From Gemmatimonadota bacterium (lineage in GTDB: Bacteria; Gemmatimonadota; Gemmatimonadetes; Gemmatimonadales; GWC2-71-9), in assembly GCA_049323575.1 (NCBI GenBank), contig JBMOPM010000200.1, forward strand, positions 1 through 41,195: a DNA stretch of 41,195 bases, read 5' to 3'. A program made the translations under genes and the position numbers. The notes beneath the pieces are model-generated. The model had not been told where the DNA came from, searched no databases, and worked only from the letters and a program-made list of their open reading frames with translations. Within the stretch, counting starts at the first letter, position 1; every line of letters begins with the position of its first letter. Shown piece by piece: positions 1 through 41,195 of this stretch.

Positions 1-77
1 GACCGCACCGAAACCTGGCCGTTCCGGTTTTAACGGTACGGATCGTGAGGCTTTCGTATTTGTAGAGGCAAGGTGGC

Positions 78-107
78 ATTACTATCTGCCAAGCCCCAAT
101 CTGTCAA
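78..107 (-). promoter_or_regulatory. candidate sigma70 promoter firing out of the left edge of the window
   Basis: Minus strand reads TTGACA-N17-TAGTAAT in an AT-rich patch; the target gene lies outside the window. Confidence 0.4.
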
Positions 108-237
108 TAGCCGCCGTGGGGGCACCCGCTCCAGGCGCCAGCTTGCTGGCTTGGTTGTCAAGCAGGGAGTCGTCCGGTGTGCCAGGCGCTGGCGGGGGAT
201 CGATCCGGAGGCGGCCGAGCCGCCGGAGGGCGAGCCC

Positions 238-270
238 ACAAAACAGACCGCCGTCGCTCTCGCGACGGCG
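238..270 (-). terminator. intrinsic terminator after the duplicated tRNA-Gln 3' end
   Basis: 9-bp stem CGCCGTCGC/GCGACGGCG (249-270) followed on the minus strand by GTCTGTTTTGT. Confidence 0.6.
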
Positions 271-271
271 A

Positions 272-291
272 ATTGCCCCTCCTGGGATCGA
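272..291 (-). repeat. 20-bp direct repeat of the tRNA-Gln 3' end
   Basis: ATTGCCCCTCCTGGGATCGA at 272-291 is identical to 339-358. Confidence 0.9.
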
Positions 292-307
292 GCCGCAGGC
301 CGATCCC

Positions 308-338
308 AAACAAAAGGCCCGGTGCGGTTGCACCGGGC
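308..338 (-). terminator. intrinsic terminator of the tRNA-Ala/tRNA-Gln transcript
   Basis: 9-bp stem GCCCGGTGC/GCACCGGGC (317-338) followed on the minus strand by CTTTTGTTT. Confidence 0.75.
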
Positions 339-339
339 A

Positions 340-412
340 TTGCCCCTCCTGGGATCGAACCAGGACTCTCCTGATCCAGAGTCAGGCGTGTTGCCAATTA
401 CACCAAGGGGCA
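340..412 (-). tRNA. tRNA-Gln(CTG), CCA not encoded
   Basis: Minus strand TGCCCCTTGGTGTAATTGGCAACACG-CCTGA-CT-CTG-GA-TCAGG...GGTTCGATCCCAGG-AGGGGCA-A; cloverleaf with U1-A72 pair. Confidence 0.97.
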
Positions 413-421
413 GCGTTCCCA

Positions 422-494
422 TGGAGCTGAGGGGAGTCGAACCCCTGACCTCTGCAGTGCGATTGCAGCGCTCTCCCAACTGAGCTACAGCCCC
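422..494 (-). tRNA. tRNA-Ala(CGC), CCA not encoded
   Basis: Minus strand GGGGCTGTAGCTCAGTTGGGAGAGCG-CTGCA-AT-CGC-AC-TGCAG...GGTTCGACTCCCCT-CAGCTCC-A; G3:U70 alanine identity pair. Confidence 0.97.
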
Positions 495-507
495 CGAAAG
501 CAGGGCA

Positions 508-536
508 AAACTATCCCACCGGTATACAACCGTCAA
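508..536 (-). promoter_or_regulatory. sigma70 promoter of the tRNA pair
   Basis: TTGACG-N17-TAGTTT ending 13 nt upstream of tRNA-Ala. Confidence 0.65.
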
Positions 537-572
537 CCGAGACCCCGCTCGGGCGGGCAGGCGGGCCCGGGC

Positions 573-1202
573 TCACCCCCGGGCGGCGCCGAGCCACGCT
601 TCGACCCGCGCCAGGTCCTCCTGCGTGAGCCCATGCCCCGCCGGCTGCCAGTCGTGGGTGAGCTGGGCCCCGGCCTGGTGCAGCACCGCGGCCAGCCGCT
701 CCACCGAGCGCCGGGGAATGACGGTGTCCGCCAGTCCCGACCCAAGGTAGACGGCGGTGCCGCCGAGATCAGGCAGGGGCTGCGGCTCGAACGGCAGCAT
801 GGCCCGGAGCAGCACGGCCCGGCGGAGGAGCCCCGGGTGGCGCAGCAGCACGCTCGCAGCAATGTTTGCGCCGTTGGAGTAGCCCAGCGCCGTCACGTTT
901 TCGATCCGGAACCCGTACCGCGTCGCCGCTTCACGCACGAAGGCCGCAAGGTCGTCGGTGCGCCGCGCCAGGTCGTCGAGGTCGAAGACGCCCTCCGCGA
1001 TGCGCCGGAAGAACCGGGGCGCGGAGCCCTCCAGCACCTGGCCTCGCGGGCTCAGCAACGCGGCACCCGGCCAGAGCCGCTGGCCCAGCGGGATGAGGTC
1101 GTTCTCGTCCCCGCCGGTGCCATGCAGCAGGAGCAGCACCGGGGCGCCCGGAGCCGACCCCGGCACCCAGCGGTGCACGAATCCGTGTTCCGCATCAGGC
1201 AT
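573..1202 (-). CDS. alpha/beta hydrolase, phospholipase/carboxylesterase family (MhqD-like)
   Basis: LLLHGTGGDE, GYSNGANIA nucleophile elbow and C-terminal GH; overlaps the dioxygenase stop. Confidence 0.88.
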   Translation of the reverse strand: MPDAEHGFVHRWVPGSAPGAPVLLLLHGTGGDENDLIPLGQRLWPGAALLSPRGQVLEGSAPRFFRRIAEGVFDLDDLARRTDDLAAFVREAATRYGFRIENVTALGYSNGANIAASVLLRHPGLLRRAVLLRAMLPFEPQPLPDLGGTAVYLGSGLADTVIPRRSVERLAAVLHQAGAQLTHDWQPAGHGLTQEDLARVEAWLGAARG

Positions 1203-2157
1203 GAGCCCCCCGCGCCAGAGCCAGTTCCGGCAACGCCGCCTCGATCCCCGCCCGCATCGGCTCGTACTGCGGCGGCAGGCGAAGGCTTTCGCCCAGGTGC
1301 TCGAGGGGTTCGTCGATCAGCATGCCCGGACCGTCCGTCGCGAGTTCGAAGAGGACGCCGTTCGGCTCGCGGAAGTAGACCGAGCGGAAATAGTTCCGAT
1401 CCATCCGCGGCGACGCACCCAGGCCCTGCCGGAGGACGCGGCCGCGGAGTTCGTCCTGCACGGTGTCGTCGGCCACGCGGAACGCCACATGGTGAATGGA
1501 ACCCACGCCCATCCGCGCGGACCAGAAGCCGCCCGCGGGCCGGACGTCGAGGTATGCGCCGATGGGATGGCTCGCGCCACTCGGCGCAAACCGGACGGTT
1601 CCCTCGTGCTCTCCCACCCGCGTGAAGCCGAGCGCGTCGGTCAGCACCTGAGCGGTGGGAGCGAGTTCGCTCACCCAGAGCGTGGTGGTATGGAGCCCGC
1701 GAATGGCGTGCTCCGCGGGCAGCGTGCCGCTGTCCCAGCCCGGCACGGCACCGGCCGCGGCCGTGGCCACCAGTTCCACCGCCATGCCGTCGGGATCGCG
1801 GAACGTGAGCACCGCCTCGCCGAAGCGGTGCACGGGGCCCTCATACGCCACCCCCTGCGCGATCAGCCGCTCGATCCACCAGCCCAGCGATCCGGCCGGG
1901 ATCGCGAGCGCCACCGACGCGGCCTGGCCCACGCCCTGGCGCCCGCGCGGCGCGGAGCCCCAGGGGAAGAAGGTGAGGAGGCTGCCGGGCGTGCCCGTGG
2001 CGTCGCCGAAGTAGAAGTGATACGCCGTCGGGTCGTCGAAGTTGACGGTCTTCTTCACCAGCCGCATGCCGAGCGTGCCGGTGTAGAAATCGAGGTTGCG
2101 CTGGGGGTCGCCCGCGATGGCGGTGACGTGGTGCAGTCCGCCGGATGTCGTGGTCAT
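1195..2157 (-). CDS. ring-cleaving dioxygenase, two-domain VOC (MhqO/MhqA-like)
   Basis: GLHHVTAIAG, VKKTVNFDDP, SIHHVAFR, DRNYFRSVYFREPNGVLFELATDGPG. Confidence 0.93.
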   Translation of the reverse strand: MTTTSGGLHHVTAIAGDPQRNLDFYTGTLGMRLVKKTVNFDDPTAYHFYFGDATGTPGSLLTFFPWGSAPRGRQGVGQAASVALAIPAGSLGWWIERLIAQGVAYEGPVHRFGEAVLTFRDPDGMAVELVATAAAGAVPGWDSGTLPAEHAIRGLHTTTLWVSELAPTAQVLTDALGFTRVGEHEGTVRFAPSGASHPIGAYLDVRPAGGFWSARMGVGSIHHVAFRVADDTVQDELRGRVLRQGLGASPRMDRNYFRSVYFREPNGVLFELATDGPGMLIDEPLEHLGESLRLPPQYEPMRAGIEAALPELALARGAHA

Positions 2158-2690
2158 GTGTCCTTCCCTTCCCCGACCGCCACCTCGTCCGCTTCCCGCA
2201 GGAGATCACGGAGATCCAGCGGCTGGGTGAACATGTCGATGTCGCCCCGCTCGTTCCGGGGCCACTCGGCCACGGGACGGTCCCACATCAGCTCCACGCC
2301 GTTGCCGTCCGGGTCGTCCAGATAGACAGCCTCGCTCACGCCGTGATCGCTCGCGCCGCGGAGCCGGATTCCCGCCGCGATGACCCGCTTCACCGCCACG
2401 GCCAGGTCGCGCCGAGCGGGATACCGGATGGCGAAGTGATAGAGCCCGGTGTGGCCCGGCGGCGGCGGCGTCCCGCCCAGCGACTCCCAGGTGTTGAGGC
2501 CGATGTGGTGATGATACCCGCCGGCCGAGAGGAACGCACCGCCCGAGCCATGGCGCGCGGTGATGGCGAACCCGAGCACACCGTGGTAGAAGGCCAGCGA
2601 GCGTTCCAGGTCCGCGACCTTGAGGTGCACGTGCCCGATGCCGGCGCCGTCCGGGACGGTGTAGGTGCCGCTGGTGGGAACTGCGGTCAC
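2154..2690 (-). CDS. VOC/glyoxalase protein (catechol 2,3-dioxygenase CatE-like)
   Basis: IGHVHLKVADL, GGYHHHIGLNTW, DHGVSEAVYLDDPDGNGVEL; GTG start at 2690 preceded by GGAGG. Confidence 0.88.
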   Translation of the reverse strand: MTAVPTSGTYTVPDGAGIGHVHLKVADLERSLAFYHGVLGFAITARHGSGGAFLSAGGYHHHIGLNTWESLGGTPPPPGHTGLYHFAIRYPARRDLAVAVKRVIAAGIRLRGASDHGVSEAVYLDDPDGNGVELMWDRPVAEWPRNERGDIDMFTQPLDLRDLLREADEVAVGEGKDT

Positions 2691-2728
2691 GGATTCCTCC
2701 TCGCGAGCCGACCCGGCTCGCACCGAGG

Positions 2729-2757
2729 GAAAATAGTTGATTAGTCAATTATTGGCA
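2729..2757 (-). promoter_or_regulatory. promoter with an overlapping palindromic operator
   Basis: TTGCCA-N17-TATTTT on the minus strand; imperfect palindrome AATAGTTGATTAGTCAATTATT at 2732-2753. Confidence 0.6.
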
Positions 2758-2848
2758 AGGTAGGCAGCGCCGGGCGGGGCGGACCGCAGGCAATGGCCGG
2801 GAGGTTCGAGGTGGCGCGATGCCGTCGACGCGACGCGCGAACGGCGGA

Positions 2849-3763
2849 TTACGACCGGAAGGGTACGTCCACCGTCATCCCGTCCCGGGCGATCACGGTC
2901 TCGGGAAACACTTCGCGCGCCTCGGCGAGGAGCTGGGACGTGTCGTAGCTGTAGCGCGGGCTGATGTGCGTCAGCGCGAGCTGCCGCACGCCGGCCTCCC
3001 GCGCGATCTCCGCGGCCTGGCGGGCGGTGGAGTGCCCGGTTTCCCGGGCCCAGGGCAACTCGTCGTGGGTGAACGTGGCCTCGTGCACCAGCAGGTCGGC
3101 TCCGCGCGACGCCTCGATCACGGCGGGATGGGGACGCGTGTCGCCGGTGTAGATCACCTTGCGGCCCGGCCGGCTCGGGCCCACGAGGTCCTCGGGGCGC
3201 ACGGAGCGGCCGTCCTCCAGCGTCACGGTCTCGCCCCGGTGGAGCCGGCCCCACAGCGGGCCCTCGGGCACGCCCAGCTCGCGCGCGCGCTGGGGATCGA
3301 AGCGCCCCAGCCGCTCGTGCTCCACCAGCGCGTAGCCCACGGTGTCCGCGCGATGGTCGGTCTCGAATGCCACGATGTCATAGTTCGCGCGGCGCAGCAC
3401 GTCCCCCGCCCTGAGCTCCACGATCTCCACCGGAAACTTCGTCCGCTCGATGCCCAGGTTGACCGCCTGGCCGAGCACCCGCTCCGCGCCCTTCGGGCCG
3501 TAGAGCGTCATCGGCTCCTGGCGGTCGTTGAGGCCCAGCGTCCGCAGCAGGCCGGTCAGCCCGAGGAAGTGATCGGCGTGGTAGTGGCTGAAGAAGATTT
3601 CGCGGAGAGAGAAGCCGGTATTGAACCGCATCATCTGCCGCTGGGTGCCTTCGCCGCAATCGAAGAGGAACAGCTCGCCCTCGCGGTTGACGGCGATGCT
3701 GCTGGTGTTGCGCTCCGGCGAGGGGACCGCGGCGCTGGTGCCGAGGAAGGTGACGGAAAGCAT
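2849..3763 (-). CDS. rnz: ribonuclease Z
   Basis: FLGTSAAVPS, FDCGEGTQRQ, SHYHADHFLG (HxHxDH), exosite GVPEGPLWG, TGDTRP, HEATF, HISPRY. Confidence 0.96.
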   Translation of the reverse strand: MLSVTFLGTSAAVPSPERNTSSIAVNREGELFLFDCGEGTQRQMMRFNTGFSLREIFFSHYHADHFLGLTGLLRTLGLNDRQEPMTLYGPKGAERVLGQAVNLGIERTKFPVEIVELRAGDVLRRANYDIVAFETDHRADTVGYALVEHERLGRFDPQRARELGVPEGPLWGRLHRGETVTLEDGRSVRPEDLVGPSRPGRKVIYTGDTRPHPAVIEASRGADLLVHEATFTHDELPWARETGHSTARQAAEIAREAGVRQLALTHISPRYSYDTSQLLAEAREVFPETVIARDGMTVDVPFRS

Positions 3764-3853
3764 GGGCCGAAGATAAAGCCGCAAGCCACAACCCGTGAGT
3801 TACCGGGGGTGGGCGGCGGGCGGCGGCGCGGGGCATGGATCGCCCCGCATCGC

Positions 3854-4735
3854 TCAGAACAGTTTGACGTTGACGGTCAGCCGCCCGGGATACTTGTTCA
3901 GGCTGTCGGTGAGCGCCTTGAGAGACTGCAGCGTCCCGCGCACATCCTGATAGAGCGCGCTGTCGGTCGCGAGCTTGCCCAGCGTGCCCCTGCCCTGGGT
4001 GATGCTGCTAAGCAACGAGTCGAGATGGGCGCCGGTGGTGGTGAACTGGGCCGAGAGTCGGGCGAGGTTGGCCGTGGCGGTGTCGAGGTGGCTCAACGTG
4101 CGCCCGACGGCCGGGTTGGCGAGCGTCGAGTCCATCCGGAGGCTCAGCGCCTGGACCGCCTTCAGGGTCTCGTTGAGCTGCGCCGTGGGGCCGGTGCGGG
4201 TGTTCGACAGCAGGTCGAGCGTGCGTTCCATTGCCGCGAGGGTGCGGCGGAGATCCCGCGTGATCTCGGGATCCAGCACGCCGCGGACCGACGCCATGGT
4301 CTTCCTGGCGTCGCCGGAGAGGCTGTCGAGCAGGCCGCCCACGCCAGCGTACAGTCCCCCGGTGATCACCTGGCCTTTGGGAAGAACGTGGGCCGACTTG
4401 CCCGGGTCGAAGCGCACGGCCGCGTCGCCCAGGAAGCCCACGTCGAAGATGTCGGCGGTGGCGTCCACCCTGGCCACGACGTTGCGGGGCAGGCTCAGCC
4501 GCACCAGCACCTTGCCCACGTCCTCCAGCTCGATCTCCTCGACGCGTCCCGCGGCCACGCCCGAAATCTTGACCGGCGCGCCCACCTTGAGGTTGCCGAC
4601 GTCCGCATAGCGGACCAGCACCGTGTTGCGCGGCGCGATGGCCTTGCCCTTGAGCCACAGCGTGCCCAGCACGAAGACGGTGGCCGCCACGAGGACCAGC
4701 CCGCCGACGACGATCTCGCGCTTGTGGTAGTCCAT
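3854..4735 (-). CDS. mlaD: MCE/MlaD family protein
   Basis: N-terminal TM helix, NLKVGAPVKISGV MCE motif, helical C-terminus with GTLGKL; in an operon with mlaE and mlaF. Confidence 0.88.
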   Translation of the reverse strand: MDYHKREIVVGGLVLVAATVFVLGTLWLKGKAIAPRNTVLVRYADVGNLKVGAPVKISGVAAGRVEEIELEDVGKVLVRLSLPRNVVARVDATADIFDVGFLGDAAVRFDPGKSAHVLPKGQVITGGLYAGVGGLLDSLSGDARKTMASVRGVLDPEITRDLRRTLAAMERTLDLLSNTRTGPTAQLNETLKAVQALSLRMDSTLANPAVGRTLSHLDTATANLARLSAQFTTTGAHLDSLLSSITQGRGTLGKLATDSALYQDVRGTLQSLKALTDSLNKYPGRLTVNVKLF

Positions 4736-4749
4736 GCGTCTGTCCCGGT

Positions 4750-5508
4750 TCAGGCAGCCACGACGGCGTCGGGGTGGTGGAAGTCGCGCTCGAGGAATGC
4801 CCGCACCGTCGGATGCTGCGAGGCCAGGAATTCCTGCGGCGTCCCCTGCAGCACGACCTTGCCGTCCGAGAGCAGCGCGAGGCGATCGGCCACGCGGAAG
4901 GCGCCGCGCACATCGTGGGTCACCATGACGCTGGTCGAACCCAGCTCGTGGTCCAGCCGCTTCACCAGCCCGTCGATGATGTCGGAGTTGACCGGATCGA
5001 GCCCGGAGGTCGGCTCATCCCAGAGCAGGTATTTCGGGTTGACGGCGATGGCGCGGGCGATGCCCACCCGCTTTTTCATGCCGCCGGACAGCTCGGCCGG
5101 CATCTTCTCCAGCGTCTCCAGCGGCAGGTTCACCAGTTTGATGCAGCGCTCCGCCACCTCGCGGCAGTAAGCGAGGTCATTGTATTTCCTCGGGTCGGTA
5201 ATGCTCATCCGGATGTTCTCGAACACGTTGATCGAGTCGAACAGGGCGCCGTACTGGAACACGTAGCCCATCCGGGTGCGCAGGCGCGCCAGTTCCTTGC
5301 GGTTCAGCGACAGGACGTCGAGGCCGTCGACGAGGACCGTGCCGGCGTCGGGCCGGATGAGGCCGATGATGGTCTTGAGCAGCACGCTCTTGCCGGTGCC
5401 GGACGGGCCCATCAGCGCGACGATCTCGCCCTCCTGGACGTCGAAATCCACCCCGTCCAGCACCACCTGCGGGCCGAAGCGCTTCCTCACACCCCTGAGC
5501 TCGATCAT
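4750..5508 (-). CDS. mlaF: ABC ATP-binding protein, MlaF/Mkl family
   Basis: GPSGTGKS, FQYGALFDS, LSGGMKKRVGIARA, DEPTSGLDP, VTHD. Confidence 0.92.
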   Translation of the reverse strand: MIELRGVRKRFGPQVVLDGVDFDVQEGEIVALMGPSGTGKSVLLKTIIGLIRPDAGTVLVDGLDVLSLNRKELARLRTRMGYVFQYGALFDSINVFENIRMSITDPRKYNDLAYCREVAERCIKLVNLPLETLEKMPAELSGGMKKRVGIARAIAVNPKYLLWDEPTSGLDPVNSDIIDGLVKRLDHELGSTSVMVTHDVRGAFRVADRLALLSDGKVVLQGTPQEFLASQHPTVRAFLERDFHHPDAVVAA

Positions 5509-5509
5509 G

Positions 5510-6301
5510 TCAGTTGAGCAGGAGGCGGGCGAGGAGCGTGTCCAGCAGCAGGATCAGCACCGAGCTGGCCACTACGGCCGTGGTCGTCGAGCGGCCGACG
5601 CCCTCGGCGCCCTGGCCGGTGTTGAATCCCATGTAGCAGGAGACGAGCGTGATGGAGCCGGCGAAGACGAACGCCTTGATGAGCGAGTACCAGGCGTCGA
5701 AGGGCCGCCAGAAATACTGCGCGCCATAGGTGAAGTCCGCATCGCTCACCGGCAGCACGAGCTGCGCGCCCTTCCATCCGGCCAGGATGCCGACGGCGTC
5801 CGCGAACACCACGAGTACGGGCATCATCGCGAAGCCGGCGAGGACGCGGGGGACGATGAGGTGCGAGGCGGGTGAGCGCCCCAGGCTCTCCAGGGCGTCG
5901 ATCTGCTCGGTGACGCGCATCGTGCCCAGCTCGGCGGCGTAGCGGGCGCCGATACGCCCGGCGAGGACGAGCCCGGTCAGCACGGGACCCAGTTCGAGCA
6001 CGATCGACTCGACGATGAGCGTGCCGACGACGTAGTACGGGAGCGAGCCGGTGAACTGGTATCCGGTCTGAAGCGCCGTCACCGCCCCGGCAAAGGCCGA
6101 GATGAGCAGCACGATGGGCAGGCTGCCCACGCCGATGTGCCAGCACTCCACGAAGAACCGGGGCACCCATACGCGCGGCTCCACGAGGCCGCGCGCCATC
6201 TCGGCGACGAACATGCTGAAGCGCCCCACCTGGGCGAGGGCGCCGAGAATCCACGCGCCGGCCAGGCGCCGAGGATCGAGGGATTGAGCCGCTGCTGACA
6301 T
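5510..6301 (-). CDS. mlaE: MlaE family ABC permease
   Basis: ELGPVLTGLVLAGRIG, AELGTMRVTEQIDALE, GAEGVGRSTTTAVV. Confidence 0.93.
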   Translation of the reverse strand: MSAAAQSLDPRRLAGAWILGALAQVGRFSMFVAEMARGLVEPRVWVPRFFVECWHIGVGSLPIVLLISAFAGAVTALQTGYQFTGSLPYYVVGTLIVESIVLELGPVLTGLVLAGRIGARYAAELGTMRVTEQIDALESLGRSPASHLIVPRVLAGFAMMPVLVVFADAVGILAGWKGAQLVLPVSDADFTYGAQYFWRPFDAWYSLIKAFVFAGSITLVSCYMGFNTGQGAEGVGRSTTTAVVASSVLILLLDTLLARLLLN

Positions 6302-6322
6302 CGGGGTATATCTACCCGCCAC

Positions 6323-7003
6323 ATGGCTTCGAAGTCCATCCCTCGCACATCACGACTCTCCCCCGACGCCCGGTCGTTCCGCTCTGCCTTGCTCCGCTGG
6401 TTCCGCCGCCACGGGCGTGATCTGCCCTGGCGCCGCACGCGGGATCCCTACCAGGTCCTGGTCTCCGAATTCATGCTGCAGCAGACCCAGGTCGCCCGCG
6501 TCGCGGCCTACTACCCCCGCTTCCTCGACCGCTATCCCACCATCCGCGACCTCGCCGCCGCATCCCCCGCCCAGGTGCGCGAGGCGTGGGCCGGACTCGG
6601 CTACTACCGCCGCGCCGCCAACCTCCACCGCCTGGCCCAGCGCGTCGTGGCCGAGTACGACGGCCGGATTCCCGACGACCCCGAGCAGTTGATCCGGTTG
6701 CCGGGGGTGGGACGCTACACCGCGGGGGCGGTCGCGAGCTTCGCCTTCGAGCGTCCGGCGCCGGCCGTGGACACCAACGTCGCGCGGGTGCTGCGCCGCG
6801 CCTTCCACCCGCGCGCGACGGGCGCCGCCGGTGAGCGCCGGCTCTGGGCCACCGCCGCGGCACTCCTCCCCCGCAAGGGCGCGGACGCCTGGGCGTTCAA
6901 CCAGGCCATCATGGAACTGGGCGCGCTGATCTGTACGGCGCGGGTGGCGCGGTGCGGGGAGTGTCCGGTGCGGACGGAATGCAAGACGGGCAGACGGCGG
7001 TAA
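6323..7003 (+). CDS. mutY: A/G-specific adenine glycosylase, short form
   Basis: RDLPWR, SEFMLQQTQV, WAGLGYYRRA, HhH LPGVGRYTA, VDTNVARV, Fe-S motif C-x6-C-x2-C-x5-C. Confidence 0.88.
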   Translation: MASKSIPRTSRLSPDARSFRSALLRWFRRHGRDLPWRRTRDPYQVLVSEFMLQQTQVARVAAYYPRFLDRYPTIRDLAAASPAQVREAWAGLGYYRRAANLHRLAQRVVAEYDGRIPDDPEQLIRLPGVGRYTAGAVASFAFERPAPAVDTNVARVLRRAFHPRATGAAGERRLWATAAALLPRKGADAWAFNQAIMELGALICTARVARCGECPVRTECKTGRRR

Positions 7004-7011
7004 CGACGGGG

Positions 7012-7386
7012 CTAGAACCCGCTCGGCCCGCTCTGCAACCGGTCGATGGCGAAGAGGCTGCCGCCGAGGATGGCGGCGAGGCCCAGGGTCCGGGTGACGC
7101 TGAATCGCTTGATCTCGTACTGGCGGATATAGCTGAGCGGCACCTGCGTGGTGCCGATGGCGGTGGGCGAGAGGTAGCCCACGAGCGTGTCCGCCTTGAG
7201 CGTGAGATTGTAGAGGACGAGCTGGATCTCCCCTTCCTGCGTGATCCGCACCGGCTCGCGGTCCTGCGAGACCAGTTCCTGGGGCGTCACGTTGGTGGTG
7301 CGCCACTCGGTGCAGGCCGCATCGAGCAGCAGGGTGGCGCCGCAGGCGAGCACCCCCAGGCGGCGGCGGAGACGCGGATCGATCAT
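7012..7386 (-). CDS. hypothetical exported or lipoprotein-like protein
   Basis: C-terminal part of ORF 7012..8055 from the ATG overlapping the upstream stop; basic N-terminus, hydrophobic stretch ending DAAC, hydrophobic C-terminal segment. Confidence 0.6.
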   Translation of the reverse strand: MIDPRLRRRLGVLACGATLLLDAACTEWRTTNVTPQELVSQDREPVRITQEGEIQLVLYNLTLKADTLVGYLSPTAIGTTQVPLSYIRQYEIKRFSVTRTLGLAAILGGSLFAIDRLQSGPSGF

Positions 7387-7832
7387 CCGTAGAAGGCTCC
7401 GGCAAGGAGAGCAAGCAGACCGAGCGCCCCGGCCAGCGAGCCGACGATGGCCTGCCGGCGGCGCAGCGCGGTGAAGAGCGGCTCGGTGGGGCCGACGGGC
7501 GACAGGCGCGCCAGCTTCATCGCGGTGGGCACGGCCAGGAACAGCACCAGCAGCCCGCCGACCACGCCCGCACCCTGCATCACCATGAGCCACACCGAGG
7601 GCGCGGAGTCGTAGCGGATGAGCATCATCGTGAGGACGAGGCCGGTCAGCACGGTGAGCAGCGCGCCCGGGCCGATCAGCGCCCGGTGCAGCGCCGCCTG
7701 CAGGCGCACGGTGCGCTCGAGGGTAGCGGCGTCGCCGCCCCTGGCCGCGCTGCCGATGATCATCGATGCGAACGCCCCGCCGAGCCACGCCACGGGGCCC
7801 AGCAGGTGAAGAAAGATCCAGACTGGTCTCAT
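7383..7832 (-). CDS. four-TM membrane protein (DUF2269/CopD-like)
   Basis: FLHLLGPVAWLGG start and four hydrophobic helices; ATGA overlaps with both neighbours. Confidence 0.7.
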   Translation of the reverse strand: MRPVWIFLHLLGPVAWLGGAFASMIIGSAARGGDAATLERTVRLQAALHRALIGPGALLTVLTGLVLTMMLIRYDSAPSVWLMVMQGAGVVGGLLVLFLAVPTAMKLARLSPVGPTEPLFTALRRRQAIVGSLAGALGLLALLAGAFYG

Positions 7833-8263
7833 CGAGGACTTTCGGTGAGAAGGGAAGCGTCGAGCGGCAGACGGCCGGCGAAGCCGGCATCCACCTCGTG
7901 CCAGTGGCCGATGGTGTCTTCGCCGTACTGCCAGCAGAGGAACACGAGACGATCGTCGCGCAGGGAGTAGAAGTCCACCAGGCCCTGGTCGAAGCCCTTG
8001 AACAGGCAGCCGACCTGGTCGAGCTCACGGAGGTAGCCGTCGATCTCGACGGCACAGGCGTCCACCGCGGCCTGGGCGGCGCGGAGCTCGGGCGGTTCGC
8101 CGAATTCGGGATGCGCCTCGGCGGCGACGAGCTCGTAGCGTTCGACCGCGCTGCGCCAGCGGGCGTAGGCCTGCATGAGATCGCGCACGATGCGCCGCAC
8201 GAGGGGCAGCGTGCGCTCGGCCTCGTCGCGGGTGAAAATCCGGATGGAGCTGCTGTCGCGCAT
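7829..8263 (-). CDS. DUF2203 family protein
   Basis: FTRDEAERTLPLV...GCLFKGFDQGLVDF...VFLCWQYGEDTIGHWHEVDAGFAGRLPL. Confidence 0.85.
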   Translation of the reverse strand: MRDSSSIRIFTRDEAERTLPLVRRIVRDLMQAYARWRSAVERYELVAAEAHPEFGEPPELRAAQAAVDACAVEIDGYLRELDQVGCLFKGFDQGLVDFYSLRDDRLVFLCWQYGEDTIGHWHEVDAGFAGRLPLDASLLTESPR

Positions 8264-8265
8264 CG

Positions 8266-8673
8266 TCACCCCCAGTGGATGATCACGCCCGGGACCTGCT
8301 CCGGGTGACTGATGAAGCCGATGACCCGGTGTTCGGCATCGACCACCGTGATCGTCGCGCGCAGGTGGGACTCGTTGGGTTCCAGGTCCATCCGGAGCTC
8401 GAAGCCGTCGAGTTCCTGGTCCGGACCCACCACGCATGAATTGGTGCGCATGAGCTGGTCGGCCCGCGTGCTGAGCGGATCCCGCCCCGCCGCGAGACAG
8501 CGGGTCACCAGGTCCCGGTCGCTCAGGACGCCGAGGAAGCGGCGCCGGCGATGATCGTCCACCACCGGGACGACGGAGATGTTCCGGTTGCGGAACATGA
8601 TCGCCACCTCGCTAGCCGCCGCATTGGCGACTGCGACATGCGGATCGGGGACCATCACGTCGGAAGCGCGCAT
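8266..8673 (-). CDS. CBS domain protein
   Basis: MRASDVM, ISVVPVVDD, GVLSDRDLV; second CBS repeat divergent (TVVDAEHRVIGFIS). Confidence 0.75.
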   Translation of the reverse strand: MRASDVMVPDPHVAVANAAASEVAIMFRNRNISVVPVVDDHRRRRFLGVLSDRDLVTRCLAAGRDPLSTRADQLMRTNSCVVGPDQELDGFELRMDLEPNESHLRATITVVDAEHRVIGFISHPEQVPGVIIHWG

Positions 8674-8731
8674 CGGGAATCCGGTCAGCAAAAGGAAGCT
8701 CAACCGCAATTTGACCCGTCGTGGGTGAGGG

Positions 8732-9583
8732 TCAAGAGCCGCCGGCGGGGGCGCCCGCGCTGCGCCAGGCAGCCAGGGCCTCCACCGCCGCGTCGTATCC
8801 CGCGCCCAGATACGCGGGGATGCGGTCCACCAGGAAGGTGTCGCCCGAGCGAGTGCGCGGCCGGATGTAGAGCAGCGGCGGCTGCCCGGGCGTGACGCGC
8901 CACCGCGCCACTTCGGACTGCGTCTGCTGCGCCATCAGGATCCCCAGGGCGGTATCCGCCACGCGCACCATCCGCGGGAGCCGACTCGGGGCCGCGGCAC
9001 GTTCGTCGTCGAAACCCGGGCCGATGTCCACGGCCACCACGACGTCGCAGCCCGTGGTGTCCGCGGCCCAGATCGGCAGCACCGCCCGGAGGCCGCCGTC
9101 GACGTAGCGATGGCCGGCGATCGTCACCGGCGGGTAGTACATCGGCAGGGCACAGCTCGCGCAGAGCGCGTCCACCAGCGGCGCCTCCACGGCGCCCGTG
9201 CCGAAGACGACGAGCGCCCCCGTCTCCGCATCCACCGCCGTCACCCGCAGCGGCTGCTTCACCTCGGCGAAGCGTCTGGCCGGCACCATCCGCTCGACGG
9301 CCCGACGCAGCGGCGCCGGACGGAGCAGCGCGTCCACGCGCCAGCCCAGGAGGAGGGTCCAGAGGTTCGCCCGGACCACGTCATGCCCGCCGAGCCGCGT
9401 CACCTGCTCGATCAGCGCGTCGTGCGGCATGCCCGTGGCGAGCAATGCCGCCACCAGCGACCCGCCCGACGTGCCGACATAGGTCGCGGGCTCGATCCCT
9501 GCTTCGGCCAGCGCGCGCATCGCGCCGATGTGCGCCGCGGCCTTGACGCCGCCGCCGCTCAGGACGATCGCGGCGCGGGTCAT
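8732..9583 (-). CDS. patatin-like phospholipase
   Basis: LSGGGVK, GTSGG (GxSxG), ASCALP, YVDGG. Confidence 0.92.
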   Translation of the reverse strand: MTRAAIVLSGGGVKAAAHIGAMRALAEAGIEPATYVGTSGGSLVAALLATGMPHDALIEQVTRLGGHDVVRANLWTLLLGWRVDALLRPAPLRRAVERMVPARRFAEVKQPLRVTAVDAETGALVVFGTGAVEAPLVDALCASCALPMYYPPVTIAGHRYVDGGLRAVLPIWAADTTGCDVVVAVDIGPGFDDERAAAPSRLPRMVRVADTALGILMAQQTQSEVARWRVTPGQPPLLYIRPRTRSGDTFLVDRIPAYLGAGYDAAVEALAAWRSAGAPAGGS

Positions 9584-10056
9584 GCCTGGTGCCGCTGCTG
9601 CTTCTGCTGTTCCCGGTACCGGCGGGCCCGCTCGTAGCGCTCCTGCTCCTCGGACGTCTCGGGAACGAGTCGCGGCACCCGCCTCGGCCGGCCGGCCTCG
9701 TCGATGGCGACGAACACCACATGCGCGGTGTGCGTGCGGCGCTTCTCGCCGGTCGACACCCGCTCGGCATACACCTCCACCGAAATCTCCATCGAGGAGT
9801 TGCCCACGTAGTCCACGGTGGCCACGCAGGTGACCAGCGCACCGACCGGGATCCGCTCCTTGAAGTCCACCCGGTCGATGCTCGCGGTCACCGCGGGCCC
9901 GCCCGCGTGCCGGATCGCGGCCACCGCGGCGGCCTGGTCCACCAGCGCCATCAGGTGGCCGCCGAACAGATCACCGAGGACGTTCTGCATGTGCGGCATC
10001 ACGAAGGTGCTGATTTCGCCGCGGGAGTAGGACATGGGACGGGAGTCTGGGGTCAT
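9580..10056 (-). CDS. acyl-CoA thioesterase (hotdog fold, YciA-like)
   Basis: NVLGDLFGGHLMALVDQAA, VTASIDRVDF, GNSSMEI, VFVAIDEAGRP. Confidence 0.9.
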   Translation of the reverse strand: MTPDSRPMSYSRGEISTFVMPHMQNVLGDLFGGHLMALVDQAAAVAAIRHAGGPAVTASIDRVDFKERIPVGALVTCVATVDYVGNSSMEISVEVYAERVSTGEKRRTHTAHVVFVAIDEAGRPRRVPRLVPETSEEQERYERARRYREQQKQQRHQA

Positions 10057-10204
10057 GGGGAATTCCCAGGTGCCAACGGCCAGGGGCCAGCGAGGAGGTT
10101 TACGGATCGTGAGTTGCGGTTGCGGCTCTCGAGTCGCGAACGACCGATGGCGGCGGTTCCCTGGCACCCGGGTTCCGATATCCGACCCCTGGCATCTGGC
10201 ACCT

Positions 10205-11995
10205 CTAGAAGTCCACCGGCCTGAGATACCACTCGCCGATCGCCGTCTGGCTCACCATGGCGACCGTGGGCAGGCGTCGCTTCCAGTGGGTGGACTCGAG
10301 GCGGCGGCTCACCAGCGCGACCTCCTCCGCGGTGCAGCCCATCGCCACGATGTCGGCGGGCCGGTGGCCCGCCAGGAGCCAGGCCAGGATCGCGTCGGCC
10401 CTGGCGTAGGAGACGCCCAGGTCGCCCTCATCGGTCTGGCCGATAATGAGGTCGGCCGTGGCCGGCTTCTCGATGATCACCTCCGGCACGCCGACGTGCC
10501 GGGCCAGCGCCCACACCTGCGTCTTGAACAGGTCGCCGATCGGGTTGACCGGCGGCGAGTCGTCCGCGTGCCAGGTGAAGTAGCCGAGGAGGCGTTCGGT
10601 CTTGTTGCCGGTGCCCACCGGCAGCGCGTGGAGCTCCGCGGACAGATCGAAGAGGATGATCATCCGCATCCGCGCCATCACATTGCCGCGCCGCGACGGG
10701 GTCGTCTCGCCGCCGATCGCCGCCGTGAGTCCGTCCACGGCCTGCGAAATGTCCACCGTCCGGCAGTGGATGCCGAGCCGGTCCACGACGAGCTGCGCGT
10801 GGTCGAGGCTGTCGCGGCTCGACGTGCGGTAGGGCATGCGCACCGCGGTGACGTTCTCGGGGCCCAGGGCCTCGGCGGCGAGGAAGGCCACCAGCGCGCT
10901 GTCCACACCGCCGGAGAGCCCCACCACCACGCGGTCGAAGCCGCGGCGACGCCGCACCTCGTCCCGGAGAAACTCCACCAGCCAGCGGCGCGTGAGCTCG
11001 GGATCGATGGCGAGATCGGCGGGCCGGCAGGTCACCCCTTCCCGACGGTGGGTCCGCGGCGCGGTCGCGGCCGTAGCCGACGGGGAAGGTGGACCGCCAT
11101 CGGCCCCGTTCCTGGTCGACGGTGGTCCGGCGTATCCCGGCAGCAGGTGGGGCAGCTTGAGCTCGAGGTCGGCCAGCAGCGGCTGCTCGGCGCGGGCCCG
11201 GGTGATCTCGTCGAAGTCAAGTGTCGCGGCGAGGATCGTCTCCTCGAACAGCGGGCCCCGGAGGATCACGTCGCCGCGCGGGCCGGCCAGCACCGAACCA
11301 CCGGCGAAAGCCTTCCCGCCTTCGAAGCCCACGAGATGGGGCACGGCCACGTACACCCCGTGTTCTTCCGCGATGTCCTGCGCGAGACGCTCCCAGCGGA
11401 GCACGTTGCTGGGCCGGGCCTCGACCCCTTCGCGCGGCAGGATGCCGCGGGCGGGGCTCGCGCTGAGGACGAGGACCAGTTGGGCGCCGTCCAGCGCCGC
11501 CAGCATCGGCGTGATCGAGTGCCACGCGTCCTCGCAGATGAGGATCGCGGCGCGACCCCATCCGGTGTCGAAGGCCTCCACGCTCCGGCCCGCCTCGACG
11601 AATCGCTCCTCATCGAACACGCCGTAGGTCGGGAGAAACACCTTGCGATGGACGTGCCGGATGCCGGCCGCGGCATCGCCCAGCCGGGTATAGAGGCCGG
11701 AGTTGTAGAGCCGGCTCCGCCAGACCTCGTAGAAACCGATGGCGACGTCCATCGGCGGCGCGCCCGAGGCCGCATGGCGGGCCGAGAGATCCCGATGGAG
11801 CTGCTCGGCGCTCACGGCCAGGTCGCGGGTGCCGCCCTCCACGAAGTACCCGGTGAGCGCCGTCTCGGGAAAGACCAGCAGTTCCGGCGGTTCGGCCCAT
11901 CCGGCCACCGCGCGGAATACCTCGCCGGCGCGCGCGAGGTTGTCCTCGTACGCGGCCTTCCGCGGGCGGAACTGGGCCAGCGCGATGCGCAGCAT
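10205..11995 (-). CDS. nadE: glutamine-dependent NAD+ synthetase (nitrilase-fold glutaminase fused to NAD synthetase)
   Basis: E-K-C triad (FPETAL, HRKVFLPTYGVFDE, ICEDAW); SGGVDS P-loop, GNVMARMRM, GTGNKTE, PIGDLFKTQV. Confidence 0.95.
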   Translation of the reverse strand: MLRIALAQFRPRKAAYEDNLARAGEVFRAVAGWAEPPELLVFPETALTGYFVEGGTRDLAVSAEQLHRDLSARHAASGAPPMDVAIGFYEVWRSRLYNSGLYTRLGDAAAGIRHVHRKVFLPTYGVFDEERFVEAGRSVEAFDTGWGRAAILICEDAWHSITPMLAALDGAQLVLVLSASPARGILPREGVEARPSNVLRWERLAQDIAEEHGVYVAVPHLVGFEGGKAFAGGSVLAGPRGDVILRGPLFEETILAATLDFDEITRARAEQPLLADLELKLPHLLPGYAGPPSTRNGADGGPPSPSATAATAPRTHRREGVTCRPADLAIDPELTRRWLVEFLRDEVRRRRGFDRVVVGLSGGVDSALVAFLAAEALGPENVTAVRMPYRTSSRDSLDHAQLVVDRLGIHCRTVDISQAVDGLTAAIGGETTPSRRGNVMARMRMIILFDLSAELHALPVGTGNKTERLLGYFTWHADDSPPVNPIGDLFKTQVWALARHVGVPEVIIEKPATADLIIGQTDEGDLGVSYARADAILAWLLAGHRPADIVAMGCTAEEVALVSRRLESTHWKRRLPTVAMVSQTAIGEWYLRPVDF

Positions 11996-12096
11996 AGACA
12001 GGGAAATCTAGCTCGGTTAGGGTTTGCCGCTCGCGAGCGCTGGCAAACTGGCGACCGCCGGGCCATCGGCAACCGCAACTCTGACCCGTAACGTCA

Positions 12097-12564
12097 ATGC
12101 CCACACTCTTCGCCGCCCTGTCCACCATTCCCAACGCCTGTCAGGCGCTGCCCAACGTCGTCACCGGCGGTCAGCCGGGCGCCATGCACTTCGAGGCCGC
12201 CAAAGCGGCCGGCTGCGAGGTGGTACTGGACCTCCGCGACCCGATGGAACCCCGCCCCCTGGACGAGCCGGCGACCGTCCGGACGCTGGGAATGGAGTAC
12301 ATCAACGTGCCGGTCACCCCGGACACGCTCACCGATGAAACCCTGGACCGCATCCGCGAGATCCTGCGGCGGAACGATGGCCGGCCGATGCTGTGCCATT
12401 GCGGCAGCGGTTCGCGCGTGGGCGGCGCGATGATCGCCCACCTGATGCTGGATCAGGACTTCGCGCAGGAGGATGCGGTGAACCAGGCGATGCGCCTCGG
12501 GCTCCGAAACCCGGAGCTGATCGACTGGGCCATCGGCTACGTGGTGCGGGTGCGGCGAGCGTGA
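12097..12564 (+). CDS. PTP-fold protein (DUF442/BLH-like phosphatase or sulfurtransferase)
   Basis: GGQP, VLDLR, GMEYINVPV, HCGSGSR (Cx5R). Confidence 0.8.
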   Translation: MPTLFAALSTIPNACQALPNVVTGGQPGAMHFEAAKAAGCEVVLDLRDPMEPRPLDEPATVRTLGMEYINVPVTPDTLTDETLDRIREILRRNDGRPMLCHCGSGSRVGGAMIAHLMLDQDFAQEDAVNQAMRLGLRNPELIDWAIGYVVRVRRA

Positions 12565-12577
12565 ACGGGGGAACCGG

Positions 12578-12949
12578 TCATTCCGCGCGCGGCGCGGACT
12601 CGGCCGACGGCGTGCTCTCGGGCCGATACACGATCACCCGCACCCGCTCCAGCGTGATGAGGCCGCCGCCGATCATCGCATCGAGTTCGGGGAGAATCGC
12701 CTGGATGCGCTCCTCCGTGTCCACCGTCTCCACCACGATGGGCAGGTCGAGCGACAGCGTCTCGAGCCGGTCGGTGCGGAGCCGGGCACTGGCGCCGTAG
12801 CCCATCACGGCGCGATAGACCGTCGCCCCGGCATAATGCCGGCTCCGGAGCAGCTCGACGATGGCCTGGTAGAGCGGCTTCCCCTGGAACTTGTCCCGCT
12901 CGCCCAGATGGATCCGCATGAGGGTCTGCTCGCCGACGATACCGTGCAT
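12578..12949 (-). CDS. DUF190 (PII-like) protein
   Basis: MRIHLGERD, AGATVYRAVMGYG, LSLDLPIVVETVD; classic crcB partner. Confidence 0.9.
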   Translation of the reverse strand: MHGIVGEQTLMRIHLGERDKFQGKPLYQAIVELLRSRHYAGATVYRAVMGYGASARLRTDRLETLSLDLPIVVETVDTEERIQAILPELDAMIGGGLITLERVRVIVYRPESTPSAESAPRAE

Positions 12950-12961
12950 GCAACCTTCCCT

Positions 12962-13354
12962 TCAGATCGAGCGCCGCAGGTCGGTCAGTTCCCGCGCCAG
13001 GGCGAATCCGCCCAGCATCGCGAGCAGCGCGAGCGCCACGCTGAGCCCGATGTAGACCAGGGCGCGCATGGTCTGGCCCTCCTCGAGCAGGGCCATGGTC
13101 TCGTAACTGAACGTGGAGAAGGTGGTGTAGCCGCCGCAGAAGCCCACCGTGAGGAATGCCCGCACCTCGGGCGAGATGACGGGCGTGGCCAGGGCGAACC
13201 GCATGACGAACCCGAGCACGAACGAGCCCGTGAGGTTGACGACGAGCGTGCCCCACGGCAGGGCGGTGGGCCCCATCCGCTGCACCAGAAGCGTGCTCAG
13301 CAGGTAGCGGGCGACACTGCCGATCGCGCCGCCCGCGGCGATGTACCAGAGCAT
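12962..13354 (-). CDS. crcB: fluoride channel Fluc/CrcB
   Basis: GGAIGSVARY, PWGTLVVNLTGSF, GFCGGYTTFSTFSYE. Confidence 0.95.
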   Translation of the reverse strand: MLWYIAAGGAIGSVARYLLSTLLVQRMGPTALPWGTLVVNLTGSFVLGFVMRFALATPVISPEVRAFLTVGFCGGYTTFSTFSYETMALLEEGQTMRALVYIGLSVALALLAMLGGFALARELTDLRRSI

Positions 13355-13376
13355 CGTGATCCGTTGACCGTTATTC

Positions 13377-13418
13377 GCTATCGGCGATCAGCTATCGGCG
13401 ATCAGCTATCGGCGATCC
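13377..13418. repeat. tandem repeat, 3 x 14 bp (7-bp sub-period)
   Basis: GCTATCGGCGATCA twice, then GCTATCGGCGATCC, directly upstream of crcB. Confidence 0.9.
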
Positions 13419-13476
13419 GCGATCCATCTGCCGTTGGCCCCGTTGCCCATGATCATGACCCGGGTCCGCCTGGCGC

Positions 13477-13504
13477 AAGAAAGAGGGGCGGCTCGGCCGC
13501 CCCT
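13477..13504 (-). terminator. intrinsic terminator of the DUF4384 gene
   Basis: Stem AGGGGCGGC/GCCGCCCCT followed by CTTTCTT on the minus strand. Confidence 0.65.
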
Positions 13505-13557
13505 GCCACCACGACCTCACGGTCCACGGTAATGATGCAGAGTCAACAGTCAACGCC

Positions 13558-15126
13558 CTAGCCCCGGCGCCTTCCGCCACCCCCACTCGGCCTGGCGCCA
13601 CCACCACCACCCCCGCCGGGCCGCCGTCCCACGCTCGGCGCCGGCGGCTCTCCCCGAGGACGCACCGGCTGCGCGCGCGGCTCGGCGGTGCGAACGGGAC
13701 CGCGCGGCTCCCAGCCCTGCATGTGCCCGGGCAGCACGCTCCCGCCGCTCTCACCGCGATTCTCCGGCCGCCGCCGAGGCTCCACCGGCCTCGCAGGCCA
13801 AGCCTCGGGCCGCCCGATGCCGCCCGACGGCTCGCCGCCGCGGTCCCGCTCGACGCGGCGCGGCCACTCCGTCTGGCCGCCCTGATCCATCGGCCGCTCG
13901 CGCTCGACGCGGCGCGGCGAAACGGGTTGCTGGTCCTCATCGAACACCGGGCGCGGCTGGATTTCGAGCCGCCGCTGGCCATCGATTGCCGGGCCGATGT
14001 CGACGTGCCGCTCGCGGGAGCGTTCCCGGACATCCGGTCGCGCGGCGCGACCTTCCCCTGCCTCGCGCCCGCGGAAGGACGGACCGACCGCCGGGTCGAG
14101 CCGGCGGCCGCCCGGGGCCACCGGCGGGCCCCCGACACCGTCACCCCAGACCGTCGGGTTGCCGGTGGCGACCCGGCTCCGGAGCACCGTGGGGGCGAAT
14201 ACCGTGTTCTCGGTGCGATCGCCGCTGAACGAGAACACCCGCTCGCGGTAGGGGAACGCGCTGTTGCCGGTGTAGGTGCCGAGCGCCTTGAACCGGTAGT
14301 CGTTCCGGAACCCCAGGCCGCGGTCAAAGCGGCCGATGAGCGGGCGGCCCACGGGGACGAACGGCGGGTAGACCGAGCGATAGCCATGCCCCCACCAGAC
14401 CGGGTAATAGTGCCGGACGGGCCGGTAGAAGAAGGGGTCGTAGAAGTCGTGGAAGAAGAACGGGTCATACCGGTACCACGGCCGGTAGCCCCAGGCGATG
14501 CCGAAGGTGATCGACGGCCCGCAGGACCAGCACCCGAAACCGCCGTAGCCCCAGCCGTACCACGGCGCATAGGGCACGTACGTGGTCGTCGCGACGCCCC
14601 GATCGTAGGGGTAGACCGTGTACGTGATCACGTCGTAATCGAACCCGCCGCGGGACGTCATCTTCCGCACCAGATCGGTCAGATCCGGCTCGGGCTCGCG
14701 CGGCAGCAGGTTGGGCGCGAGCGCCCGGTAGTCCCAATGGTCGCCGGAGATGAAGTCGTCGAAGCGGAACGGATCGAGCGACCACGCGGCGTAGACCATG
14801 CCGTTGCCGTCCGCGTCGGGCGCCCGGAACGTCTCGCGCCCGCCGCGGCTCTTGATCTCGTACTTCTTGCCGCCGCGCACGAAGTTGTCGTCGCCCGGAT
14901 CGACCGGGAACAGGACCCTGAGACGCCCGTCGGGATCGACGTGGAGCACGAGCAGGTAGCCGTCATCAGCGGCCCGAACCTGCACCCGCACCCGGTCGCC
15001 CGGGGTGTAGCGGCCATCGTCATTGAGCCAGATCCGGACCGGCGGATCGTCGGCGGTCGTCGCGACACGCGCCGGCAGGTCGGTCGGCGCCATGAGAGCG
15101 ACAGCGAGCAAAGCCAGGTTCGTCAT
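13558..15126 (-). CDS. secreted DUF4384-domain protein with a long aromatic/Gly-rich then Arg/Pro/Gly-rich tail
   Basis: Signal-like MTNLALLAVALMA; VRIWLN..YTPGDRVRVQVRAADDGYLLVLHVDPDGRLRVLFP is typical of DUF4384. Confidence 0.8.
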   Translation of the reverse strand: MTNLALLAVALMAPTDLPARVATTADDPPVRIWLNDDGRYTPGDRVRVQVRAADDGYLLVLHVDPDGRLRVLFPVDPGDDNFVRGGKKYEIKSRGGRETFRAPDADGNGMVYAAWSLDPFRFDDFISGDHWDYRALAPNLLPREPEPDLTDLVRKMTSRGGFDYDVITYTVYPYDRGVATTTYVPYAPWYGWGYGGFGCWSCGPSITFGIAWGYRPWYRYDPFFFHDFYDPFFYRPVRHYYPVWWGHGYRSVYPPFVPVGRPLIGRFDRGLGFRNDYRFKALGTYTGNSAFPYRERVFSFSGDRTENTVFAPTVLRSRVATGNPTVWGDGVGGPPVAPGGRRLDPAVGPSFRGREAGEGRAARPDVRERSRERHVDIGPAIDGQRRLEIQPRPVFDEDQQPVSPRRVERERPMDQGGQTEWPRRVERDRGGEPSGGIGRPEAWPARPVEPRRRPENRGESGGSVLPGHMQGWEPRGPVRTAEPRAQPVRPRGEPPAPSVGRRPGGGGGGGARPSGGGGRRRG

Positions 15127-15196
15127 AACCCGTCTCCCGAAACACCTGGGAGTGTCCCTGGTGAAGGCCAGAAAGCAGAAATCATCCACCAGGTGA

Positions 15197-15242
15197 AGCG
15201 AGCTTCGTGCCGCGGCGATCCCTATTGTGGATCAAGGAGTTA
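15197..15242 (-). promoter_or_regulatory. candidate sigma54 promoter with an upstream IHF site
   Basis: CGGCACGAAGCTCGCT (GG-N10-GC) at 15197-15212 on the minus strand; GATCAAGGAGTTA at 15230-15242 versus IHF consensus WATCAANNNNTTR. Confidence 0.55.
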
Positions 15243-15345
15243 GATGTTCATGCGCCAACCGGACCGGCCCCCGGCGGACAACCGCGTCATTGTTCTGGGA
15301 CACGCGGTCATGGACGCGGTCGCGGGAGCGGTGTCCTGCCCGCCT

Positions 15346-15771
15346 TCACGGCTTGCTGGTCTCCCGGCCCCCGTTCCAGCGATGCCAGTACATGCGCATC
15401 TCGGTGATCTTCTGCCCGTCCGTCTCGCAGAAGATGGCCCCGCGGGCGTCGACCCATTCGCCGGTCCGGCGGCGGCGGAACGTGACCTTGAATTCGGTGG
15501 AGAACCACAGGCCCGCCGCGTAGATCTCACCCGAGGTGAAGGTGATTTCCGACTGGTGGACCGGCACGTCCCGCCAGAAGAGGCGGATCGCCGCCTCGCC
15601 CCTGAGGGGCGCCGAGAATGGCGTTTCGATGAAGACGGCATCGGGCGTGAACACCGAGACGATCATGTCGGTGTTCCCCTTCATCCAGCCTTTGCCGAAG
15701 GTGTCGATGAGGGTACGGCCCAGCGCGCGCGTCGTGGCCGCGGCCGCATCGGGGGGTGATGAGTTCTCCAT
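15346..15771 (-). CDS. SnoaL/NTF2-like protein
   Basis: FTPDAVFIETPF, LRGEAAIRLFW, KITEMRMYW. Confidence 0.8.
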   Translation of the reverse strand: MENSSPPDAAAATTRALGRTLIDTFGKGWMKGNTDMIVSVFTPDAVFIETPFSAPLRGEAAIRLFWRDVPVHQSEITFTSGEIYAAGLWFSTEFKVTFRRRRTGEWVDARGAIFCETDGQKITEMRMYWHRWNGGRETSKP

Positions 15772-15827
15772 GTCGGGAAGCTACTGGGCCAGATAATTTT
15801 CCGCACTCTCCACCGCTCGGAGTCGTC

Positions 15828-17792
15828 GTGCGCCGCCGTTCCTTTCTCGGATCCACCCTCGCCGCAGCCGCCGGTTTCGGCGTCCTCCGCTATGCCACCG
15901 CCTGCGCCCCGAGCACCCCGGGCAGCCCGGGCGACGCCGCGTTCCGCGCCCTGCGCGAGCGCTACTTCCTGAAGGCCCTGGAGCTCAATCCGGTCACTGC
16001 CACCTACCTGGGTGGCGACGGCTATGCGCCTTCGCTCGCCGGGATCAACGGCCGGCTGCGGGACTTCGGGCCGGGCGCGATCGCCGCCGAGCTGCAATTC
16101 TACCACGAAACACGGACGGCGCTGAACGCCATCGCCCCCGCGACGCTGTCGCCTCAGGAGCAGGTGGACCACGCCGTGCTCGGCGCACAACTGGCGTTCC
16201 TGATCCGGCAATACGGTGATCGCCGCTATCACGAGCGGTGCGTCGATACGTACGTCGCCGAGGGATTGCGCGGGGTCGACTTCCAGATCCAGCAGATGCA
16301 GGACCAGGGCAACGGTCTGCTGGGCACGGAGCCCGAGTGGCGTCTGGTAATCGAGCGGGTCGAGGCGATCCCGGCCTATCTCGACACGGCGCGGGCCAAT
16401 CTCGAGACCGGACGCCGCAACGACACCCCGCCCGACTGGCGCATGGTGCTGTACGACGGCGTGCACGGCTCCGAGGCCAACGCGACCTATTTCCGCACCA
16501 CACTGCTGGCCACGGCCGCCCCGCTCCTCGGCGACCGCCCGTTCGCGGGGGCGGTCAAATCGGCGCTCCAGGCGGCGGCCGAACGGGCCGCCGATGCCTG
16601 CGTCGCGTTCGCCCGCTACCTCCGCGATACGTTCCAGCCGGAGAACGCGAAGCAGCGCCTCGACCGGTTCGCGGCCGGCGCCGAGGAGTATCAGTGGCGG
16701 GTGACCAACTGCCTGCGGGTAGACCGTTCGCTCGATGAGCTCTACCAGTACGGCGCCGATCAGGTAGCGCTCTACGAAGCCCGGATCCGGGACGTCGCCC
16801 GCCAGGTAGCCGAGCAGGAGGAGCTGCACCTCCCATTCGGTACCGAGGCGGAGCAGCGCGCGAGCCTGCGGGCGGTGATCGATCACCTCTCGCTGGACGC
16901 GCCGAAGGACGACGACGAGCTGTTCCGCTGGTATCGCGAGACCGGCGCGCGTGCCGTGCTCTACGGTCGCGAGCGGGAGCTGTTCGATATCCCGAGGAAC
17001 TACCGGCTCGACGTCCTGCCCACGCCGCCCACGCTCCGCAGCACGATCGACGCTGCGTACTATCCGGCACCGCCGTTCAAGAAGAGCGGCGTCGGGCGGT
17101 TCTATCTCACGCCCACCGGCAACGATCCCGGCGCGCTCAAGCTGAACAACCGGGCGTCGGTTGCCGATACTGCCGTGCACGAAGGCTTCCCCGGGCATGA
17201 CTGGCACTACAAGTACATGACGCAGCACGCTGCCGGGATCTCCAACATCCGCTGGTTCACGCCGGGCGCGGTGGAGGACTCGTCGTCCATGTGGCAGGAC
17301 TCGATGGCGACGGAGGGCTGGGCTCTCTATGCCGAAGAGCTGATGGCCGAGCCGATCGCGGGCCGGCCGCACGGCTTCTACAGCGCGGCCGAGCACCTCT
17401 ACGAGCTGCAGGGCCAGTTGCTGCGCGCGGTGCGCGTGCGGGTGGACATCGGGATCCACACCGGCCGCATGACCTTCGATGAAGCGGTGGACTATTTCGC
17501 GGAGCACGCGCTGTTCACGCCCGGGGCGTGCGCCGGCACCACCGACGTGGAACGGGCCGCGTGCGAGCAGGCCCGCCGCGCCATCTACCGCTACTCGAAG
17601 TGGCCCACGCAGGCCATCACCTACAACCTCGGCAAGAACGAGATCCTCGGACTGCGCGAGGCGTTCCGCCAGAAACGGGGGGCGGGTGACAGCGCCCGGG
17701 CATTCCATGAGCGGTTCATGCGCATGGGCACGATTCCGCCGGGGTATGCAGGAACATTGCTTCTGGAGGAAGAGCCGCGCGAGCGGAAGTAA
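15828..17792 (+). CDS. DUF885 family putative zinc metallopeptidase with Tat signal
   Basis: GTG start after GGAG; RRRSFL twin-arginine motif; HEGFPGH, EGWALYAEELM, RAVRVRVDIGIH, PTQAITYNLG. Confidence 0.88.
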   Translation: MRRRSFLGSTLAAAAGFGVLRYATACAPSTPGSPGDAAFRALRERYFLKALELNPVTATYLGGDGYAPSLAGINGRLRDFGPGAIAAELQFYHETRTALNAIAPATLSPQEQVDHAVLGAQLAFLIRQYGDRRYHERCVDTYVAEGLRGVDFQIQQMQDQGNGLLGTEPEWRLVIERVEAIPAYLDTARANLETGRRNDTPPDWRMVLYDGVHGSEANATYFRTTLLATAAPLLGDRPFAGAVKSALQAAAERAADACVAFARYLRDTFQPENAKQRLDRFAAGAEEYQWRVTNCLRVDRSLDELYQYGADQVALYEARIRDVARQVAEQEELHLPFGTEAEQRASLRAVIDHLSLDAPKDDDELFRWYRETGARAVLYGRERELFDIPRNYRLDVLPTPPTLRSTIDAAYYPAPPFKKSGVGRFYLTPTGNDPGALKLNNRASVADTAVHEGFPGHDWHYKYMTQHAAGISNIRWFTPGAVEDSSSMWQDSMATEGWALYAEELMAEPIAGRPHGFYSAAEHLYELQGQLLRAVRVRVDIGIHTGRMTFDEAVDYFAEHALFTPGACAGTTDVERAACEQARRAIYRYSKWPTQAITYNLGKNEILGLREAFRQKRGAGDSARAFHERFMRMGTIPPGYAGTLLLEEEPRERK

Positions 17793-17811
17793 CGGCGGTG
17801 ACAGCGCGCCG

Positions 17812-19215
17812 CTACTGCCGTTCCCGCCACGTCTCGAAGAACCCCCAGCCCGAATCGGCCACCATCCGGCCCGACAGCCGTCCCTCCAGCCGGAACCGCC
17901 CACGCATCTGACGGAAGGAGCGCCGGAAGCCACCGCTGCCGGTCCCGGTGGTGTGCGTGGAAAGCACGTCCACGCGCACCCGCACGGTGTCCCGATCCCG
18001 CGTGGCGGTGAAGGCGAATGACCGCGTGGATGGTACTTGATAAGTGATCCGCTCGAATCGCAAGACCTGGCGCACGCCGAGCGAGTCGGCGAGCCCGAGG
18101 AAGAGGGGCCGGGCGTCGTGCGCCCCGCTCGCGTCGGTGCGGGCCACGCCGCCGTAGAGCAGATCGAACGCGGTGCCCCGGCCCATGCCCCAATCCCACG
18201 TCACGTTGCGCCAGACGCCCCAGTTGTGATCGTGATAGGCCGGGGCGTCGATGACGTCGCGGCAGCGACCCGCCAGGCAGAATCGGCCGGTGGCCGTGGC
18301 CCTGAGGCCGGGCACGACATAGCCCGACACGAACTCATCGGAGGCCAGCTCCACCGGCGGAAAGAACCGATTGGGCGCCGGCATGACCTCGACCTCGAAC
18401 TCGAGGCCGGGCAACTTGCCATGGAGCGCGTAGCGACCGTCGCGCTGACGCACGGTGCTGGCGCCAAGGGTGACATCGGCGCTTGCGGTGTCGAACGTCA
18501 CCCGGGCCGCGGGCACCCGCGCGGCGAAACGCTCGTGGCGCCCATCGGGCCGACGATGGGTAACGAGGAGCTGGCCGCCCCATCCATCGTTCCCCATCGC
18601 TCCACCGATCAGCCAGGTGATGTGCCACCATTCCTCGGGACCGGCCACCACATTGAAGTAGTGCCACTCGCCCCAGGTCGAGTCGTCACGCGAGGGACGG
18701 TGGAAGCGATCCAGCTCGTCGTAGAGCTGTTGCCGCGTGGGCGTCACCCAGGCGGAGTCGGCCGGCGAATCGGCCCAGCGACCGGCGATCACCTCGAGGC
18801 CCGCCCCCACCGCCGCGGCCCGGCTCGGGATTTCACCACCCGCCCGCGCGGCGATGGTCCGGCCGTTGGCCGAGAGGTAGACCAGCTTGTTCTCGATCGC
18901 CGGCGCCACCGCCGCCACCTGCGCCGCGTGGCGAAGTCCCCCAAGCACCTGGCGCGCAATGAATCGGGCCCGATCGATGCCGAAGAACAGCGCGCCGACG
19001 CCGCCCGAGCGCATCGCCTCGATGTCGATGCCCTGCGGCAGGACGGTCACCTCGCCACCGCCCACCAGCGACACGTCCCGCGATTGGACCAGCATCGCTT
19101 CGCCGACGGACAGGAGCACGATCATCACGCCCACACCGATGGCGTAGCCCAGGAGGAGAAAGAGCGATCGGCGCTTGCGTACCACAAGGTGCCGGAAGGC
19201 GAGGGTGAAGAGCAT
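17812..19215 (-). CDS. MacB/LolC-type permease N-half fused to an AttH/CrtC-like lipocalin domain
   Basis: LAFRHLVVRKRRSLFLLLGYAIGVGVMIVLLS (permease TM1); later HRP, WGEWHYFN, SGYVVP, AYHDHNWG, WDW; no C-terminal permease helices. Confidence 0.75.
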   Translation of the reverse strand: MLFTLAFRHLVVRKRRSLFLLLGYAIGVGVMIVLLSVGEAMLVQSRDVSLVGGGEVTVLPQGIDIEAMRSGGVGALFFGIDRARFIARQVLGGLRHAAQVAAVAPAIENKLVYLSANGRTIAARAGGEIPSRAAAVGAGLEVIAGRWADSPADSAWVTPTRQQLYDELDRFHRPSRDDSTWGEWHYFNVVAGPEEWWHITWLIGGAMGNDGWGGQLLVTHRRPDGRHERFAARVPAARVTFDTASADVTLGASTVRQRDGRYALHGKLPGLEFEVEVMPAPNRFFPPVELASDEFVSGYVVPGLRATATGRFCLAGRCRDVIDAPAYHDHNWGVWRNVTWDWGMGRGTAFDLLYGGVARTDASGAHDARPLFLGLADSLGVRQVLRFERITYQVPSTRSFAFTATRDRDTVRVRVDVLSTHTTGTGSGGFRRSFRQMRGRFRLEGRLSGRMVADSGWGFFETWRERQ

Positions 19216-19219
19216 GAGA

Positions 19220-19942
19220 CTACGGACCCGTCGCCGGCACATGCTCCGACTCTGCCGCGACAGGCTCCGCTTCCGTGATCCGTCCGTCCAGCATCCGGAT
19301 GGTCCGTCGAGCCTCGGCGGCGAGGCGGTCGTCGTGGGTAACGACCACGAGCGTGGCGCCGTCGGCGTTGAGCCTGCGCAAGAGCGTCAGAATCTCCGCG
19401 CCGGTGGCCGCGTCGAGCTCACCCGTGGGTTCGTCGGCCAGCAGGAGCGCGGGCCGGTTGGCCAGGGCCCGGGCGATCGCCACCCGCTGCATCTCGCCGC
19501 CGGAAAGCTGCGTGGCCATGTGGTGCGCCCGATGCGCGAGACCCACGTACTCCAGCAGCTCGAGCGCGCGTCGCCGGCGATCCGCCGGCCGCACCCCCGC
19601 CTCGGCCATCGGCAATTCGACGTTTTCGCGCGCGGTGAGCACCGGCAGCAGGTGAAATCGCTGAAAGACGAACCCGAGCCTGAGCAGCCTGAGCCGGGTG
19701 AGTTCGCGATCGGGCAACGTGTCCACCCGGGTTCCCAGGATCTCCACCGAGCCCGAGGAGGGCGTATCGATGCCGCCGATCAGGTGGAGCAGGGTGGATT
19801 TGCCGCAGCCGGACGGCCCCACGATCGACACGTATTCGCCGGGCTCCACGCTCAGCGACACGCCGCGCAGCGCGTGCACCGTTTCCCCGTGGAGGTGGTA
19901 GTCCTTCCGCAGTTCGCGGCCCACCAGCACCGCGGTGCTCAC
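19220..19942 (-). CDS. ABC ATP-binding protein, LolD/MacB family
   Basis: C-terminal part of ORF 19220..21082 from GTG 19942: GPSGCGKS, GFVFQRFHLL, LSGGEMQRVAIARA, ADEPTGELD. Confidence 0.93.
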   Translation of the reverse strand: MSTAVLVGRELRKDYHLHGETVHALRGVSLSVEPGEYVSIVGPSGCGKSTLLHLIGGIDTPSSGSVEILGTRVDTLPDRELTRLRLLRLGFVFQRFHLLPVLTARENVELPMAEAGVRPADRRRRALELLEYVGLAHRAHHMATQLSGGEMQRVAIARALANRPALLLADEPTGELDAATGAEILTLLRRLNADGATLVVVTHDDRLAAEARRTIRMLDGRITEAEPVAAESEHVPATGP

Positions 19943-21129
19943 ATCGCCTCCGCGCGAAGCGTGGCGGCGATCGGGGCGCGCGCGGCGAGCCACGCGGGAT
20001 AGAGGCCCGCCAGCGCGCCCGTGCCCAGCAGCACGACCGCCGCCTTGGCGAGGGCCGGAGCGTGGGGGACGAAGAACGAGAAATCGGCCGGCAGCCCGGG
20101 AAAGCTCGTGAGGATCGCGTCGAGGTAGCGGGCAGTCACCAGCCCGAGCAGCACGCCGAGAACGCCGCCGAGGAGTGTCAGCACGGTTCCCTCCGCCAGC
20201 ACCTGCCGCACGATGCGGGAACGGCCGATGCCGAGGGCGCGGAGCGTGGCGATCTCGCCCAGCCGTTCGGTGACCGTGACCGTGAGGAGCGTGGCGACGA
20301 GCAGCACGGTGACCACCAGGCTCAACGTGCCGAGAATGGCGGCGAGCTGCCGGAAGTAGATGAGGCGGGCACGAAACTGCGCCGCGAGGCCCGCGAGGCT
20401 GTTGACCTCGAGTGCCGGATACGCCCGCGCCAGGCGCGCCGCGAGCGAGTCGGCCCGCGCGTCGTCCCGGGCCCGGACCATCACGGCGGACGCGCGGTCC
20501 CCTGCCGCCTGGCCCGCGAGCCGCTGCATCACGCGGAGCGTCGTGCCGACCGAGGCCTGGGCTTCGGGATCGTAGAGCCAGCGGACCAGGCCCCGCACCA
20601 CCAGTCGCCGCTCGATGCCCGCCGATGCGAGTTGCGGGTCCAGCCGGCCCACCAGTGTCACCGTGTCCCCAACGCCCGCACCCGTCGCCGCCGCCGCCGG
20701 CTGGCTGAGCAGCAGACCGAGGGTATCTGCCGGCGCGAGATCTGCCCCCGCCTGCAGCTCGTACAATCCCTGGTCGGACGGGTCGATGCCGTAGCCCGTG
20801 AGCGGAACCAGCGCATCGCCCCGCCGGGTGAAGACCGACGCGGCGAGGACGGGCTCTGCGCCCGACACCGCGGGATCGGCCCGGAGCCGCGCGACCAGCG
20901 TAGTCACGTCGCCGATGGTGGCCTCGGTGTCGAATGGGAGCGTGCCCTTGGGGCTGATGCGGATCTGGTAGCCCCGCTCGAGCTGCAGGCGCGCGAACGA
21001 TCCCTCGAGGCTGCCGGCCAGCATCACCATGTCCAGCAGCATCGCCCCGGCGACGGCGATACCGAGCACCGACAGCGCGCACCGCAGCGGATGGCGCCGC
21101 AGGTTCCGGATCCCCCAGGCGAGCGGCAT
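19939..21129 (-). CDS. complete MacB/LolC/FtsX-type ABC permease
   Basis: C-terminal part of ORF 19939..22692 from ATG 21129: RNLRRHPLR-TM1, GVGDTVTL, ERLGEIATLRALG, LYPAWLAAR. Confidence 0.9.
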   Translation of the reverse strand: MPLAWGIRNLRRHPLRCALSVLGIAVAGAMLLDMVMLAGSLEGSFARLQLERGYQIRISPKGTLPFDTEATIGDVTTLVARLRADPAVSGAEPVLAASVFTRRGDALVPLTGYGIDPSDQGLYELQAGADLAPADTLGLLLSQPAAAATGAGVGDTVTLVGRLDPQLASAGIERRLVVRGLVRWLYDPEAQASVGTTLRVMQRLAGQAAGDRASAVMVRARDDARADSLAARLARAYPALEVNSLAGLAAQFRARLIYFRQLAAILGTLSLVVTVLLVATLLTVTVTERLGEIATLRALGIGRSRIVRQVLAEGTVLTLLGGVLGVLLGLVTARYLDAILTSFPGLPADFSFFVPHAPALAKAAVVLLGTGALAGLYPAWLAARAPIAATLRAEAM

Positions 21130-22010
21130 CAGCCCCGGCGCCACAGCACGAGCGGCCGCGTGCGCACCAGCCGCCACGCCGCGAGGCTGCCGGCGCCCAG
21201 GCCGAGAAGCAACGACAGGCTCAGGCTGAAGGCCAGCATGCCGGGCGTGATCAGGGAAAACACGAGCTGCGTGTCGAACATATGCTGGTAACAGGCGTTG
21301 ATGACGGTCTGGGCGAGCCATGCGATGCCCGCGCCGAGTACCGATCCCGCGCCCGCAACGAAGCAGGCCTCGAGCAGGAGGCTCAGGACGATCGTGCGGC
21401 GGCGGACACCGGTGAACCGCATGACCGCCGCGTCCAGCCGCCGCTCCTCCACCTTGAGCAGCATGATGCAGAACAGAAACACCGAGCTGGCCACCGTCGA
21501 GATGACGGCGATGGCGCGATGGAACCGGCTCACCACCGCGAATGTCCGGGACGAGCGAGCCGCGATCTCGCCCGAACGGTAGGCCTGGAAGCCGAAGGCC
21601 AGCTCGTTGAACGCCGCCGCGACGCTGTCCGCACCGGCGCCGCGCCGCAGTGCCACCCCGAAACGGTCCACCCGGTCCGGCGCGCCGAGCAGGGCGGCGA
21701 GGTCCGGCAGGTGAAATCGGGCGTGGTAATCGCGACGGAGGATCGTGGCGGGATCGGCCCTGGGCTCGTAGATCGCCGCGACGATGGCGTCCGCGCGGAG
21801 CGAGTCGGGCGCGGCGCCGAGCCGGACGATGTCCCCGACGCGCACACCGAGCGCCTCGGCGAGGCGGCGCTCCACCGCGACCGGCACGGCCGGCGGCTGA
21901 TACGCCGGCACCGGAGCGGCGCCGGCCAGCGCGAACGCGAGCCGGCCCGCGGTTGGGTAAGTTGCAAGCACCGCGAGCAGGTACCCTTTGATCGAGCGTG
22001 GGTTCCCCAT
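21129..22010 (-). CDS. MacB/LolC-type permease C-half (lacks TM1); start may be GTG 21971
   Basis: LAEALGVRVGDIVRL, EERRLDAAVMRFTG, three C-terminal TMs; N-terminus is signal-peptide-like rather than RNL..R-TM1. Confidence 0.8.
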   Translation of the reverse strand: MGNPRSIKGYLLAVLATYPTAGRLAFALAGAAPVPAYQPPAVPVAVERRLAEALGVRVGDIVRLGAAPDSLRADAIVAAIYEPRADPATILRRDYHARFHLPDLAALLGAPDRVDRFGVALRRGAGADSVAAAFNELAFGFQAYRSGEIAARSSRTFAVVSRFHRAIAVISTVASSVFLFCIMLLKVEERRLDAAVMRFTGVRRRTIVLSLLLEACFVAGAGSVLGAGIAWLAQTVINACYQHMFDTQLVFSLITPGMLAFSLSLSLLLGLGAGSLAAWRLVRTRPLVLWRRG

Positions 22011-22917
22011 GTCCCTCCCCGTCATCATCGACACCGATCCGGGCATCGACGACTGCCTCGCCATCCTGCTGGCTCTGGCCTCGCCCGAAGTCGATGTGCG
22101 CGCGCTGACGATCGTCTACGGCAATACCACGCTCGCGAACGCGACGCGCAACGCGCGGGAGATCGCGCGGCGAGCCCGGAGCGACGTGGCCATCCACCCG
22201 GGCGCGGATCGCCCGCTCGAGCGCCCGCTGGAGATCGCCGCGGAGACACACGGCGAATCGGGCCTGGGCTACGCGGCGGTTCCCGCGGCGACGCGGGTGA
22301 CGCCCAATCCGCTCGCGCTGCTCGAGGCGCTGGAGCATGAGCGCCGGCCCGTCACGCTGGTCAGCCTCGGGCCCCTCACCAACCTGGCGCTGGCGCTGCG
22401 CCACGACGCCGCCCTCGTGCGCGACCGGCTCGCGGCACATGTCGCCATGGCCGGCAATCTCCGCACGGCGGGCAATACCACGCGCTACAGCGAGTTTAAC
22501 GTCTGGTGCGATCCGGAGGCGGCCGCCGAGGTCCACGCCGCCGGGCTGGGCACCGCGTGGGTGGGGTTGGACGTCACGCGGCGCGTCGTGCTCGACGCGC
22601 ATGAGGTCGAGGCGCTGGGCAGCGGCGAACCCGAGGAGCATCGCTCCTGGCTCCGCGATGCGCTGCGGTTCTACGTGGACTTTCACCGCCACCGGGAAGG
22701 GCTGGACGGATGCGTCGTCAACGATCCGCTGCTCATCGCGGGGCTCATCCGGCCCGGCATCATCCGCTATGCCGACGTGCCGATGCGCGTTCGCCTCGCG
22801 GACGATGACGAGCGCGGCCGCACGGCGATGGACGCCACCGGCCCCGCCGCGCGGTGCGCCGTCGACGTCGATGCGGCGGCGGCGCTCGACCTGCTGCGGG
22901 AGCGCGTGTTCTCATGA
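22009..22917 (+). CDS. nucleoside hydrolase (IUNH family)
   Basis: IIDTDPGIDD, HGESGLG, LGPLTNLA, SEFNVWCDPEAA, VGLDVT. Confidence 0.92.
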   Translation: MSLPVIIDTDPGIDDCLAILLALASPEVDVRALTIVYGNTTLANATRNAREIARRARSDVAIHPGADRPLERPLEIAAETHGESGLGYAAVPAATRVTPNPLALLEALEHERRPVTLVSLGPLTNLALALRHDAALVRDRLAAHVAMAGNLRTAGNTTRYSEFNVWCDPEAAAEVHAAGLGTAWVGLDVTRRVVLDAHEVEALGSGEPEEHRSWLRDALRFYVDFHRHREGLDGCVVNDPLLIAGLIRPGIIRYADVPMRVRLADDDERGRTAMDATGPAARCAVDVDAAAALDLLRERVFS

Positions 22918-23870
22918 TCCGCTCGGAAGTCGTGGTCATCGGCGCCGGCGAGATCGGACGCGGCTGGGCGACCCTGGCGGCCGCCCGGGGGCTCGCCGTG
23001 GTGCTCCACGACGTCGACCCGCGGGCGCTCAAGTGGGCGCGGCACGACGTGGCTGCCCGGGTCGAGCGGCTGGTGTCGCTCGGGCGGGCGGCACCGGCGT
23101 CCGCCGGCGAGGGCCTCACGAACCTGCGTACCACATCCGACCTGGCTGATGCCGTGGTCCAGGCCACGCGGGTCGTCGAGGCCACGCCCGAGGAACTGAC
23201 GCCGAAGCGCGAGCTCTTTGCCCGCGTGGAGGCACTGGCTCCCGCCGACGCGCTGCTGCTGAGCAGTTCGAGCGGCTTCCATGCCAGCCGGCTGGGCGCG
23301 CTCATGCGCCGCCCTGAACGCCTCGTCGTGGCACATCCGCTCCATCCGGTGGAGCTGATACCGGTGGTCGAGGTCGTCCCCGGCCCCATGACGGATCAGG
23401 CGCTCGTCCGCCAGACCGTGGAGTTCCTGGAGCGGCTGGGCCAGCTCCCGATCGTGCTGCGCAAGGAGATCGAGGGAAACGCGGTGGGACGCATCACCGC
23501 CGCGGTCTGGCGCGAGGCCATCCACCTCGTGCTGGACGGGGTGCTCGACCCGGGCGAGCTCGACCGGCTCGTCGCCAGCGGCCCCGCCCTCGGCTGGGCG
23601 GCGGCGGGACCGCATCTCACCTATCACCTCGCCGCCAGCGACGCCGGCATCCGCGGCTTCCTCGACCACCTGCTGCCGACCTTCGAGCAGTGGTGGAAAG
23701 CGCTGGCCGGGTGGGACACGCTGTCGGAGGCGGGACGCGAGGAGCTGATCCGGCGGATCGAAGGAGACTACGGGAAGGACATCAAAAGGCTGGCGGAGGA
23801 GCGGGACCGCGTACTGGGGAAGGTGGGGAACAAGGTGAACGAACTGCGCGACCGCGGGCGGGAACAGTAG
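22914..23870 (+). CDS. 3-hydroxyacyl-CoA dehydrogenase family (L-carnitine/L-gulonate dehydrogenase-like)
   Basis: IGAGEIGRGWA, EATPE..K, SSSSG, AHPLHPVELIPVVEVV, KEIEG, WREAIHLV. Confidence 0.88.
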   Translation: MIRSEVVVIGAGEIGRGWATLAAARGLAVVLHDVDPRALKWARHDVAARVERLVSLGRAAPASAGEGLTNLRTTSDLADAVVQATRVVEATPEELTPKRELFARVEALAPADALLLSSSSGFHASRLGALMRRPERLVVAHPLHPVELIPVVEVVPGPMTDQALVRQTVEFLERLGQLPIVLRKEIEGNAVGRITAAVWREAIHLVLDGVLDPGELDRLVASGPALGWAAAGPHLTYHLAASDAGIRGFLDHLLPTFEQWWKALAGWDTLSEAGREELIRRIEGDYGKDIKRLAEERDRVLGKVGNKVNELRDRGREQ

Positions 23871-23906
23871 GTCCTGCGCGGTGAGCGGAGCGCGCACGAA
23901 CGGCCG

Positions 23907-26135
23907 CTAGAAGTCGACCCCGACCCGTACGGCCATATGCCGCCCCATCTCGTAGGCGAAGCCCTTGAAGCGGTTGAGGTGGCGGGCGAAATGGGCATTC
24001 CCGGCGTTGCGCACCGCGAGATCCAGCGTCAGCCGGCGCGGACCCGCGTCCCACGCGAACCCGCTTTCGACATCCACCCTCGTCCATCCCGGCGGCGCCA
24101 CCTCGGCGGGATCCACCCTCGACTGCCTCGCTGCCGTCTCGCCCTTCACGCCGAAGAAGGCAGTGACCGCGCGCGCGGGAGCGAGGTCCACCAGCCGAAT
24201 CCCGTACAGGACGCGCAGCGGCGGCATCCACGGCAACGGGATACCGAGCGACCGATTGGTGCCGCGCACGAAGTCGCCGCCGGCGGTGAGCTGGAGGTGA
24301 TGGCGCGGCCGCCATTCGGCCGAGGCCTCGAAGCCCGTGAGCAGCGCGTCGCCCTGGGCGAACTGGAAGATCTCGAAGCCGCTCCGCGGCTCACGGGCTC
24401 CGGTCGGGCGATAGTAGATGTATCCGCTGATGGCGTTGCGGAAGACGTTCGCGTCCATCCGGAGCGAGCCGGTCTGCACCCGCACGCCGAGATCGACGTT
24501 GAGCGATGTTTCGACCCCCAGCTCCGGATTGCCGAGCTCGTAGGCCAGCGTGCCCTGATGGACGCCGTTGGCGAAGAGTTCCGGGGCCTGCGGCGCCCGG
24601 AACCCGCGCCCCACGTTGGCGACCACTGCCACTGCCTCGCTGGCATGCCAGACCAGCCCCACGTTGCCTGACAACGCCGTCCAGTCCCGCTGCTGCGCTA
24701 CCACGCCAAGGGCGTCGTCACGCTTCACCGTGAGCACGCGGCGGTCGGCCCGCAGACCCAAGGCCAGGTCGAGCGCTCCCACCCGCACCTGCTCGAAGCC
24801 ATACACGCCCACATTCCACCAGCGATAGTCCGGCAGGAAGGGCACGCGGCCGAACCCGCCGAACCACAGCCCCGTGGCCGAGAGGCCGATCGCCCCCTCG
24901 GCGGCACCTAGCGGTGCGTGGAACAATCGCGCGTCCAGCGTGACCGTGCGGGCGAGGAGCCCCGTGGTGGGTTCCGGGGCGCCTTCCGCCGCGAACTCGC
25001 TGCGCCGGTTCGCCTGGAAGCCCGCGCCGAGTTCCAGGCGATGTTCGCCCAGCGGCAGGCGCACGTCGCCGTGCAGGCGATCCGTCACGATGTCCTGGTA
25101 CCCGCTGAACGTGGAGTCGATGCGCGGATCCTCGGCGATGCGCGGCCGCTCCCGCTTTTTCATGTAGAGGAGCTGCGCGCTGCCCCACGCGCCTCGAGAA
25201 CCCACCGTCGCCGAACCGCCGTACATGCCATAGCCGCTGTTCGGCAGCCGACCGGTCGGCATGCGGAGATCGTCACCCAGTTGGCCGGCCAGCGCGGCAC
25301 GCCAGCCGAACCCGCCCGAGGCACCCTCCAGGGCGAGACTGCCGTCGGTCGCGCCGTTGTTGGATACGTAGCCGGCGAGCAGCCGGCCGCGGACGAACCC
25401 CGCCTGGCCGATGGCGTCGGGGACGGCACGCGGTACCACGTTGACCACTCCGCCAATGGCGTCCGAGCCGTAGAGCACGCTCGCGGGACCGCGCACGATC
25501 TCGACCGCGGCCGCGTCCGCCAGCTCGAGGTTCGGCGCATGGTCCTCGCCCCATTGCTGGAACTCCTGGCGCTGGCCGTCGGCCACCACCAGAACGCGGT
25601 TGCCGGTGAGGCCGCGCACCACCGGCCGGCCGAGGGCGGGGCCCAGGCTCTGGCTGTTCACGCCCGGCATGCCCTGCACGGTCTCGCCGAGCGAGGGCGC
25701 CAGCGCGGCGCGCAGGGCTTCGGTGCCAAGCGTTGCGGTGGACTGCGGGGCGTCCATCGTCGAGGTGGGGAGAGCGGAGGCGGAAACCTGCAGCGCGGGC
25801 AGCTCGATCATCGTTGGCTTCATCCGGACTTCGAGCACCAGGGGCTCGCGGCCCAGCCGCACCCGGCGGGTCACCGGCTCGAACCCGACCCGCGCCACGG
25901 CCACGCGATAGGTGCCCTCGGCGAGCCCCGTCATGCGCCAGCGGCCCGCCACGTCGGACGCGGTGCTCCGACCGGCCTCCAGCACCGTGATCCTGGCCTC
26001 GGCGATGGGCGCGCCGGCCGTGTCGGTCACCCGCCCGATGAGCGCTGCGGACTGCGCCGCGAGCGGAGACGCGAGCAGCGTCAGGCAGATGGCGCCGAGC
26101 CGTACCACCCGCGTCCGTGACCGATGGTCGTTCAT
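23907..26135 (-). CDS. TonB-dependent receptor with N-terminal carboxypeptidase-regulatory-like domain, probably for metal uptake
   Basis: Signal peptide, GRVTD, plug GRPVVRGL..NRV, EIVRGPASVLYGSDAIGGVVN, GFRAP..ELFANGVH, C-terminal F. Confidence 0.93.
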   Translation of the reverse strand: MNDHRSRTRVVRLGAICLTLLASPLAAQSAALIGRVTDTAGAPIAEARITVLEAGRSTASDVAGRWRMTGLAEGTYRVAVARVGFEPVTRRVRLGREPLVLEVRMKPTMIELPALQVSASALPTSTMDAPQSTATLGTEALRAALAPSLGETVQGMPGVNSQSLGPALGRPVVRGLTGNRVLVVADGQRQEFQQWGEDHAPNLELADAAAVEIVRGPASVLYGSDAIGGVVNVVPRAVPDAIGQAGFVRGRLLAGYVSNNGATDGSLALEGASGGFGWRAALAGQLGDDLRMPTGRLPNSGYGMYGGSATVGSRGAWGSAQLLYMKKRERPRIAEDPRIDSTFSGYQDIVTDRLHGDVRLPLGEHRLELGAGFQANRRSEFAAEGAPEPTTGLLARTVTLDARLFHAPLGAAEGAIGLSATGLWFGGFGRVPFLPDYRWWNVGVYGFEQVRVGALDLALGLRADRRVLTVKRDDALGVVAQQRDWTALSGNVGLVWHASEAVAVVANVGRGFRAPQAPELFANGVHQGTLAYELGNPELGVETSLNVDLGVRVQTGSLRMDANVFRNAISGYIYYRPTGAREPRSGFEIFQFAQGDALLTGFEASAEWRPRHHLQLTAGGDFVRGTNRSLGIPLPWMPPLRVLYGIRLVDLAPARAVTAFFGVKGETAARQSRVDPAEVAPPGWTRVDVESGFAWDAGPRRLTLDLAVRNAGNAHFARHLNRFKGFAYEMGRHMAVRVGVDF

Positions 26136-26196
26136 CGCCCGCGAGGGGCGCTTCGGCGTGGTGCGTTCGCACCCGGTCCCGCGGCCACGACGCGTT

Positions 26197-27564
26197 TCAG
26201 CTCAGCCATTCCCGGACGGTCCCCACCAGCAGCCATCCGTTGAGTCCCGCGATCACCAGCGCCACGCCCCACGCCACCACCTTGAGCACGGGCCCGTTGG
26301 CGAAGCGCCCCATCTTGGCGCGCTCGCTGGTGAACTGCACCAGCGGCACCACCGCGAACGACAGTTGGAGGCTCAGGATCACCTGGCTCAGGATCAGCAA
26401 GGCGCCCGTGCCCCGCTCGCCGTACAGCGCGGTCACTACCACGGCCGGCACGATCGCGATGAGCCGGGTGATGAGCCGCCGCAGCCAGGCCGGCAGGCGG
26501 AGGTCAAGGAACCCCTCCATGACGATCTGCCCGGCCAGGGTCCCGGTGATCGTGGAGTTCTGGCCCGAAGCCAGCAGCGCGACCGCGAAGAGGACGCTGG
26601 CCATCGTGGTGCCGAGCAGCGGCGCGAGCAGCCGGTGCGCGTCCATGATGTCCGCCACCCCGGTATTGCCCGAGGCGTGGAACGTCGAGGCCGAGACGAT
26701 GAGAATGGCGGCGTTGACGAAGAAGGCCAGCAGGAGTGCGATGGTCGAGTCGATCGTCGCATAGCGCACCGCCTCCCGCTTGGCCTGCTCGGTGGGGAGC
26801 ACGTGACGGGTCTGCACGATCGAGGAGTGGAGATAGAGGTTGTGCGGCATCACCGTGGCGCCGAGGATGCCGATCGCGATGTACAGCATCGCGGGGTTGG
26901 TGACGATCTCCGTGCGGGGGATCAGGCCTCCGGCGATGGCAGCGATCGACGGCCGGGCCAGCAGAAGCTCGATGGCGAAGCAGATGCCCACTGTGGCGAC
27001 CAGCGATATCACCACCGCCTCCAGCAGACGGAACCCCCGGTGCTGGAGCACCAGGATGAGGAGCACGTCGAACGCCGTGAGGCACACGCCCCAAAGGAGC
27101 GGAATCCCGAAGAGCAGGTTGAGCGCGATCGCCGAGCCGATCACTTCCGCGAGATCGCACGCAGCGATCGCCACCTCGCACAGCACCCAGAGCGCAAAGC
27201 TCACCGGCCGGCTGTAGTGGTCGCGGCAGGCCTGCGCCAGGTCCCGCCCGGTCACGACCCCGAGCTTGACGGCCAGCGCCTGCAGCAGGATCGCCATCAG
27301 GTTGGACAGCAGGATGACGCTCAGCAGCGTGTAGCCGAAGCGCGCCCCGCCCGCGAGATCCGTCGCCCAGTTGCCGGGGTCCATGTAGCCCACGGCCACC
27401 ATGTAGCCCGGCCCGGCGAACGCCAGCGCCTTCCGCCACACGCTGCCCTTGGCCGGGACCGAGACGGTCTGGTATGACTCGGGCAGCGTCGGGCGCGTGC
27501 GACGGAAGCGCCAGCCCGCCGTCGGGGTGAAGGTCTCGATCGGAGGTGTCGATGCGGCACTCAC
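26197..27564 (-). CDS. mntH: Nramp family Mn2+/H+ symporter
   Basis: [51 protein letters not shown]; GTG start overlaps the regulator stop. Confidence 0.96.
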
Positions 27565-28250
27565 TCGGGCGTGGTCTCCACGGCGTCGCACATGACGTGC
27601 AACGCGATGTCATGCCCGATCACGTGCCGCTGCCCCTGGGACGCGAGGGTGATGGGCCCGTTGAACGGCTGCCGCTCCACCACCGTGATCGGACTGCCCG
27701 GCGTGAGACCCAGCGTCGCGAGGTAGCGGAGACGGTCAGGCTGGTGGAGGTCGACCCGGCGGATGACGGCATCGGTGCCGGAAGCGATGTCGGCGAGCCG
27801 CGTGTAGACCAGCTCCTCGATGGAGCCGTCGGGGGTGGGGATCGGGTCGCCGTGCGGGTCGAAGCGGGGGTTGCCCAGCGCGTGCGCCATGCGATCCACC
27901 AGCGTGTCCGACACGGCGTGTTCGAGCCGCTCGGCTTCGTCGTGCACGTCGTCCCAGGAATAGCCCAGGAACGCCACGAGGTAGGTCTCGATCACCCGGT
28001 GGCGCCGCAGCATGCGCAGCGCGATCCGCCGTCCCTCCGCCGTGAGCACCACGCCCTTGTAAGGCTCATGCTCCAGCAGCCCCTGCTCGGACAGGCGCTT
28101 CACCATGCCGCTCACCGACGGAGCGGACAGCTCGAGATGCTCGGCGATGCGGCTCGTGGTGGCCGCCTGCCCATCGAGCGACAGGTGGTAGATCGCCTTG
28201 AGGTAGTCCTCGACCGAGCGGGTCAGATATTCCGGCGGCGAGACGACCAT
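27561..28250 (-). CDS. mntR: DtxR/MntR family metal-dependent repressor with C-terminal FeoA-like domain
   Basis: [44 protein letters not shown]. Confidence 0.9.
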
Positions 28251-28264
28251 CGGGGGCCTCGGGT

Positions 28265-28280
28265 TTTAGGACGGCCTAAA
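28265..28280. promoter_or_regulatory. DtxR/MntR(SirR)-type operator
   Basis: Palindrome TTTAGG-ACGG-CCTAAA 14 bp upstream of the regulator; minus-strand TTGACA at 28302-28307 next to a further TTAGGC half-site. Confidence 0.78.
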
Positions 28281-28342
28281 CATCAAATACCCGTGGCCTA
28301 ATGTCAAGATTCCCGAGGGCTAATCGGAAGGCACAGCCGCCC

Positions 28343-28933
28343 CTACCGCGGTTCCCGGATCGCTTCGATGACCGGAGTCAGAATCCGCTCCGTCATGCCC
28401 CAGAGCATGCCCTCGGGCAGGCGGTAGCCGGGCAGCGTCACGGGCGCGCCGCGATGGGTGAACGAGACCGGCTGGCGCACGTCGGGCGCGAGGAGGAGGT
28501 CCAGATCGGTCCAGAACGCGGCGGCCACTTCGTCGCTGGTGGTGAGCGGGTGCCGTTCCGGCACCTGGAACGCGAACGGCCGCACGACAAGCGGCGGGAG
28601 CACGGGATTGTACGGAGCGAGGTCGTCGAGGCGGCCGAGGAGGGTGGCGCCGGTGAGATCGAGGCCCACCTCTTCGAGGGTCTCCCGCACGGCGGTGGCG
28701 AGGAGGTCGGGGTCGCGCGGGTCCTTGCGGCCGCCCGGCAGGGCGATGTGCCCGGACCAAGGGTCACCCTCGCGCTCGACCCGGCGGATGAGCAGCACCG
28801 AGTCCGGCTCGGGAGCGAGCACCACCGCCACGGCGGCGCGGATCAGCGACGGATCGGACTCTTCGCGGGGAATCCGGGCGGCGAGCCAGTGCGCCACCCG
28901 GGACAGGCGGCTCAGTGGGAGTGGCCGTGACAC
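28343..28933 (-). CDS. NUDIX CoA pyrophosphatase (NudL/PCD1-like); start uncertain
   Basis: AAVAVVL, DPWSGHIALPGGR, TAVRETLEEVG, LWGMTERIL. Confidence 0.87.
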   Translation of the reverse strand: MSRPLPLSRLSRVAHWLAARIPREESDPSLIRAAVAVVLAPEPDSVLLIRRVEREGDPWSGHIALPGGRKDPRDPDLLATAVRETLEEVGLDLTGATLLGRLDDLAPYNPVLPPLVVRPFAFQVPERHPLTTSDEVAAAFWTDLDLLLAPDVRQPVSFTHRGAPVTLPGYRLPEGMLWGMTERILTPVIEAIREPR

Positions 28934-29139
28934 GCGCCGCCGCAGCACCCGCCGGCGGGAGGCCCGAGGCAGCTGAAGTCCTGGGCGCCGCCCGCGCTGC
29001 CGCGATGCGCCGCCGGCGCCGACATGAGACGTTCGACCTTCTCCGACCGGCACGCCGGGCACGCCACGCGGGTTCCGTTGCGCACCAGGGTCTCGAAGAC
29101 CGCGCTGCAATCGCCACAGGCAAATTCGTAGATCGGCAT
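28912..29139 (-). CDS. FmdB-family zinc ribbon protein
   Basis: MPIYEFACGDC..FE...CPACRS..VERLMS with a Cys/His-rich tail. Confidence 0.88.
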   Translation of the reverse strand: MPIYEFACGDCSAVFETLVRNGTRVACPACRSEKVERLMSAPAAHRGSAGGAQDFSCLGPPAGGCCGGACHGHSH

Positions 29140-29170
29140 GTCCGGACGATGCGGCGGGAGCCGCGACGGG

Positions 29171-30007
29171 TCAAGTGTACTGCGTGAGCCAACCCACGGT
29201 GGCGTCCATCACCTCGTCGAGCGCGGGAGTCGACCCGGCCCACGGGTGCGCCGCGCCGAAGGTGTGGCCCGCGTTCGGGATCCTGAGCAGCCGGGTCGCG
29301 GGCGCCCCGCTCGCCGCCGCGAGCTCCTCCGCCTCCTGGGGCCGTACCGTCTCGTCCTTCTCCCCGTGTATCACGAGCCACGGCACCCGCACCCGCGCGG
29401 CGGCGGCGAGGATGTCGAGCGATCCCTCGGCGTTGGCTTCGACGTCGTCCACGACGTCGGTGTAGAGCCGGTAGACCTCGCCGGTGCGGGTGTTGCGGAT
29501 GGGCATCCAGCCGTTCTCCCGCCAGCGCGCCAGCGCGGCATCGGAGTGCCGCACCGGATGCGCGATGGCGGACCAGGTGACGAGGCAGCGGACGCGGGCG
29601 TCCCGCGCCGCCTGCAGCACGGCGATGCCGCCGCCGCGCGAGTGCCCGACGAGCCCGACCGCACTGGGGCGCGCCACGCCGAGCGTACCCGCATCGAGTG
29701 CATCGATCACCGTGGCGACGTCCGCAAGCTCGCGGCTGTAGGTGTTGTGTCCGAAGCGCTCGGGCCAGGCCATCTGGCCCGCGTCGTCCACACCGCTCCC
29801 GCTCATGTTGAACGACACGGCGACGAAGCCCGCCCGCGCGAGCCGCTCGGCCAGAACGGGGAACATCCCCCAGTCCTTGAATCCCTTGAAGCCGTGGAGC
29901 ACCAGCACGGCCGGCTGCGGCGTGCCGCGCTGGGACGCGCGCACGTCGATGAGGATGGGGCCGAGGGCGCCGGCGAGCTGGTGCTTGGATAAGGTGGGGG
30001 TTGCCAT
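29171..30007 (-). CDS. alpha/beta hydrolase (dienelactone hydrolase/S9-like)
   Basis: HGFKGFKDWG, GHSRGGG, HGEKDETV, GHTFG. Confidence 0.88.
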   Translation of the reverse strand: MATPTLSKHQLAGALGPILIDVRASQRGTPQPAVLVLHGFKGFKDWGMFPVLAERLARAGFVAVSFNMSGSGVDDAGQMAWPERFGHNTYSRELADVATVIDALDAGTLGVARPSAVGLVGHSRGGGIAVLQAARDARVRCLVTWSAIAHPVRHSDAALARWRENGWMPIRNTRTGEVYRLYTDVVDDVEANAEGSLDILAAAARVRVPWLVIHGEKDETVRPQEAEELAAASGAPATRLLRIPNAGHTFGAAHPWAGSTPALDEVMDATVGWLTQYT

Positions 30008-30113
30008 GTCCGGTGTCGTCTTCCTGCCAGCGGTGGACCGCCAACCGTTGCCAGACCAGGCCATGCCAATGGTCAACGGTGAGGGGACAATGATAACCGA
30101 CAGCTGACAGCGG

Positions 30114-31076
30114 TCACGCCACCGCCGGCTCCAGAATCACCAGTCGCCCTTCCGTCGCGTTCAATTGCACGCGCGCGCCGATCGGCAGCGTCCACTGATC
30201 GTCGATGTGACCCACCGGAATGCCGGACATCACGGGGATACCCAACGGGCCGAAGCAAGTCTGCAGCACCTCGTCGAAGCCCATCGCGCCGTCGGCCATG
30301 TGGCGATTCATCTCGGTGAATCGGCCCACGGCCACACCGGCGAGCCGATCCAGCAGGCCGGCCATGCGGAAGTGAGCGAGCATGCGATCGACCCGGTAGA
30401 GATCCTCGTGCACGTCCTCGAGGAAGAGGATCGCGCCGTCGAACCCGGGCTGGAAGCGGGTGCCGATCAGGCACTGGAGCAGCGAGAGGTTGCCGCCCAC
30501 GAGCGGGCCCTCGGCCACGCCGGGCCGCAAGGCCACCACCCGGCTCTCGCGCGGGACCAGGACGCCCGGTGGCGCTGGCAGCCGCTCGCATTCGCCCGCC
30601 GCGTCCGGCGTCATGAGCACGCGCTCGAAATGACGCCGACTGAACGGCGTCAGCGGCGCCCGCGCCATCGGTCCGTGGAACGCGACGACCCCGGCGGCGC
30701 GCGGAATGGCGTTGACCAGCGCGGTGATGTCGGAGTAGCCGATGACTGCCTTCGGTCGCCGCCGCAGCGCTTCGAAGTCGACGCCCGCGAGAATCCGGGT
30801 GACGCCGTAGCCGCCGCGCAGACACCAGACGGCATCGATGCTGTCATCCCGGAGCGCGGCGTTGAGGTCCGCGAGACGCTGATCGTCCGTGCCCGCGAGA
30901 TAGCCGTGCCGTGCGCCCGCATGCGGCATCAGCACCGGTTCCATGCCCAGCGCGCGGCAGAGCTCCTCGCCGCGCGCGAGATCGTCGTGCTCCAGCAGCG
31001 GTCCCGCCGGCGCCACCAGCGCCACGCGCGCACCGGCGCGCAACTTCGGAGGTCTCGAGAGTGTCGTCGACCCCAT
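30114..31076 (-). CDS. ldcA: LD-carboxypeptidase (peptidase S66)
   Basis: YLAGTDDQR, RGGYG, GYSDIT, FHGPM, GGNLS, FLEDV, PVGH. Confidence 0.92.
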   Translation of the reverse strand: MGSTTLSRPPKLRAGARVALVAPAGPLLEHDDLARGEELCRALGMEPVLMPHAGARHGYLAGTDDQRLADLNAALRDDSIDAVWCLRGGYGVTRILAGVDFEALRRRPKAVIGYSDITALVNAIPRAAGVVAFHGPMARAPLTPFSRRHFERVLMTPDAAGECERLPAPPGVLVPRESRVVALRPGVAEGPLVGGNLSLLQCLIGTRFQPGFDGAILFLEDVHEDLYRVDRMLAHFRMAGLLDRLAGVAVGRFTEMNRHMADGAMGFDEVLQTCFGPLGIPVMSGIPVGHIDDQWTLPIGARVQLNATEGRLVILEPAVA

Positions 31077-31158
31077 TCCCTCGCCTGCCCTCCCGGGTGT
31101 AGTTTTGACGCCCCGTCCCCGCAAGGAGCCCCGCCCAGTGCGTGCATCTACGCCGGCC

Positions 31159-31695
31159 ATGCAGGCGACGGCCCGCAGCCTCACCGAGCTTCGCGACAGC
31201 CTCGTATCCCAGTGGACCACCTGGGTCGAGGAACGCATGGTGGTCGCGCGCACCATCCCCCGCCCCACGGTCGAGCGCGAGTTCCGCCTCATCCTGGACG
31301 TCCTGACGGAGTCGGTCGGCCCGTACCGGCGCGAGATCAAGCCCGTCTGGTTCCACGTGTGCGAGCACTACGGCCGCGTCGCGGCGACACGCGGGCTGGC
31401 GGCGGGCGAGGTCGTGGAGGAACTGCAGCATCTGCGCGAGCTGCTCATCCGCAACCTGGCCCCGGTGGTGCAGCAGCTCCGCGGCCGCCAGGGCCTCGCC
31501 ATCCTGCTCCAGCTCAATCGTACGCTCGACAAGGGGATCGCGGTGGCAGTCGTCGGCTATACCGACGCGCTGGTCGCCACGCTGTTCGTGCAGAGCGGCG
31601 TGCCCGCACCCGACACCGAATATGACGCGGCCGAGGTCGAGCGCCAGCTCGCCAGCCTCGAGGCCGAGCTCGCCAGCGTGACCAAGCGGGGGTAG
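31159..31695 (+). CDS. stand-alone RsbRD_N-like (globin-like helical) protein
   Basis: HYGRVAATRGLAAGEVVEELQHLRELL pattern; no kinase or STAS output domain visible. Confidence 0.55.
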   Translation: MQATARSLTELRDSLVSQWTTWVEERMVVARTIPRPTVEREFRLILDVLTESVGPYRREIKPVWFHVCEHYGRVAATRGLAAGEVVEELQHLRELLIRNLAPVVQQLRGRQGLAILLQLNRTLDKGIAVAVVGYTDALVATLFVQSGVPAPDTEYDAAEVERQLASLEAELASVTKRG

Positions 31696-31709
31696 CGACC
31701 GCCCGCTCG

Positions 31710-32900
31710 TTGCCCGTGCTCACCGAGTGGCTCCTCCCGCTTCCCTGGGCCCTCCCCTGGTTCGGGTGGCGCCGGCTCGCGCGCAAGGAGCCCGATCTCG
31801 CCCGCCACGCGCCGGTGGCCGGCGTCCCGGTGAGCGTCATCATCCCGGCCCGCAACGAAGCCGTCAACATCGAGCGCGTGGTGACCTCCGTGCTCGCGTC
31901 GGCGTACAGACCATTCGAGCTGATCGTGGTGGACGACCGTTCCACCGACGACACGGCCGCACGCGTCGAGGCCATCGCCGCGCGGGATTCCCGGGTACGG
32001 CTCGTCCATGGTGCCGAGGTGCCGGCCGGCTGGTTCGGCAAGCCATGGGCGTGCTGGCAGGGCGCCCGGGCCGCGACCGGCGACCTCCTGGTCTTCACCG
32101 ACGCCGACACCGTTCACCAGCCGGCGCTCCTCGGGCACGCCGTGGCCGCGTTCCGTTCGGAACAGCCCGGGCTCCTCTCGCTCGCCCCCAGGCAGCGCTG
32201 CGAATCCTTCTGGGAGCGGATCGTCCAGCCGCAGTTCCTGTGGCTGCTGGGGTGTCGCTATCACCCGCAACGGGTCAATCGGGCCACGCGCCGGCGTGAC
32301 GTGCTCGCCAACGGCCAGTTCATCCTCCTGGCGCGCGCAACCTACGACGCCATCGGCGGGCACGAGGCGGTGAGGGATCAGGTGGCGGAGGACCTGGCGC
32401 TGGCGCAGCGGATCATGGGCGCGGGGCAGCGGGTCTACTTCGCGTTTGCCGAGACGCTGATCGCGACCCGGATGTACCGGAACCTCGGTGAGCTGATCGA
32501 GGGCTGGTCGAAGAACGTCTACCTCGGCGGCCGGCAGAGCTTCCCGGACGAGCCGGTGCTGCGCGCGCTCGCGCCACTCCTGGAGATCCTCGCGGTGCTG
32601 TTCTGGATCGTCCCGCCCGCGCTCGTGGCGGCCGCGCTGGTCGGACTCGGCGGCTGGTGGCTCATGCCGGCCATCGTTGCCACGGTGATGAGCGTCGCGT
32701 TCTGGGCAGTGATCAATGCCGCGATGGGCGTCCCGCGGCGGTGGGCGCTGCTCTATCCGCTCGGCGCAGGGATGGCGCTCTACATCGTCGTGCGGTCAAT
32801 GGTGCGGGGGCGGCGGAAGGTGGAGTGGAGGGGGAGGATCCACGCTCTCCCCCCTTCGCGCCCCCGGTCCGCCACCGGGTACCCGTCACCCGACGCCTAG
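31710..32900 (+). CDS. GT2 glycosyltransferase (CrtQ/CruC/CruG-like)
   Basis: IIPARNE, VDDRSTD, GWFGKPWA, FTDAD, ANGQFIL, AEDLALA, GWSKN, C-terminal TMs, VEWRGR. Confidence 0.88.
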   Translation: MPVLTEWLLPLPWALPWFGWRRLARKEPDLARHAPVAGVPVSVIIPARNEAVNIERVVTSVLASAYRPFELIVVDDRSTDDTAARVEAIAARDSRVRLVHGAEVPAGWFGKPWACWQGARAATGDLLVFTDADTVHQPALLGHAVAAFRSEQPGLLSLAPRQRCESFWERIVQPQFLWLLGCRYHPQRVNRATRRRDVLANGQFILLARATYDAIGGHEAVRDQVAEDLALAQRIMGAGQRVYFAFAETLIATRMYRNLGELIEGWSKNVYLGGRQSFPDEPVLRALAPLLEILAVLFWIVPPALVAAALVGLGGWWLMPAIVATVMSVAFWAVINAAMGVPRRWALLYPLGAGMALYIVVRSMVRGRRKVEWRGRIHALPPSRPRSATGYPSPDA

Positions 32901-33967
32901 TTCCGCTCCCACGGCCGCGGAAAATCCCACAGCCGCTTCACCACGGTCGGCAGACCGGGGAAGTTGGTCTCGTGGTACGAGGCCTGGCTCGGCAGCGCCG
33001 CCAGCAGGCGGCGATGGGCTTTGGCCAGATTGTGGTAGGGCACCGCGGGCATCAGGTGGTGCAGCGCGTGATAGCGGAGCCCCACCGGGGCCCAGAGCGG
33101 GGCCAGCGTGAACCAGCCGGGCACGTTCACCGAGTCGAGCAGCTGCTCCTCGATCGTCATCTCCTCGCCCTCGTTCTCCCAGTGGTGCGCGCCCAGCGTA
33201 CGAATCTGGTTCACGATGGCGATGGCCACCTGGATGGTCCCCCAGACGATCACCGCGTGCAGGCTGATCACGCCGGTGAAGGCGAGGACGGCGAACGTCC
33301 ACGCCCACACGCAGCAGGCGACCTCCTCGAACAGCCACCACCGGCGCTCGTCCTCCCTGGGCGGGCGGCGCCGGAAGGCCGGGTTGATGGCCAGCGCGGA
33401 CGCGCGCGCCACCAGGAGGTCCCGGAGCTTCGGGCTCAGATACGACAGCGGGAACCCGATCGCGAAGCGGAACCACATCGCGATGGGGAGCAGCGCGGCC
33501 TCGAGGACGAAGACCGCGATCATCCAGCGCGCGCGGTGCGCGAGCGGGATGTACTCCGGATCCTCGATGGTACCGTAGCGGGTCTTGGCGTGATGGAGCT
33601 GGTGCACGCCGTCGTACATCAGCGAGGGCAGCAGCAGCGGCACGCCCACGATGAGGTCCCACCCCAGCCGGAAGCCGGGGATCGCCCCGCCGCGGATGTG
33701 GGTGAGCTCGTGGATGAACAGCGCCGCGCGATAGAGGGCCAGCACGGACATGGTCCACGCCACGGCGAGCGTGAGCGGGTCGCTGGTCCGGACGGCGACG
33801 AACAGCGCGCCGTACCCCAGCCCCGCACTCAGCAGCATATCGGTCCAGTAGATGGCGGGCTTTGCCTCGGTGAGATCCTTCACCAGGGCATGCGTCTCCC
33901 GCACGATGCTGTTGTCGTCACGGCCCGTGCGCGCCGCCGGCCGCTCCGGCATCACCGTTGCCGTCAT
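32897..33967 (-). CDS. membrane fatty acid desaturase family protein
   Basis: Three His boxes HELTH, HQLHH and HALHH, with TM segments. Confidence 0.88.
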   Translation of the reverse strand: MTATVMPERPAARTGRDDNSIVRETHALVKDLTEAKPAIYWTDMLLSAGLGYGALFVAVRTSDPLTLAVAWTMSVLALYRAALFIHELTHIRGGAIPGFRLGWDLIVGVPLLLPSLMYDGVHQLHHAKTRYGTIEDPEYIPLAHRARWMIAVFVLEAALLPIAMWFRFAIGFPLSYLSPKLRDLLVARASALAINPAFRRRPPREDERRWWLFEEVACCVWAWTFAVLAFTGVISLHAVIVWGTIQVAIAIVNQIRTLGAHHWENEGEEMTIEEQLLDSVNVPGWFTLAPLWAPVGLRYHALHHLMPAVPYHNLAKAHRRLLAALPSQASYHETNFPGLPTVVKRLWDFPRPWERN

Positions 33968-34065
33968 GGGATCGGTCCCTTCCCCGTCGTGGTCACTCGC
34001 GATACCCCCGGAACTGCGCAGGCGGCGAATGGCTCGCCGCCTGAGGTTGCATGAACTGCCTGATC

Positions 34066-34094
34066 AGTATGGCCCATCGGCACGGGTGGGGCAA
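34066..34094 (-). promoter_or_regulatory. candidate sigma70 promoter of the desaturase
   Basis: TTGCCC-N17-CATACT about 100 nt upstream of the ATG. Confidence 0.45.
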
Positions 34095-34356
34095 GACGCG
34101 CGTCTTCATGAAGTCTCCTGGGGAAGGTGCCACTCCGCGGCGCCCGACGCGCCGGCGCGGGCCATGGCACGGCGTTCCACCGGGCGTCACGCGGGGGCCG
34201 ACTTCCAACGGGGCTGCGGCTCGGAATGGCTGATGGAGGGGACCCGCTATCCCTCGCGTCCGACGTCGTCGCGCCGAGACCCCGGGCTGCCGTGAGTCAC
34301 GCGCGGGTGATTGGCAGACGTGCGAGCGCGCTCGATCGCGCTCTCGAGGTCTCTCT

Positions 34357-34416
34357 TCCATTCACGACAGGGGCAGTCAAACGCACTCCGCCTTGAGCGC
34401 CGTCCATTCACGACAG
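34357..34416. repeat. 14-bp direct repeat spanning the MarR gene stop
   Basis: TCCATTCACGACAG at 34357-34370 and 34403-34416. Confidence 0.85.
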
Positions 34417-34940
34417 ATGCGTGCGGTCTGTTCGGTGGCGAGCGCTTCTCCCGTCAAGCCGCAGCGTGCGCCGTTCTCCTCGGTCAGGAAGTGGGCGCAC
34501 TGTTGACAGATTCCGAAGGCGCGCTGGCCGTTCATGTGCTGCAGTGCGGACAGGAGGTTGCGCAGCGTGCCCTCGAGCGCTGCGGCCTCGATGGCATGCC
34601 CGCCGAGTGCCTGCTCCACGCGCTCGGCCCAGCTCTCGTTCAAGATGGACTCGCCTGCGGAGGTGAGCCTGAGGTGCACGCGCTTGCCGTGACGGGCGTC
34701 CGGTTCCTTGGTCAGCAGCCCCTTGCGTTCCAGCACGGCGAGTGTCTGCGATACCGTCCCCCGGGTGAGGCCGAAGTACTCGGCAATGGCGATGGGCAGA
34801 TCGCTGTAGTGGTTGGCCCGCGCGAGGTAATGCAGCACCTGGATGTGGATGGGCAATAGCCCGTGCCGGGCCGCGTCATCGCGCACGGACTGCTGGATCA
34901 GCGCACCAAGTCGCTCGAGAAGTAAGGATGCTTGGCTCAC
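34377..34940 (-). CDS. MarR family regulator with a C-terminal four-Cys extension
   Basis: IAEYFGLTRGTVSQTLAVLERKGLL, DARHGKRVHLRLT; CQQC...CGLT...ICRE. Confidence 0.85.
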   Translation of the reverse strand: MSQASLLLERLGALIQQSVRDDAARHGLLPIHIQVLHYLARANHYSDLPIAIAEYFGLTRGTVSQTLAVLERKGLLTKEPDARHGKRVHLRLTSAGESILNESWAERVEQALGGHAIEAAALEGTLRNLLSALQHMNGQRAFGICQQCAHFLTEENGARCGLTGEALATEQTARICREWTALKAECV

Positions 34941-35050
34941 GGCCCCAATGTATCGCCTCGATGCATGTCTTGACAAGGATGATGTAGCGACCCTAAACTC
35001 ACTAGTGTTTCGAGTCAATACATCATCACCAGTTGCCCGAGGAGTCCATC

Positions 35051-35284
35051 ATGACCAGAGCCCTGTTCTTTCACGCCGGCTGCCCGGTGTGCGTGTCCGC
35101 CGAGCAGCAGTTCGTCCATGCGCTCGATCCTGCGCGGTATTCGGTCGAAGTCGTACATCTGGGTGAACACAAAGACCGCATCGCCGAGGCCGAGCGTCTC
35201 GGCGTGACGTCGGTGCCCGCACTGGTCATCGACGGCCAGCCGTTCCACATCAACTTCGGCGCATCGCTGGCCGATCTCAAATAG
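35051..35284 (+). CDS. small thioredoxin/glutaredoxin-like protein
   Basis: FFHAGCPVC (CxxC), GVTSVPALVIDG (cis-Pro); GAGGAG RBS. Confidence 0.85.
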   Translation: MTRALFFHAGCPVCVSAEQQFVHALDPARYSVEVVHLGEHKDRIAEAERLGVTSVPALVIDGQPFHINFGASLADLK

Positions 35285-35294
35285 GGAGGTCACC

Positions 35295-35771
35295 ATGAAA
35301 CGCATGCTGGTGACACTGCCTTTGGTGGCCCTCATTCAACCGGTGGTCGCGGCTGATCCCGAAGTGCCGTACCCGGCTGGCTATCGCGATTGGCACCACG
35401 TCAAGAGCATGGTCATCGAAAGAGGGCATCCGCTGTACGGGTCATTCGGCGGCATCCATCACCTCTATGCCAATCCGAAGGCGATGGAAGGCTACAAGAC
35501 CGGAAAGTTTCCGGACGGCTCGGTCATCGTGTTCGATCTGCTGGAGGCGAAGTCGGCCGACAACGCCGTGACCGAGGGCGGACGCAAGGTTATCGGCGTC
35601 ATGCACAAGGACACCAGGAAGTTCGCCGCCACGGGCGGCTGGGGCTTCGAGGGCTTCGGCGGCGGCGACAAAGCGAACCGCCTCGTCCGTGGCAACGCGG
35701 CCAGCGCCTGCTTTGCCTGCCACGCCCAGCAGAAGGATCACGATTACGTGTTCAGCCGGCTGCGAGACTGA
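35295..35771 (+). CDS. cytochrome P460 family protein, probably cytochrome c'-beta type
   Basis: Signal peptide, YPAGYRDW, HLYAN, FPDGSVIVFD, GGWGF, C-terminal CFACH, DYVF. Confidence 0.85.
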   Translation: MKRMLVTLPLVALIQPVVAADPEVPYPAGYRDWHHVKSMVIERGHPLYGSFGGIHHLYANPKAMEGYKTGKFPDGSVIVFDLLEAKSADNAVTEGGRKVIGVMHKDTRKFAATGGWGFEGFGGGDKANRLVRGNAASACFACHAQQKDHDYVFSRLRD

Positions 35772-35780
35772 GGAGGTGAG

Positions 35781-36217
35781 ATGAGCGAGCCGAACGCGTG
35801 CACCGTGAATACGCCAGCGCAGGTGTGGCCGTCATCGACTTGCATACGATCTCCGAGCATCACGCGGCGATGGCCCCCGTGGCGCTTGAAGCCTCTTTGC
35901 ATGAGTATCGCGTGGCCCATCCGGTGGGCGTGGATCGTGCCATGGCGGGCGATCCGATTCCGGTGACCATGCGCCGCTACGGGATGCAGGGCACACCCGC
36001 GCTGGTGCTGATCGACCGCGCGGGGCGCTTGCGCCTGCACCAATTCGGCCGGATCGACGATCTGAGCCCGGGCGTGATGATCGGGCGCCTGATGCCGGAA
36101 GACATGGCCGCTGCGACGGATGCGCCTGTCAGGGATGAATCCGGTGCACCACACGGGGCTTGCGATGAGCACATGTGTCCGGCGGGAAACGAGGCAGCGG
36201 ACCACCCGGCCACTTGA
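35781..36217 (+). pseudogene. TlpA/redoxin-like gene with a frameshifting 5' deletion
   Basis: Strong RBS and ATG at 35781 are out of frame with the redoxin body (VAVIDLHTISEHH, YGMQGTPALVLIDRAG); no CxxC present. Confidence 0.7.
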
Positions 36218-36269
36218 GAGTCGACGGGGTTGTCACGCGAGCGTTGTGCGCTGGGGTAAGCGCGGACCG

Positions 36270-36970
36270 ATGTCGAGAACCCAGCCCATCGGTTGGATCG
36301 AGGCGGTCCTGATCGGCAAGGCCGTGCCCTACACGCGCCCGGGCAGCCGCAGCGCCATCGCCAACTCGGCATTGTCCATTCCAGCCTGGGTCAGTCCCAC
36401 TGGCCTGGAGGGCGACGAACAGGGTGGTCGTCGTGTCCACAGAGGGCCCGACAAGGCGGTTCACTGTTACGCATGGTCGCACGACCGTGATTGGTTCCAG
36501 GAGTTGGCGGGCTGCTCGCTGCTTCGGCACCCGGGAGCCTTCGGTGAGAACTTCAGCATCGACGGTCTTGCGGAGAACGAGGTCTGCCTCGGCGACCGCT
36601 GGCAAGTGGGCTCGGCGGTGGTCGAAGTCAGCCAGGGCCGCCAGCCATGCTGGAAGCTCACCGACCGCTTCGGTGTCCCAAACATGGCACGCCGCGTCCA
36701 GGACACCCTGCGGGCGGACTGGCATCTACGCGTGATCGAACCTGGTCATGTGAGGCAAGGCGACGCCATCGTCCTCCTGGATCGCCCTTGATTGCACGGT
36801 TGCTGGCGCTGATCCGTGACCGTGTGCACGACCCGGCGGTTCTTGCGGAAGTGATCCGGCTGCCCCTTCCTGATTCGTGGCAACGCCTCTTCCGGACACG
36901 ATTGGAGACCGGCTGCATCGGATCGTGGTCGAAGCGGCTGGAGGGCAACTGTGGACGGTCGCGTGAATGA
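36270..36970 (+). pseudogene. MOSC domain protein (YiiM-like), frameshifted before the 3-alpha domain
   Basis: GPDKAVHCY, GAFGENF, EVSQGRQPCWKL; stop at 36791, with the 3-alpha domain (IARLLALI...LPDSWQRLFRTRL) continuing in another frame to 36970. Confidence 0.75.
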
Positions 36971-37060
36971 TCGGCGCGAGCGGTACCGTGGCGATCGCGC
37001 ACCGGCACCGTGGTCCCGCCGCAGCCCGGCCGGGATCGTGAAAGCCCGATCCGATCCGCC

Positions 37061-37726
37061 TCAGGGCGCGCCGTCCACCCGCGTCACCGTCACCCCCTGC
37101 GACGCGATCTCCCCCTTGACAATGCGGCCCGTTGCGTCGAGCTCGAGCACGATCGGCACCCGCCCCAGCGTCAGCGTCGCCGAGGACCCGTTCCGGGCCA
37201 GGGTGCCCGTTGCGGTCTGCCCGCCGCCCAGGTTGAAGAACGGCAGCGCCACGGTATCGCCCCCGATCAGGAGCCCGCGCCGCACCGCCTGCTCCAGCAG
37301 CGCGAACGACAGGTTGAGGTAGGGCAGCGCCCCGCGCTCGGTCTGGAACAGCCGCGTCTGGATGCCGTTGCCGGTCAGCGCGTCCACCGCGACGCTGTCG
37401 TCGCGAAAGATGATGCGCGCATGCTGACTCGGGCTGGTGTCGAGGGTGTCGCTGTTTCTGAACTCGACGACCTCCACCAGCGGCATCGTGCCCGTGGAGT
37501 CGATGACAGCGGAGATCTTCTCCGTGATCGGCACCTCGAGCCGGAGGTAGAGCACCCCCTTCAGCACCATCGGCCCCCGGCGGAAGCGCTCGATGGCGAC
37601 CGTGTCGTCACCCCGGCGGACGATGAACGTGGCGGACTCGGTGAAGGCGGCGGAGGCGGCCTCCTGTGCGGCGGCGGGGGCACCCCATGCGGCCAGCGTG
37701 AGGAGTACGACGAAGACCTTCTGCAT
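37061..37726 (-). CDS. hypothetical secreted protein
   Basis: Signal peptide MQKVFVVLLTLAAWGAPAAA-Q followed by a beta-strand-rich mature region; host-like codon usage. Confidence 0.7.
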   Translation of the reverse strand: MQKVFVVLLTLAAWGAPAAAQEAASAAFTESATFIVRRGDDTVAIERFRRGPMVLKGVLYLRLEVPITEKISAVIDSTGTMPLVEVVEFRNSDTLDTSPSQHARIIFRDDSVAVDALTGNGIQTRLFQTERGALPYLNLSFALLEQAVRRGLLIGGDTVALPFFNLGGGQTATGTLARNGSSATLTLGRVPIVLELDATGRIVKGEIASQGVTVTRVDGAP

Positions 37727-37844
37727 CGGATTCCGATCGGTTGAGGGAAGCCGTCGTGCGATCGTGCGCCGGGCACAATTCTGTACTCTCATGCGCCGTT
37801 TCGGTACCGCTTCCCGCTCGCGCCCCTCCTAACGTGGCGGCGCC

Positions 37845-40800
37845 ATGGGCGCCGTCTCCTGCGATGCCACGCTCGCGGCCCACCTCGCCGCCGTCCGCGG
37901 GCTGCTCGACCTCCGGCCCCTGTTCGAGTGCCTGGGATATGCGCCGGCGTGGGAGGAGATCCCGCTCACGCGCTGGCTGGGCCCGGGCCACGAGGGGCAG
38001 GTGTCGCGCGCACTCGTCGTGGCCATGCAAGGCGGCTTCCGCTGGTTCGGCGTTACCGGCCCGAATGCGGAGGACGCCGCGCGCCAGGTGCTGCGGGCGC
38101 TGGCGCGCCGCGGGATGGCCGGCGGAGTCGCCGCGGTGGCCGCCGATGGCCGATGGCTCGCGCTCGCGGTGGCCGGCGGCGAATGCGAGATCTTCGCTAT
38201 CGATCTCGCGGTCCCGTCCCGCGTGGCCCTGGCCACCCTCGGCCGTCTCCGCGCGGCAGCCGGGGAGTCGGCGCTGCAGACCGCGCTGCGCCTGGCGGAT
38301 ACGCTCGGCAGCCGCGGCATCGGCCGGCGCTTCTTTCGCCAGTTCCGCTCCACGCTCGATCGCTTCCTCGAGGCGCTGCCCGGCCGCATCCCCCTGCCCG
38401 ACCGCCACGCCCTCGCCCTCCTGCAGCTCACGCGGGTCCTGTTTCTCCACTTCGTGCAGAGCAAGGGCTGGCTCGACGGCCGTGCCGATTTCCTCCGCCG
38501 CGAGGTGGACGGCTGCCTGCGGCGGCGGCGGAGCGTCCAGCGGGATCTTCTCCGCCCGCTCTTCTTCGGCACCCTGAACCGGCGGAGTGACGGCCGCTCG
38601 TACGGCGCGCGCCGCTTCGGCCGAGTGCCGTTTCTGAACGGCGGCCTGTTCGAACCGCATCCGCTGGAGCGCCGCTGGCCGGTGGACCTGCCGTCTCCGC
38701 TGTGGCGGGACGCGTTCGACGATCTCTTCGAGCGGTTCCACTTCACGGTCGTGGAAGGCGCGGCGGGCCCGGCCATCGCGCCCGACATGCTGGGCCGGGT
38801 GTTCGAGGGCGTGATGGATCCGGGCCAGCGCCACGCGAGCGGCACGTTCTACACCCCCGCGGCACTGGTGGGCGAGCTGCTGGACGCCGCCTTCGCCGCG
38901 TTCGCGGGAGCCTCGCTGGGTCTGAGCGACGAGGTGGCGCTGGCGCGGCTCGAAGCGGGCGACCCCGGCGCGACGGCCCTCCTCGAGCGCGTGACGCTGC
39001 TCGATCCGGCCGTGGGCTCGGGGGCGTTCCTCCTCGGCGCGATGGAGAAGCTGACGCGGTGGAGATCGCTCGCCGGGGCGCCGGCCACCGCGGTGCGCCT
39101 CAAGCGCGACATCCTCCGGCACAATCTCTTTGGCGTCGACCTCAACGCGGCAGCCGTTCGGCTCACCGAGCTCCGGCTCTGGCTCGGCGTCATCGCCGAC
39201 GACCCCGCCGACGATCCCGACCATGTGGATCCCCTGCCGAATCTCGATTGCCTGATCCGCCAGGGAGACAGCCTGCTCGATCCGATGAGCGCCCTGTCCA
39301 CGGCAGCCGTCGCCGCCTCACGATCGGCGCACGTGGTGGGTGAGCTGCGGCGACAGGTGGTCGGGGCCGTGGGCGACAACAAGAGCCGCCTCGCCCGGTC
39401 GCTGCGCACCGCCGAGTTCGGCCTGCTGCGCGAGGTGCTGACTCACGCCGAGCGGCGGGCCGAGGAAGACATCGCTGCCACCCTGGACGCTGCGCGGTCA
39501 GTCACGCTCTTCGGCGATTGCCGGGGGCTCGATCGCGAACTGGGCCGGCAGCTCGAGGCGGCGCGGGAGCGCCGGCGTCGCGTGCGGCGTGCGCGGCGCC
39601 AGATGGAGGCGGGCGGCGAGCTGCCCTGGTTTCACTACCAGGCCCACTTCGCCGATGTCTTCGCCAGCCGGGGCGGCTTCGACCTCGTCATCGGCAATCC
39701 GCCGTGGGTCCGCGCGGAGCAGCTGCCCCGCGCCGTGCGCGAAGCGCTGGGGAAGCGCTACCGCTGGTGGCGGGCGGGCGGCGAGCGCGGCTATCGCCAT
39801 CAACCCGATCTGTCGCTGGCCTTCATCGAGCGCTCGTGCGAGCTGGCGGCGCCCGGCGGCGTCGTAGCGTTGCTGGTGCCCGCCAAGCTCGCGACCGCCA
39901 CCTATGCGAGCGCGGCGCGCCATGCGCTCAGCACCGAGACAGCGCTCCATGTCCTCGCGGATCTCACCTCGCAGCGCGAAGCGGCCTTCGACGCCACGGT
40001 CTATCCCCTGGCCCTGGTCACCGAGCGGCGGCGCCCGGCAGACGGCGGGACGGTGCGCACGGCCCTCGCCCCGGCCGCCGGCGCCGACGGCGTCCCGCAG
40101 CGGCGCCTCCGCGAGGGGCCGTGGATCCTCAAGCGGGACGATGCGCGGTCCGCGCTCGACCGGCTCCTCGCGCGCTGGCCCCTGCTCGGGGCGCGCGTGT
40201 CGGCGCACCTCGGCGTCAAGACCGGCGCGAACGCCGTCTTCCTCGACCCGCCCGACGACATCGAGCCCGCGGTCATCCGCCGCGCGCTGCGAGGTCGCGA
40301 CGTCCGTCCGTTCTCCGTACAGCCCTCCGGGCGCCTGCTCTGGCCGGCTGACGAGCAGGGCCGCACCCTGGCGCGGCTGCCTCCCCGCGCCGCGGCCCAC
40401 GTGGCGCGGCACCACACGCTCCTCGAGGGCCGGGCCGACCAGCGGGACGGCCCGGCATGGGGCGTCTTTCGCACCCGGGCGGCGACGCGACCATTCCGCG
40501 TCGTCTGGGCCGACCTCGCGCGCCGCCTCTCGGCGGCGGTCCTCGCCGGCCCGGGCGAGCGGGACATCGTGCCGCTCAACACGTGCTACGTGGCGCCGAT
40601 GCCCGAGGGCGAGGCCGCGCTGCGCCTCGCCGCGTGGCTCAACGCCACGCCGATCCGCGCCTGCGCCCGCCTCCTCGCCACGCCGGCGGCGAGCGGGTTC
40701 CGACGCTACAACGCGGTCACGGTCGGCCGCCTGCCCGCGCCGGAGGCGCTCTGGGACGACGCCGAGCTGCTCGCGCTCGGCCGCAGCGGGCGGCAGGGCG

Positions 40801-40961
40801 ACGACGTGCAGGCGGGTCTCGATCAGGCCGCGGCTCGGCTGCTCGAGCTGAGGGAGCGGGATGGCCATGCGCTCGCCGGCGTGGTCGGGGTCCTCGCCGC
40901 GGTGCTCCCGGCCGTGCGCGCCGTCCGGCTCGACGTGCTGCGGGCGATCGCCACCGAGTAG
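37845..40961 (+). CDS. Type IIG/Eco57I-like N6-adenine DNA methyltransferase with target-recognition region; 3' end possibly chimeric
   Basis: FVQSKGWL, LFFGTLN, PFLNGGLFE, LGRVFEG, GTFYTP, motif I LLDPAVGSGAFL, FGVDLN, motif IV IGNPPW, GVKTGANAVF. Confidence 0.88.
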   Translation: MGAVSCDATLAAHLAAVRGLLDLRPLFECLGYAPAWEEIPLTRWLGPGHEGQVSRALVVAMQGGFRWFGVTGPNAEDAARQVLRALARRGMAGGVAAVAADGRWLALAVAGGECEIFAIDLAVPSRVALATLGRLRAAAGESALQTALRLADTLGSRGIGRRFFRQFRSTLDRFLEALPGRIPLPDRHALALLQLTRVLFLHFVQSKGWLDGRADFLRREVDGCLRRRRSVQRDLLRPLFFGTLNRRSDGRSYGARRFGRVPFLNGGLFEPHPLERRWPVDLPSPLWRDAFDDLFERFHFTVVEGAAGPAIAPDMLGRVFEGVMDPGQRHASGTFYTPAALVGELLDAAFAAFAGASLGLSDEVALARLEAGDPGATALLERVTLLDPAVGSGAFLLGAMEKLTRWRSLAGAPATAVRLKRDILRHNLFGVDLNAAAVRLTELRLWLGVIADDPADDPDHVDPLPNLDCLIRQGDSLLDPMSALSTAAVAASRSAHVVGELRRQVVGAVGDNKSRLARSLRTAEFGLLREVLTHAERRAEEDIAATLDAARSVTLFGDCRGLDRELGRQLEAARERRRRVRRARRQMEAGGELPWFHYQAHFADVFASRGGFDLVIGNPPWVRAEQLPRAVREALGKRYRWWRAGGERGYRHQPDLSLAFIERSCELAAPGGVVALLVPAKLATATYASAARHALSTETALHVLADLTSQREAAFDATVYPLALVTERRRPADGGTVRTALAPAAGADGVPQRRLREGPWILKRDDARSALDRLLARWPLLGARVSAHLGVKTGANAVFLDPPDDIEPAVIRRALRGRDVRPFSVQPSGRLLWPADEQGRTLARLPPRAAAHVARHHTLLEGRADQRDGPAWGVFRTRAATRPFRVVWADLARRLSAAVLAGPGERDIVPLNTCYVAPMPEGEAALRLAAWLNATPIRACARLLATPAASGFRRYNAVTVGRLPAPEALWDDAELLALGRSGRQGDDVQAGLDQAAARLLELRERDGHALAGVVGVLAAVLPAVRAVRLDVLRAIATE

Positions 40962-40970
40962 CCGCCACCG

Positions 40971-41195
40971 TCAGGCGTGGTCGACCGCCCCGGGGGTGCG
41001 CTGGTCGACGATCTCGCCGGCGGCCGTCGGGTCGTGCGACTCCTCGGACGCCGTGATGCGGCCGTCGCGGATGTCCTCGGCCCAGTGGCAGGCCACCCGG
41101 TGACCGGGCCCCACCTCCCGCAGCGCCGGCACCTCGTCGTGGCAGCGGGTGGCCTGCCGGAACGGGCAGCGGGTGTGGAAGCGGCAGCCGGACGG
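40971..41195 (-). CDS. 3' end of an oligopeptide/dipeptide ABC ATP-binding protein (partial)
   Basis: Manual translation [38 protein letters not shown]...DHA-stop matches the OppF/DppF C-terminal Cys motif; absent from the ORF track because it has no start in the window. Confidence 0.85.

What the first reader, a model, noticed from the sequence alone, without database searches (positions are those of the whole stretch)
17812..22010. Split-permease type VII (MacB/LolCDE-like) ABC system: best candidate for an undescribed system
Seen: a four-gene operon ordered permease C-half, complete permease, ATPase, permease N-half fusion. Aligned by eye to the complete permease, the N-half covers TM1 through GLEVIAGRWADSPAD (versus GLYELQAGADLAPAD). 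The C-half begins with the very next segment, VAVERRLAEALGVRVGDIVRL (versus LLLSQPAAAATGAGVGDTVTL), and runs through TM2-4. The halves are complementary, sit at opposite ends of the operon in reversed order, and both are open frames. The C-half has a signal-like N-terminus that would export its periplasmic half. Known: type VII transporters need two 4-TM permease units, and AttEFGH/YbbAP-like loci encode an AttH partner as a separate gene. Inference: a three-chain membrane complex in which the second permease is reassembled from two polypeptides, freeing a periplasmic terminus to carry a tethered cargo-binding or enzyme domain.
Basis: partly seen in the sequence, partly recalled or inferred. 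Interest (0 to 1): 0.88.

Follow-up and report, generated by a model that had tools for sequence, protein, structure and literature searches.

The report
Split ABC permease carrying AttH-like domain
A conserved four-gene operon of Gemmatimonadota encodes a MacB/LolC-type ABC machine in which one membrane subunit is cut in two inside its periplasmic domain, and one piece carries a lipid-enzyme-like barrel domain, an arrangement I could not find described.

Summary
On the minus strand lie four overlapping or abutting genes.
- A (21129-22010): signal-like N-terminus, second half of a MacB-type periplasmic domain, TM2-4.
- B (19939-21129): a complete 4-TM permease.
- C (19220-19942): a LolD/MacB-like ATPase.
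- D (17812-19215): canonical TM1, first half of the periplasmic domain, then a 300-residue all-beta domain.

Pfam MacB_PCD covers positions 1 to 111-114 in D-family proteins and 118-122 to 206 in A-family proteins. B aligns to A from B residue 138 (hhalign 99.1%). Hydropathy gives 1 + 3 TM segments against 4 in B. The cut falls inside the Sabre subdomain.

D's C-terminal domain has the AttH/CrtC double-barrel fold (Z 22-25). It keeps that family's Asp and Trp-x-Trp motif as invariant residues.

The order A-B-C-D holds in 59 of 59 public loci with enough upstream DNA and in 6 of 6 loci from other families of the class. A and D co-occur in 12 genomes of 41. No unsplit or fused form was found. 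A relative of the same family has the canonical form instead: ATPase, fused double permease, separate AttH.

Physical reassembly is inferred; the pair prediction gave only weak support. I rate it a new variant of a known kind, interest about 0.65.

The parts
21129..22010 (-). Gene A: C-terminal fragment of a MacB/LolC-type permease (293 aa from ATG 22010; alternative start GTG 21971 gives 280 aa)
   Evidence: Pfam FtsX at residues 166-284. hhalign to B 138-386, prob 99.1. Model residues 39-293 align to MacB 396-642 and LolC 138-398. 46 of 46 family members hit FtsX.
21891..22010 (-). A residues 1-40: signal-like, poorly conserved hydrophobic N-terminus and linker
   Evidence: The orthologues' N-termini are short hydrophobic stretches, often followed by A-x-A or AQ-like motifs. 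No 19-residue window reaches TM strength in the window's copy. pLDDT is 53-71. Cleavage was not tested.
21531..21890 (-). A residues 41-160: second half of the periplasmic core domain (rest of Sabre plus second Porter motif)
   Evidence: A-family proteins match MacB_PCD profile positions 118-122 to 206. In A. actinomycetemcomitans MacB, residue 396 lies inside Sabre 347-465.
21159..21524 (-). A residues 163-284: TM2-TM4 with the cytoplasmic coupling-helix motif
   Evidence: Three hydropathy peaks at 163-188, 206-233 and 249-278. The motif residues E189, R190, R191, D193, A195, R198 and G201 are invariant. Reading them as the coupling helix is by eye.
19939..21129 (-). Gene B: complete 4-TM MacB/LolC/LolE-like permease (396 aa)
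   Evidence: Pfam MacB_PCD 18-235 and FtsX 265-386. Full-length alignment to LolF, LolE and MacB chains. Four TM peaks.
19220..19942 (-). Gene C: ABC ATPase of the LolD/MacB/FtsE/YbbA type (240 aa)
   Evidence: ABC_tran E 1.1e-34. LolD 231.5 bits against a cut-off of 307.75, MacB NBD 229.3 bits, YbbA 212.9 bits.
17812..19215 (-). Gene D: N-terminal permease fragment fused to an AttH/CrtC-like domain (467 aa)
18751..19215 (-). D residues 1-155: cytoplasmic N-terminal motif, TM1 (15-45) and first half of the periplasmic core domain
   Evidence: MacB_PCD positions 1-111. TM1 of solved MacB-type permeases matches D 3-60 (E 0.012 and 0.11). One TM peak. pLDDT is below 50 for residues 42-128 when folded alone.
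17815..18726 (-). D residues 164-467: periplasmic AttH/CrtC-type double beta-barrel domain
   Evidence: VIA-align Z 25.0 (CghA), 24.3 (AttH 2ich_B, rmsd 3.4, 279 aligned), 23.0 (25-phosphosteroid lyase), 22.7 (kievitone hydratase). The next unrelated row has Z 8.6. Foldseek 2ich_A E 3.4e-12. Atlas clusters carry CrtC/Lipocalin_9.
18217..18237 (-). D residues 327-333 (YHDHNWG), invariant in 46 sequences and followed by invariant W340 and W342
   Evidence: Invariant columns. hhalign places D329 on AttH D226, and W340/W342 on AttH W241/W243 (E 0.011, weak).

Best explanation
The operon encodes a type VII (MacB/LolCDE/YbbAP-like) ABC machine related to AttEFGH systems. Its membrane part is built from three polypeptides.

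B is one complete 4-TM permease unit. The second unit is made of two fragments. D supplies TM1 and the first half of the periplasmic core domain. A supplies the second half of that domain and TM2-4.

The cut lies inside the Sabre subdomain, so both Sabre and Porter would be rebuilt from strands of two chains. Because the cut is periplasmic, A needs its own export signal and has one. The C-terminus of D's fragment is free in the periplasm. It is used to tether an AttH/CrtC-type double-barrel domain next to the place where other type VII systems hand over cargo.

Two copies of the ATPase C would drive mechanotransmission through A's and B's coupling helices. I propose that the machine pulls a hydrophobic molecule out of the outer leaflet of the inner membrane and feeds it to the tethered barrel. 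The molecule is most likely an isoprenoid-type lipid. The barrel most likely modifies it by acid/carbocation chemistry such as hydration, rather than only holding it.

Shown: gene structure, complementary homology, fold of the barrel, conservation and co-occurrence. Inferred: assembly of A+D (about 0.75), stoichiometry A:B:C2:D, hand-over to the barrel (about 0.5), catalysis (about 0.35-0.4), and substrate class.
For: Complementary coverage of one domain model. D family covers MacB_PCD 1 to 111-114 and A family covers 118-122 to 206. B 138-386 aligns to A 43-285 with prob 99.1. B 1-120 aligns to D 1-133 with E 0.0039.

TM counts are 1 + 3 against 4 in B.

A's model aligns from residue 39-41 to A. 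actinomycetemcomitans MacB 396, LolC 138, LolE 143 and YbbP 122. Sabre is 347-465 in that MacB (review passages).

D has the canonical N-terminal motif and TM1. A orthologues have short signal-like N-termini instead.

The order A-B-C-D is kept in 10 of 10 loci. It is kept in 59 of 59 loci with at least 3 kb upstream of D (21 further loci were too short). It is kept in 6 of 6 loci from families f5, f7 and f8 at about 40% identity. These sets overlap in part, and kin are not independent.

Co-occurrence. A is in 12 of 41 relatives and D is in the same 12. D is also in one 72%-complete genome, as a contig-end fragment.

Pair prediction, A 38-293 with D 1-162. The verdict was weak support: score 0.58, best of 3 controls 0.01. 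The mark was reached by 58 of 80 solved complexes and 2 of 110 mismatched pairs. A score of 0.60 or under was seen in only 7 of those 80, and in both mismatches that passed. The runs agree in at least 94% of contacts, and the partner's pLDDT is at least 71, against 57 when A was replaced. MacB and LolCDE structures are solved, so this pass may reflect likeness to them.

The barrel. Z is 22-25 to AttH, pericyclases, kievitone hydratase and 25-phosphosteroid lyase. E183, W184, Y186, D329, W332, W340 and W342 are invariant. They fall on the EWWY and D...WDW motifs of canonical AttH. In R. gelatinosus CrtC, D268, W110, W283 and W285 are the residues needed for catalysis (passages of PMC12402844). 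AttH-like enzymes hydrate isoprenoid double bonds, including those of membrane lipids (passages of bioRxiv 10.1101/2025.10.20.683597).

YbbAP-TesA is a precedent for a type VII extractor feeding a periplasmic enzyme (abstract and passages of PMC12646458).
Against: No experiment shows that A and D bind. The pair prediction is only 'weak support', and such splits tend to pass by resemblance to solved structures.

D's similarity to the N-half of a permease is weak by every sequence measure. Pfam gives 17.8 bits against a cut-off of 27. hhalign gives prob 8.6%. BLASTP gives nothing. 24 of 46 D-family members give no MacB_PCD hit at E <= 0.01. D residues 42-128 fold poorly alone.

The barrel hits no Pfam CrtC or Lipocalin_9 model. 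Its motif alignment to AttH has E 0.011 and prob 3.9%.

Members of this fold include non-hydratases such as pericyclases and a lyase, and the solved AttH entry is titled only 'putative AttH'. The chemistry is therefore open.

30 of 67 A N-termini also reach a 19-residue hydropathy of 1.6, so an uncleaved anchor is not excluded.

No conserved neighbour gene points to a substrate. One locus (L066) has C-D without A-B directly upstream.
Confidence: 0.62

Rival explanations
1. The same split, reassembled machine, but the tethered barrel is a passive acceptor or chaperone. It would be a covalently attached counterpart of LolA that shields an extracted lipid or lipoprotein, and not an enzyme.
For: The solved AttH entry (2ICH) is titled only 'putative AttH'. 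LolCDE hands cargo to a soluble barrel protein (abstracts). The barrel hits no curated CrtC HMM.
Against: The Asp and Trp residues that are catalytic in CrtC are invariant in 46 sequences spanning 44-68% identity. A tethered carrier cannot shuttle cargo away from the membrane.
Confidence: 0.25
2. A and D do not rebuild one permease unit. A is a truncated 3-TM (or 4-TM with an uncleaved anchor) partner of B. D is an independent single-pass accessory protein whose N-terminal likeness to permeases is a relic.
For: D's permease similarity is weak. The pair prediction is only weak support. 30 of 67 A N-termini reach TM-like hydropathy over 19 residues.
Against: Coverage of one Pfam model is exactly complementary and non-overlapping. 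D keeps the canonical N-terminal motif and TM1, with many invariant residues in positions 1-155. Co-occurrence and synteny are strict down to about 40% identity. The partner's pLDDT rises from 57 to 72 with A present. In the known fold, TM1 is one of the two stalk helices that carry the Porter subdomain (review passages).
Confidence: 0.15
3. B forms a B2C2 homodimeric transporter that does the work. A and D are regulators or decaying remnants of a second permease.
For: B alone has every element of a type VII half-transporter. Homodimers exist in the family (review passages).
Against: A and D are open frames in every locus examined. Both have many invariant residues, including A's coupling-helix-like motif. 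Thousands of database clusters keep the same lengths. Translational coupling by overlapping stops and starts suggests joint expression.
Confidence: 0.07
4. Assembly error, a recent local rearrangement, or a pseudogene.
For: None found beyond one odd locus (L066).
Against: 59 of 59, 10 of 10 and 6 of 6 loci keep the arrangement. Contigs of three studies span the stretch without gaps. No unsplit relative was found.
Confidence: 0.01

Closest known systems
AttEFGH-type loci (Agrobacterium fabrum C58 plasmid At; also an unnamed same-family relative, G057)
   Same: A LolD/YbbA-like ATPase, FtsX-type permease units and an AttH-fold periplasmic protein are encoded together. In A. fabrum this is an ATPase, two overlapping FtsX ORFs of 420 and 477 aa, and a 355-aa CrtC+Lipocalin_9 protein. 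In G057 it is a 227-aa ATPase, an 855-aa permease with 2 FtsX and 2 MacB_PCD stretches, and a 379-aa CrtC+Lipocalin_9 protein.
   Different: In those loci both permease units are whole and AttH is a separate secreted protein, and the gene order is ATPase, permease, AttH. Here one unit is cut inside its periplasmic domain, the barrel is fused to the N-fragment, the order is C-fragment, whole permease, ATPase, N-fragment+barrel, and the barrel is too divergent for the Pfam models. I found no paper that reports a function for AttEFGH.
YbbAP-TesA of E. coli
   Same: A type VII ABC extractor that passes hydrophobic compounds from the inner membrane to a periplasmic lipid enzyme (abstract and passages of PMC12646458). 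A's model aligns to YbbP 122-371 (Z 7.9, rmsd 7.0, 192 aligned).
   Different: YbbP is one fused polypeptide with two periplasmic domains, and TesA is a separate hydrolase. The NCBIfam YbbP model scores 19.9 bits on B against a cut-off of 999.
LolCDE-LolA
   Same: A heterodimer of two 4-TM units plus two ATPases, with hand-over of a lipid-bearing cargo to a periplasmic barrel protein. B aligns over its full length to LolF and LolE. A aligns to LolC 138-398 and LolE 143-414.
   Different: The equivalog cut-offs are far from met: lolCE 58.5 against 362, LolD 231.5 against 307.75. A better LolC/E-like gene lies elsewhere in the genome (241 bits). The operon is present in only 51 of 151 sampled genomes of the phylum. 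The acceptor is tethered, not soluble.
MacB (MacAB-TolC)
   Same: The same permease fold and Porter/Sabre periplasmic domain. A's TM part matches MacB 524-670.
   Different: MacB is a homodimer with a fused NBD and works with an adaptor and an outer-membrane duct. No adaptor or duct gene is in the operon. A 2018 review of topologies in this family lists fused, separate, homo- and heterodimeric forms but no split inside the periplasmic domain (passages).
CrtC, kievitone hydratase and the AttH-like hydroxy-GDGT synthase
   Same: The same double-barrel fold. The Asp and Trp-x-Trp constellation is conserved. These enzymes hydrate isoprenoid double bonds, including those of membrane lipids (passages).
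   Different: There is no significant HMM match. The loop between the Asp and WxW is four residues shorter. No activity is known. The domain is anchored to an ABC permease fragment.

Membership tests
Type VII (MacB/FtsX-type) ABC systems | An ATPase of the MacB/LolD/FtsE/YbbA kind | tested here: met
   ABC_tran E 1.1e-34. The best NCBIfam rows are LolD, MacB NBD, FtsE and YbbA, all below their equivalog cut-offs.
Type VII (MacB/FtsX-type) ABC systems | A permease unit with TM1, a periplasmic core domain, then TM2-4 (FtsX domain) in one chain | tested here: met
   Met by B. Not met by A or D alone. Together A and D cover the unit without overlap.
Type VII (MacB/FtsX-type) ABC systems | Two permease units and two ATPases in one complex | not testable with these tools
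   Only the A-D pair was modelled, with weak support: 0.58 against a best control of 0.01.
Type VII (MacB/FtsX-type) ABC systems | Porter and Sabre subdomain fold of the periplasmic domain | tested here: inconclusive
   A's part aligns to MacB and LolC periplasmic and TM regions (Z 9.7-11.0, rmsd 8.6-14). D's part is modelled at pLDDT below 50.
AttEFGH | ATPase, FtsX-type permease units and an AttH-fold protein in one operon | tested here: met
.
AttEFGH | AttH recognised by Pfam CrtC (PF07143) plus Lipocalin_9 (PF17186) | tested here: not met
   No hit at E <= 0.1 for D. 0 of 46 family members hit at E <= 0.01. The fold is nevertheless the same (Z 24.3 to 2ich_B).
AttEFGH | AttH as a separate secreted protein, with whole permease units | tested here: not met
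   The barrel is fused to TM1 and the N-fragment, and the second permease unit is split.
LolCDE | Scores above the equivalog cut-offs for LolC/E and LolD | tested here: not met
   58.5 against 362.45, and 231.5 against 307.75. A stronger LolC/E-like match lies on another contig.
YbbAP-TesA | A fused double permease (YbbP) and a TesA-type hydrolase partner | tested here: not met
   The YbbP model scores 19.9 against 999. The permease units are separate chains. No hydrolase gene is in the operon.
CrtC-type cofactor-independent hydratases | A catalytic Asp and the Trp residues that stabilise the carbocation | tested here: inconclusive
   D329, W184, W340 and W342 are invariant. They align to AttH D226, W241 and W243 only weakly (E 0.011). 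The link to CrtC D268, W283 and W285 rests on spacing and on passages of PMC12402844. Activity cannot be tested here.

The most novel reading that the evidence does not exclude
The operon encodes a self-contained periplasmic lipid-modifying machine. An ATP-driven extractor lifts an isoprenoid lipid (carotenoid, hopanoid, polyprenol or similar) out of the inner membrane and delivers it to a covalently tethered, catalytically active AttH-type hydratase. The three-chain membrane part arose by an operon-level circular permutation of a permease that carried the barrel inside its Sabre subdomain: tandem duplication followed by loss of the outer halves. This would be the first type VII ABC system with an enzyme built into a permease subunit, and the first with a permease unit assembled from two gene products.
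Probability: 0.3. Interest if true: 0.8.

Novelty: new variant of a known kind. Interest (0 to 1): 0.65.

Why it matters
Type VII ABC systems are thought to do mechanical work in the periplasm rather than carry substrates across the membrane. What the widespread AttH-associated systems do is unknown.

Here evolution has tied the AttH-like barrel covalently to the periplasmic domain of the permease. That is strong genetic evidence that the two act directly on each other, as TesA does with YbbAP.

The split also shows that the Porter/Sabre domain and the 4-TM bundle can be built from two chains. This matters for ideas on how the fold assembles, and it offers a natural split system for engineering.

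The family has thousands of database clusters in soil and freshwater Gemmatimonadota and is mostly labelled 'hypothetical protein'. A function assigned here would annotate many genes.

Tried and rejected
BLASTP of B against D found nothing (best E 1.3). Only profile methods see D's N-half.

Search for unsplit or fused forms:
- 479 representatives matched D at E <= 0.001. Among the best 150, none ends in a permease C-half. I scanned ten of unusual length or low identity. Three carry ABC_tran in front of the D part (P0329, P0302, P0322), and one carries a beta-lactamase domain after it (P0294). These are probably read-through gene calls or ATPase fusions.
- The 'longer' search with A gave one weak hit (932 aa, 22% identity, E 1.4e-5). 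The tool itself calls a blank there weak evidence.

Conserved neighbours that might name a substrate: only lineage-level synteny was seen, such as regulator- and transporter-like ORFs upstream, read by eye.

Expression: no RNA holder listed. One run guessed to be RNA holds short identical contigs over all four genes, but this cannot be read as transcription.

The canonical CrtC model was not found in the window's own genome (92% complete). It was found in 2 of 61 sampled genomes of the phylum.

Supplementary files were not consulted. The figures on CrtC active-site residues cited in PMC12402844 are in supplements I did not see.

I considered inteins or trans-splicing and rejected them. A starts with an export signal and D ends in a conserved barrel strand.

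Full report
WHAT IS THERE

The window has about 70% G+C. On the minus strand lie four genes that overlap or abut.
- A: 21129-22010
- B: 19939-21129
- C: 19220-19942
- D: 17812-19215

The A stop overlaps the B start, the B stop overlaps the C start, and D starts 5 nt after the C stop.

Pfam and NCBIfam results:
- A has only the FtsX domain (residues 166-284).
- B has MacB_PCD plus FtsX.
- C has ABC_tran and scores best against LolD, the MacB NBD, FtsE and YbbA, all below their equivalog cut-offs.
- D has only the first 111 of 207 positions of MacB_PCD, at a sub-threshold score (E 0.0042), and nothing for its last 300 residues.

The flanks are a convergent DUF885 gene and a divergent nucleoside hydrolase. 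They are not conserved with the operon.

ARE THE TWO FRAGMENTS COMPLEMENTARY?

BLASTP sees only the TM part of A in B (E 3e-6) and nothing for D. Profiles are clear for A and weak for D.
- B 138-386 aligns to A 43-285 (prob 99.1, E 1.8e-18).
- B 1-120 aligns to D 1-133 (prob 8.6, E 0.0039).

The cleanest result comes from Pfam on relatives.
- Five A-family proteins match MacB_PCD positions 118-122 to 206. Two of them score above the gathering score.
- Two D-family proteins match positions 1 to 112-114.
- 22 of 46 D-family members and 26 of 46 A-family members hit MacB_PCD at E <= 0.01. It is the only family that D members hit. 46 of 46 A members hit FtsX.

Further points:
- D's first 45-60 residues match the N-terminal motif and TM1 of solved MacB-type permeases (E 0.012 and 0.11).
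- Hydropathy gives one TM segment in D, three in A and four in B.
- A's AlphaFold model (pLDDT 81.6) aligns from residue 39-41 onward to A. actinomycetemcomitans MacB 396-642, LolC 138-398, LolE 143-414 and YbbP 122-371 (Z 7.9-11.0).
- In that MacB the Sabre subdomain is 347-465, flanked by the two Porter motifs (review passages). The cut therefore lies inside Sabre. Each fragment carries one Porter motif and part of Sabre.

A orthologues begin with short, poorly conserved hydrophobic stretches that look like export signals. 62 of 67 have a strong 11-residue core, and the median uncharged run is 13 residues. However, 30 of 67 also reach TM-like hydropathy over 19 residues. A signal is what a fragment whose N-terminus must be periplasmic would need.

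THE EXTRA DOMAIN

D's model (pLDDT 74.1) is poor for residues 42-128 and confident and all-beta for 180-467. Residues 164-467 match these structures (Foldseek E 3.4e-12 for 2ich_A):
- CghA, Fsa2 and Phm7 pericyclases: Z 23.7-25.0
- putative AttH 2ICH: Z 24.3, rmsd 3.4, 279 residues aligned
- 25-phosphosteroid lyase: Z 23.0
- kievitone hydratase: Z 22.3-22.7
- next unrelated row: Z 8.6

The protein atlas gives CrtC/Lipocalin_9 clusters.

Invariant residues in 46 sequences include E183, W184, Y186, D329, W332, W340 and W342. A weak profile alignment (E 0.011; E 0.0083) puts D329 on the invariant Asp of canonical AttH proteins. It puts W340 and W342 on their W-D-W motif, with a loop four residues shorter.

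In R. gelatinosus CrtC the residues needed for catalysis are D268, W110, W283 and W285 (passages). AttH-like enzymes hydrate isoprenoid double bonds, including those of archaeal membrane lipids (passages).

CONSERVATION

- D has 3053 database clusters at E <= 0.001 among 8000 candidates scored. The best 120 are 465-571 aa at 59-66% identity. Every organism-bearing source name among them is Gemmatimonadales or Gemmatimonadetes.
- A has 2004 such clusters. The best 120 are 250-304 aa.
- In a 1.84-billion-protein library D has 479 relatives. The full-length ones are about 450-510 aa, down to 27% identity.
- Of 80 public loci kept from 312 relatives, 79 are labelled Gemmatimonadota. One 3.3-kb contig is labelled Acidimicrobiales.
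- The order A-B-C-D holds in 10 of 10 loci from relatives and in 59 of 59 loci with at least 3 kb upstream of D. 21 further loci were too short. One of these, L066, has an unrelated transporter ORF upstream of C-D.
- It also holds in 6 of 6 loci from three other families of the class, at about 40% identity.
- The sets overlap in part, and relatives are not independent.
- D is present in 51 of 151 sampled genomes of the phylum, one of them unpublished. Among 41 relatives, A occurs in 12 and D in the same 12. D also occurs as a contig-end fragment in a 72%-complete genome.
- Contigs from three studies span the whole stretch with 0-2 differences.

COMPARISON WITH THE CANONICAL FORM

In A. fabrum C58 the att region has an ATPase, two overlapping FtsX ORFs and a separate 355-aa CrtC+Lipocalin_9 protein.

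In G057, a genome of the window's own family that lacks D, the operon is a 227-aa ATPase, an 855-aa permease with two FtsX and two MacB_PCD stretches, and a separate 379-aa AttH with a signal peptide. The split form is therefore a derived variant of an AttEFGH-like system.

The window's genome has a better LolC/E-like gene elsewhere, so this operon is not the Lol system.

DO THE FRAGMENTS ASSEMBLE?

The pair A 38-293 with D 1-162 scored 0.58 against a best control of 0.01. The tool's verdict was weak support. The mark was reached by 58 of 80 solved complexes and 2 of 110 mismatched pairs. A score of 0.60 or under was seen in only 7 of those 80, and in both mismatches that passed. The runs agree in at least 94% of contacts. 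The partner's pLDDT was at least 71, against 57 when A was replaced. Because MacB and LolCDE structures are solved, this pass may reflect likeness to them.

Together with the complementary coverage, the TM count, A's conserved coupling-helix-like motif (read by eye) and the strict co-occurrence, I put reassembly at about 0.75.

MECHANISM AND NOVELTY

The most likely working model is an A:B:C2:D extractor that hands a hydrophobic, probably isoprenoid, molecule to the tethered barrel. This is analogous to YbbAP-TesA and to LolCDE-LolA. The barrel is more likely catalytic than passive because the family's catalytic residues are invariant, but the chemistry and the substrate are unknown.

I found no description of a permease split inside the periplasmic domain, or of an AttH fusion. 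Four literature searches found none. The 2018 review's list of topologies does not include one (passages).

I rate it a new variant of a known kind, interest 0.65.

Noticed in passing
L060, L068, L069, L074, L077, L078, L085 (between C and D): A subset of Gemmatimonadaceae-labelled loci carries an extra conserved stretch of about 200 aa between the ATPase and D. In L069 and L078 it is in frame with the ATPase, as a C-terminal extension. It has no Pfam hit.
   Followed up: partly
L045:2678-4206 and L052:2147-3849: An ECF sigma factor (Sigma70_r2/r4) and an RskA-type anti-sigma factor are inserted between B and C in L045 (Pfam). L052 carries look-alike ORFs at the same place (by eye). The insertion splits the operon.
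   Followed up: partly
L109 (G128:C9), between C and D: About 1.6 kb separates the ATPase and D in this locus from another family. The content was not examined.
   Followed up: no
L066:1-2100: C and D are preceded by an unrelated transporter-like ORF instead of A and B. This may be a rearrangement or a chimeric 5-kb contig.
   Followed up: no
window 21971-22064: A's ATG at 22010 abuts the ATG (22009) of the divergent nucleoside hydrolase gene, so there is no intergenic space for two promoters. The stored gene call starts A at GTG 21971.
   Followed up: partly
window 13723-15759 (+), and L016, L018, L019 downstream of D: Two ORFs without Pfam hits (506 and 171 aa) are conserved downstream of, and convergent to, D in three close relatives. 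In the window a DUF885 gene lies between them and D.
   Followed up: partly
upstream of A in many of L026-L105: Regulator-like (DtxR/MntR-type, by eye) and Nramp-like ORFs recur on the same strand upstream of A, in up to 36 loci. This is probably lineage synteny rather than function.
   Followed up: no
P0329 (704 aa), P0322, P0302: Some database proteins join an ABC_tran part to the D family in one gene call. These are either true MacB-like NBD fusions or read-through calls across the 5-nt gap.
   Followed up: partly
window 23907-26135 (-): A TonB-dependent receptor with a carboxypeptidase-regulatory-like N-domain lies 2 kb upstream of the operon region. A 3-hydroxyacyl-CoA dehydrogenase lies at 22854-23870 (+).
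   Followed up: no
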